From the NCBI GenBank assembly GCA_965224085.1, contig CBDCYI010000011.1:160001-224000 (forward strand): a DNA stretch of 64,000 nucleotides, given 5' to 3'. Each line of letters starts with the position of its first letter. The first letter of the stretch is position 1. Below, piece by piece: positions 1 to 64,000 of the stretch. The notes under the pieces are model-generated. The model did no database searches. It was not told the DNA's origin and saw only the letters and a list, made by a program, of their open reading frames with translations. Origin of the DNA: Candidatus Marinacidobacterales bacterium (lineage in GTDB: Bacteria > Acidobacteriota > Vicinamibacteria > Marinacidobacterales > SMYC01). A program made the translations under genes and the position numbers.

Positions 1-2475
1 CACGTTCTGCTTGAAGGCTTTCTCATCGCCGCCGTCGACTGCTTCGTGCGGAAAGCGGCGTCACGGCTGCGGCTTCGTCAGAGATTCGTCGAGACCGATG
101 GCGAGCAATTTGCGTCCTCTCTGCTCGAAGATGACATTACCTTCGATGACGACACGGTGGAGATGCTCCGCGACGAGCTTGCGACCTGGAAGGCGCAGTT
201 CGACGACCACGAGGAAGCGCCGTTTCGTATCGCGTTCCGTCTCGAACCCCCGCCCCCGCCGGATTCCGATAGCGAGGAGGACGCTCGAGACGATACGGGA
301 CCTTGGAAGCTCCGCTTTTTCCTTCAAGCTCTCGATGACGAGAGCCTTCTCGTTCCGCTCGCGCGGGTCTGGGAGCACGGCGGTACCTCGTGGCGCTATC
401 TCGAGCGACGGCTCGAGCGCCCGCACGAGATGGTGCTCGAAGCGCTCGGCCGGGCGGCGGCACTCTTTGCTCCCATCGAAGAAAGCTTGAAAGAGTCGCG
501 CCCCGAGTCCTGTTTTTTGGATTCGGATCAAGCCTACGCGTTTCTCCAGGAAGGCGCGTTCCTCCTTCGCGAGAGCGGCTACGGCGTGCTCGTTCCGTCC
601 TGGTGGGGCAAGCGTGAGCACGGCATTGGACTGAGCCTTCGCGTTGCGCCGCGTTCGCACGGCCCGAGAAGCGTGATGAGCCGTCTCGGGCTCGAAGCCC
701 TCGTCGAGTTCGACTGGCAAGTCGCGCTCGGCGGCGATAGCTTGAGCCGCGAAGAGTTTCTCGAGCTCGCCGACATGAAAAAGCCACTTGTTCGCGTGCG
801 AGGTCAATGGATCGAGCTATCCCCCGCGAGAGTTCAGGAAATCCTTGGCGCGATCGAATCGCGTCCAAAGATACCGGAGCTTTCGCTCGGCGACGTCTTT
901 CAGCTGAAGCTCGGCCGCCTCGGTGACCAGCGGCTTCCCGTGACGGACTTGAAGGCGACCGGCTGGGTCGAGGCGGTTCTCTCGCAGCTTTCGGGAAGTG
1001 AAGCCCTTCCCGAGGTCGAGCAGCCGGCCACGTTTCACGGGCAACTCCGCCCCTATCAGGTCCAAGGTTTGTCCTGGCTCGAGTTTCTCGGCCAATTCCG
1101 TCTCGGCGCCTGTCTCGCCGACGATATGGGTCTCGGCAAAACGATCCAGGTGCTCGCGCTCTTGCTGCGGATTCAGGAAAGGGGCGAGCTCGAGCGCCCG
1201 TTCCTTCTCATCTGTCCGACTTCGGTTGTGGGTAACTGGAGAAAGGAAGCGGAGCGTTTCTCGCCGAGCTTACGCGTGCTCGTACATCACGGTTTGGACC
1301 GACACGAAGGCGAAACTTTCGAGCGGGAAGCGAAGCGGCACGATCTCGTCGTCTCCACCTATAGCCTCGTTCATCGGGATCTCACTCAACTCCAAGCGAT
1401 CGCGTGGGATGGTCTCGTGCTCGACGAAGCGCAGAATATCAAGAACCCTCAAGCGAAGCAGACCCGCGCTTTGAGAAAGCTCGCAGCGCCGCGCCGTCTC
1501 GCACTTACGGGAACTCCGGTCGAGAATCGTTTGCAAGAGCTCTGGTCGATCATGGAGTTTTTGAACCCCGGCTATCTCGGTGCCGAAGCTTCTTTTCGGC
1601 GGCGCTACGCGCTTCCAATCGAGCGCTATCGTGATAGCGCCGCGACGGAAGAGCTACGCCGCCTCGTCGAGCCTTTCCTGCTTCGACGTGTCAAAACCGA
1701 TCCTAGCGTCATCCGGGATCTTCCGTCGAAGAACGAGATGAAGGTCTATTGCACGCTGACCCAGGAGCAAGGCACGCTCTACCAAGCGATGGTCCAAGAC
1801 AGCTTGGAGCGCATCGAATCTTCCGAGGGAATTGGCCGGAAAGGAGAAGTGCTCGCGGCGCTCACCCGGCTCAAACAGATCTGCAACCACCCAGCGCACT
1901 TTCTCGCGGACGGCAGCTCACTCTCCGCCCGCTCGGGAAAGCTCACGCGCCTGACGGAGATGCTCGAGGAAGTGCTAGCCGAAGGCGATCGCGCGCTCGT
2001 GTTCACGCAATATGCGGAGATGGGGAAGCTCATCGAGCGGCACTTGCGCGACAAACTCTCCGTCGACCTGGCTTTTCTCCACGGCGGCGTGCCATCGCAG
2101 CAGCGCGAGGCGATGATCACCGAGTTTCAAGAAAGGGATGACGGTCCGCCGATTTTTGTGCTCTCGCTCAAGGCGGGCGGCTTTGGTTTGAACTTGACGC
2201 AAGCGCGACATGTCTTTCACTTCGATCGGTGGTGGAATCCGGCGGTGGAGGACCAAGCGACCGATCGCGCGTTTCGCATCGGCCAGACGCGTTCCGTGGC
2301 GGTCTACAAGTTCATTTGCGCGGGCACGATCGAAGAACGCGTGGACGAGCTCGCCGAGCGTAAAAAAGAGCTCGCGGAAGCCGTCATCCAGCCTGGACAA
2401 GGCTCGCTTACCGAGCTCACGACGGAAAGCCTGCGCGATCTCTTCGAGCTGCGCGCAGAAGCTATCGAGTCCTGA
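1..2475 (+). CDS. SNF2/SWI2-family helicase (5' end lies outside the window)
   Basis: Frame is open from base 1; motifs LADDMGLGKT, LDEAQ, LTGTPVEN, FDRWWNP, QATDRAFRIGQ. Confidence 0.95.
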   Translation, partial: HVLLEGFLIAAVDCFVRKAASRLRLRQRFVETDGEQFASSLLEDDITFDDDTVEMLRDELATWKAQFDDHEEAPFRIAFRLEPPPPPDSDSEEDARDDTGPWKLRFFLQALDDESLLVPLARVWEHGGTSWRYLERRLERPHEMVLEALGRAAALFAPIEESLKESRPESCFLDSDQAYAFLQEGAFLLRESGYGVLVPSWWGKREHGIGLSLRVAPRSHGPRSVMSRLGLEALVEFDWQVALGGDSLSREEFLELADMKKPLVRVRGQWIELSPARVQEILGAIESRPKIPELSLGDVFQLKLGRLGDQRLPVTDLKATGWVEAVLSQLSGSEALPEVEQPATFHGQLRPYQVQGLSWLEFLGQFRLGACLADDMGLGKTIQVLALLLRIQERGELERPFLLICPTSVVGNWRKEAERFSPSLRVLVHHGLDRHEGETFEREAKRHDLVVSTYSLVHRDLTQLQAIAWDGLVLDEAQNIKNPQAKQTRALRKLAAPRRLALTGTPVENRLQELWSIMEFLNPGYLGAEASFRRRYALPIERYRDSAATEELRRLVEPFLLRRVKTDPSVIRDLPSKNEMKVYCTLTQEQGTLYQAMVQDSLERIESSEGIGRKGEVLAALTRLKQICNHPAHFLADGSSLSARSGKLTRLTEMLEEVLAEGDRALVFTQYAEMGKLIERHLRDKLSVDLAFLHGGVPSQQREAMITEFQERDDGPPIFVLSLKAGGFGLNLTQARHVFHFDRWWNPAVEDQATDRAFRIGQTRSVAVYKFICAGTIEERVDELAERKKELAEAVIQPGQGSLTELTTESLRDLFELRAEAIES

Positions 2476-2477
2476 AC

Positions 2478-3296
2478 ATGGCCAGATCAGAGACACCCGA
2501 CGAAGAACGCCGCTGGTGGTCGGAGCGTTGGTGGTCCGTCATGGAGTCGATTGGCGTCGCGCGCCGACTCGAGCGTGGTAAGCGCTACGCGCGAGCCGAG
2601 CGCCTGCTCTCGCTCGAGTTCAACGCGGGCCGTGTCCGTGCCGAAGTGCAGGGCTCGCGCTACCATCCCTACTTCGTCGAAATTTCGATCGACCCCTTCT
2701 CGGACGAGAAGTGGCACGAGGCTGTCAGGGAACTCGCGACCCAGGCGCTCTTTTCGGCAAAGCTTCTCTCCGGGGAGATGCCGGAGAACATCGAAGACGT
2801 TTTTGCCAGCGTGGGTGTGTCCTTGTTCCCGACATCAGCGAACGAGCTCACGATGTCGTGCAGTTGTCCGGATGACGTCGTGCCGTGTAAACACATCGTG
2901 GCCGTCCATTTTGTGCTCGCGGAAAAGTTCGATGCCGATCCGTTCTTGTTGTTTCGCTGGAGAGGCCTGAGTCGCGAACAGCTTCTCCGCCAGCTCCGCC
3001 AGCGACGCGCGGCGGAGGCCGCAGGCCGCACGCTCGATCACTCGACCGAGCGCACGCTCGAGGAATCGATCGATGATTTCTGGAAGCTCGGAGAAAGTTT
3101 CGATTCGTTGTCGATTTCGGTCGGCCCTCCAGCGGTCACGGCATCGCTCCTCAAACGACTCGGCGTGCCGCCGTTTTGGAAACCTCATCCAGAGATCCGA
3201 GGTTCGCTCGAGAGGCTCTATTCCAAAGTGACGGAGCGCGCGATGGCGCTCGCGTATAGCGGCCGTGCCACCAAAGACGCGGACGACGACGGCTAG
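2478..3296 (+). CDS. SWIM zinc-finger protein, partner of the SNF2 helicase
   Basis: CSCPD..PCKH SWIM motif; RLERGKRYAR; starts 2 nt after the SNF2 stop. Confidence 0.9.
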   Translation: MARSETPDEERRWWSERWWSVMESIGVARRLERGKRYARAERLLSLEFNAGRVRAEVQGSRYHPYFVEISIDPFSDEKWHEAVRELATQALFSAKLLSGEMPENIEDVFASVGVSLFPTSANELTMSCSCPDDVVPCKHIVAVHFVLAEKFDADPFLLFRWRGLSREQLLRQLRQRRAAEAAGRTLDHSTERTLEESIDDFWKLGESFDSLSISVGPPAVTASLLKRLGVPPFWKPHPEIRGSLERLYSKVTERAMALAYSGRATKDADDDG

Positions 3297-5298
3297 CCCA
3301 TGTTTACCCTTTATGGGCACCCTAACGCTCGTAAGTGACTGAATTCAAAGGAACGGGGGTTGAATTTGCCCAAAACGTAGAGACAGATATTGTGCTTTGA
3401 GCGCCATTAATACGTTGTAATCGTGGACAATGATATGTAGTATGCGTGAGGACAGGTTATGTTCTTCCGCATCGTTCGGGCCGCAGGCGGCAAAGGGGTT
3501 CAACATGAGTATGTCCGCCTGGTCGAGTCGTATCGGGAGCACGGCAAGCCGAAGCAACGCGTAGTGTGCAACTTGGGGCGCAAGGATCTCCTAGTTGCCA
3601 ATCTCGACTCCCTCAATCGGTTGCTTGGGGCCGGTGAACCGGCCGACACCGAGCGAGCAGCCGAGCAGATCGCGGGGGCAGACGCGTGGGATTGGGGTCC
3701 GATGGTGGTGACGGCGACGCTGTGGCGCGAGCTCGGACTGGAGCAGATTCTCGACCGGCTCGGAGGCCGCGGCAAGCGCGACGGAGTGGCGCTAAGCGAG
3801 CGAGCTTTGGTGCTGGTCGCCAACCGGCTATGTGCTCCGTCAAGCGAGCACGGTCTGGCGCGCTGGCTCGAGACCGACTTCGTCTGCGACCGGCAGGGGC
3901 GGCGGTGGGTGCCGCAGTGGCGCGATGATGGGGAGCGGCGAGCGAGTCGCTCCCCGCGGGTTCGCGTGGAGTTTTGCCAACTCAAGCAATGGTACCGAAC
4001 GCTCGACCAGCTGCATGCCCGCAAAGAACAGATCGAGAAAGAGCTGTTTTTGCGCTTGCGGGATCTGTTTTCGCTTGAGGTTGACATGGTGTTTTACGAC
4101 CTGACGTCGACGTACTTCGAAGGTCAAGGCCCTCCGGGGCTCGGCGCCCACGGCTACAGTCGCGACCGCAGACCGCGTAACCGGCAAGTGCTTGTCGGTC
4201 TGGTGATGGTGGACGGTTGGCCGATCGCCCACCATGTTTTCGCCGGCAACTGGCGTGACGCGAAAACGGTGCCGCAGGTGCTCAACGATCTCAACGAACG
4301 ATTCGGTTTGCACCGCGTGGTTTTTGTCGGCGACCGAGGGATGGTAACGAGCGACAGCCTGGCGGTGGTGCGCTCGCGCAAGCAGGGCTATCTCGTCGGG
4401 CTGCAAAGACGACGGCGCGAGGAGGTCTATCGTTACATCGAGCGCGCCAGCGGAGAGTGGATCGACTGCCCTGGTGGCATCACGGTGAGCGAAAAAGCCG
4501 AGCCACCTAAGACTCGTGTGCAAGAAGTCCGCTCCGAGCAGTCTGGCGTGCGCATCTTCGTCGTTCACAGCGACGAAAGGCTCGCCTACGAGCGCGGGCA
4601 GAGGCTGCGGGCCATGGGACGTGCCCGTGCGGCATTCGAGGCCCTTGAGCGCCGCGTGCGCGAGGGACGATTGAAAGCCCCCGAGAAAATCGGTGCCGCC
4701 GCCGCGCGCATACAGGCACGCCACCACGGTCACCGTTACTACGACTGGGAGTACAAAAACGCTCGCTTCCGCTTCTTCGAGCACCCGGTCAACCTCAAGC
4801 GCGAGCAAGCCTACGAGGGTAAGTACGTTATTCAAACCGAGGAGCAAAACCTCTCTCCGGTCGACGCCGTGCGCCTTTACAAGGACCTAAACGAGGTCGA
4901 GCGAGCCTTCTCATGCCTTAAGGATGTCATTGAGATGCGTCCCGTTTACCACCAGACCGATGAGCGTGTGGGGGCACATCTTTTCGTAGCTACGCTGGCC
5001 TTCCTTGTGCATCGGGCTCTTGAGAAAAAGCTCAAGGTCGCCGAACTCGACCTGTCCGCAACCGAGGCACTACAAGCGCTACGCTCGGTCCGGCTCGTCG
5101 ACTTACAGCTGGGTTCTGGGCGGACCAAGCGCGTCGTCACGCGCGGCACCGCTCGCGCCAACTCGATCCTGACTGCACTCGGAATCGTTGAACGCGACCC
5201 GCCAGCCTTCTCCGAGGAGGTGCTGTCAGCGTAGAGACAAACCGCGGATCTCAGTCCTTTGTTTATGATGACTTAGAGACCTAAAAGGGAAACATGGG
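3297..5298 (+). mobile_element. IS1634-family insertion sequence
   Basis: TIRs cccatgtttaccctttt-like (3297) and aaaagggaaacatggg (ending 5298); CTAG direct repeats at 3293-3296 and 5299-5302. Confidence 0.9.
3459..5234 (+). CDS. IS1634-family DDE transposase
   Basis: YVRLVESYR..GKPKQR, FYDLTSTYFEG, GYSRD, VFVGDRGM, VERAF..LK, MRPVYH. Confidence 0.93.
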   Translation: MFFRIVRAAGGKGVQHEYVRLVESYREHGKPKQRVVCNLGRKDLLVANLDSLNRLLGAGEPADTERAAEQIAGADAWDWGPMVVTATLWRELGLEQILDRLGGRGKRDGVALSERALVLVANRLCAPSSEHGLARWLETDFVCDRQGRRWVPQWRDDGERRASRSPRVRVEFCQLKQWYRTLDQLHARKEQIEKELFLRLRDLFSLEVDMVFYDLTSTYFEGQGPPGLGAHGYSRDRRPRNRQVLVGLVMVDGWPIAHHVFAGNWRDAKTVPQVLNDLNERFGLHRVVFVGDRGMVTSDSLAVVRSRKQGYLVGLQRRRREEVYRYIERASGEWIDCPGGITVSEKAEPPKTRVQEVRSEQSGVRIFVVHSDERLAYERGQRLRAMGRARAAFEALERRVREGRLKAPEKIGAAAARIQARHHGHRYYDWEYKNARFRFFEHPVNLKREQAYEGKYVIQTEEQNLSPVDAVRLYKDLNEVERAFSCLKDVIEMRPVYHQTDERVGAHLFVATLAFLVHRALEKKLKVAELDLSATEALQALRSVRLVDLQLGSGRTKRVVTRGTARANSILTALGIVERDPPAFSEEVLSA

Positions 5299-5302
5299 CT
5301 AG

Positions 5303-5459
5303 TCCCCTGGAACAGAGATTCGTAACCTAAATCTCGGGCCCTTTTGCGCGCTGGCTGCGTTGTTTCTCCTCGAAATATCCCAATATGACTTCGTCGTCAC
5401 GCCTTGCCAGCCCACAAAATGACCTCGAGCTTTAGGCCACGAACCTCTGTTCCAGGGGA
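5303..5459. mobile_element. Non-autonomous MITE-like palindromic element
   Basis: About 50-bp imperfect terminal inverted repeats (tcccctggaacagag.ttcgt..cctaaa.ctcg); CTAG on both sides; no ORF. Confidence 0.8.
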
Positions 5460-6122
5460 CTAGTAGTACTCGTACTCGATGCGTTCTTTCGCCCGGAGCG
5501 CGTCCTTGCGCTTGGTGAAATAGGCGAGTGCTGCGCCTACGCCCACGATAAAGCCGATGAGGTGTGTGCGGTAGCTGATCGCAGGCTCGACCGCGGTTGG
5601 GACGAGAACGATGAGGCCGAAACCCACGGCGCGCGCGATGCGCTTTTTCAGCGGGATGCGCCGCTCGACGAGCAAGTAGAGCGTGAGCCAGAAGCCAGCC
5701 ATCAAATAAACGACCCCCGAAGCACCGAGAAGCCAGGACTCGGCGGGGTATGTGCTAAGCGAGATGCCCGTGACGAGAGCGCCGAGCACCCACGTGAGCG
5801 CCGGATAGGCGATCGGCCCGTAGTAGCCGTATATCAAGAAGGCTAGGACGCCGAGAACGACCGCGTTCGACAGGAAATGTGCCCAGTCGGAATGCACGAG
5901 AAGCGATGTCACGAGCCTCCAATACTCGCCGTGGAAAAAGACGGATTCCCCGCTCGCGGGCAGGAGCGAGGCGGCGCCGAATGAGTCGCTCCAGTAGATC
6001 ACGGAAGCTACGAAGAGGAGGAGCACGCTCCCTAGAGCCACCAAAAAGCTCTTGGGCGCAGGCTTTCTGGACAAATGCGTCGCCTTGATCACGCGTTCGC
6101 GTTCGATGTCCCAAGCGTCCAT
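5460..6122 (-). CDS. Rhomboid-family intramembrane serine protease
   Basis: EYWRL, HFLSN, GASG catalytic Ser, HLIG catalytic His; several TM helices. Confidence 0.9.
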   Translation of the reverse strand: MDAWDIERERVIKATHLSRKPAPKSFLVALGSVLLLFVASVIYWSDSFGAASLLPASGESVFFHGEYWRLVTSLLVHSDWAHFLSNAVVLGVLAFLIYGYYGPIAYPALTWVLGALVTGISLSTYPAESWLLGASGVVYLMAGFWLTLYLLVERRIPLKKRIARAVGFGLIVLVPTAVEPAISYRTHLIGFIVGVGAALAYFTKRKDALRAKERIEYEYY

Positions 6123-6465
6123 AGCTACCGTGCTAACAAGAAGCCTAGCACTCCCGCTCTCGCTGGACTAGAATCACGCTTTGGTGAGCGCCTGACTTGT
6201 ACTCGAAGATGGACGTGTTTCGAAGGGCGTGTCTATCGGGGGGGGGCCTCAGGAGAGGTCGCCTTCCACACCGGACTCACCGGCTAATTCTAAATCCTAC
6301 CGACTCTTCTTTTTGCGGCTGCTCTTTGTTGGTCGCGACCCTCACGGGCGCCGACGCGACAGTTGCGGGGATGGAAGCGTTAAAGTGCGGAGGCGCTCGG
6401 CCTCGAAATTTGCAGTCCACGCACCCAGCGAAAATGCTGGTTATGACGGGAGTTGAAACAAAGGA

Positions 6466-6918
6466 ATGACAAAAGATCTGGCTCTATTCGTGCTGCGTCT
6501 ATCTGGTTTTGGTCTCGCCTTCGCGCATGGCTGGCAAAAGATCGCCATGCTCAGCTCGGGCGGTGGGGATCGTTTTGTGGCCGGTGTGGAGGCTCTCGGC
6601 TTTCCCCTTCCGCTAGCCTTTGCGTGGGCGGCAGGGCTCGCGGAGTTCGTGGGTGGGCTTGCGATAGCACTCGGCATCGGCACGCGCATCGCGGCCGGCT
6701 TCGCCGCTTTCACGATGTTCGTCGCTGCGATGTTCCGCCACCACTTGCCACAGCACATTCTCATTTGGCTGGGTGTTACGAGCGCGCCTGAAGACGTTGT
6801 CGCGAGCTGGGGCAACCCCGAGCGTGCGGCGAGCTACATGCTCATCTTTATGGCGCTCGTGCTCCTGGGAGGCGGCCGCTTCTCGCTCGATCGTTTCGTG
6901 AAACGCAACAAGAAGTGA
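6466..6918 (+). CDS. DoxX-family membrane protein
   Basis: LFVLR..G..FAHGWQK, AEFVGG, GGGRFSLD; RBS aagga. Confidence 0.9.
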   Translation: MTKDLALFVLRLSGFGLAFAHGWQKIAMLSSGGGDRFVAGVEALGFPLPLAFAWAAGLAEFVGGLAIALGIGTRIAAGFAAFTMFVAAMFRHHLPQHILIWLGVTSAPEDVVASWGNPERAASYMLIFMALVLLGGGRFSLDRFVKRNKK

Positions 6919-6922
6919 CGCC

Positions 6923-7140
6923 CTATTCGTAGTGTTTGCTCTCTTCCCACGCTTTTTTGAACTCGCCGGCGGTGAGGGTGGGATCGCGAGCGATGCGGAT
7001 CGGCATGTTGTTCCGCCAATTCATACAGTACTGACACTCGTAGGTCGCGACGTCACTCACGTCGGCAAAGCTGTGCTCGAGTGCTTCTCGGTCCCATCCG
7101 ACCGCGATCACGACGCTGTCCGCGAGCTGCGGAGCGATCG
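6923..7140 (-). pseudogene. C-terminal fragment resembling GT39/ArnT-like glycosyltransferases
   Basis: ...YCMNWRNNMPIRIARDP...W...KHYE* tail; no N-terminus. Confidence 0.4.
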
Positions 7141-7145
7141 CGCGC

Positions 7146-7280
7146 CCTGAGCGCTTCTTCGTAAGCAGGCCATCCCGCATTGACCCGCTCGTCGAGTCCC
7201 GCATATTGCAGTAGGAGCGGTGCCTGGATCTTCGGCGCGTCCTCGGTTGCGGCTTGCCTGCCGTAAAAAGGCACCGCGGC
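7146..7280 (-). pseudogene. Internal fragment of a dienelactone hydrolase (YghX-like)
   Basis: AAVPFYGRQ...[28 protein letters not shown]. Confidence 0.7.
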
Positions 7281-7426
7281 GATGGCGTCCCGAAGCGCGA
7301 ACATGGCTTCTCCGCGCGAGCCGAGATTGCGCACCGTCGTGAAACCCGCCATCAGCGTGCGCTTTGCGTACATCGCCGCGCGCAACGAAGCATGCACGTT
7401 GCTCTTAGTGTCTCACTCGGGGATGG

Positions 7427-7983
7427 TTGAAACCCCTCGCCTTCAGGCGAAGCCTTTAGGAGGCTTGCGGTACGATCCCCGGATGAAAGGATATCGGAAA
7501 TCATCGCACACGACGTATCAATTAAACTACCATTTCGTATTCATCCCGAAGTACCGCAAGCCGGTATTGAGAGGAGATGTAGCACTTCGCCTGCGGGAGT
7601 TGATTAAGAGAGATCTGTGCGACGCACCACATAGAAATACTGAAGGGCCATGTACGGCCAGAGCACGTTCATCTGTTGCTGAGCGTGCCGCCACGGCTGT
7701 CGCCGAGCCGAGTAATGCAGGCGATCAAGGGGAAGACATCGCACAAGCTGATGCGTGATTTTCGAGCGATCCGCAAGAAGTTTTGGGGTCGGCACCTGTG
7801 GGCGCGCGGCTATTTTGTAGCGACGAGCGGAAACGTGACCGATGAGGTTGTGGCCAAGTACATCGAGCTGCAAGGAGAGCTGCCGGAAGACGACGAGTCG
7901 TTCAGGGTAAGCGAGTAATCCTCCGCCGTGCGCCTTTAGGCGACTTTAGTCGCCCGCGAACCCATCGCCTTTAGGCGATGGAG
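7427..7983 (+). mobile_element. IS200/IS605-family element (tnpA only); ends approximate
   Basis: Subterminal hairpins tcgccttcaggcga and ccatcgcctttaggcgatgg flanking a Y1 transposase. Confidence 0.85.
7483..7918 (+). pseudogene. tnpA: IS200 Y1 (HUH) transposase with a frameshift near 7605
   Basis: YHFVFIPKYRK in one frame; EHVHLL, IKGKTS, LWARGYFVATSG, KYIE.Q in the next. Confidence 0.85.
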
Positions 7984-8553
7984 CGCACCCGCTCAGTGAT
8001 GCGCTCGTTGCGCGAGTTGTCTCCGGATTGCCCCGTCAAGTGCACATGAGGTCGATGAAGCCAGCCATCACGAACAGATTCGAAAGGTCGATGAGCACCG
8101 TTTCTTCGCCCGGAAGGGAAGAGATGAAGCTGTCGCGGGTCTCGGCGATCTTTCCGTCACGGATCACGAGCGTTCGCTCCGCGACCGGATCGCTTCCCGG
8201 GACGGCGAGCAGGGTCCCTGCCTGGACGAGGATCGTTTCGGAAACCGCCGGGGCGCTAAAAGCGAACGCGACCAGGAAAGCAAGAAAGACTGTCATCATG
8301 GCGCGATCCAAACACACTTGGCGTGTGTTTGGGAGCGCTAATACTCGTAGCGGCTGTTTCGCAAGTCGAACCAAAGCGCGGATGCCGAACTATCGCTTTT
8401 GATTAGAAGTGGGCGATTGCCGTCATCCTCTTCGACGACCCCGAACGCGTTGCGGCGCGTGCTGAGCATCCTTTCGCTCCAGACGTCCCGCCAGCCGTCT
8501 TGGAACTCACCGAGAAGGCGCTCCGACGCATCGGTCGTGGCAACGAGCCACGG

Positions 8554-9933
8554 TCAGGCCTCGTCGAGACCGTGTTTCTTGAGAAGGTGCCGTAGCTGGT
8601 GGTAGCGGAGGCCGAGGCTGCGGGCGGCCTGGGCTCGGTTGCCCTTCGCGGTGCGGAGCGCGTCCGCGAGGAGCTGGCGCTCGAACGCCGTGACTTTGTC
8701 GTTGAACGTGCCGCCCATCGCGTGGAAGCGGTGGTCGCCGAGAAGGCCGATATCTTCTGGGGTGAGTTCGTTCGTCGTGTCGCGATAAACGGCGCGCTCG
8801 ATGATGTTCTTGAGCTCGCGCACGTTTCCGGGAAAGCCGTAGCTGTAAAGAAGATCGATAGCAGTTTGCGAGAGACGCTTTCCCGCGAACGCGGGTACTT
8901 CTTTCATGAACTGGTTGAGAAAGAACTGAGCGAGGATCTCGATCTCGCCTTCCCGTTCGCGTAGCGGCGGCACTTGGATCTCCTCGAACACGAGCCGATC
9001 GTAGAGGTCGTGAAGGAACTGACCTTTGCGCATCTTCTCTTTTAGGTCCGCATTCGTGGCGGCGATGATTCTTGTTTTAATTTGAATCTCTTCCTTGCCG
9101 CCCACGCGCGTGAAGCGGCGGTACTCGACGACGCGCAGAATCTTCTGCTGGAACGGAAGCGACATGTTGCCGATCTCGTCGAGAAAGAGCGTGCCGCCCG
9201 ACGCTTGCTCGAACTTGCCTTCGGTGGCGTGTGCCGCACCGGTGAAAGCACCTTTCTCGTGTCCGAAAAGCTCGCTTTCGAGAAGCGTATGCGGGAGCGC
9301 GGCGCAGTTCACGGCGACGAAGGGACCTTCGGAAAAACTTCCTTCGCGATGGATGGCGCGTGCGACGAGCTCTTTTCCCGTCCCTCGTTCACCCGCGACG
9401 AGAACGGGGCGTGGGACTTTGGCGACCCGTTCGATGCGGCGCAGCACTTCGGTCATCTGCGGCGACTCGCCTACGATGTGATAGCGGCTATCTTCCGCCT
9501 TGTGCAGGCGCGCTGTTTCCTGCTCGAGCGTTTTGGTCTGCTCCATCCATTGCCTCAGCCCAGAGAGCTTGTGGAGGAGCGTTTCGACCCGTGGCGCGAG
9601 CGGCGGGGTCCGCACGAGAAAGTCGGTGGCCCCTTTCTGAATCGCGTCGGCAACAGCCGCCACGCTGCCCGATTCGGAAACCGCGACGATGGGCACGCGG
9701 TCGTGGCGTTTGGCGAGCCGCTTGAGGACCGCGGCGCCGTCTTCGTTCCCATCACCGAGGCAGTAGTCGACAACGACGAGCTCCGGCGTCCGGCGCGCCA
9801 TGTGGCTCGCCAAGCTTCTTGCGCTTTCGACGATGGCGATGGTGCTCCCTTCGCCGAGGGTTTCGTGAAACGCCGCGGCGAGATCGTGTAGCTCACCCGA
9901 CGGTGGATTCAAAACAAGTACCGTGTCGATCAT
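8554..9933 (-). CDS. Sigma-54-dependent activator (REC-like + PspF-like AAA+ + HTH)
   Basis: GERGTGKE, ESELFGHEKGAFTGA, LFLDEIG, DLYDRLVFE, PGNVRELKNIIERAVYR, LGLRYHQLRHLLKKH. Confidence 0.93.
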   Translation of the reverse strand: MIDTVLVLNPPSGELHDLAAAFHETLGEGSTIAIVESARSLASHMARRTPELVVVDYCLGDGNEDGAAVLKRLAKRHDRVPIVAVSESGSVAAVADAIQKGATDFLVRTPPLAPRVETLLHKLSGLRQWMEQTKTLEQETARLHKAEDSRYHIVGESPQMTEVLRRIERVAKVPRPVLVAGERGTGKELVARAIHREGSFSEGPFVAVNCAALPHTLLESELFGHEKGAFTGAAHATEGKFEQASGGTLFLDEIGNMSLPFQQKILRVVEYRRFTRVGGKEEIQIKTRIIAATNADLKEKMRKGQFLHDLYDRLVFEEIQVPPLREREGEIEILAQFFLNQFMKEVPAFAGKRLSQTAIDLLYSYGFPGNVRELKNIIERAVYRDTTNELTPEDIGLLGDHRFHAMGGTFNDKVTAFERQLLADALRTAKGNRAQAARSLGLRYHQLRHLLKKHGLDEA

Positions 9934-9939
9934 CTGGAG

Positions 9940-9973
9940 TGAGATATTCTCTCACATATGAGAAATTATCTCA
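9940..9973. promoter_or_regulatory. Tandem palindromic TGAGA-N5-TCTCA boxes, probable enhancer (UAS) for the adjacent activator
   Basis: tgagatattctctca (9940-9954) and tgagaaattatctca (9959-9973). Confidence 0.7.
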
Positions 9974-10010
9974 GTACTAAAAGAATCCTAACTGCGATGA
10001 AACATCTATC

Positions 10011-10023
10011 TTTCAATGTCTTA
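10011..10023 (+). promoter_or_regulatory. IHF-like binding site
   Basis: tttcaatgtctta versus WATCAANNNNTTR (one mismatch); lies between the UAS and the -24 element. Confidence 0.55.
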
Positions 10024-10039
10024 CAGGTTTTTGATCGTT

Positions 10040-10055
10040 TGGCACAGATCGTTCA
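10040..10055 (+). promoter_or_regulatory. Sigma-54 -24/-12-like promoter
   Basis: TGGCAC-agatc-GTTCA; perfect -24, non-canonical -12 (TC instead of GC). Confidence 0.55.
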
Positions 10056-10118
10056 ATAGATTCCTGCAGAAGCCAGCTGCCGGTAGGTGGCCTGGAGAGA
10101 AATGGAGGAAGAGGGATC

Positions 10119-10175
10119 GTGATTCGTGTAACGGCTGTGGTCTTAATCAACGGCTTCGGCACCTCCTGGCGCTGA
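10119..10175 (+). CDS. Unannotated 18-aa peptide MIRVTAVVLINGFGTSWR
   Basis: GTG start after purine-rich GGAGGAAGAGG; TGA at 10173-10175; directly downstream of the sigma-54-like promoter. Confidence 0.55.
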   Translation: MIRVTAVVLINGFGTSWR

Positions 10176-10192
10176 GCTGGCTTCTTTAGCTT

Positions 10193-10231
10193 TCTGCATA
10201 GTTATGCTATATTAACGCATAATTATGACAC
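10193..10231 (+). promoter_or_regulatory. Tandem ARG boxes (ArgR operator) overlapping the argG promoter and start
   Basis: tctgcatagttatgctat + 3 bp + aacgcataattatgacac; classic 18-3-18 layout. Confidence 0.75.
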
Positions 10232-11436
10232 CTAAAAAGGTCGTTCTAGCGTATTCGGGAGGTCTCGACACCTCCGTCATCGTCCCCTGGTTGAAAGAGA
10301 ACTACGAGTGCGAGGTCATCGCGATGCTCGCGGACGTGGGACAGGGTGAAGATCTAGAAGCCGCCGCAAAAAAGGGCACGGCCATCGGCGCCAGGAAGAC
10401 GTTCGTCGAGGATCTGCGCACGGAGTTCGTGCGCGACTACGTCTTCCCGGCTCTGCGCGCCGGTGCTCGATACGAGCACGACTACCTCCTCGGTACGTCG
10501 CTCGCCCGGCCGATCATCGCCAAGCGTCAGGTCGAGATCGCACTCGCCGAAGGTGCTGCCTATGTCGCGCATGGCTGTACCGGCAAAGGCAACGATCAAG
10601 TGCGCTTCGAGCTCACGTTCCAAGCGCTCGCGCCCGAGCTCAAAGTCATCGCCCCGTGGCGTGAATGGGATATCCGCTCGCGCGAAGACGCGCTCGCCTA
10701 CGCGGAGAAACACGGGATTCCCGTCGCGCAAAGCAAAGAGAATATCTATAGCCGCGACCAGAACATCCTGCACTTGAGCCATGAAGGCGGTGCGCTCGAG
10801 CAACCGTGGACGCCGCCACCGGAGAATCTCTACCAGATCTCGAAGTCGCCCGCCGAAGCTCCAGCCGAGCCCGAGTTCGTCGAGATCGGGTTCGACAAAG
10901 GAACGCCCGTCTCGGTCAATGGCAAAGCGCTCGATCCGGTGCCGCTTCTCGAAAAACTCAACGAGCTCGGCGGTGCGCACGGCGTCGGCCGTATCGACAT
11001 CGTCGAGAACCGTTTGGTCGGGATGAAGTCGCGAGGCGTCTACGAGACGCCTGGCGGAACAATCCTGCACGCCGCGCATCGCTCTCTCGAGAGCATTACT
11101 CTCGACCGCGAGACCTCGCATTACAAAGCCGGGATGGCGATCAAATACTCTGAGATAGTTTATGACGGCCAGTGGTTCTCGCCGCTTCGGGAAGCACTCG
11201 ACACGTTCGTCGACCGAACGCAGCAAACAGTCACGGGCGACGTTCTCGTACAGCTCTACAAGGGTAGCGCCAACGCCGTCGGACGGCGCTCGCCCCACAG
11301 CTTGTACTCGGAGGATTTCGCGACTTTCGGTGAAGACGATGTCTACAAGCAAGCGGACGCCGAAGGCTTTATCCGTCTGTTTGGCCTTCCTCAGAGAATT
11401 CGCAAGCTGAGCGAGCGCGCGGGCGAGAGAGGATGA
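10225..11436 (+). CDS. argG: Argininosuccinate synthase
   Basis: [44 protein letters not shown]. Confidence 0.98.
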
Positions 11437-12791
11437 AGCTCTGGGGCGGCCGGTTCAAGAAGCCCACAGCACCGGAGTTCGAAGCACTCGGGATCTCGAT
11501 CGACTTCGACCGAAGGCTCGCCTTCGAAGATGTCTGCATCAACCGAGCCTATGCGCGCGAGCTTTCGGCAGTCGGTGTCCTCAGTGAAGCCGAGCTCGAG
11601 ACGATCATCCAAGGTCTCGAGAAGGTCGAGGCGCGGCTGAAAGAAAACCCCGTTCTCGAAGATGAAGACATTCATACCGCGGTGGAACGGCTGCTCTCAG
11701 AGGTCATCGATCCCGAGATCGCCGCCAAAGTTCCGACGGGTCGAAGCCGCAACGACCTCGCGGTCACCGAGCTTCGCCTTTATCTTGCGAGCGCCATCAT
11801 CACGCGCATCGCAGACATCAAGAAGCTTCAAGAGAGTTTGCTCGCGCAGGCGCGCGCTAACCAGGACGCCCTCTTGCCCGGCTACACCCATCTTCGCCGC
11901 GGACAGCCCGTCGTTTTTGCCCAATACCTCCTTGCCTATTTCTGGGCGCTCGATCGGGACCGCGAGCGGCTCGTGCAAGCTCGACAACGATCCCTCGGTC
12001 TTGCCCTCGGCGCGGGTGCTTTGGCCGGCAATCCGTTCGGGGTCGATCGGCGCCGGCTTGCGGACGAGCTCGGCTTCGAGCGCGTGCTTCCGAACAGCAT
12101 CGACGCGATCTCATCGCGCGACTACATTCTCGAGTTTCTCTCGGCCGGCGCCATACTCGGAACGCATCTCTCGCGTATGGCCGAAGATCTCATCTTGTGG
12201 TCGGGCGTCGAGTACGGCTTCGTCACCATCGACGAGAGCTATGCGACGGGAAGCAGCCTCATGCCGCAGAAGCGCAATCCCGACAGCCTCGAGCTCATCC
12301 GAGGCAAGTCCGGTAGACTCACCGGAAATCTCATGGCGCTCCTCACGGTCGTCAAAGGGCTTGCGACCGGTTATCAGCGTGACCTACAGGAAGACAAAGA
12401 GCCTGCCTTCGATACGTTGGATACGCTTGGCCTCGTGCTGCCGGTGATGGACGGTGTCGTTCGCACGCTTACCGTGAACCGCGCAGGCATGAAGCAAGCG
12501 CTCTCGCCCGATTTACTCGCCACCGACCTCGCCGAGTACCTCGTTCGGCGCGGGATTCCCTTCCGCAACGCGCACGCCATCGTGGGCGAGGTGCTCGCCC
12601 TAGCCGCAGAGAAGGGCGTTTCCCCCGGCGAGCTCTCGCTCGACGAGCTGCGCGGCTTCTCACCTGAGTTCGAAGACGACGTGTCCGAAGTCTGGGACTA
12701 CCGGGCCTCCGTGGCTCGACGCGATACCGAAGGTGGGGTCTCGCCCCGCGCGATCGAAGAGCAACTCGCGAAGGCCGAGAAACGGCTCTAG
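11433..12791 (+). CDS. argH: Argininosuccinate lyase
   Basis: [40 protein letters not shown]. Confidence 0.98.
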
Positions 12792-12802
12792 ATGACTTCC
12801 CG

Positions 12803-13450
12803 CTAACACAGACGCTCATCGAAAAAACTGAGGACGCGGTCGAGCGCTTGCCGCGTGGGGAGACCGTCCTCGTCCACGAGCTCCTCGGTCAAGACACTAT
12901 GGGCCGTTTTTGAAAATCCCCACCGATTGCCCGGGATGGAGTCGATCTCGATCGCTTCAAAGCCTTCGCCGAGCTCGCTGCGGAGACGGTCGGCGCGCCG
13001 CCGGGCAGCCCGGATCGTGCGTGAAGCGTAGGCCCAACACACTGAGATTGCGGCCTTCGCCATGGATGCGTTTTCGGACGCCTTTGAGCTCCTCACTCGA
13101 AAGATGGATTCCTGCCTTTCGAGATGCTCCGAGCGGAAGGGGCAGCGCGGGCTGCGACAATACCGGAGCGCGCACCGCGGGTTCGATCATCAACGCGAGC
13201 GCGAAGTTACCCGTCAGGCACATTCCGAGTGCGCCGATGCCCGGGCCGCCAAGCTCTTCGTGAATCTTGCGACAGAGCGCCCGTAGCCAGTCGCAGATCG
13301 GGCCCGATCCGCCTGACGCGAGCACATGGAACTCGCGAGAAATACACGCCCGCGCCATCTGGGAGGCCGCGTATGGCAACGAGACGGGCTTGTCGACTTT
13401 GCCGAACATCTCCGGGAGAAACACCGTGAACCCGCGCTCACGCATGAGTA
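12803..13450 (-). pseudogene. Dienelactone-hydrolase-family gene, frameshifted and 5'-truncated
   Basis: ACISREF, GALGMCLTGNFAL, APVLSQP, GLRFT.D..CPA, AHSVLT; frame change near 13000. Confidence 0.75.
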
Positions 13451-13454
13451 AGAG

Positions 13455-13810
13455 TGCATCACGATCTTCGCGGAACGTCGGACCGATACCGACCCGTAGG
13501 CCGAGCGCTAGGATCATGTTCTTCGGCAGCTTGAAATAGAAAAACTGCTGCGCGAGTGCCTTCAAATACGGCGCCCCGGCGCCCAGAATCCGAGAGGACC
13601 ATTCGAGATCGAGAATCCGAAACTGGCCCGCCGGAGGGTTGAGAGGATCGTCTCGTCGATCGGTCACCGAGGCGGCCGAGAGCGAGGCAACGCGTACGTT
13701 GCGGAAACGACGTCGATCACGCCTATATCGACGAGAAGGTTGAGACTTTCGTGCGGTTGAAGCGATAGCGGAACAGCAGATTCTGATGCTCGCCGAGGCG
13801 TGAGCTCCAA
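13455..13810 (-). pseudogene. Internal fragment of a BamA/TamA-like beta-barrel gene
   Basis: DRRDDPLNP..G...LDLEWSSRILG....YLK...Q.F.Y. Confidence 0.55.
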
Positions 13811-13826
13811 CGTGACGCAGGTGGTG

Positions 13827-14407
13827 TCACTCGACCGCGACCCGGCCCGTCATCTGGGGGTGCAGGGTGCAGTGAATCCTGTACACCCCCCGCTCATCGA
13901 AAGAAATCTCGAATAAGTCGCCGGTTCTGAGCGCGCCCGAGTCGAACTCGACTGACGGGTCTCCGTTTCCGCCGGCCGTTACCGTGTGAGGGACGTCGTC
14001 CCAGTTGACGAAAGAGATCTTCTGGCCAGGCTTCGCAGCAATCTCACCAAAGCTGAAGTTGCTGATCGATGCATAGACGCCATCGCTGGCGTCCACCTCG
14101 GCGAAGACACCCCGCACAACGTCGGCCCGGGTGGCCAGCGGCCAAATCGTTGGGTTCCACATGGAAAAAACGCCCGCGGGATTGTCGAAGTTGCGTGCTC
14201 TTTGTAGGTGTAGCGACTGAAGCCGTACGAGCCGATGGGGCGATCTGGAAGGACCGGGAGCAGATCTCGATCCGTCATCCGTGGTCGAGCGTCCGCCACA
14301 TCGTCTTCGCGCGTCTGCGGCATTGCCTCGCTATCGGCGAGTTCCGCGCAACCGATGGCCGCGATCGCACAGATTCCAGCGAAAACGAAGAGGGCTCTTT
14401 GCTCCAT
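13827..14407 (-). pseudogene. Cupredoxin (plastocyanin/azurin-like) lipoprotein split across two frames
   Basis: Lipobox AIGC; NWDDVPHTVT, FDSG.L, YRIHCTLHPQMTG copper ligands. Confidence 0.7.
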
Positions 14408-14617
14408 TCGTCACGTCCTATGCTGGTTTGGCACGCGCACCACCCAAACCGCAAAAGGTAGCACGTCGGCACACCGGCCGCTACTCGAGGTCCTGTTCGA
14501 TCAAAAGCCAAGGGGTGCGCGTCGAAGTGACTTCCTCCGCGTCCGTTCTTTGCGTACGGCGAGTTCCTGGATTGCCTTTGCCGGTACTCCCCGCATCGTT
14601 TTGGGAGAAGGTCATGA

Positions 14618-16303
14618 TCACTCCCGGAGCTCCGACTCGCCGTCGACTCTCACGGCGCCGAGGTCGTAGACCTCGATCATCTCATCCTCGTAGATCCTGG
14701 GAAAACGATCGGCGACGGACGCGGGAAGAATCATCGGCTCAGGCCCGTATTCCAGCGTCCAGTAGCCCTCTATTTGGGAGTTGTCGAAGAGGTGATGATT
14801 CAAAGGCGAGATCCTGGATAGGGCGCGATGCATCCGGCTCATCTCGTCTTGAATCCGCTTGTGATAGATAAGGAAGCGAGCGTCCGAAGGCAGCACCATG
14901 GGGTGACTCGTTAAATTCGCAATGCGCCCAAATGTCAGCCGGTCATCGTTGAAAACCGATTGAAATCTCCCGCTCGCCAGTGTGCCCGTATAGACGTCGC
15001 GGCCGTGCTCTCTCTGGTAGATGCCGTAGATCGGAAAAATGATCGACAGTGGAGCTTCGATGAGCGCGCCGGCGGGCAGGTCCTGCTTCAACCGAGAGTA
15101 GAACGCGGGTTGAGCATCCATGATTCCGCCGGTCCTCAAGTCTCGTGGGAGAAACGCCATAAATGGATGGGAGCGATAGGCCGACCCGCGCAGTGTTCCG
15201 TAGCGACCAGCTCGAACATGAGCCGTGAATAGCAAAACGGCGAGGCTGGCCGCAACCGGATAGCCTAGAAAAGGACGATTCACCTTCCGGCAAATCACAT
15301 CCAACAGCCAAGCGAGGGGGACGGCGGTGAATGCCAGCAGAAACGGAATCAGGTGCGCGAGGTAACGTAACCATATCCAGGGTATCTCGACCAGAAAAGG
15401 CTGAAAGTACCAGACGACGGACAGTTGCACTCCCAGCATGGCGCACACGACGGCGATTTCCGTGGGATAGCGCACGCCGATCCGCCATGCGCCTACCGCC
15501 CAGATCACTGGCCACAGGAAGACTGGAGGGTCCAGCCCGGTACCATGAAGCAACATCAACCCATACCGGACGGTCTCCCATGTCATCGCCCCCTTGCCGC
15601 TCTTGAAGCCGATCTCCTCCAGAAGAGAGGATCGGGCAGGAGCCAGCAAGAGCGCGGCGAGAACGGTGACGAGCAGGGCTGACCAAACAACGTCCTTCCT
15701 TCTCGCCGAACTACAACCCCGTCGAAAACAGCTCATCAGAATGAACAGGGCAAGGACCGCGCAACTCGGAGACACGATCGGATGGAAACTTACCGCCAGC
15801 ACACAGGAGGAACCGGCGATCATGAGCATCCAGCGTTGCTCCTCTCGGGCCCAAGCGAAGGAGAGAAGACAGGCCAGCAGGAATAGCATCAGCACGATCG
15901 GATAAGGACGGGCCTCCCCAGAGAGATAGATGAGGTGCGGGGAGAGAGCGACCAAAGCCGTCAACAGCACAGACTCCGACGGGCGCAGTAGTCGCATGGA
16001 AGCCCAGCCCGTCAACCCGACCAGCCCGATTCCTGCAACCGCGCCTGGAAGACGATAGGCCCACTCCCCCAAGCCGTGGTTCTCGGCGATCCATTTCGCC
16101 CACAGTGTCAACGGGATACAGTGATCGTGACGGCCGAGATGCGTCAGAATCCAGCCCCAGCTCTCCCGGGTCAGAACGACGATGCCGTGCAGCTCGTCCT
16201 GAAACAGTAGATGCGAACCGAGGCCCTTCAGCCTCAACCACGCGGCTGCCGCAACGAGCAATGAAATGGACCCGACCACGATGCGGCGCGAACTCACTCC
16301 CAT
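14618..16303 (-). CDS. GT-C-type (GT39/ArnT-like) membrane glycosyltransferase
   Basis: LFQDELH, YRLP..AG, LSP.LIYLSGEARPY; many TM helices. Confidence 0.7.
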   Translation of the reverse strand: MGVSSRRIVVGSISLLVAAAAWLRLKGLGSHLLFQDELHGIVVLTRESWGWILTHLGRHDHCIPLTLWAKWIAENHGLGEWAYRLPGAVAGIGLVGLTGWASMRLLRPSESVLLTALVALSPHLIYLSGEARPYPIVLMLFLLACLLSFAWAREEQRWMLMIAGSSCVLAVSFHPIVSPSCAVLALFILMSCFRRGCSSARRKDVVWSALLVTVLAALLLAPARSSLLEEIGFKSGKGAMTWETVRYGLMLLHGTGLDPPVFLWPVIWAVGAWRIGVRYPTEIAVVCAMLGVQLSVVWYFQPFLVEIPWIWLRYLAHLIPFLLAFTAVPLAWLLDVICRKVNRPFLGYPVAASLAVLLFTAHVRAGRYGTLRGSAYRSHPFMAFLPRDLRTGGIMDAQPAFYSRLKQDLPAGALIEAPLSIIFPIYGIYQREHGRDVYTGTLASGRFQSVFNDDRLTFGRIANLTSHPMVLPSDARFLIYHKRIQDEMSRMHRALSRISPLNHHLFDNSQIEGYWTLEYGPEPMILPASVADRFPRIYEDEMIEVYDLGAVRVDGESELRE

Positions 16304-16714
16304 GTTCGTGGTCTCTACAGCTGGAAGGATATACGTGTCCGGTGCGGATCCGCTCGAATTTTCCGACCAAGCTAGGGCCGTGCGGCCCGATTTGAGTGCC
16401 GCTGAGAGTACCAGAACTCGAGCAAGAAGGACAGGAAGGACAGGAAATTGCTCCCTCAGCCTGTGGGCGGTGGGGTCGAGGCCTGGCGCGGTAGAGGTAG
16501 GCGAGGGGAGTAGCTGTTGCTGGCGGCTTTCCCCGAGTGCCGATGCCTCAGTCTTTTACATGTCCCCGTTTCCAGCCCCCTCCACCTCGCACGCAACGCG
16601 CGGATTTCCCGCAAAACGTGCTCCTGCACGCTCATGCCAAGGGAAGGTAGCCTATCCGGTTGGGCCACTGTCCACGAGGGCTCGAGATAACGGACCCGAT
16701 AGTCGTTAAACAGT

Positions 16715-16860
16715 CCGAGGTCACCACCTTTCAAGCGAACGACACGGTCGCCTCCGCGGGCGAGATGGATCATGAGCTGATGGATGGCCGTTTGCCCGAT
16801 ACTTCCGCGCCCCCTTGAGCGTGCCGACGTCGAAGCACTAAGCGTTTTTTGCCAGGGTCA
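16715..16860 (-). pseudogene. Fragment of uroporphyrinogen-III C-methyltransferase (CobA/CysG)
   Basis: Q.AIHQLMIHLARGGDRVVRLKGGD. Confidence 0.65.
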
Positions 16861-16890
16861 GAATCGCGGCCGACACCAGAGATCCTACGG

Positions 16891-17679
16891 CTACTCGCTT
16901 CGCGACTCGCCTTTGGCTCGCTCTGCGCTTGGGCTGACGGCTCTCTGGAGCTCCCAGAGCTTGGCGTATTTGCTGAACGAGTAGAACGCCCCAGTCACCG
17001 CCATGATGATGCCGTTGCGGCCGTCGAGAATCCCCGCCTTCAAGATCAAATCCCTGAAGATGGAGAGCGGAAGGATAAACAGGAGCTTCAGCACTCCCGC
17101 GCGCTCGCCCTGACGGTGCAGCTCTTCGGCCGCCGTCGTCGCGTAGGTGTCGCTCTTGACGACGCGGTGACTCAGCGATTCGGTCGTATAGTGGTGAAGC
17201 TCTCCCTCGAGACGCTCGACGGCGCCGTCCACGAGAACACGCTCGTGCACACGGTGGTCGGAGACGCGGCCTTTTTCCCGCTGGAACAGCCGCTCGACAT
17301 AAGAAGGCCCCCCGTTCCCGAACTTTAGTCGATCGCCACAGTAGTAGTTCACGCGCAGCATGGAGTAGCCCGCGACGCGTCCCTTCGACTGCACCGCGCG
17401 CTGTATCTCGGCAGCAAGCGTGTCATCGACGACTTCGTCCGCGTCGAGAAAGAGCACCCAATCCCCTTCGGCTTTCGATAGCGCATAGTTTTTCTGAGGG
17501 CCGTAGCCTTGCCAGTCTTCCTGCAAGTAGACCTTGGCGCCGAGCTCTTGGGCGAGCTCGCGCGTGCCGTCCGTCGAGCCGGAATCCACCACGACGATCG
17601 CATCCGCAAAGGAAACGGCCGAAAGAGTCCGCTTCAAAAGATGCGCGGCATCCCGGGTGATGAGAACGACCGACAGCAT
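16891..17679 (-). CDS. GT2 glycosyltransferase (KdtX/WaaE-like)
   Basis: VVDSGSTDGT, WQGYGPQKN, FLDADE, VHE, K.GILDG..G. Confidence 0.9.
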   Translation of the reverse strand: MLSVVLITRDAAHLLKRTLSAVSFADAIVVVDSGSTDGTRELAQELGAKVYLQEDWQGYGPQKNYALSKAEGDWVLFLDADEVVDDTLAAEIQRAVQSKGRVAGYSMLRVNYYCGDRLKFGNGGPSYVERLFQREKGRVSDHRVHERVLVDGAVERLEGELHHYTTESLSHRVVKSDTYATTAAEELHRQGERAGVLKLLFILPLSIFRDLILKAGILDGRNGIIMAVTGAFYSFSKYAKLWELQRAVSPSAERAKGESRSE

Positions 17680-17699
17680 GGGCCTTATAATAGCGGACC
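17680..17699. promoter_or_regulatory. Overlapping divergent -10 elements (bidirectional, leaderless)
   Basis: TATAAT (+, 17686-17691) and TATTAT (-, 17692-17687) in a 20-bp gap; no SD sequences. Confidence 0.6.
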
Positions 17700-18698
17700 G
17701 TGGACTACCGATCTGCAGGCGTCGACATCGACAAAGCGACCAAAGCCTTGGGGAAGGTGCGCGCGGCCGCGCGCTCGACCTACCAACCTGGGACGCTTTC
17801 CGATATCGGCAGCTTTGGCGGCCTCTTTCGGCTCGACACCGAGCGCTACAAAAAGCCCGTTCTCGTCGCGAGCACGGACGGGGTGGGCACGAAGCTCAAG
17901 ATTGCCTTCGCCACCGGACGGCACGAGGGCATCGGCTACGACCTCGTGGCGCATTGCGTGAACGACATTCTCGTCCAAGGCGCGCGACCCCTCTTCTTCC
18001 TCGACTATCTCGCCATGGGAAAGCTCGACGGGGACGTTGCCACCTCCGTGGTGCAGGGGATGGCAGAGGCGTGCCGCGAGTTCAAGCTGTCGCTTCTCGG
18101 CGGCGAGACGGCAGAGATGCCCGGTTTCTATGCTTCGGGCGAGTACGACGTCGCTGGCACCATCATCGGTGTGGTTGAGGAAGGCCGCATCATCGACGGC
18201 TCGAAAGCCGAGCCCGGCGACAGGCTGTGGGCCATCCCGTCATGGGGCCTCCATACGAACGGCTATTCGCTCGCCCGCAAGATTCTCTTCGAGCAAGAAG
18301 GCTTCGAGCCATCCGAGCACGTGGAGGCGCTCGGCGGCACCATCGCGGACGTCTTGCTCGCAAAGCACCGCTGCTATCTGCCGGACCTCGAGCCGCACCT
18401 CGATTCGGGGGCGATCAAAGCACTCGCACACATTACGGGAGGCGGGCTCACGGATAACATCCCGCGCGTTCTCCCCGAGGGGTGCGGTGTGCGCATCGAC
18501 CTCGGACAGCTTCGGCCACTTCCCGTGTTCCGCTATCTGATGGAAAAAGGAAACGTTGAAGCGCGCGAGATGTTGCGCGCGTTCAACATGGGCGTGGGCA
18601 TGGTGGTGATAGCGAGTGACGATCTCGGTCTCGCGGAGTCGTGGCGCATTGGGGAAGTCATCTCTGGGAGCGGCGTCGAGTATGAGGGTGCTTTATGA
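17700..18698 (+). CDS. purM: Phosphoribosylformylglycinamidine cyclo-ligase
   Basis: Y..AGVDI, STDGVGTKL, GARPLFFLDY, GGETAEMPG, AHITGGG, FNMGVG. Confidence 0.97.
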   Translation: MDYRSAGVDIDKATKALGKVRAAARSTYQPGTLSDIGSFGGLFRLDTERYKKPVLVASTDGVGTKLKIAFATGRHEGIGYDLVAHCVNDILVQGARPLFFLDYLAMGKLDGDVATSVVQGMAEACREFKLSLLGGETAEMPGFYASGEYDVAGTIIGVVEEGRIIDGSKAEPGDRLWAIPSWGLHTNGYSLARKILFEQEGFEPSEHVEALGGTIADVLLAKHRCYLPDLEPHLDSGAIKALAHITGGGLTDNIPRVLPEGCGVRIDLGQLRPLPVFRYLMEKGNVEAREMLRAFNMGVGMVVIASDDLGLAESWRIGEVISGSGVEYEGAL

Positions 18699-19303
18699 GC
18701 CGAACGCTCGGCGTCCTGATTTCAGGACGCGGCTCGAACCTGCAGGCGATTCTGGATGCGATCGATGAGGGGCGCCTCGACGCCTATGTGGGGATCGTCA
18801 TCAGCAATAACGATGATGCCCCGGGACTCGAGCGTGCGGCCAAGGCCGGTGCCGCCACCGCGGTGCTGTCGCACAAGGACTACGCCTCTAGAGAGGCCTT
18901 CGACGAGGCCGCGCTCGCGCGGCTCAGTGAGCACGACGTCGAGGTCGTCTGCCTCGCGGGCTTCATGCGGATCCTCTCACCGGTCCTCGTGCGCGCCTTC
19001 CCAAACCGCATCTTGAACATCCACCCGTCGCTCCTCCCTTCTTTCATCGGGCTCCACGCGCAGAAGCAGGCCATCGAGCACGGTGTGAAGGTGAGCGGCT
19101 GCACCGTGCACCTAGTAGACGAGGAGCTCGACCACGGCCCGATCTTGTTGCAACGCACGGTACCCGTGCTCGAACACGACACCGAAGAAACGCTCTCGGC
19201 CCGCATCCTCGAACAAGAGCACAACCTTTACCCCGAAGCCGTCCGGCTCGTGCTAGATGGAAAAGTTCGTGTCGAGGGACGGCGCGCCATTATCGAAACA
19301 TGA
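18695..19303 (+). CDS. purN: Phosphoribosylglycinamide formyltransferase
   Basis: LISGRGSNLQA, LAGFMRIL, NIHPSLLP, GCTVH.V...LDHGPI. Confidence 0.97.
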   Translation: MSRTLGVLISGRGSNLQAILDAIDEGRLDAYVGIVISNNDDAPGLERAAKAGAATAVLSHKDYASREAFDEAALARLSEHDVEVVCLAGFMRILSPVLVRAFPNRILNIHPSLLPSFIGLHAQKQAIEHGVKVSGCTVHLVDEELDHGPILLQRTVPVLEHDTEETLSARILEQEHNLYPEAVRLVLDGKVRVEGRRAIIET

Positions 19304-19318
19304 AGCCATTGTCGAAAC

Positions 19319-31454: not shown

Positions 31455-32178
31455 AAACAGAAAATTGCCCCGGGCGGGAGTGATCCCGTCCAGCAAACCG
31501 GCTCAAATCGGTGAAACCCTAGCGGCGCTTTAGCAGGTGCGCCGCGGGCAATACCGAGGGTAAGATCGCAGCGATCCAAATTGGGTCGCGGCTTTCCCCG
31601 TAACGACTCAGGGATTGAGACCCCTGGATGGTTTCTTCCTCGGAAGACTCCATAATACGCCGGCCCTGGTCCTTTTCTGGTGAATGTCGATTCCTACATC
31701 TCCGGATTCGTAGATGGAGAACGCTGCTTTTTGCGTGTCGTTCCAGCCCAGTCGGAGACATCGACTTGGTTGGGAAGCGCGTCCGAGCTTCTCGGTCAGC
31801 CAGAATGGTGACCGAGCCGAACTCCTATACGAGATTCAACAACGCTGGGGGTGTGGTTTCATTCGACCCGATCGGTCGGACAAGACTCTCAAATACGAGG
31901 TGCGGAACATTCACGACTTGGTGGAGAAAGTTCTCCCCCATTTCGAGTCGTTCCCGCTCTTGTCATCGAAACAAACCGACATAACGCTGTTTCGCGAGAT
32001 TTGCTTCATGATTCACAACGGCGAACACAAAACGGCGGGGGGTTTCGAGAAGATCGTGAAAGCCGCGATGAAAATGAATTCATCAGGGAAGCGGAAGTAT
32101 TCCGGCAGTGAGATACTCAGTTCACTGGCGACTAGGTGAAGGTATAGTCTACGCCACGGGAAACCGTGGAATCACGTG
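31455..32178 (+). ncRNA. Group I intron at 23S position 1951, 724 nt, carrying a homing endonuclease gene
   Basis: Splits GTCGGGT|AAGTTCC; terminal G; P7-like gtaacgact...gtatagtct around the ORF. Confidence 0.93.
31680..32139 (+). pseudogene. Single-motif LAGLIDADG homing endonuclease with a +1 frameshift near 31730
   Basis: VNVDSYISGFVDGERCF then CVSF...PSFSVSQ...GCG.I...PHFESFPLLSSK in the next frame. Confidence 0.85.
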
Positions 32179-32278
32179 AAGTTCCGACCTGCACGAATGG
32201 CGCAACGATCTGGGCGCTGTCTCGACGAGAGACACTGCGAATTTGTAGTACCGGTGAAGATGCCGGTTACCCGCGACA

Positions 32279-32309
<31 letters not shown>

Positions 32310-32459
32310 CCCTAGCAGTGAATTTTGGTGCGTTGTGCGCAGGATAGGTGGGAGGCTTTGAACCTAGAGCTCTGGCTTTGGGGGAGCCAATGGTGAGATA
32401 CCACCCTCATCGTTCTGAAATTCTAACCTAGGCCCGTTATCCGGGTCAGGGACACTGTT

Positions 32460-32491
<32 letters not shown>

Positions 32492-32645
32492 CAAAATGTA
32501 ACGGAGGCGCCCGAAGGTTCGCTCAGGCTGATTGGAAACCAGCCGTGGAGTGTAAAGGCACAAGCGAGCTTGACTGCGAGACTTACTAGTCGAGCAGGTG
32601 GGAAACCAGGGCTTAGTGATCCGGCGGTTCCGTATGGAAGGGCCG

Positions 32646-32684
<39 letters not shown>

Positions 32685-32715
32685 TATCGCGCCCAAGAGT
32701 TCATATCGACGGCGC

Positions 32716-32751
<36 letters not shown>

Positions 32752-32765
32752 AGCTGTAGCAGGTT

Positions 32766-32797
<32 letters not shown>

Positions 32798-33271
32798 TAC
32801 GTGAGCTGGGTTTAGAACGTCGTGAGACAGTTCGGTCCCTATCTGTCGTGGGCGTAGGAGATTTGAGGAGAGCTGGCCTTAGTACGAGAGGACCGGGCTG
32901 GACGAACCTCTGGTTTACGAGTTGTTCCGCCAGGAGCACCGCTCGGTAGTTACGTTCGGAAGGGATAAGCGCTGAAAGCATATAAGCGCGAAGCCCACTC
33001 CAAGATGAGATCTCCCGGACCATAAGGTCCCTGAAGGCCCCTGGAAGACTACCAGGTTGATAGGCCCGGTGTGTAAGGCGAGTTAATCGCTTCAGCTAAC
33101 GGGTACTAATCGGCCGTGAGGCTTGACCATAAAATTTACTAAGGGCAAAGTTTCGCTCGCATCGCATTTAAACTCAGTGCAATGGTTGCTACCCGCCGTC
33201 GCTGCCTTCGGCAGCTATGGCGAGGTTCTCGCCAAGGCTACTTGCCGCGGCGAGAAGATATTCTAAAGGGT

Positions 33272-33391
<120 letters not shown>

Positions 33392-33428
33392 TATAACTCA
33401 AACGCCCGACTTCCTCGGAAGGGGGATG

Positions 33429-35321
33429 GTCGAGTAGCTCAGCCATTCGGCTTTCGCCCTCACAGATCCGAGCGTGCGGCTTTCCCGCACTCGGCTCCTC
33501 CTGAAGGTATACCCGAAATCAGACAAGGCAAGGTAGTCGGGACGGAGTGAGGTGAGGGACTGGTAGGGGAAAGCGCTCCAACAACAAGTGAAAACGAGGC
33601 CAGGTCATTCGGCGCTGACTCCGCCGACGAAGGCTTCGAAACCACAACCGTGTCACCTCCTCAGAAAAGGATTGGAGAGAGCGGATGTTGCTGGGAAGTC
33701 CGTAGTACGCGTAGTGACCGCGCAGCACCTGGCAAAGCCAGCGATGCTGGACGGCGACTGGAGCATGCATACGTTGCTTCGCGCGAAGCCGTAGCGACTT
33801 GAGTTTGGCTCGTAGCCGCTGGCTCTGCGTTTTGCGCTTCACGACGAAACGGCCATCGCGGGTTCTCCCACAATAATGAGTGAAACCCAGGAAAGCGAAC
33901 GTCGCACACCGCCGAAGGCCCCGTTGCTCGCGTGACAAGGAAGGTAATCTCCCGAACTCGAGCAAACGGGTCTTGTTCTCGTGGAGCGCAAGCCCGAATC
34001 GGGCTAGTCGCTCCTTGAGCGCTCTCATCATCCTGCTGGCATCGGTCCGATGCTGGAAGCCCATGACGAAGTCGTCAGCGTATCGCACGATGGAAATACG
34101 GCCTTGTGCTTCGAGCCGGCGCCATCGATGAACCCACAGATCTAGAACGTAGTGCAGAAAGACGTTAGCCAAGAGCGGGCTCACACCTGCCCCTTGCGGT
34201 GTCCCTTCAGTTGTCTCGCTCCACTCTCCTTTCTCCAGTACGCCGGCTCGCAACCACTGACGGATGAGTCGAAGGATGCGTTTGTCGGCGACCCGGTGCG
34301 AAAGCATCCGCATCAACCACTCGTGGTCCACCGAGTCGAAGAACTTGCGGATGTCCGCGTCGAGAACCCAGTTCACGCGTTGCGTCATGAGCGCGGTGTG
34401 GAGCGCGTGCAACGCTTGGTGCGGGCTCCGTCCGGGCCGAAACCCGTACGAGAACCCGATGAAATCGACTTCGTAGACGGCGCTCAAAACCTCGGCTACC
34501 GCTCCTTGGACAATCTTGTCTTCCAGTGCGGGGATGCCAAGAGGGCGCTTTCCGCCATCCGACTTAGGAATGTACACGCGCCGCACCGGTAGTGGTCGGT
34601 AGCGACCGGCGTGTACCCGCGAGCAAAGATCCTTGATGTTGCTCACGAAGTTCTTCTCGTAATCGGCGACAGTCTCTCCGTCGACACCAGCGCTTGCGCT
34701 GCGCTTCAACCGACGAAACGCTCGATAGAGCGCTTCGTGATCCACGTGATGCAGCAACGCAGTGAACCGAGCCTTTCTATCTCGCTTCGCTGCTTCGTTC
34801 ACCCGCGTGAGATTTGGCGGTAAGGCGACCCGGCGCTGTGTCCGGACCTTAGCCCTCTCCCGTGGGTTCCCTCCAGGCCGATCCCTTCCCTCCACCATCT
34901 CGTTGCCTTCGATAGCTTCCTCAGTACTATGAATCGGTCCGACTTCCGGCCTCAGCTCAGCACCGCGCTTCGGTTTTCCCTTGCGCGACGCCCCCATCGG
35001 TGACCATTCCGATGGACCCGGCCGGACCTCCTGGGTCCCGAAAGGAACTCTTCGTACGTGATGTGGTCCACGACCCCGGCGGAGCGTAACCATCTCGCGA
35101 TAGCGATGGCCCACATGCTGCCTTCATTGACGGGAATCAACTCGGCCTTCCGCGATATTCAGCATTTCGAGGCTACATTCACACACCCTGCACGACCCCT
35201 GTCTACGCTTCGGACCCCGCGTTGCCACGACGCCCGCAAGACTCGGTCCCGACCTGTCCGCTACGACTTTTGGTCGGATTGGACTTCCACCCATAGGCTC
35301 CTTTCAGTTAGCCCAGCGCAC
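33429..35321 (-). mobile_element. Group II intron (about 1893 nt)
   Basis: Minus strand starts GTGCG at 35321; domain V gagccgagtgcgggaaagccgcacgctcggatc (33497-33465); ends CTCGAC at 33429. Confidence 0.92.
33519..35114 (-). CDS. ltrA: Group II intron reverse transcriptase/maturase without En domain (true start probably downstream)
   Basis: RFTALLHH, RRVYIPK, RPLGIP, DIRKFFD, GTPQG, RYADD, FLGF. Confidence 0.93.
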   Translation of the reverse strand: MGHRYREMVTLRRGRGPHHVRRVPFGTQEVRPGPSEWSPMGASRKGKPKRGAELRPEVGPIHSTEEAIEGNEMVEGRDRPGGNPRERAKVRTQRRVALPPNLTRVNEAAKRDRKARFTALLHHVDHEALYRAFRRLKRSASAGVDGETVADYEKNFVSNIKDLCSRVHAGRYRPLPVRRVYIPKSDGGKRPLGIPALEDKIVQGAVAEVLSAVYEVDFIGFSYGFRPGRSPHQALHALHTALMTQRVNWVLDADIRKFFDSVDHEWLMRMLSHRVADKRILRLIRQWLRAGVLEKGEWSETTEGTPQGAGVSPLLANVFLHYVLDLWVHRWRRLEAQGRISIVRYADDFVMGFQHRTDASRMMRALKERLARFGLALHENKTRLLEFGRLPSLSREQRGLRRCATFAFLGFTHYCGRTRDGRFVVKRKTQSQRLRAKLKSLRLRAKQRMHAPVAVQHRWLCQVLRGHYAYYGLPSNIRSLQSFSEEVTRLWFRSLRRRSQRRMTWPRFHLLLERFPLPVPHLTPSRLPCLV

Positions 35322-35340
35322 TCCCGCCGGATGTTGAACC

Positions 35341-35590
35341 CGGGAATTATAAGAAACGATTGACAAGGCACCCGTGATCGTGTATTCTACGATCATGATG
35401 ACGCGATACAACTCCCCAGGGCGAGGGCACCGGGAAGGCATAACCGTTGTTCAGCTCATGGACATGTTCCCGACCGATGAAGCGGCAACCAAATGGTTCG
35501 AGGCTGCAATCTGGCATGGCACTCGGTGCTGCGGACATTGCGGTAGCCTCAGCACCAGCGAAGTCCCGAACGAAAAGCCGATGCCCTTGC
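35341..35590 (+). mobile_element. Left end of an IS1595-family element with its promoter and transposase N-terminus
   Basis: cgggaattata end; TTGACA-N17-TATTCT (35360-35388); PG..HREGI...L..MFP.D..A.KWFE...W...CGHCGS zinc ribbon. Confidence 0.7.
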
Positions 35591-36090
35591 ACGATGCCCC
35601 GGTCGGCACCGTTATCGCCGAGGCCGAGCGCTCGGCGGAGGTGACGCATGCGCATCCGGAGGCACGGTGCGGCGCCGCGGCGACCGCGTTAGCCGCGCGG
35701 TTGGCCGCAAGGAGTCGAGACGTGCCGTGCCCCGGTTCCGACCCTCTCTTCGCTCTGGTTGGTGCGCCGCTCGACGCCACCTTGCGCGTGGCGAGAGGCC
35801 TGGCGGAAGCGCAGCAACTCGGCCCCGGTGCTAGCCTGGAGGACGCGGTGGCGGCGCTCGGCAATGGATCGAAAGTCAGCTGCCCGGACACCGTTCCGCT
35901 CGCGCTCTGGATTGCGTTTCGCCATTTGGACGATTTCGAGCTCGCCGTGCGGCACGCGTTAGCGGCTGGCGGGGACACGGATACGGTGGCGGCCATCGTC
36001 GGCGGTGTCGTCGCCTCGCGAGTCGGGCTCGACGGGATTCCTGCCGCGTGGCGAAAGAGGGTGGAGCCGGTTCCTACGCAGCTGGGCTAG
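35590..36090 (+). pseudogene. C-terminal half of an ADP-ribosylglycohydrolase, fused in frame to the IS1595 fragment
   Basis: SAEVTHAHPE, LGNGS.VS.PDTVP.ALW, GGDTDT.AAIVG. Confidence 0.8.
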
Positions 36091-36573
36091 ATAGACCATC
36101 GCGTTTCGTCTTCGTCTACATGACGGAGGTAGAACGACGTTATGGCTCAGGAGAGCGTGGCGCACCGCGTACGGTCGACGAGTACCCGCAGATGGTCGAG
36201 GTGGGAGTCTCTCGGAGGAAGAACGGGTGGAGCTCATCGGCGGGTGGTGCGTGCGTTGAGCACGAAGAGCCTGGCTCACTCTCTCACGACCCTCGGAGCC
36301 TACGATCTCTTTCGTGAAGCGCTGGTGGATCGCGCGGGCATCTACATGGAGACGGCACTTCGTTTGGAGGCTACGACCCATCCGACCGGGTCTCCGCCGT
36401 CATTCATGACGGAGTACTCGGCGCGCTGTTCCCAGTCGGTGAGGTTCTCCCCCCAGTGGCCGTGCTGCTCGATGAAGTTCATTGGCCCAATTCTGTCAGT
36501 CACCAGCTCAATCGAGACGGAACCGAGAGCGATAGCAGAACAAGAAACCGCATGTGTCGCATGACGAACACCA

Positions 36574-36900
36574 CTACTTGGGTGGATAGCCGGTCAAGAC
36601 GAAGTCCATGCCCGTGGCGTGGCAGCCGAAGCACAGGGGAAGGCCGTTGCCCGCCCCGACAACGTCACGGCTGTCTTCCGTGTTGGTCGTTTCGTACCAG
36701 AACCAACCCTGCCCCCCGGCGCTGTCCGCTTGGGTTTTGACCATCACCGCCCAGCCGACAAGCTCCGAGCCGTCCGCGCTGTACATTTCCTTCACGATTG
36801 ATGAGCCCGCCGGACGCGAGGCATTCCCTGCCGCGAGAGAGGCGTCGATCTTGGCGTCCAAGTAGACGCGAACCGGCCAGTTGAACTTGGCATGGGGCCC
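36574..36900 (-). pseudogene. Cytochrome P460-family protein, 5'-truncated
   Basis: P.GS.IVKEMY, AVMVK, GWFWYE, CFGCH heme motif. Confidence 0.65.
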
Positions 36901-36926
36901 CGAGACGTGGATAGCAACTTGGAACT

Positions 36927-37270
36927 TTATCGTGGGCGCGGGTTGCGGGGCCGGAACAGATTCTCGCCCGTGGTCTCGTCCATCTTGCTGCCGAGCTCGT
37001 CGAGCTCACCGGCAAGCGCCTTCAGAAAAAACTTGAAGGTCAGGGGACGAAGGACGTCGACGAAATCCTTGCTGGCGAGAAGCGCTTTGAGACGCGATTT
37101 CTGGAGTGCGCTAGAAAGCGTGAACTGCACGCCGTGTAGTGGCAGGCCCTCGAAGCCCTTCTCGCGTGCTCCGGCGCGTCGGCTCCAAACGACGCGAGCC
37201 GCGATCTCGTGCGGCCGGGGCTGCTGGTAGAAGGAGAGCTTGAGCTCGACCGCGCTCCCGTGCGCCAGCA
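36927..37270 (-). pseudogene. PilZ-like domain fragment (paralog of 51995-52428)
   Basis: GSAVELKLSFYQ...ARVVWSR...HGVQF. Confidence 0.6.
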
Positions 37271-37289
37271 CGATCGTGGGCATGACTCC

Positions 37290-37690
37290 CGATGGGGGGC
37301 AGCGCGCACCTGTTTTTCCGTCTCGGTGATCGCAGCAAGTTCGGAACGGAGCGGTTCCGGCAAACCGTCGAGCTCGACATCATCGCCGCAGGTCAGGCCT
37401 TCTTCTAAACACCGGGCGCTGAACTCTGCGGATCGGCTGTCCACGAGCACCAGGCCAGCGACTTCGCTCGGATGTGTCCTCGCGTAGAGCTCCATGAGCG
37501 TACCGCCGAGGGAGTGGCCGACGAGAACGTAAGGAGGACGACGGCCCGTGGATTGGAGCACCTGGCGGAGCTCGTCCACCATGCGAGCGCCGTCCCGGGG
37601 CCGCGGCCCCGGATCGCTACCGCCGTACCCGGCGCGGTCGTAAGCAAAGACGCCCCAAAAGCGCGCGACCTCGGGCAGAACCTGGACCCA
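37290..37690 (-). pseudogene. Alpha/beta hydrolase fragment
   Basis: FAYDRAGYG.S, PPYVLVGHSLGG, VAGLVLVDS. Confidence 0.7.
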
Positions 37691-38184
37691 AAGAGGTGCT
37701 AGCCCGAGTCGGAGCGTCGGAGCGCTCGCTCGATTTGCTGGAGTGGCTCCTCAGCGTTCCGTCGGAAATGTCCGTCCCCTGGATCGCTGCCGATCCATCC
37801 TTCGACTCTCTGCGAGACCACGCTCGCTATCGCGAACTTGCGGCCGCCGGCTGGAGAAGCCCGAATTAGAAAAACGGGATGAGCCCTACGGGCGATGCCG
37901 TTGTGTGCCGAAATTCAGCCGGATCGCCCTCAAAGTAATAATGATAGAAGCCCTAATCCCGTTTGTGAACCCGCTGACGAACTTCCTCAACTAAACGGGA
38001 CAAGATGTTCGGCGGGATTCGTATCCCTCGCCGCGATCTTGCTCGCGCCTGCGCTCCATCGCATGCTGCACAAGCTGCATCTCGAGGAGACGAAGGACGC
38101 ACAATAACTCCTTTGGAGGAGGTTTCATTCGTGCGGCTTCGCATCGTGAGCGAGGCTTGGGCTATTGGCTGTAGCGTCCGTCCC

Positions 38185-39252
38185 TCAAGGTGCAATCGGG
38201 ACTAGGCTCCACCCGTCGCTCTCGGTGAACTCGCGGGCCGAAAAACACCAGATGACTACGCGCTTGCCTTCCCAGTAATCGGGGTCGCGTTGCGCCCGCC
38301 GGAGCAAGTTGACCCGCGCAGGCGTCGCTCCGGATCCGCGCACCGCCACGAGGTCGACGGCCATGCCGAGCTCGAGCGCGAGTTGATCGGGGAGACCTGA
38401 GCCGGTGGCGTGCATGTCGTCGCCGCTATGGAACACCAAGTTGTGACTGTCACCCAGGAGCAGGATGGGGCTCGCCGGATCAGGCGCGACGGGTCTGGCA
38501 TCGCCGCCCGCGCCTCGAACAACCCGGCGTAGACGGAGCTCCTCGCGGGCAACGCTATCGTCCTCGAGATCTTGGAAAAGATCGCCCGTGATGGTGGTCG
38601 CGTACCACTGGTGAGCGAAATCTTCCGTATCGAGCTCTGCAAACCATGGCCGCTGCCGTACCATGTCGGCTATCGCCTTGGCCACGAGGACACATGCGGT
38701 ACCCGACCAGTGCGTATCCTGGCGGCAGTAGACGGGACCTTCTGGGTGAGACCGATTATCCAGAAGAAATTGGGTGAGGTCCATCACCGTCACGCCTTTG
38801 CTTCGTAGCAGCTCGTAGAACAATTGATGCGCCGGATCGAGCCGAGGCGGCGGGCTCGGCAAGCTCGAGTTCGAGGCGAGCATGTCGGCATAGACGATGC
38901 TCTTGGGCGGCACCGGTACGAGGATGAGCTCCACGCCGATGGTGTCGAGCTGTCTTTTGAAAGCGAGGATGGCCGGCAGCGGATCGGCGTTCTCCGGTTT
39001 GCGCGCGCGGCTGACGCGGGGCGCGTTTTCCCCCCAGAATGGGCCCACCCCGATGTGCCGGAGCTCGGGACCGAAGAACAACCAGCCCTCCCGGCCGCGG
39101 ATGGTGATGGTTTGCGCCCGCTCGGCTTCTGCCGCCAGCGCGGCGTAATCCTCCGTCAACCCAATTTCTGAATCGACCGGCTTTTCCACGGCACAGGCCA
39201 AAAGCCCTGCGAGAGCGACGACGAGAGCAGACCGCGCGGCGGTGATGGGCAT
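38185..39252 (-). CDS. AlgJ/AlgX-like SGNH O-acetyltransferase, probable lipoprotein
   Basis: GREGWLF, VPVPPK, DTHWS, LLGDSH; LLAC lipobox; RBS aggag. Confidence 0.85.
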   Translation of the reverse strand: MPITAARSALVVALAGLLACAVEKPVDSEIGLTEDYAALAAEAERAQTITIRGREGWLFFGPELRHIGVGPFWGENAPRVSRARKPENADPLPAILAFKRQLDTIGVELILVPVPPKSIVYADMLASNSSLPSPPPRLDPAHQLFYELLRSKGVTVMDLTQFLLDNRSHPEGPVYCRQDTHWSGTACVLVAKAIADMVRQRPWFAELDTEDFAHQWYATTITGDLFQDLEDDSVAREELRLRRVVRGAGGDARPVAPDPASPILLLGDSHNLVFHSGDDMHATGSGLPDQLALELGMAVDLVAVRGSGATPARVNLLRRAQRDPDYWEGKRVVIWCFSAREFTESDGWSLVPIAP

Positions 39253-39262
39253 GATGATGCTT

Positions 39263-40954
39263 TCACTCCTGGCCGACAGGTTGGGACTCGGCCCACCACG
39301 GCTGCGCCAAACGGATCGTGTCGTCCTGAAGCTCGGCACGGTTGATGCGCTCGAGCTCATCCGCGACCTCGGACCAGGGGATCATACGGAGGCGAACGGT
39401 CTGGCCCGGCTGAAAGGTCGCGACCGGAGTCAGAACATTGTTCCGCATGCTCCACATATACACGAGGGCGTGATCGCCGGCGGCGATGCCCTCCTCGAGA
39501 ACCACCTCGGCAAGATGTAGAGCCACGATATGATCCTTATAGGGCACCGTGCCGGGACGCGGCGGCAGTGCCAAATCGGCAATGATCCCCCGGACGAAAA
39601 TCTCTTCACCCGCCGGTACGAGGAACGTGGATGTCCCGCTTGGCGCCTCACCCGGGTCGATCAGCTTCCAGTCGCCCCGGGACAGCTCGCGCTCGGCGAA
39701 CTGATAAATGACCACACGCTTGCCCGCGAGACGGTCGCGCCCCCGGCGCAGCTCGTCCGCCAGCGTCTCGCGCGCGGCGAAGGCGCCGTCGTCATTGCGG
39801 GTCAGCCGGTCGATCGGTCGTTCGAGCACATAGCTCAACTGCTCCACCAGCCCCCCACTTTCACCCCATCCCATGACGCCGAGAGAGAACACATTGCTGA
39901 AGCTATCACCGAGAACGAGCACATCCGCCGAGCCGTCAGCGCGCCACGATTCACCCGACGACGTCATGATGGATCGAATCTCCACACGCTCCGGTGGATA
40001 GGCGGTGCCCGTGCCCGATAGGTCGAGGAGCTCGGCGATATCGCCCGTGTTCGACACCTCGGTTTCCACCACTTCGTAGCCCGGGGATTCCACGTTCGGC
40101 AGATCGAACTGGTCGGAGACAAAGACGCCGAGCTGTCGGGCGATCACTTGCATCGTTTCTGGTCGCCAGTGCGTGTCGGTGGCCAGGTAAAGGGGCGTGC
40201 GGCTCCGGCGCTTCAACTCGAGCATCACCGGGGCGGGGTCGAATACGAGCACACCCGCCTCTCGGAGCTCGCTCAAGAAGCCCTGGCGCGATGGGTTGTC
40301 GATCCAATCGTTGGGGCTCGCGAGGCGTGAGAGTTGCTCAGGATGAACGGACGGTTTGACCGGGGTGGGGACGACAATCAGCTCGATATCCCGCAGAGCG
40401 AGCTCTTCCGCGAAGGTCAGGATGGCCGATCGTGGATCGGGCTGGGGCGGCGCGGTGATGGTGTCGCCGAGCGCGGCGCGGCGGGCGAGCTGGCGCTCGC
40501 TGAGAAAACCCGGTCCTGTCACATGGTCCACATCCGGCTTGAAGAACAGCCAGCCAGCCCTTCCCTGCCACACCTGCTCTGTACCGGCGCCGACCGCCGT
40601 AAGGAGGTTCTGTGCGCGGGGCCGGATGGCCTTGGCCAGCCAGTTCTCATGCTCCAGCCGATCGCTCCATTGGTTGATCCGCGCGAGTAGCCGTCGGTTG
40701 GCGGTGAAGAGTCCTCGCGTCGTTTGGCGCTTGTCGTTCGTCGGTGCGTTTGGGCTCGTCGTTATCGACGGCGAGGTGGCCAACAGGCCGGAGCCTATTT
40801 GTGCCAGCGGCCCGCCAGAGATCATTGCGAGGAATACAACCAGCAAGACGTAGGCCGTTGCCGGGCTCACCGCAGTTTGGCCGACCTCGGTCCGCGCGAG
40901 GGCCACCCGTTCGAGCTGATCGGGCGAGATCCTTCGGCGCTCTTCTGGTCTCAT
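39263..40954 (-). CDS. AlgJ/AlgX-like SGNH O-acetyltransferase with an extra C-terminal domain
   Basis: GRAGWLFF, VPTPVK, TDTHW, TGDI, VLGDSFS, VVIYQFAER. Confidence 0.85.
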   Translation of the reverse strand: MRPEERRRISPDQLERVALARTEVGQTAVSPATAYVLLVVFLAMISGGPLAQIGSGLLATSPSITTSPNAPTNDKRQTTRGLFTANRRLLARINQWSDRLEHENWLAKAIRPRAQNLLTAVGAGTEQVWQGRAGWLFFKPDVDHVTGPGFLSERQLARRAALGDTITAPPQPDPRSAILTFAEELALRDIELIVVPTPVKPSVHPEQLSRLASPNDWIDNPSRQGFLSELREAGVLVFDPAPVMLELKRRSRTPLYLATDTHWRPETMQVIARQLGVFVSDQFDLPNVESPGYEVVETEVSNTGDIAELLDLSGTGTAYPPERVEIRSIMTSSGESWRADGSADVLVLGDSFSNVFSLGVMGWGESGGLVEQLSYVLERPIDRLTRNDDGAFAARETLADELRRGRDRLAGKRVVIYQFAERELSRGDWKLIDPGEAPSGTSTFLVPAGEEIFVRGIIADLALPPRPGTVPYKDHIVALHLAEVVLEEGIAAGDHALVYMWSMRNNVLTPVATFQPGQTVRLRMIPWSEVADELERINRAELQDDTIRLAQPWWAESQPVGQE

Positions 40955-40960
40955 GCCGCT

Positions 40961-42457
40961 TCAGAAAATGAAATAGATGAACGGATTGTAGGCTTGTGTC
41001 GCAAGCACGGAAATGGCGACACTCAGCAGAACGAGGATCACGGCCGCCTTGGTGACCGAGATGGAACGTGTCCAATCCCAGGTCTGTGGGGCCACCCAGG
41101 TAACGAGGGAGGCCATGGCGAACGTCGTCAGAAAATACGGCTGGTACAGCAGCCCGGATACCAGAAGCGCCGCGGGCCCCGCTTCGCCGAGACCGAACAT
41201 CCGGCCGAGGTACGAAATGGCGCTGGCGAGGTCGGGGCTTCGGAAGAACACCCAGGTGATCAACACGATGCCAAAGGTCACCGCGATCCGAGCCCGGCGA
41301 GGGAAGCGCCCATACCAGGCGTCCTTGCCCCGTCTCCGCTCGACCGCGAGGAGGACGCCGTGAATCCCACCCCAGACCACGAAGTTCCAGGCGGCCCCAT
41401 GCCAGAGCCCTCCCAGCAGCATCACGAGCGCCAGGTTGACATGGGTCCGAGCTTCGCCGCGGCGATTTCCCCCCAGCGGTATATACAGGTAATCGCGCAA
41501 CCAGGAAGAGAGTGAGATATGCCAGCGCCTCCAGAATTCGGTGATCGACGCCGACAAATAGGGCGAGTCGAAGTTCTTAGGGAACACGAAACCGAGCATG
41601 AGACCGAGACCGATCGCCATGTCGGAGTAGCCGCTGAAATCGAAGTAGATCTGAAACGCGTAGGCGGTCACACCGTACCACGCATCGAGCGGGGTGATCG
41701 AGCCGGCGCCAAAGGCCACATCGGCGATGCTCCCGCAGGGGTTGGCCAGGAGCACTTTCTTCGCCAGACCGAGGCTTAAGAAAGCGACACCCCGGGCGAA
41801 CTTCGCTACCGTATGGGATCGGCGCGCCAGCTGGTCGGCGATCTCGGAGAAGCGCACGATCGGACCCGCCACCAGCTGCGAGAACATCGATACGTAACAA
41901 GCGAAGTCGATTAAATTTCGGAGGGGCGTCACTTGGCCCCGATAGATGTCGATGGTGTAGCTCATCGACTGGAAAGTGTAGAAGCTGATCCCGAGCGGTA
42001 GTGTCACCCGAAAAACCAGTTCGAGCTGCAGTGCCTCCACTCCGAACCAGCTCCCGACGGCGCTGACGTTCTCGGCCGCGAAGTTGAAGTATTTGAAAAA
42101 CCCGAGAAGGGAGAGGTTGGAGACCAGCGAGCAGATCAGCGCAAGACGCTGCCGGCGTGAACGAGGTCCGTCGGCAGGAAGAGCAACCAAAGGACCGGCC
42201 CATTGCTCGGCGGTTCGACGCGCTGCAAACAAGCGGGCCAGCCAAACCGGACCTCGCCCGACCAAGAAGAGACCGCAGAGATAGTCGACGAGCGTGGAGA
42301 AAAGCAGCAAGACGACGAACAAGGGATTCGCCCACCCGTAGAACAAGTAACTGCCCAGCGTGAGGATGAGGTGTCTCGCCCGAAGGGGCGCCGCGTAATA
42401 AAGACCGATCGCCGCCGGGAGGAAATAGAAAAGGAAGACGTGCGAGCTGAACACCAT
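40961..42457 (-). CDS. MBOAT O-acyltransferase (AlgI/PatA-like)
   Basis: MVFSS, LPLGISFYTFQ, QIYFDFSGYSDMAIG, FWRRWHISLS, GLWHGA, PFIYF. Confidence 0.95.
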   Translation of the reverse strand: MVFSSHVFLFYFLPAAIGLYYAAPLRARHLILTLGSYLFYGWANPLFVVLLLFSTLVDYLCGLFLVGRGPVWLARLFAARRTAEQWAGPLVALPADGPRSRRQRLALICSLVSNLSLLGFFKYFNFAAENVSAVGSWFGVEALQLELVFRVTLPLGISFYTFQSMSYTIDIYRGQVTPLRNLIDFACYVSMFSQLVAGPIVRFSEIADQLARRSHTVAKFARGVAFLSLGLAKKVLLANPCGSIADVAFGAGSITPLDAWYGVTAYAFQIYFDFSGYSDMAIGLGLMLGFVFPKNFDSPYLSASITEFWRRWHISLSSWLRDYLYIPLGGNRRGEARTHVNLALVMLLGGLWHGAAWNFVVWGGIHGVLLAVERRRGKDAWYGRFPRRARIAVTFGIVLITWVFFRSPDLASAISYLGRMFGLGEAGPAALLVSGLLYQPYFLTTFAMASLVTWVAPQTWDWTRSISVTKAAVILVLLSVAISVLATQAYNPFIYFIF

Positions 42458-42573
42458 GAGTGATCACACGGCAAGCTCAGAGGACACGCGGCGCTGATCG
42501 TGACATCGTTCGGGCTCCCGGCTCGCAGAGATCGACTCGAGTCTCGGCGCGGTGCGAGAGCGGCGCGACAAGG

Positions 42574-44067
42574 CTAGCGCACCTCGATGGCATCGGCAGA
42601 ACCCATATCGTAGTAGAGGGTGAGGAGGAAATCTTCCGTCTCCATGACGAGTCGCTGGCCTTCGAGCTCCGGGCGATCGTCGTAGGGCGAAAGCACCAGC
42701 CGATGGCGCTCGCCCTTTGGACGCGCGGCCGTGTCGAGCACCTGTCCGTCTCGAATGACCCAGTGCGCCGCGATGAGCTTCTGTTCATCGTAAACGCCCT
42801 CGACCACCCCCACCACGGAGTACTCCATGGCCAACATCGCATGCTTGTAGGGGGCGATCGAAACGGGGGTCGGTAACGGCACATCGTTCAGCACTTCGAC
42901 ATCGACGATCAATCGACCGGAGCCCGCCGCGTTGGCCCCACCCGCCGGCGGCGACGTTTCGTCCTTCGGTCCGACCTCCCTCGATTTAGTGACAAAGGCA
43001 GGGCCAGCGGGGTCGATCCACACGTCGGGATAGAACTCCTCCGAGTCGTTGTGCGTGACCTGCGCCCAGCTCTCGACCGTCGTGAAGTCCGCTGCGAAAC
43101 GGCCCACGAAGATCTCGACCTGGCGCCCGCCGGCTCGGACCTTGTTCGCGCCGGGACCCACGGTGTAAGGGCCGGTCATGACCATGAACCGCGGGTGATT
43201 GGTCCATTTCGGATGATAGACTTCGAAGCCCCCGATCCCCGGCGCGTCGTTGATGGTCACCCGCCATCGACGCTCGCGATTAACGTCGACGATGGTGAGG
43301 TTTCGGTGGGACCCGTCGAAGAACCAGAACAAACGGCTGTCATCTGAGGCGAGGGCGGTCCAACACCCCTCGCCGAGCCGACGCCACGTACCGGCGTCGA
43401 GATCGGCCACCCCGGCTGCCGGCCATGGGAAGAGTCCGCCGGCGAACCGCGCGTCGCGCGACAGCTGAAAACTGTTGCCGCTGACCGGTTGCGCATCCCA
43501 CACCGGCTCTGCCGTCGAGGGGTCATCGAGGAGGTGACGGGTGATGAGCCGATATGCCGGCGGGTCTCTGCCCGCTTGCTCCGAGCCGACATACACCCAC
43601 TCGCGTCCGTTGCTCGGATCGCGCCACACCACGAGGCCGAAACCGCTGGCCACTCGCCGCTCGTTCCCGCCATCCCAATCGACGACATAGACGCCGTCGT
43701 CGGACAGCTTCGAGAAGACCGCGCGGTCGCCCGACGGCGTGATGAGCGGCTTCGCATAGTCGGACGGCTCGGACACGATGGATCGTTCCCCCTCATTGTT
43801 CCGAGAATCGAAGCCCATGATGGCCAGTCGCTCATCGTCGTCGGTGCCATCGCCGACCTCACGCGTCCACACCGCGCGCACCCCAGCCCCGGAGAGCCGC
43901 CCCAGCTCGGACCGTGCCCGTATGATCTCGCGCGTCAGCTGAGCGTCGGGCGTGGCCTGGGCCATTGGGGAAGACGCGTCGGATTGGGGATCGTTGGCTG
44001 ACCCGGTACACGCGATACCATACATGAGGAGCAACGCCGTCCAGACGCTCACTATCCGCAGTCGCAT
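42574..44067 (-). CDS. Hypothetical lipoprotein (TolB-like propeller signature plus C-terminal domain)
   Basis: GIAC lipobox; PLITPSGDRAVF; co-oriented with the MBOAT cluster. Confidence 0.7.
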   Translation of the reverse strand: MRLRIVSVWTALLLMYGIACTGSANDPQSDASSPMAQATPDAQLTREIIRARSELGRLSGAGVRAVWTREVGDGTDDDERLAIMGFDSRNNEGERSIVSEPSDYAKPLITPSGDRAVFSKLSDDGVYVVDWDGGNERRVASGFGLVVWRDPSNGREWVYVGSEQAGRDPPAYRLITRHLLDDPSTAEPVWDAQPVSGNSFQLSRDARFAGGLFPWPAAGVADLDAGTWRRLGEGCWTALASDDSRLFWFFDGSHRNLTIVDVNRERRWRVTINDAPGIGGFEVYHPKWTNHPRFMVMTGPYTVGPGANKVRAGGRQVEIFVGRFAADFTTVESWAQVTHNDSEEFYPDVWIDPAGPAFVTKSREVGPKDETSPPAGGANAAGSGRLIVDVEVLNDVPLPTPVSIAPYKHAMLAMEYSVVGVVEGVYDEQKLIAAHWVIRDGQVLDTAARPKGERHRLVLSPYDDRPELEGQRLVMETEDFLLTLYYDMGSADAIEVR

Positions 44068-44154
44068 CGGTCGACACCCAGTGTCCTGATTCCGAAGTCT
44101 CTTGACATCCGGGCGCATGCTATCGCGGTGCGTACACAAAGATCGCTAGGCGGC

Positions 44155-44463
44155 CTAGCTCGTTTCGTCGTCGAAAACCGATAACAAGTGAGTGACGGCG
44201 AGCCGATCGCGAATCCGTTTAGGGATATTTTGAAGCTTCAAAGTACCTTTTTTGCCGGTGACAATGTTGTGGCAGGTCACGATCTCGCCGATACCCGAGC
44301 TGTCGATGTACGTCAGTTCGGTCAAATCGAGAACGACGTCCCTATGTCCGGTTTGAAGAGCCGTGCCGATGGCCTCTTCGAGAAGCGCGGTGTCCTTGCC
44401 GAGCAGCTTTCCACTCAAGGACAGGACGATGGTTCCTTCGTCGTTTTTTTGCGTGATTTCCAA
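44155..44463 (-). CDS. STAS-domain anti-sigma-factor antagonist
   Basis: VVLDL..LTYIDSSGIG; TTG start after gaggagg. Confidence 0.85.
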   Translation of the reverse strand: MEITQKNDEGTIVLSLSGKLLGKDTALLEEAIGTALQTGHRDVVLDLTELTYIDSSGIGEIVTCHNIVTGKKGTLKLQNIPKRIRDRLAVTHLLSVFDDETS

Positions 44464-44720
44464 CGACAGCCTCCTCGACTCCGCACGCCAATCCTTCGCA
44501 AGAGCACACCCGGCGATCCGCTCGAACAGCACGAACGCCGCGACCAAAGATATTGCTTCGCGTCGATGGGTTGGCCGCGAACTTGCTCACGGGACGTATA
44601 ACGCAGCGTCCCAAGAGGAACTCCCACGGAGATACTACCCGGTCAGCGTATTGCGGGCAACTCGTACGGAGCGCCCCATCGAGTGTCGAACGCCATCGGT
44701 TTTTGTGCAACACTACTTCC

Positions 44721-46484
44721 ATGTCACGGCGTCCTCGGCACGAGCCCGAATCCTCCTCGGTGAGCATCGTCTGGTTCCTTGTGCTCGCCGCCTATTGTGT
44801 TGCGCTCCCGTTTCTCCTCGAACTGGCCCTTCCTACCGACTCCTCCGGCCAGCCGTCGGTATGGGAGCTCGAGTCGCCCGGCGCCCGGGGCTTTCGCGGC
44901 GCGGCCCTCGACTTCGGGGTCCGGACCTTGATCCGGATGGTGCTATTCGTCCCCATTGGCTTCTTCGCCGCTTTGACCCTTCCGCGCCAAAGCCGCTGGT
45001 TCCGGCGCCTGCTGACGGTGATTATCGCTGCGGGGATCGCGCTGGTGCTCGTGTTCGTCGTGTCAGGATTTAGCGACGACTCCGGATGGGAAGCGCCCAG
45101 CCTGCTGACGCTCGCCCTGCCTGCTATGGCGGCGCTCGTGGTCGTGTGGATGGGCGCCGGCGCCAGCAACGGTTTCGGTTCGTTCATTCTGTTCTTCCCC
45201 AAGTTCGCCGCGCTCGTGGTCGCTGTTGGGCTCATCGTGGTCGCTTTCTTCTATCTCGCCACCGAGGACTACCCTCTCGATCTGAAGACTCCCCAGCTGA
45301 GCACCGACATCCGGCGCGAGTTCGTCACACGCTTTCGCGGCCACAACCCGATGAAGCTCCGTGCCGGCGAAACGAGGACTCTGACGGTCAGCGCCCAGGA
45401 CCTCGAACGTCTCGCCGCGTGGGGCGTTTCGGTCACGCCGGCCACCCCAGAGCTCGCCATCGAGACGAGCTCTGAGTCCGCATACTTGCAGGTGTCGGCC
45501 CAGGTGCCCTATCTCGGCCGCTACCTCAACGTGAGCGCCGGCGCCTCGGGCGGGGTCCAACAGGGAGAGCTCCAGTTGTTGGTAAGAGAGCTCCGCTTCG
45601 GGTCCATCGAGACGCCCGGCATCCTCCTCAGTCTCATCTCCTCACTCGCGATGAACGCCGCGTCGCACGACGAGGCGGCGCGCTCCGTCCTCGACAGCAT
45701 CGAGGAGCTCAGCTTCGAGGACGACGGCGTTTCCGTTTCGTATCGCCGAATGGACGTTCGCGGCGACATTCTGCCGCGCGTTCTCGCCCGACTCGGACCC
45801 GATGAGGCGGTTCTCGCGGCAGCGCGGGCCCAGCTCGAGCACCTGCACTTGAATGCGCGGAATTGGCCCGAAGATGGACGCCGATTCGAGACCGCAGTGC
45901 GGTCCGCGTTTGCCCTTGCTCACGAGCGATCGGCAGCGAGTAATCCGATCGTCGAGAACAGCGGCGCGATTCTCGCGCTCGCGTCGGTGCTCGGTCACCC
46001 GCGACTACACGTTTTCTCGGGACTCGACGGCTAGGAACGCAGGATTCGTGACGTCCAGGGCTCGCTTCGAAAGGTGAAGCTGCGCGGGCGCGCCGATTGG
46101 ACCCAGCACTTTTTCGTCAGCGCCGGGCTGACGCAACTCTCGTCGGTCGCGGTGAGCGACGCGGTCGGCGTCCTCAAGGAGGAGCTCGACGCCGACATGG
46201 CCGAGGGCGGCAGCGGCTTCTCGTTCGCGGACCTTCTCGCCGACCGGGCAGGAACGCGTTTCGCCGAGCGGTCTACTTACGATGCGGCCGGCGCCGAAGC
46301 CATGCAGCTTCGCCTCAAAGACGGATTCGCCATCGGAGACATCTTTCCCGAGGCCGACGGTCTCAGAGAAGGAATCTCCGACGATCTCCTGAGGGTGCGT
46401 TACGGCGGCGTGGGCGGAGTGGAGTACCAGCAGGTCGCCCGGGATATCGAGAGACGCCTCGCCACTTGCGACGCACTGCGTTGA
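44721..46484 (+). pseudogene. Membrane protein (VanZ-like N-terminus; RGR.DW.QHF.VSA C-terminus) broken at about 46032-46074
   Basis: LFVPIGFF; LRGRADWTQHFFVSA..KEE.DA..GGSGFSFADLLADRAG in a second frame after TAG. Confidence 0.6.
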
Positions 46485-46497
46485 TCTACTTTTTGAA

Positions 46498-47502
46498 CTA
46501 CGATCTCCACAGAGTGAGGGTTTCTTGCCTACTCTTGTCGTTACCGGAAAGCGCAGGCCGGATATCGCAGGCGCTCGCGCGCGACCCTTCCGAGATCGCA
46601 GGACCGAGCCAGGAGCCCGGGACGAGCTCCACCAGCCACGACACGAATTCGGAAGCGGTCGAGCACCTCCGCTGCGGGTCCTTGGCGAGGGCGACCGCGA
46701 AAACCTCCCGCCACTTCGTAGTGTCGAGCTGCATCTTCACGAGACCCGACGGGTGAACGGGATCGGCGTGAACTAGCTTGTAGAGGATGGAATGGACGTC
46801 TTTGCCCGGAAACGGCGTCTCCCCCGACAGGAGCTCGAACGCAACGACTCCCAAGGAGAATAGGTCCGTGCTGCGGGTCAAAGGTGTGCCCAGAACCTGC
46901 TCGGGAGACATGTAGCCCGGTGTGCCAAAGAGCGTCTGGCTTCGAGTGAAGTCCGATCCCATCATCTTGGCCACGCCGAAGTCGGTGATCTTGGCCTCTT
47001 GCCCTTCTCCAATCAAGATATTCGAGGGTTTGATATCACGATGAATCACATCCTGGCCGTGCGCATAGTCCAAGGCGCTCGCCAGCTGTGCCAGGAGCCA
47101 CATGATCTGGTCGAGAGAGTAACGCGCGCTCGTCGTGGCCAAAGCTCCCGATAGGTACTCCATGGCCAGGAAAGGGACTCCATCCTCCGTCTCGCCGATG
47201 TCGTAGAGCGTCACGATATTCGGATGAGAAAGGGAGCCAAAAATATTGACCTCATTGTAGAACCGGCGACGGTAAGAAGTGTAGACGCGCTCCTGTAAAA
47301 CGAGCTCTTCCCGAATCGTCTTGATGGCCACCGTGCGGCCAAGAACCGTATCGAGCGCCCGGTGGACGACCCCCATCGCTCCACGACCCAGTACGCCCTG
47401 TAGGGTGTAGCGGCCGATCCGGGTCGGGATGGCACTCGGGGTAGAGCCCCGAGAACCGGCGTGTTTCTGTCGCCCGCGAAGCGGTCGCTTCAATTCGTGC
47501 AT
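46498..47502 (-). CDS. Cytoplasmic Hanks-type Ser/Thr kinase
   Basis: LGRGAMG, VAIK, HRDIKPSN, DFG, GTPGYMSPEQ. Confidence 0.93.
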   Translation of the reverse strand: MHELKRPLRGRQKHAGSRGSTPSAIPTRIGRYTLQGVLGRGAMGVVHRALDTVLGRTVAIKTIREELVLQERVYTSYRRRFYNEVNIFGSLSHPNIVTLYDIGETEDGVPFLAMEYLSGALATTSARYSLDQIMWLLAQLASALDYAHGQDVIHRDIKPSNILIGEGQEAKITDFGVAKMMGSDFTRSQTLFGTPGYMSPEQVLGTPLTRSTDLFSLGVVAFELLSGETPFPGKDVHSILYKLVHADPVHPSGLVKMQLDTTKWREVFAVALAKDPQRRCSTASEFVSWLVELVPGSWLGPAISEGSRASACDIRPALSGNDKSRQETLTLWRS

Positions 47503-47771
47503 TGATGTCGACTCCTTGTTGACCAAGCGAGGAGGAGAATCCTATTAAATCACGAAATGGAGTCTCTGGCAACGAATCGGCCCCCGGGGGAACGGACTTC
47601 CTACCGTGTCTTCTTCGTCCAGCGCTTCACTCGCTACGGCGTCAACACTCGGGGTAAATGTCTCGTCTTCCCGCTGCTCGTCTATCGCCGACAAGCGCTT
47701 TCACTTTGTCGTGGATTGATGTATATGGTAGTTCCCCGACGCAAGATTTTGGTGCCAGAAGAGTGTGAGCA

Positions 47772-47981
47772 ATGGCTACCAAGACCGGGGATCCCACGAG
47801 GCCGGCGTTCGTTAGGGACGAGCACCTCGACTATCTAGCAGAGCTTTTCGAAAGCTACGCGGTCGATCCGCCGCGTGCCTCGCTCATGCTGTGCTTGGTG
47901 TTTCGGCTTGGCGAGCAAGAGGCGAAGGCGGTCGTCGAGTTCTGGAGGAGCACGTTCGGCCGCAGGTCAACGCGGTCCTGA
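47772..47981 (+). CDS. Small hypothetical protein
   Basis: RPAFVRDEHLDYL...FRLGEQEAKAVVEFWRSTF; amphipathic, protein-like composition. Confidence 0.5.
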   Translation: MATKTGDPTRPAFVRDEHLDYLAELFESYAVDPPRASLMLCLVFRLGEQEAKAVVEFWRSTFGRRSTRS

Positions 47982-47999
47982 ATCCGGCCGGAACCCCGC

Positions 48000-48293
48000 G
48001 CACCAGAGCTCTTCGTGATCGCGGACGGCGAGGTGGAAATTCTGAAAGAGATCGACGCCGGTACGACGATGGCACTGGCTCGGTTGAAAGCTGGAGATTT
48101 CTTCGGCGAGATGGCCTTCGTGGACGAGAGCCCGCGCTCGGCGACGGCCGTGGCCCGCATGCGCCTGCATGTCCACGTGCTCCCGTCGGGAAGCCTGGAC
48201 CGCATCTTCCAATACAACGTGGCTACGGCTCTTTATTTCACCAACGTGCTGTGCAAGATCATGAGCCGGCGCCTCGACGTGACGCTGAGATAA
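48000..48293 (+). pseudogene. cNMP-binding domain fragment
   Basis: LFVIADGEVEI, GDFFGEMAF, PRSATAVA. Confidence 0.7.
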
Positions 48294-48574
48294 ATCGCTT
48301 CGCTGTGAAGGCATACGCCTGCAGCCCGCTCAGGTTCCTAGAGAGCCGCTCGAGGGCCGGACGTCGACACGGACGCCAACGAATCGAAAGCGAGGTTCTC
48401 AATGCACTTTCCTGGGATGCCGTTACGCGCGCCGCATGATTCGAACGGAGACCGCACTCTGGCGACGCGGGCTTGCTTGCCTAACGTCAACTTGACAAAA
48501 CCTGTTGGACTGTGTCGTCACCCTTCAGATCGGGGGTTATTTAGCCTTCCGGGAGCGTTGTTTCGAGGGATCCA

Positions 48575-50901
48575 ATGGCGAACGAGCCGAAAAAGCTAAG
48601 CAAGTACGTCATCGTCGGAGAGCTCGGAAAAGGCGCGATGGGCGAGGTCTATAAAGGACACGACCCCGTTCTTAACCGATATGTCGCGATCAAAGTCATC
48701 GCAGAGACCCTCGATACCGACCCCGATCTCGTCGAGAGGTTCCGGCGCGAAGCGAAGGCGGCTGCGCAGCTGAACCACCCGAACATCATCACCATCTACG
48801 ACTTCATCGAGGACGAAGGAAATCTTTACATCGTCATGGAGCTTCTGGACGGGAAGGATCTCAAAGAGCTCATCAAGAGCGGCGCGCCGCTGACGATGGA
48901 GCAAATCTTCAGCATGATGGAGCAGACCGCCGATGGGCTAGGCTTCGCGCACGAGAACGAGTTGGTCCACCGCGATTTGAAGCCGGCGAACATCCACGTT
49001 ACCAAGAAAGGGCAAATCAAGATTCTCGACTTTGGCCTCGTTCACAACGAGTCGTCCGACATGACCAAAACGGGTCATGTCATGGGGACGCCCAACTACA
49101 TGTCCCCCGAACAAGTTCAAGGCCGCAAGGTCGATCCTCGCTCCGACATCTTTTCGCTCGGCGCCGTCTTCTACGAGCTACTGACACGGAAGAAGCCCTT
49201 CAGCGGTGACTCCATGCACGCGACGATGTTCAAAGTGGTTCAAGGGGATCGCGAGCCCCTCGCGCAGTACACGCATCTGCCGGCAGCGGTCATCCAGATG
49301 GTGGACCGCGCCCTGGACCCGAATGTGGACGGCCGCTTCGACGACGGCAACGCGCTCAGAGAGCATATCCGCAGCATTCGCACCGACGCGCTGGCGAGCG
49401 GAGACGTGGATATGACCATTACCAGCCAAGCCGATCCGACGATCGACATCCCGGGACCCCAGCTGGGCTCGCATCCATCGGGCTCGTCCCCGTCTAGCCT
49501 CGGCACGATGCGGCAACGTGAGATGACAGGAAGGTCGATGGGGGCGGGAGCGTCCACCTCGAAGCCGATCGGTCTGTACGTCGCAGGTGCGGCCGTTGTG
49601 CTCGCGACCGCGGTGGCCGCGTTCTACTTCACGCGCAGCGACGCGGGCGCCGGCCCGAGTGTAGGGGAGCTGAGCCAAGCGCTCGTCACGAGCCAGCAGG
49701 AGCTTATGGCGCTAAGCCTCGAGCAGCGCGACTACCCAGCGGCGCTCGCGCAAGCGCAAGAGCTTCTCGCTTCCGACGCTCAAAACGCGGAAGCGCTTCG
49801 GATACGCGATGCAGCGCAGACAGCGCTCGCACAGATCGACACCGCGGCGAGTGACGCGCGCGCCGCCCTCGAGCGTGGCGCGTCCGAGGAAGCTGCCGAG
49901 GCGCTCGCACGCCTGCTCGCGCTCGACCCGAACCACCCACTCGGGGCGGAGCTCAGCGACCAGCTCAACGAGCATTTTAAAAGCCAGACCGAGCGCGCCC
50001 GAGCGGACATGACCCAAGCGCGAAGCGACGCTTCCTCGGCGGGCGCCACGTCTCGCCCCGAATTCCAACAAGCGGAATCCCTTCGACAGCAGGCGAGCGA
50101 CGATCTCAACCGGCGCGCGTACACCAACGCGGCGCAAAAATTTCTCGCGGCTCGTGACGGCTATCAACAGGCTCGCTCGGCGCACCAGCAAGCCGAAAGC
50201 GCCCTGCGCGCGCAATCGCAACACGCGGCGCAAGCCGAAGCCGAGGCTCAGGCTGGCGCACGCGTCGAGCTCGAAGGCGCCCAGAATGCATGGACGCGTC
50301 TGCGCAGTCAGCCCGACGTGGCCGGCGTGAGCGAGCAGCCGTCCTATCAACGCGCGATGTCGGAAGAAGCCGCCGCGAAACGTCTTGCGAGCTCTGGAGA
50401 TTTGTCGGGGGCCGCGCGAAGCTACCAGACCGCCACCTCCAATCTCGAAGCGGCTCGACGCGAATATCGAGAAGCCGAAGAACGGCGCGCGCAGCAAGAG
50501 GCGCGCCGTGCGGCCGCGGCCCCACCCCACCGCTGCCGCCTCGGCCGCCGGCCACGAGCTCGACGCCGAGCGTCGCTCAAGAAGAGACGGCGATCCGGCA
50601 AGCGCTCTCCAGCTATGAGCGTGCCATCGAAGGCGAGAACCTCGATCTCTTTCGCCAGATCAAGCCCAACTTGTCGGCGGACGAAGCGAAGCGTTTACAA
50701 AGTTCTTTCGACGCGATGGATTCCCATGAACTCGAGCTCGATATCCAGAGCATCGCCATCGAAGGCGACGGGGCAACGGTGAAGCTGACGCGTCGTGACG
50801 TCGTCGTGTTCCGTGGCCGCTCGAACGTGAATAGCAGCGCGCAAACTTTTGTGCTTGCCAAAACTGCAGGGAGGTGGATCATCACTCAGATTGGTCAGTA
50901 G
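48575..50901 (+). CDS. Membrane Ser/Thr kinase with an Ala-rich helical extracytoplasmic region and NTF2-like tail; frameshift near 50525
   Basis: LGKGAMG, HRDLKPAN, DFG, GTPNYMSPEQ; TM; AIRQALSSYERAIE...GRWIITQI in another frame. Confidence 0.85.
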
Positions 50902-50943
50902 CCCTTCCCCAACCGCGCAAACTATTGAGGAACCAAAACGCCC

Positions 50944-51915
50944 TCACAACCAATTGCGACGTCTGAAGAAGAAGTAAAGCGCGGAGCACGCCAAAGCCAT
51001 GACCCCGAGCACCGCAGGATATCCGAACGTGGAATCGAGCTCAGGCATGTTCTTGAAGTTCATACCGTAAATACCGGCAATCATCGTCGGCACCACCGCA
51101 ATCGCCACCCAGGCCGAGATCCGGCGCATGTCCTCGTTTTGCCGCACGCTCACCTGTGTCAGGTTCGCTTCGAGAACGCTTGTCAAGAGATCGCTGAAGC
51201 CTTCGACCTGCTCGTTGACCCGCAACAAATGATCGTAGACGTCACGGAAGTACTCCTGCACATCCTCGTGCACATGAGGTATGGTCCGCGACGCTAAGTG
51301 GTTGAGCGGGTTCAACAGGGGTGCGGTCGCGCGGTGAAACTCGATCACCTCCCGTTTCAGATAATAGATGCGCTCCGTCGGGTTGGTCCGCTCGCTCGAA
51401 AAAACGGCTTCCTCTACTTGGTCGATGTCTTGCTCGAGACCGTCCACGACCGGCCCGTAGTCGTCCACGACGCGATCCACGATGGCATGGAGGACGGCAC
51501 TAGGTCCGAGAGCAAGAAACTTCGGTTGGGCCTCGAGCGTCCGGCGCGCTTCTTGGAGCCCGCCCGTGTCCCCGTGTCGCACCACTACGATAAACCTGGG
51601 CCCGAGGAAGATCAGTATCTCCCCGAGTTCGACGACCTCTTCGGTGTCGACGTAACGCGCCGGCTTCAAGACGAGCAGCACCGAATCATCGTAACTCTCG
51701 AGCTTCGGCCGCTGATGCGCCTTGATCGCATCCTCGACTGCCAACTCATGGAGGTCGAACTCTCGACGCACCTCTTCGAATTCGTCGCGCGTCGGCTCGT
51801 GGAGCCCAACCCACACGAAGGCGTCGTCGTCGCGACTTTTCCGGAAGGCTGCCTCCGGCGTGAAATTCCCCGGCAATCGCCGTCCTTCCTCATATACTGC
51901 GCAATCGACGATCAT
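50944..51915 (-). CDS. corA: Magnesium/cobalt transporter
   Basis: LHELAVED...HQRPK, GIYGMNF..MPEL. Confidence 0.95.
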   Translation of the reverse strand: MIVDCAVYEEGRRLPGNFTPEAAFRKSRDDDAFVWVGLHEPTRDEFEEVRREFDLHELAVEDAIKAHQRPKLESYDDSVLLVLKPARYVDTEEVVELGEILIFLGPRFIVVVRHGDTGGLQEARRTLEAQPKFLALGPSAVLHAIVDRVVDDYGPVVDGLEQDIDQVEEAVFSSERTNPTERIYYLKREVIEFHRATAPLLNPLNHLASRTIPHVHEDVQEYFRDVYDHLLRVNEQVEGFSDLLTSVLEANLTQVSVRQNEDMRRISAWVAIAVVPTMIAGIYGMNFKNMPELDSTFGYPAVLGVMALACSALYFFFRRRNWL

Positions 51916-51994
51916 CGCTCGCTCACTCGGCAAGTGATGGTATCACCGGGAGGTTGGACAAGTTGAGCCGGCGAAGAACTTGGTAGTGGTCTAT

Positions 51995-52428
51995 TTACAA
52001 TTTCTCGCCAGTGGCAATGCACATCTCGGTGCCGAGCTCTTCGAGCTCAACGGCAAGCGCCTTCAGGAAAAGGTTGAACTCGGTCTCCGAGGGACGAAAG
52101 ACGTTGACGAAATCCTTGCCGGCGACAAGCGCGTGGAGCGCAGTTTCTCGCATGCGCTAGGAAGCGTGAACTGCACGCCGTGTAGTGGCAGGCCCTCGAA
52201 GCCCTCCTCGCGTGCCCCGGCGCGCCGGCTCCAAACGACGCGAGCTGCGATCTTGTAAATGCCGAGCTGCTGGTACAAGGAGAGCTTGAGGTCGACGTCA
52301 CTCCCGCGAGCCAGACATCTGTCGGTCACGATGCAGGCACCGGTCACCGACACGTTGGTCAGTACGCCGTAGACAGGCGGCTGGGAATCCATGAAGACCG
52401 CCGCGGTAGCGGCGTGTTTGGGTGCCAT
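51995..52428 (-). pseudogene. PilZ-domain protein with a frameshift near 52135
   Basis: YGVLTNVSVTGACI, ARVVWSR, HGVQF. Confidence 0.65.
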
Positions 52429-52998
52429 CCTTCGAATCGTTCGCTTCTCCACAAGAATGCTCCTCAAAGGGGCGCCGTTGAGCGGCAAGACAGCGGGGAA
52501 ATGGGGGCCGGACAACCCGCACGCAGGCCCCTGACCGAACCCGCTCGCTGGTAACCCGGGCTCGCGCCCGTCATCCGAATCCCAAATCCCCGCGCTAAGT
52601 AAATCCAATACCATCCGCCCATGCGCGACAGGTGCTCGTGTGTGAACTGGCCGCGCCACTCGTGATCCAAGTCCGATGCCGACCGAGAGAGCTCCTTGTT
52701 CTGGCCGTTCATGGGTTTTGATCTCCGGGGTCTATTAGCAAGAGGTGTACCATCGTCGGTTCAGGGTGCGTCTTTCTTGTAGCTGTTCTATTGATGTCGT
52801 TTACGTCTTCTTTGACCTTGGCCATTCCGGGGATCCGCCGGTACGCGCCCGCAAAAGCGGCGCGGCGACAAGAAAGGCGGTGGGGTCCGCTGAAAAAACG
52901 GCGGGGTCGTGAGCTCCTAGCGAACGAGACAGTTCGATCTTCGGGGCGAGAGGGACGATGCCTTCGGCAGGCGCTCCGTGCGCGACCGAACGGTCTCC

Positions 52999-54417
52999 TC
53001 AGCGTCGTGCTGGCTGAGGATTGACGCGTTGAGCTGCGGCAATCGTTGTGCCTTGAGGCCGGACGAGCGCCTCCAGGAACTGCCGGCGCCATCGGTGGAT
53101 GTCGTTCCTTTTCAGGATCTTCATCATCGACTCCCAGCGTTGCTGGCGTTGTTCGAGCGGCATGTCTAACGCTTTCGCGAGACCGTCCGCAACATCGTCG
53201 ACATCGTATGGGTTGACGATCAACGCCGCTTGGAGCTCTCTGGCAGCGCCGGCCAACTCGGAGAGAACCAGAACGCCCGGATCTTCTGGGCGCTGAGCAG
53301 CAACGAACTCCTTTGCCACGAGATTCATTCCGTCTCTGAAAGGCGTGACGAGGCACACCCGAGCCATCGATAGAAATCCGAGAGTCGTCGTGCGAGCGAA
53401 CCCCTTGTGGAGATAGCGCAGGGGTATCCAGTCGTACTCGGCAAAGCGTCCGTTGATCTGGCCGGCCGCGGTATCGAGGGCGCGCCGCATTTGCTGATAC
53501 TCCGGTACGTCGCCGCGCGACGGCTGGGCGATCTGGAGATAGACGACGTTCCTGCGCATTGGGGCTCGCCGCTCCAGGAGGCGCTCATAGGCACGAAGGC
53601 GCGCCACCAGCCCTTTGCTGTAATCGAGGCGGTCGACGCCGAGGACCAGCTGGCGAGCGAGAAGGCTCGAAACCAGACGACGCCCCGACGCGGAGGAACG
53701 CCCTTTGGCTGCAACAGCTGCCACGTCGTCCACGTCGACGCTGATGGGGAACACACCCAAGAGCGTTGGGCGGTTTCCGATCACGAGACTGCGCTTGTCC
53801 ACCTCGATGCCGGGCAATCCGTAGGCAACGCTGTCGGCAAAACCGTGCAAGTCCACGTCGGTCTGGAAGCCGACGAGATCGTAGGCGCCGAACTCCAACA
53901 AAAGAGTTCGATAGTGGGGGAGGGCCCTAAACACATCGGAAGGTGGGAAAGGCGTGTGCAGGAAGAAGCCGATGTGCTGCTGGCAGCCGGCACGCCTCAG
54001 AGCCAGTCCCAAGGGGATCAAGTGATAATCATGGATCCAAATGGTATCGTCGGGACGGAGGAGCGGGAGGAGTACTTTGGCCAGGAACTGGTTGGTGCGC
54101 CGGTATCCGGTCTCGTAGCTTCGGCGGTAATCCATACGCTCGAGACGGGCGTGAAGGAGTGGCCACATGACGTGGTTGGAGTAGCCACGGTAGTAGTCGT
54201 CATAGTCCTTACGAGAAAGGGCGGTGGTTGCAGAATCGACGTTTCCGTGTCGAGCGCGCACAACCCGCTTGTCTTCGGAAATCTTGCCGCTCCAGCCGAA
54301 CCACAGCCCGCCGTGGGCTTCCAGTGCCGACAGAATTCCAGTTGCGAGCCCGCCCTGCGGCCGCCGCGTTCCGCTCGGCACGGGGACGCGATTGGAGACG
54401 ACGACTAGGCGGCTCAA
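52999..54417 (-). CDS. otsA: Trehalose-6-phosphate synthase
   Basis: SRLVVVSNR, WFGWSG, WIHDYHL, FFLHTPFP, VDRLDYSKG, DGMNLVAKE; TTG overlaps the upstream stop. Confidence 0.95.
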   Translation of the reverse strand: MSRLVVVSNRVPVPSGTRRPQGGLATGILSALEAHGGLWFGWSGKISEDKRVVRARHGNVDSATTALSRKDYDDYYRGYSNHVMWPLLHARLERMDYRRSYETGYRRTNQFLAKVLLPLLRPDDTIWIHDYHLIPLGLALRRAGCQQHIGFFLHTPFPPSDVFRALPHYRTLLLEFGAYDLVGFQTDVDLHGFADSVAYGLPGIEVDKRSLVIGNRPTLLGVFPISVDVDDVAAVAAKGRSSASGRRLVSSLLARQLVLGVDRLDYSKGLVARLRAYERLLERRAPMRRNVVYLQIAQPSRGDVPEYQQMRRALDTAAGQINGRFAEYDWIPLRYLHKGFARTTTLGFLSMARVCLVTPFRDGMNLVAKEFVAAQRPEDPGVLVLSELAGAARELQAALIVNPYDVDDVADGLAKALDMPLEQRQQRWESMMKILKRNDIHRWRRQFLEALVRPQGTTIAAAQRVNPQPARR

Positions 54418-56207
54418 AAGGCAGTCTCCCACGACTTGCTCAGCCTGCGCGCTGAGTTGATCAAGCCCACCATGCTGTAAGTTTGTGGAAAATTTCCCCA
54501 CAGCTCGCCCGTGCGCGGATCGAGATCTTCCGAGAGCAGGCCGTGCCGGTTTCGACACGAAAGGAGCTTCTCGAACAGCGCCCGCGCCTCTTCTTCACGC
54601 CCCAGCGCGTGCAGGGCATCTACGTACCAGAAGCTGCAAACGATGAACGCCGATTCGGGAAGGCCAAAATCATCAGGCGTCACGTAGCGGAAGAGAAAAC
54701 TACCCTCCAGCAGGTGTTTTTCGACTGCTGCGACCGTGCTGACGAAGCGCGGATCCGTTGCGGCAACAAAACCGAGCTCAGGCAGAAGAAGGAGCGTGGC
54801 GTCGAGATCCTCACCGCCGAAGCTCGACGCGAAACTACTGAGCTCGTCATTCCACGATTGCTTGCAGATTGTTGCGTGCATGTTGCGGGCGTTGCGGCAC
54901 CAGTGTTTCGCTCGTTCCGAGAGTCCCAGTCTGCGCGCGATCTTGCCGAGGCGGTCGCAGGCCGCCCAGCACATGACAGCCGAGTAGGTATGGACGCGGT
55001 TCGACGTACGAAGCTCCCATGGACCGGCGTCCGGTTGATCGAACACTCGCAAAGCGAGCCCTCCCAAACGCTCCAGCCGTTGGAAGAGCGCTTCGTCGCC
55101 AGGGCACTCGAGACGTTCATCGTAGAACATGTGCGTCGCCGCGAGCACCGCTGCACCGTAGACGTCATTTTGAACTTGCTGGTAGGCCTGGTTTCCGAAC
55201 CGTACCGGTCCCATGCCCCGGTAGCCGGGCAGGCCCTCGATCACCATCTCGTCGAGGCGCGCCCGTCCATTGATGCCGTAGACCGGCTGGAGCTTTTCGT
55301 CCTCGCTTGCCGCCGTCACGTTGACGATGAATCCAAGGTAGCGCTCCATGGTTTGTGTCGCTCCCAGCCGGTTCAAAGCACCGACCGTGAATTGAGCGTC
55401 CCGAAGCCAACAATATCGATAGTCCCAGTTACGGCTGCTCTCCGGGGCCTCGGGTATCGACGTGGTCATCGCTGCAACGATGGCGCCAGTGTCCTCGAAG
55501 GCATTCAGCTTCAGCGTGATGGCGGCCCGAACGACCTCGCTCTGCCACTCGAACGGAATCCCGAGATAGCGCACCCATTCGCTCCAGTAGGACAGCGTCT
55601 GCTCCAGGAATCGTCGCCCGGTCTCCGCCACCCCTTCCTGAAGCGTCTCGTCCGGCCCAAGAATGAAGGTCAACGGCTGCTCCACCACGAACGGAATTTC
55701 CTCGAGAACCGCTGTCGTGGAGGCGTCGGTCGTCAGTCGTAGCGTGTGCCCGGGCATCACGTAGCGAACGTGATTGCTGCCGTGGGTGATGGCGGGGCGG
55801 CGACCACTGCCGATGACGGTCGGCCTGAGCTTGATCCTGGCGCGAGGACTTCCCGAGGTGCGGCGGAGCATGCGGACGAGTGTGAGCGGCCGGAACAGAC
55901 GGTCGAACTGTTTGAAGCGCGGAGCGAAGTCTGTTACCTCCACGGCACCACCTGTGGAGTCGAAAAGGCGCGTGCGCACCACCGCGGAGTTCTTCAGGTA
56001 CTCCTGTTCCGCGCGCTCGAAGTCGACAAGCTCGAAGAGGAAGCTCCCATCGCGAGGGTCGTCATCGAAATCGGGGGACAGCAGCCCGTTGAAAACGGGG
56101 TCGCTGTCGAACCTCGGCAGACAGGACCATACGACGTTCGTTCGCGAATCGATCAATGCAGAGAAACTGCAGTTTCCGACGAGGGCCAGATCCAGATCAG
56201 CCTCCAT
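54414..56207 (-). CDS. Glycoside hydrolase family 15 (trehalase-like)
   Basis: CLPRFDS, TTSIPE, NWDYRYCWLRDA, LLSED, WGNFPQTYS. Confidence 0.93.
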   Translation of the reverse strand: MEADLDLALVGNCSFSALIDSRTNVVWSCLPRFDSDPVFNGLLSPDFDDDPRDGSFLFELVDFERAEQEYLKNSAVVRTRLFDSTGGAVEVTDFAPRFKQFDRLFRPLTLVRMLRRTSGSPRARIKLRPTVIGSGRRPAITHGSNHVRYVMPGHTLRLTTDASTTAVLEEIPFVVEQPLTFILGPDETLQEGVAETGRRFLEQTLSYWSEWVRYLGIPFEWQSEVVRAAITLKLNAFEDTGAIVAAMTTSIPEAPESSRNWDYRYCWLRDAQFTVGALNRLGATQTMERYLGFIVNVTAASEDEKLQPVYGINGRARLDEMVIEGLPGYRGMGPVRFGNQAYQQVQNDVYGAAVLAATHMFYDERLECPGDEALFQRLERLGGLALRVFDQPDAGPWELRTSNRVHTYSAVMCWAACDRLGKIARRLGLSERAKHWCRNARNMHATICKQSWNDELSSFASSFGGEDLDATLLLLPELGFVAATDPRFVSTVAAVEKHLLEGSFLFRYVTPDDFGLPESAFIVCSFWYVDALHALGREEEARALFEKLLSCRNRHGLLSEDLDPRTGELWGNFPQTYSMVGLINSARRLSKSWETAF

Positions 56208-56980
56208 GCGCTTGCCCTCCGTCTGTCGCGTGCAGAAAGCGGACGTAGTCTTCGAGCCACTCCACGACTCCTCCTACGCCATCAAGACGAAAGCGTGCAG
56301 CGGTGGTCTCCGACCCCACTTTGATGGAGTGGCCGCCATGCTCGTTGACCCATCGGAAACCGTATTCGTCGGTCGCGTCATCGCCGACGAAAACGGGTGT
56401 GCGACCAGCGAACGAAGGCTCGTTCATGAAAGCCTCGATCGCGGAGCCCTTCGAATGCTGGCACGAGCGTATCTCGATCACCATTTTGCCGCGCTGCACG
56501 CAGAACGGTTCTGGTAGCTGGCCTTCAATCTCGAGCGCCAACTGCTCGACTTCGGTTGCTTTGCTCGGCGCTCGTCGGTAGTGGAGCGCGATTCCCGCTC
56601 CCTTTTCTTCGACGAAAGTCGCGGGGTGATCCGCGACGAAGTCCTCGAATCGCGCTTTCGCGCTCCCGAGAACATTCTTGTCCAGAGGGGCTCGGCTGGT
56701 GTGTCCGAGCGTGTCGCGACGCTCGTGCCCGTGCAGCCCGGCAGTCGGAAGGCGCAGCGGTTCGAAGATAGCATCGACGCTCTCGATGGTGCGACCGCTC
56801 ACCAGGGCGAGTGCGCCCTCGGCCAATCCGAGAAGATCCGTCAGCACACCAATAAGTGTGCGGGCTGCTTTCGACTGCTCCGGATGTTCCACAAAGTCGA
56901 CCAGCGTTCCGTCTACATCCAGAAACAACGCCCAGCCCTTCTGAAAAGAAGGAGCCGCCAGAGTTTGATTCGGTAAAGGT
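56197..56980 (-). CDS. otsB: Trehalose-6-phosphate phosphatase (start uncertain)
   Basis: LFLDVDGTL, LVSGR, GLHGHE, GKMVIE, KG.AI, FVGDDATDE. Confidence 0.9.
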
Positions 56981-57248
56981 ATTTCTTATGATACCAGCGG
57001 ATGCCAGGAAGGGCAATTCTGTTTGCCGCAAAGCGGCAGGCCGCTACACCACTCGGTCGAATATCCGGTCGAATTTCCACGAAACGGTTGAACGCTGGGG
57101 AGCGCGGTCACTTCACTTGATGAAACTTCGTGAAGCGAGGGCACTCGTCCCGCCATCGGAGGCGGAAGTCCCTACTTCGTCGTCGAGTGCGTTGCGCAAG
57201 TTTTTGAGCCGGCCTACAATCTTTAGCGCTGGGAACCGCGCGCACGCA

Positions 57249-59131
57249 GTGTCGACGTCCAAAGCCTCCAATCTCATCCGATTCGGCGAGTTCGAAGTCG
57301 ATCCGCGCGCCGGCGAGCTACGGAAGCACGGCCGTCCGATCAAGCTTCAGGAACAACCCATCCAGCTCTTGCTCTTGGAGCATCCTGGCAAAGTCGTCAC
57401 CAGGGAAGAAGCAAGGGAATCGCTCTGGAAAGACGATACTTTCGTCGATTACGACCACGGGCTGGGCGCGGCATTGAACCGCTTGCGCGCTGCGCTGGGA
57501 GACTCGGCGAGCACTCCTCGCTACATCGAAACGTTACCTCGTCGCGGCTTTCGCTTCATCGCGCCCGTGACGGCACGCTCCCCGAACGAACCGGAACCCA
57601 GAGCGGTGACGCTGCTGACGAAACCGGTCCTCCTTCGATATGGCGGCTGGGCGGTCGCCTTCGCGGTGTTGCTGGCATCGCTACATTTGCTGAACAAGCT
57701 CGTTTCGCTGCCAACGAGCCGTGGAGCGGACACGACGATGCTCCTCGTGCTTCCCTTTGAGAACTTGAGCGGCGACCCCGAGCAAGAGTATTTCAGCGAC
57801 GGCCTGACGGAGGAGATCATCACTCACGTAGGCCGACTTGGCTTTGAACGCATTGGTGTCATCGCCCGCACTTCGAGCATGGCGTACAAGAACAGGTCAC
57901 AGACGATCGCGCAGATAGGGCGGGATCTCGGCGTGAGCTACGTGCTCGAGGGCAGCGTGCGCCGTGACGGCGGGCGTGTCCGGATTACGGCCCAGCTCAT
58001 CTCCGTGAAGGATCAAACCCATGTTTGGGCGGAGAGCTATGATCGTGAGCTCCAGGGGATTCTTGCCTTGCAAAGCGATGTTTCCCAGCACGTTGCCGAG
58101 GCTGTCGCGGGCGAGTTTGGGCTTGCGAACGACCCGGTGATCCCTCGAGAGGTTGTGAACACGGACGCCTATGAGGCTTACCTCAAAGGCCGTTTCTACT
58201 GGAACAAGCGCGACGTCCAGGGCTTCCAGAGAGCCATCGAGTACTTCCAGGAATCTATCGAGCTCGACCCGCGCTTCGCTCCCCCATATGCTGGGTTGGC
58301 CGACTGCTACACGCTGCTGGCCTCGTTTGACATGCTATCCCCTGTTGAGGCGCAGGTGAAGTCGAAGGCGATGGCCAGAAGAGCGTTGGAAATCGACCCC
58401 AACCTTCCGGAAGCGTATACTTCGCTAGGCGTCGTCAAGCACGCCTACGATTGGGACTGGACCGGCGCATCCGAAGCCTATCTGCGCGCCATCGAGCTCA
58501 ATCCGAGCTTTGCGACCGCATACCATTGGTATGCACTTCATCTGGCGGGCCTTGGCCGGTTCGAACAAGCGCTCGATGAAATGAGACGAGCCCGAGCTCT
58601 GGACCCGCTGTCGCTCATCATCAACACCGAGCTGGGGAGGGTGCTCTATACCGCCCGCAGGTATGACGAGGCTATCGAGCAGTTGGAAGACACGCTGGAT
58701 TTGAATCCGGATTTCGTCCCGGCGCGCATCTGGTTGTCCTTGGTCTACCTGCAGAGAGAGAGAGGTTCGAAGAGGCGATCGATCTCTTCCGGACGGTAGC
58801 CACCAGCGAGAACGGTGGAACGATAGCTCTCGCCCTGCTCGGTGCCAGCTACGCTGCGGCGGGACAGACAAGCGACGCCGTGGAAATCCTCCAGACACTA
58901 AAACAGTTGTCGCATTCAAGCCACGTGTCGCCCGCAAGCATCGCGCTCGTCTACGCCAACCTAGACGACCCTGACGAGGCGTTTGCCTGGCTGGAGCTGG
59001 CTTTTGAGGAACGCGCCGCCTATCTAAGACTGCTCAAAGTGGACCCGCTATTCGACCCCCTTCGCCCGGATCCGCGTTTTCAGGACCTGCTGGAGCGCAT
59101 GAACTTCCCCGAGGTAGAGCGGAAGAAATGA
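57249..59131 (+). CDS. CadC-like winged-HTH + TM + TolB-N + TPR regulator; frameshift in the (GA)n run near 58755
   Basis: IRFGEFEVD, YIETLPRRGFRF, LPFENLSGDPEQEYFSDG, AYEAYLKG, DPLFDPLRPDPRF. Confidence 0.85.
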
Positions 59132-60144
59132 GCTTGAGCCCAAACAAAGTCGAATGGTGTTGGCATCCCGTCGCCTACAGCGATTCGCTTTCATCCGATG
59201 AGCCGCTGGGGGTGACTCTTCTCGACGAGCCCATTGTTGTGTGGCGCGCCGGAGACAAAAGCCCGGTGGCCATGAAAGACGTTTGCATTCATCGAGGGAC
59301 GGCGCTTTCGCTCGGATCGCTCGAAGGCGAAGGCCTCGTCTGCGCTTACCACGGTTGGCGCTATGACCGGACGGGAGCTTGCGTGCATATCCCGCAAACG
59401 GAGAACCCGACCATTCCCAGAACGGCGCGCGTGCCGGCGTATCGGTGTCAGGAGCGCTACGGTCTCATCTGGGTTGCGCTTCGCGAGCCCGCCTATGCGC
59501 TTCCGCACGTTCCCGAGCTCGAAGACGGCAGCTGGAAAATCGTGCACACCGGTACCTTCAAGTGGAAGGCGGATGCCTCGCGGCAGGTCGAGAACTTTAC
59601 CGATTTCGGACACTTTCCCTGGGTGCATCCTGGTTTGCTGGGCGATATCGAGCGACCCGTCGTTGCCGATTACACGGTGGATACGAAGGGACACGTCCTG
59701 CACTACAACGTGACGCGGCCCGAGGCTCCCAACTCGGAGGAGTTCCCCGTGTTTGGAAACGAGAGCGTCGAGGCGCCGGAACGCGTTAGCCGCTACGAGC
59801 TCCACCTTCCTTGTACGATCGTGCTTCGGCTCGGTTGGGGCGAGGAGAAGGGGATGGTCTACTTCTTCGCATCACAACCCATTCGAGCCAACCAGTGCCG
59901 GGGCTATTGCATCATCGGCCGGAACTACGACTTCGAGCAGCCCGACCGGGTTCTCCAGGAGTTCGAAGATACGATCTTTGCGCAAGACCAGCGCATCGTG
60001 GAGTCGCAGCGTCCCGAGCAAGTGCCTTTCGATCTCGTGAGCGAGCTTCACTTGAAGTTCGACGCGCTGGCGATTGCCTACCGCCGGGCGATGGAAGCGG
60101 AAGGGCTCGCTTACGGTGGAGAGGGCTCGAAATCGAAAGGTTGA
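59128..60144 (+). CDS. Rieske non-heme iron oxygenase alpha subunit (VanA/demethylase-like)
   Basis: CIHRG...CAYHGW; ENFTDFGHFPWVH; QD..IVESQ. Confidence 0.92.
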   Translation: MSLSPNKVEWCWHPVAYSDSLSSDEPLGVTLLDEPIVVWRAGDKSPVAMKDVCIHRGTALSLGSLEGEGLVCAYHGWRYDRTGACVHIPQTENPTIPRTARVPAYRCQERYGLIWVALREPAYALPHVPELEDGSWKIVHTGTFKWKADASRQVENFTDFGHFPWVHPGLLGDIERPVVADYTVDTKGHVLHYNVTRPEAPNSEEFPVFGNESVEAPERVSRYELHLPCTIVLRLGWGEEKGMVYFFASQPIRANQCRGYCIIGRNYDFEQPDRVLQEFEDTIFAQDQRIVESQRPEQVPFDLVSELHLKFDALAIAYRRAMEAEGLAYGGEGSKSKG

Positions 60145-60199
60145 CGAGCGGCGCTACAGGCTGAGCTCGAGTGGCGGAGTCGCCTGACACACCTTCTTC

Positions 60200-60268
60200 C
60201 ATCCCGCCAGCGCCGATCGCGGAAACGATTTGATAAGGACCGAGCTTGGTACCAGCGGCGAGTGTCAC
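60200..60268 (-). pseudogene. N-terminal scrap of a Ser/Thr kinase
   Basis: MTLAAGTKLGPYQIVSAIGAGGM. Confidence 0.65.
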
Positions 60269-60289
60269 GTTCCGTTGTCCTCCGCGCGC

Positions 60290-60695
60290 GTCGCATTCAG
60301 ATTACGAGCTGATCCCCCGGCCGGGCGCGGCGCGTTTCGAAGAAGCCCTCGTCAACTTCCCTGGAATCTATGGCCTCGATGCCGCCATCGAAACGCTGCT
60401 CGAGCTCGGAGTGAAGGAGGTCGAGAGGCGCGTTCTGGAGCTCGCGGCTCTTGCGATGGAGTGTTGAGGACGAAGGGCTTCACGGTGCTGAGTCCGTCGG
60501 CTGCCGGTGAGCGCTCGGGATCGTTGCCTTTCGCCGCCTATCCCTCTCCGCAGACGCGATCGATAAAAGACTCTAGGAAGCGCGCGTCGACGTCGCGGTC
60601 CGCAGGACGCTCTACGAATCTCGCCGTCCTACTACAACGATAAAAACGACATAAAGAGATTTCTCGAAGCCCTGCCCTCGACGCGGTCTCGTTAA
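60290..60695 (+). pseudogene. C-terminal fragment of a class V aminotransferase/cysteine desulfurase
   Basis: AARFEE...NFPGIYGLDAAIE.LLELG; degenerate R.SP..YN. Confidence 0.55.
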
Positions 60696-60768
60696 CGCAG
60701 ATCGAAGCCAGAACGAACCGACGCCGGGTAGACCCCGGCGGACCTTGTGGCGATAATGCTCGGCAATC

Positions 60769-63222
60769 ATGCCTAGCTCACTCTACCGATGCTTTCTCGG
60801 GCTCGTCCTGCTTTCGGCTGGAGCAAGCGAAGCCCAATGGAACTACCGCTATCCGCAAGTCGCGGGCTACCGCCACCACGTCTATCTAGAGGGTTTCGAG
60901 CTCCCTATCATGGGCGCCGGGCCCACGGACCCCGCGCCCTCGCCGGATGGCAAAAGCCTTGCCTTCGCCGCCCGCGGCTGGTTATGGCTACTCGATCTCG
61001 AGGCCGGCGAGGCGCGACGGCTCACTTCGGGCCGGGCCATCGACGCGCGCCCGGCTTTCTCGGCAGATGGAAGCCATCTCGCGTTCATCCGCGACGACAC
61101 CGAGGATACGGACATCTGGTCGTACGACCTGACGACCGGAGAAGAGACCCCGCTCGTCGAGACTCCGGCCATTGAGCTCGACCCGGCTTATTCAGCGGAC
61201 GACAGCTTCCTCTATTACAGCTCGGCCAACAACGGCGACCTCGATATCTGGCGGCTCCAGTTCGCAACGGGCGAAGCCATGCCGGTGACGTCCGCGCGGG
61301 GGATCGAAGTGAGACCGCTTCCGCATCCGGACGGCGGCCGTCTCGTTTATGTAGCGAAGGCACCGCGCTCGCCCGATCGGATCCTCGAGCGAGACCTCGA
61401 GCAGGAGACGGAGCGCACTTTGATGTCGCAATCGATCACGTCGCAGACCCATCCGGGGCTCAGCCCGAACGGGAAGGCGCTCGTGGTGAATTGGCCGGGG
61501 CCCGATTTCTACGAGCTTTGGCTCGTCGACCCCGCGAACCTCGACCCCATCCGGTTGAATCATGGGCCGGGCCTTCCGCTTTCACCTGTTTTCAGTGCGG
61601 ATGGCCGATTCGTCTGGTACGTCGAGGCGAACGAAGCGCTTCAGTTCGAGCTCTTTCGCATCGCCGTGACGGGGGGAGAGGCGGAGCGCGTTCCCATCCG
61701 CTCTTGGGATTGGGGCGTGCGCACCGCACGCATCCAAGTCCGCACGCGCCTTGGGGAAGACGAAAAACCCATCCCCGCGCGTCTTCACATCCTCGACGAG
61801 ACGGGACATCCCGTGGTTTCTGATCGGGGCATGCCGCGCTTCGACTCCTCGAGCGGAAAGGTTTATGTTCTCTCGCCCGGGGTCGCGAGCTACGAGCTTC
61901 CGGCGGGTGAAGTGCGAGTGCTCGCCGCACATGGCTTTACGGCTCCGGCCGTTTCCGCGAGTGTGAGCTTGGCGCCTGGGGATCAAGAGACGATCGACCT
62001 GCGTTTCGAGCCTTTGTGGAATCCCCGCGAGAAGGGCTGGTACGCGGGGGATCATCATTATCATATGAACTACGGTGGGCCCTACCGTCTCCATCCCGAG
62101 GATCTACTTCTGGCACTCGAGGCCGAGGACATGGATGTCGGTACGCCGCTCATGGCTAATTTGCAGCACCGTTTCAACGACCTCGAGTTCTTCGATTGGA
62201 AGCGCGTCAGCGAGCGGCCCTTTCTCGCTTTCGGGCAGGAAGTGCGTTCGCACTTTCTCGGTCACTTGGGACTCGTGAATATCAGCGCGCCCTTCTGGCC
62301 TTGGTATTGGGGCCCGGGCTATCCGATCTATTCCCAAGACGATCGCCCCAATGACGAAGCGCTTCGCCACGCTCGCATCCAGGGTGGCATGACGAGCTAT
62401 ATGCATCCCGTCTCGATTCCGGATCCTTTTACGGATGAAACGACGCTCCGTTCGATCCCATTGAACCTCATCCCCGATGCGGTTCTAGGTGAGCTCGACG
62501 CTCTGGAGGTCGCTTGTCTCTGGACGAGCGAGCTCGGCACGGCCGACGTCTGGTACCGCTTTCTCAATATCGGCGTGCCCCTTGCCGCATCCGCCGGAAC
62601 GGACTCGTTTGCGGATTACTACCGCAGCATGGCCGTGGGATCGACCCGGCTCTACGTCAAGCTCGAAGGCCCCTTTCACATGGAGAGCTATCTCGACGCG
62701 CTCAAAGCCGGCCGGAGTTTTTTGAGCACCGGGCCGCTTCTGGAGTTCCATGTAGAGGGGCGCGAGGCGGGAGACATCCTTTCTCTCGACCAAGGCAGGC
62801 GCGTTTCCTGGGAGCTTCAGCTCTCTTCGCCCTCCGCGGTGGAGGATGTCGAGATCCTCGTCAATGGAGAAATCGTTTGGCGCGGCGCGGGGCTCGAAGC
62901 TTCGGGCCGGAAGAGCTTCGAAGGCATGCTGAGCCTACCGAATGGAGGCTGGATTGCGGCGCGTGCTCATGGCGGACCCAACGTCTGGCCCGCGATGAAC
63001 GGCTATCCTTTCGCGCATAGCTCGCCCATATGGATTTCTGAACGGGGAAGCACCGACCCGGATGCCGCGCGGGAAGCAGCGCGCGATCTCTTGCGAGCTC
63101 TGAACGTGGCCGACGAACGTCTCGCTGCAGGATATGGGACGGCCCCAATACCTGAGCTCGAGTCGCGTTTTGCTGCGGCGAGACGCCGGCTCGAAGCCAT
63201 CGCGCAGAGCGACGCGCCGTGA
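60769..63222 (+). CDS. Secreted TolB/PD40-repeat + CehA/McbA-like (PHP-type) metallohydrolase
   Basis: Signal peptide; PAPSPDG/PAFSADG repeats; GWYAGDHHYH, GQEVRSHFLGH, AGTDS, G+SF.STGP. Confidence 0.85.
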   Translation: MPSSLYRCFLGLVLLSAGASEAQWNYRYPQVAGYRHHVYLEGFELPIMGAGPTDPAPSPDGKSLAFAARGWLWLLDLEAGEARRLTSGRAIDARPAFSADGSHLAFIRDDTEDTDIWSYDLTTGEETPLVETPAIELDPAYSADDSFLYYSSANNGDLDIWRLQFATGEAMPVTSARGIEVRPLPHPDGGRLVYVAKAPRSPDRILERDLEQETERTLMSQSITSQTHPGLSPNGKALVVNWPGPDFYELWLVDPANLDPIRLNHGPGLPLSPVFSADGRFVWYVEANEALQFELFRIAVTGGEAERVPIRSWDWGVRTARIQVRTRLGEDEKPIPARLHILDETGHPVVSDRGMPRFDSSSGKVYVLSPGVASYELPAGEVRVLAAHGFTAPAVSASVSLAPGDQETIDLRFEPLWNPREKGWYAGDHHYHMNYGGPYRLHPEDLLLALEAEDMDVGTPLMANLQHRFNDLEFFDWKRVSERPFLAFGQEVRSHFLGHLGLVNISAPFWPWYWGPGYPIYSQDDRPNDEALRHARIQGGMTSYMHPVSIPDPFTDETTLRSIPLNLIPDAVLGELDALEVACLWTSELGTADVWYRFLNIGVPLAASAGTDSFADYYRSMAVGSTRLYVKLEGPFHMESYLDALKAGRSFLSTGPLLEFHVEGREAGDILSLDQGRRVSWELQLSSPSAVEDVEILVNGEIVWRGAGLEASGRKSFEGMLSLPNGGWIAARAHGGPNVWPAMNGYPFAHSSPIWISERGSTDPDAAREAARDLLRALNVADERLAAGYGTAPIPELESRFAAARRRLEAIAQSDAP

Positions 63223-63331
63223 AACGATTCTTTTAGCGAGTATATGACGCCCGTTAGCTCTCCGGTCGGATCGGGCGCATCGGGCCTACTCTCAGGCGGC
63301 CCGACTCCGTGTATTGTCCCGAAGGGAAGGC

Positions 63332-64000
63332 CTATTTGAGCTCGAGAAGAATCCCGCACGCCTCTTCAGCGAATGGGGAATTGGGGTCCAGCTCTATCGC
63401 CTTGTTGAAGGCTTCAGCGCACTCTTGAAATTCTTGCTGGCGGTAGTGTGCCAAGCCTAGGTGATAAAGGACCTCGGCTCTGTCGGGGCGTGCTACCGCG
63501 GCCTCCGTGATGAGTTCCACGGCCCCTTCATAGTCACCACGTTTGTAGAGAATCCAGCCGAGGGTATCGGCGATCTCCGGATCGTCGGGCGCTTCGGCCC
63601 GGGCGATTTCCGCGAGCTCGAATGCCCTTTCGAGCATTCCCTCCTGCTCCTGGTAGATGTAGGCGAGGTTATTTGCCGCAGGTGCGAAGCGTGGACGGAC
63701 GCCTAGAAGTTTTTCATAGGTGTCCTGAGCTGCGGGGACCTGGTTTGACACTTGCTGCACCGTACCTTTGAGCATCATGATGGAGACGTTCTCTGGGTCC
63801 TGCTCCAGGCGGCGCTGAAGCGATACGAGAGCTTCGTCCGCTCGGTTGCTGGCGACAAAGATACTGGTGAGGTGGGCGTAGGCGGCGTACAAATCGGGCT
63901 GAAGCTCCACCGCCTTGAGGAGCGCCGTCTCCGCGTAGTCGAGCTGCTTGGTGGCCATGTACAGCTGTGCCAACAAGAAGTGATGACTTCCTGTGGGATC
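63332..64000 (-). CDS. PrsT-like TPR protein (5' end lies outside the window)
   Basis: AANNLAY, DTLGWILYKRG, VLYHLG TPRs. Confidence 0.85.
   Translation of the reverse strand, partial: DPTGSHHFLLAQLYMATKQLDYAETALLKAVELQPDLYAAYAHLTSIFVASNRADEALVSLQRRLEQDPENVSIMMLKGTVQQVSNQVPAAQDTYEKLLGVRPRFAPAANNLAYIYQEQEGMLERAFELAEIARAEAPDDPEIADTLGWILYKRGDYEGAVELITEAAVARPDRAEVLYHLGLAHYRQQEFQECAEAFNKAIELDPNSPFAEEACGILLELK

Follow-up and report, generated by a model that had tools for sequence, protein, structure and literature searches.

A candidate sigma-54-dependent small RNA beside its activator gene in a Candidatus Marinacidobacterales genome

The window, a 64,000-nucleotide stretch of a Candidatus Marinacidobacterales genome, contains between doxX and argG the gene of a sigma-54 activator and, divergent from it, an enhancer-type control region followed by a conserved element that is predicted to be transcribed. 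The features of the locus, in window coordinates, are as follows.

8554..9933, minus strand: gene of a sigma-54 activator (bEBP) of 459 aa (ORF and translation, Pfam)
9940..9973, no strand: twin palindromes TGAGA-N5-TCTCA, candidate activator sites (exact match, conservation)
10011..10023, plus strand: putative IHF-like site TTTCAATGTCTTA (one mismatch to WATCARNNNNTTR)
10040..10060, plus strand: predicted sigma-54-type promoter block TGGCAC-N5-GTTCAATAGA (82% invariant columns in four loci)
10066..10196, plus strand: predicted structured RNA of ~120 nt, both ends predicted (conserved element, shared fold)
10068-10103, plus strand: 5' arm of the predicted hairpin (fold prediction)
10104-10151, plus strand: purine-rich apical region (fold prediction)
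10119..10175, plus strand: 18-codon GTG ORF MIRVTAVVLINGFGTSWR (GGAGG at 10104-10108, stop codon TGA at 10173-10175)
10152-10187, plus strand: 3' arm of the predicted hairpin (fold prediction)
10188-10196, plus strand: U-rich tail (sequence)
10194..10228, plus strand: putative ARG-box-like AT-rich palindromes and argG promoter region (sequence, relatives)
10225-11436, plus strand: argG (Pfam Arginosuc_synth/Arginosuc_syn_C)
11433-12791, plus strand: argH (Pfam Lyase_1/ASL_C2)

The palindromes, IHF-like site, promoter, GGAGG, and GTG ORF described by the initial annotation are all present where it placed them, and the arrangement that it recognized, with UAS, IHF-like site, and -24/-12-like promoter divergent from a sigma-54 activator, is conserved in four loci.

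The activator carries, in order, an atypical receiver-like N-terminal domain, an AAA+ sigma-54 interaction domain, and HTH_8. Pfam matches comprise Sigma54_activat (PF00158; E = 3.2e-66, profile positions 1-166 of 168), AAA_lid_14 (PF25601), and, at the C terminus, HTH_8 (PF02954; residues 416-453, E = 6e-08), and the translation contains the GAFTGA loop, the Walker A motif GERGTGKE, and LFLDEIG. With its GAFTGA-bearing AAA+ sigma-54 domain and C-terminal Fis-type HTH, the protein is a bEBP. It scores below every NCBIfam equivalog cut-off tested, including that of NtrC (346.8 versus 558.6). The receiver match is weak (Response_reg, PF00072; E = 2.8e-10, 40.8 bits, profile positions 18-98 only). 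Hallmark receiver residues are D12/D13, D57, T87, and K109 of CheY, i.e., an acidic pair, the phospho-acceptor Asp, a Thr/Ser, and a Lys. In all four aligned activator sequences Asp56 is invariant and the acidic pair is replaced by NPP or SPP; the Lys is present in two relatives (G009 and G011) and is Thr in the source genome (G000). Kinase, prenyltransferase, transporter, and modifying-enzyme genes are absent from the positions adjoining the locus, and the loss of the acidic Mg2+-binding pair together with the lack of an adjacent kinase suggests that the activator probably does not receive its input from a classical neighboring two-component kinase. The activator ORF is full length in G000 and G009 and carries a 1-nt frameshift in G003. 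Beside the activator of the source genome lie a broken IS200 copy and ORF fragments that could not be assigned.

Conservation was assessed over the four loci in which the activator is retained (G000, G003, G009, and G011). In all of them the UAS, the promoter block, and the element form conserved islands between freely varying spacers: invariant columns make up 68% of the UAS, 82% of the promoter block, and 40 to 47% of the ~120-nt element, versus 6 to 7% of the spacers, 5% of the tail, and none of the 7 nt around the predicted start. Pairwise identity is 90% in the promoter block versus 33 to 38% in the spacers. So sharply modular a footprint, between genera whose activator proteins are only 79 to 80% identical, requires selection and more than recent common ancestry.

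The two palindromes (TGAGATATTCTCTCA at 9940-9954 and TGAGAAATTATCTCA at 9959-9973) account for two of the three exact matches to the pattern in the 6.87-Mb genome, in which the reversed-pattern control has no match. When one mismatch is allowed, the window contains 2 matches versus 2.01 expected by chance, and the weight of the palindromes therefore lies in their exactness and adjacency. The third genomic site (contig C9) is single, lies within overlapping ORFs with no TGGCAC nearby, and was taken as a chance occurrence. The pair begins 7 nt transcriptionally upstream of the activator start codon (which ends at 9933), a proximity suggesting that the activator may also regulate its own gene. 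The IHF-like site was compared with the consensus as quoted in PMC3045617; it is weakly conserved (29% invariant columns over the four loci), and four HU/IHF-family genes are present in the genome.

Sigma-54 promoters are characterized by GG at -24 and GC at -12 (GG-N10-GC; consensus TGGCACG-N4-TTGCW). At 10040-10055 the sequence is TGGCACAGATCGTTCA, with a canonical -24 part (TGGCAC) and a -12 part that has TC for the expected GC, a deviation noted already in the initial annotation; both parts are invariant in the four loci. A string of this kind is not unusual in itself: TGGCAC-N6-TTCW occurs 18 times in the genome versus 39 times in the reversed control, and the canonical TGGCAC-N5-TTGCW occurs 16 versus 15 times. 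The credibility of the promoter therefore comes from its conservation. A wider regulon could not be derived from such strings genome-wide, as they are not enriched over the reversed control. The genome contains rpoN, and a search of positions 9700-10500 found no sigma-70-like site.

The putative 18-aa peptide was regarded by the initial annotation as the only output of the promoter, and comparison of the loci does not support this. Single-nucleotide indels shift the frame after about codon 9 in G003 and after about codon 15 in G009, giving ORFs of 27 and 33 aa, and in G011 the GTG start is replaced by GAG (ATCGAGT for ATCGTGA). The nucleotides of the element remain conserved regardless of reading frame, also where the frames differ. 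The 18-codon ORF is thus probably not the functional product, and the lack of a reading frame conserved across the four loci points to a non-coding one.

The same end-to-end long hairpin is the MFE fold of the element in G000 (z = -2.0), G003 (z = -2.5/-2.9), and G009 (z = -4.0/-3.5), and the plus strand folds better than the minus strand by 11 to 16 kcal/mol. In G011 the MFE structure is a different fold (z = -0.17/-0.13), and the G000 fold is unremarkable when flanks are included (z = -0.62). In the MAFFT alignment 84.3% of cells pair, with 3 double-sided changes; in the model-fitted alignment 87.4% pair, with 4 such changes, compared with 26 to 57% when partners are slid. Covariation over the 4 or 5 sequences is not significant: the observed values are reached by 109 to 131 of 500 shuffles in the MAFFT alignment and by 34 to 48 of 500 in the model-fitted alignment, which leans to the structure. 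G-U cells outnumber A-C cells 11 to 5 in the four activator-keeping loci. The pattern of nucleotide conservation is suggestive of a long imperfect hairpin followed by a U-rich tail, with a few compensatory changes.

No compact intrinsic terminator was recognized, the only terminator-like match being a weak 5-bp stem; together with the poor conservation of the U-rich tail, this makes read-through into argG possible. Among the public sequencing runs, no RNA run was listed as containing the locus. A search of positions 9800-10400 against Rfam 15 with E values up to 10 returned no relevant family, Pxr included; the sole match was a chance miRNA (E = 3.6) on the ARG box. The genome encodes Hfq. Duplex energies between the predicted RNA and the argG 5' region, calculated by a crude method, lie within the range of shuffled sequences in all four genomes. 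A role as a CsrA sponge, considered because of several GGA motifs, was set aside, as the genome, which is 95% complete, yielded no CsrA gene.

A covariance model of the element matches 6 of the 55 genomes of the order, with one copy per genome. In all six (G000, G003, G009, G011, G004, and G002) the element lies directly upstream of argG and co-oriented with it, at a distance that is not conserved and is lengthened in G009 by an insertion of 77 nt. In five relatives the activator survives upstream of argG only in fragments, namely, in G001 (aa 341-459), G002 (aa 337-458), G004 (aa 1-84), and G008 and G015 (aa 421/422-458); in G002 an IS200-type transposase sits within the element. Of the loci in which the activator is truncated, only G004 retains the promoter stretch; it reads TGCCAC for TGGCAC (-24 GG changed to GC), has a mutated second palindrome and GTAGG for GGAGG, and no longer folds into the hairpin (z = +0.46/+0.51). 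The near-uniqueness of the palindrome to the locus and the degradation of promoter, palindrome, GGAGG, and hairpin where the activator is truncated suggest that these parts are coupled. In G001, G002, and G004, where the promoter or the activator is gone, argG is single and intact. A further remnant upstream of argG in G010, read by eye, was dropped for lack of tblastn support.

The reading favored here, with about an even chance of being correct, is that the locus encodes a lineage-specific small RNA that depends on sigma-54 and an enhancer and lies beside the gene of its activator, in the manner of GlrR-GlmY or LuxO-Qrr. Activator oligomers would bind the twin palindromes ~100 to 120 bp upstream of the promoter at 10040-10055, the DNA would bend at the IHF-like site, and ATP hydrolysis by the activator would open the promoter. 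Transcription would start near 10066 and yield a non-coding RNA of ~120 nt. Pairing of its 5' end with its 3' end would give a long imperfect hairpin presenting a purine-rich apical region (GGAGG...GAGGGAUCGUG...GGYUGUGG), and the RNA would finish in the U-rich tail just before the ARG-box promoter of argG. It may act in trans at the posttranscriptional level, either by base-pairing, Hfq being encoded, or by protein binding. A more specific version is improbable as a whole: an orphan activator with a pseudo-receiver that has one uncatalogued structured RNA as its sole genomic target, in a module that entered the doxX-argG interval in one acidobacteriotal family and was repeatedly lost, with an RNA that is perhaps dual function (a nucleotide-conserved fold together with a ribosome-binding site and a hydrophobic ORF that is short and varies freely).

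The closest parallel is the GlrK/GlrR (QseE/QseF)-GlmY system of Enterobacteriaceae, in which, according to PMC3045617, the GlmY small RNA gene adjoins glrK-glrR and is driven by GlrR sites, IHF sites, and a sigma-54 promoter. Both loci place the gene of a REC-AAA+-HTH regulator next to a small RNA gene (here predicted), and in both, IHF-type sites separate a sigma-54 promoter from palindromic activator sites farther upstream, promoter and sites being predicted in the present locus. The activator sites differ, being three TGTC-N10-GACA copies for GlrR and two TGAGA-N5-TCTCA copies here. In addition, the present locus belongs to another phylum, has no kinase gene and a receiver without the acidic pair, and its predicted transcript shows no sequence or Rfam relationship to GlmY. 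In Vibrio, likewise, the NtrC-type response regulator LuxO and sigma-54 switch on the Qrr small RNAs, as stated in PMC11407668 and PMC13501541. Whereas the Qrr RNAs are multicopy and Hfq dependent and have a conserved seed and clear terminators, the element here is single copy and forms one long predicted hairpin, and the activator falls far short of the LuxO equivalog (264.9 versus a cut-off of 800). The qrr1 gene adjoins luxO. In Myxococcus, Pxr is a small RNA of ~110 to 120 nt with a sigma-54 promoter and an adjoining NtrC-like activator gene; the RNA predicted here from sequence resembles it in size, promoter type, and activator position and differs in phylum, in fold, and in the lack of an Rfam match even at E values up to 10. 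PspF, a bEBP without a receiver domain, is encoded divergently from its sigma-54 target pspA, and the intergenic region between the two genes contains UAS and IHF sites. The divergent layout is common to both loci, and the PspF model (TIGR02974) gives the AAA+ core of the present activator 338.8 bits. That score is below the equivalog cut-off of 443.55, and with the NtrC score and the receiver-like domain it speaks against the label "PspF-like" given initially; the accompanying idea that a micropeptide had replaced pspA finds nothing Psp related at the locus, where the neighbors are doxX and argG.

The argG start codon (ATG at 10225) lies within the second ARG box and has no Shine-Dalgarno sequence. 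A similar ARG-box pair precedes argG in relatives without the module, in agreement with the earlier proposal that argG has its own promoter, and an ArgR gene is present in the genome. Sigma-54 is classically linked to nitrogen metabolism, and the element could instead provide argG-argH with a structured leader and a second, conditional promoter in addition to the ArgR-controlled one; only then would argG-argH belong to the system. The signal reaching the activator would fire the promoter, the transcript would cross the hairpin and the ARG boxes, and the hairpin, as part of the leader, would serve stability, attenuation, or processing. The co-oriented position directly upstream of argG in six of six loci and the lack of a strong terminator in between agree with such a role, which is nevertheless considered rather unlikely. 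The shared doxX-argG position is explicable by vertical inheritance alone, argG retains its conserved ARG-box region with or without the module, and the distance to argG varies (the G009 insertion; 5% invariant columns in the tail). Furthermore, the position of the ATG within the box and the lack of a Shine-Dalgarno sequence in this genus suggest a near-leaderless mRNA that a long leader would serve poorly, and G001, G002, and G004 have an intact argG without the promoter or the activator.

Unlikely also, and more so, is that the module was functional ancestrally and is now eroding, the G000 copy being intact in sequence and no longer used and the conservation reflecting recent common ancestry without present function. 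Independent decay upstream of argG in G001, G002, G004, G008, and G015, the transposase in the G002 element, the frameshift in the G003 activator, the broken IS200 copy and ORF fragments beside the G000 activator, and the narrow distribution (6 of 55 genomes) fit erosion, whereas the modular footprint (spacers at 33 to 38% and promoter block at 90% pairwise identity) and the full-length activator ORFs of G000 and G009 do not.

Least probable is that the transcript, as an mRNA or in a dual function, encodes a very short hydrophobic peptide that begins MIR(V/A/L)T(A/V)VV and varies at its C terminus, which would be a small membrane protein and no modified signal peptide: three of the four loci (G000, G003, and G009) share GGAGG, GTG, and codons 1 to ~9, with open ORFs of 18, 27, or 33 codons, the G009 version is hydrophobic over ~23 residues, and GGAGG has become GTAGG in the decayed G004, but the start codon is lost in G011, the C termini are non-homologous owing to the 1-nt indels, replacements are as frequent as silent changes in the shared codons, and nucleotide conservation runs through parts read in different frames. 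The signal-peptide or RiPP precursor (ComX-like) envisaged initially fares no better: an NG[FL]GxSW ending, expected opposite homologous activators, occurs in none of the three other activator-keeping loci, NGFGTSW being confined to G000, and the neighboring genes proposed for inspection (kinases, prenyltransferases, transporters, and PspA) are not adjacent, nor are modifying or export genes.

Acidobacteriota are abundant soil bacteria with, to our knowledge, almost no experimentally known regulatory RNAs, and a full-text literature search found no paper joining Acidobacteria/Acidobacteriota, small RNA, and sigma-54/RpoN. Should the transcript prove real, this would be a first candidate enhancer-dependent small RNA in the phylum, a well-known type of bacterial switch in a group without a described example, and the locus would be cleanly accessible to genetics, with a single activator, a unique pair of binding sites, and a single promoter, and with sister species as natural "knock-outs" of the module. 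The find is narrow in distribution, and the RNA is a prediction. The locus also counsels caution, in that a textbook Shine-Dalgarno-plus-start ORF within a conserved element turned out not to be conserved as a gene.

Blastn of the element against 401 genomes of the class gave, beyond the family, only matches of 22 to 35 nt (E = 4e-4 to 1e-2), which were taken as chance. The promoter string had three matches in species-representative genomes, two of them unrelated and one real (the G009 record). Among metagenome contigs, the pattern of the element body matched 11 stretches, 10 of which are unrelated; the remaining one (L060) is homologous and, compared by eye, matches the decayed G004 stretch over 225 nt.

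The activator gene faces argG (ATG at 10225) across a 291-bp gap in the Candidatus Marinacidobacterales genome G000 (6.87 Mb, 12 contigs). All DNA features that the initial annotation listed in this gap are present:

8554-9933, minus strand: activator ORF (459 aa), to which Pfam assigns an AAA+ domain for sigma-54 interaction (PF00158, E 3.2e-66), an AAA lid, and a Fis-type HTH; its receiver match is weak (PF00072, 40.8 bits, limited to profile positions 18-98)
9940-9954 and 9959-9973: twin exact TGAGA-N5-TCTCA palindromes
10011-10023: IHF-like candidate site TTTCAATGTCTTA, differing at one position from the IHF consensus given in PMC3045617
10040-10055: sigma-54-type promoter string TGGCACAGATCGTTCA
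10104-10108: GGAGG
10119-10175: GTG ORF reading MIRVTAVVLINGFGTSWR
10194-10228: AT-rich ARG-box-like palindromes overlapping the argG start

The exact palindrome occurs at three places genome-wide (reversed control, 0): the two neighboring sites at the activator and a lone third one, which lies within ORFs and lacks a promoter-like element close by. TGGCAC-N6-TTCW occurs 18 times in the same genome versus 39 for the control, and canonical TGGCAC-N5-TTGCW 16 versus 15. The promoter-like string is by itself not rare, so it is the comparison with relatives that carries the case. In an alignment of the whole intergenic region from the four loci keeping the activator (G000 and its relatives G003, G009, and G011), invariant columns made up 68% of the twin palindromes, 6 to 7% of the spacers, 29% of the IHF-like site, 82% of the TGGCAC...GTTCAATAGA block, 0% of the 7 nt around the predicted start, 40 to 47% of the arms and apex of the element (the conserved stretch before argG), 5% of its tail, and 28% of the ARG-box region. 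Activators across these genera share only 79 to 80% protein identity, and the footprint thus indicates a modular pattern of selection, which supports the reading of an enhancer-type control region facing the activator. The favored reading of the module, about as likely as not, is a predicted sigma-54/activator-driven sRNA of an already known sort. G000 encodes rpoN, Hfq, and four HU/IHF-type genes; CsrA was not found in this genome.

The activator reached no NCBIfam equivalog cutoff (NtrC, 346.8 versus 558.6; PspF, 338.8 versus 443.55). It was initially called PspF-like, but falls below the PspF cutoff and is an unnamed NtrC-family enhancer-binding protein rather than a PspF. Its receiver-like domain retains Asp56, the acidic-pair position reads NPP/SPP in all four aligned sequences, and the conserved receiver Lys is replaced by Thr in G000; residue roles follow CheY. 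No kinase gene is found among the neighbors of the locus. The G003 orthologue, with a GTG start codon, carries a 1-nt deletion and frameshift at the receiver Asp region (L075, ~1040-1200, minus strand), so the gene is a pseudogene unless the single-contig, 10.2-Mb assembly is wrong at this point.

The activator protein was searched for in G000 and 40 further genomes of the order; unpublished G027 enters this count solely as one that lacks an orthologue. Of the 40, three gave orthologue-level matches, namely G003 (90%), G009 (80%), and G011 (79%, divided between two contig ends), and the best match after these reached 41%. In a species-representative collection, the records recovered were again those of G009 and G011. 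The element, present once in G000, was detected by blastn in 5 of the family's 19 genomes; a sample of 401 genomes from the class yielded no convincing match. When a covariance model was made from the four activator-bearing loci, it recovered the element in 6 of the order's 55 genomes, and all six fall in one family: those four, plus G004 and G002, both with decayed copies. Scanning metagenomes for the element's pattern yielded just one further contig, and the stretch compared matches the G004 sequence.

From ~10066, the 5′ end of the predicted RNA (AGAAGCCAGC...) pairs with its 3′ end (...GCTGGCTTCT) in a long, imperfect predicted hairpin, modeled as three helices with 27 pairs and a purine-rich 48-nt apex, followed by a U-rich stretch. 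This is the minimum free energy fold in G000, G003, and G009 (z of -2.0, -2.5/-2.9, and -4.0/-3.5, respectively, in two runs), and the minus strand folds 11 to 16 kcal/mol worse than the plus strand; with flanks included, the G000 fold is unremarkable (z of -0.62). G011 has a different minimum free energy fold (z about -0.15), and in the common register its middle and inner helices are preserved via two-sided changes. Paired cells amounted to 84.3% in a MAFFT alignment, with three double-sided changes, and to 87.4%, with four, in the model-fitted alignment, which leans towards structure (slid partners, 26 to 57%). As shuffles matched the observed pairing values in 34 to 131 of 500 trials with four or five sequences, a conserved long hairpin is suggested rather than proven. 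No Rfam family matches the element.

In GlrR-GlmY, an sRNA gene stands beside the regulator genes and has a sigma-54 promoter together with IHF sites and sites for the activator (PMC3045617). The architecture of the module is like this one and like LuxO-Qrr (PMC11407668 and PMC13501541). By sequence, the module belongs to neither family. In the open literature searched, no paper joining Acidobacteria/Acidobacteriota, sRNA, and sigma-54/RpoN was found.

The element is co-oriented with argG in every case and no convincing terminator was found between them; the main rival is therefore a sigma-54-driven leader for argGH, which we consider unlikely. An ARG-box region also precedes argG in relatives without the module, ArgR is encoded, and in G000's genus the argG ATG lies inside the box without a Shine-Dalgarno sequence. 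Moreover, element-argG spacing varies (77 extra nt in G009), and species that have lost the promoter or the activator retain one intact argG. In eight of the family's loci, the gene immediately before argG, or before what is left of the activator, is doxX; the shared doxX-argG position of the element may therefore simply be inherited.

Separately, a pair of AT-rich boxes (TGCATA-N2-TATGC type) before argG is conserved across the family (window 10194-10228; L079, L081, L082, and L088). An argG 5′ UTR with AAGGAG is absent from G000's genus, G009, and G010, with the ATG in the second box, which suggests a near-leaderless argG mRNA.

When the activator was compared by tblastn with the family's argG loci (19, partial locus L090 left out), G000, G003, and G009 showed complete or nearly complete genes, and G011 showed residues 1-136 at the edge of a contig. 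Only fragments were found in G001 (aa 341-459), G002 (337-458), G004 (1-84), and G008 and G015 (421/422-458), and the remaining 10 loci gave no match. Parts of the module decay together: G004, whose activator is down to its first 84 residues, has GC for GG at -24, a mutated second palindrome and GGAGG, and no hairpin. A deletion in G002 fuses the activator remnant to the element, the apex of which contains an IS200-type transposase (PF01797, E 1.2e-38; L046, 1848-2279). Together with the G003 frameshift, these losses show that the module is dispensable and often lost, as would be expected of a relic, an explanation that we regard as improbable. The recurrent doxX placement means that the module was either inserted once between doxX and argG or deleted many times. 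In G000, the module and surrounding junk fill the doxX-argG gap (window 6466-6918 to 10224; compared with L079, L080, L082, and L086 to L089). Just downstream of the activator lies a disrupted IS200-type (Y1) transposase gene (window 7282-7918), whose Pfam matches, to profile positions 2-34 and 56-121, fall in two different frames; the G002 insertion is an intact relative.

The proposal that the output is an 18-aa peptide did not withstand comparison, and a functional small ORF in the element is very unlikely. The ORFs of G003 (MIRATVVDLVLRLRHLLAVNWLLGFRA) and G009 (MIRLTVVVLLISFGTYLAVSWLLSVWPTGGQLK) are each frame-shifted relative to G000 by 1-nt indels, G011 has lost the start codon (ATCGAGT in place of the ATCGTGA of other loci) and offers only unrelated ORFs, and the nucleotides GGCTTCGG, CCTGGCG, and TGGCTTC are kept across stretches read in differing frames. 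Only GGAGG, GTG, and about nine codons are common to three of the four loci. None of three homologous activators faces a short ORF ending in NG[FL]GxSW, and the genes flanking the module are argG and one for DoxX, unaccompanied by any gene for a kinase, prenyltransferase, transporter, or PspA.

Close to the isolated third copy of TGAGA-N5-TCTCA, two short convergent/divergent ORFs enclose a long AT-rich palindrome with perfect symmetry (ACCTATAGTTGA...TCAACTATAGGT; L097 on G000 contig C9, 590-650), which looks like the operator of a small two-gene cassette. Elsewhere in the window (~21083-26150), a 1,690-bp unit is repeated three times head-to-tail at 99 to 100% identity; by eye, each unit seemingly carries a transposase-like ORF, and an rRNA gene apparently begins soon after, at ~26.8 kb.
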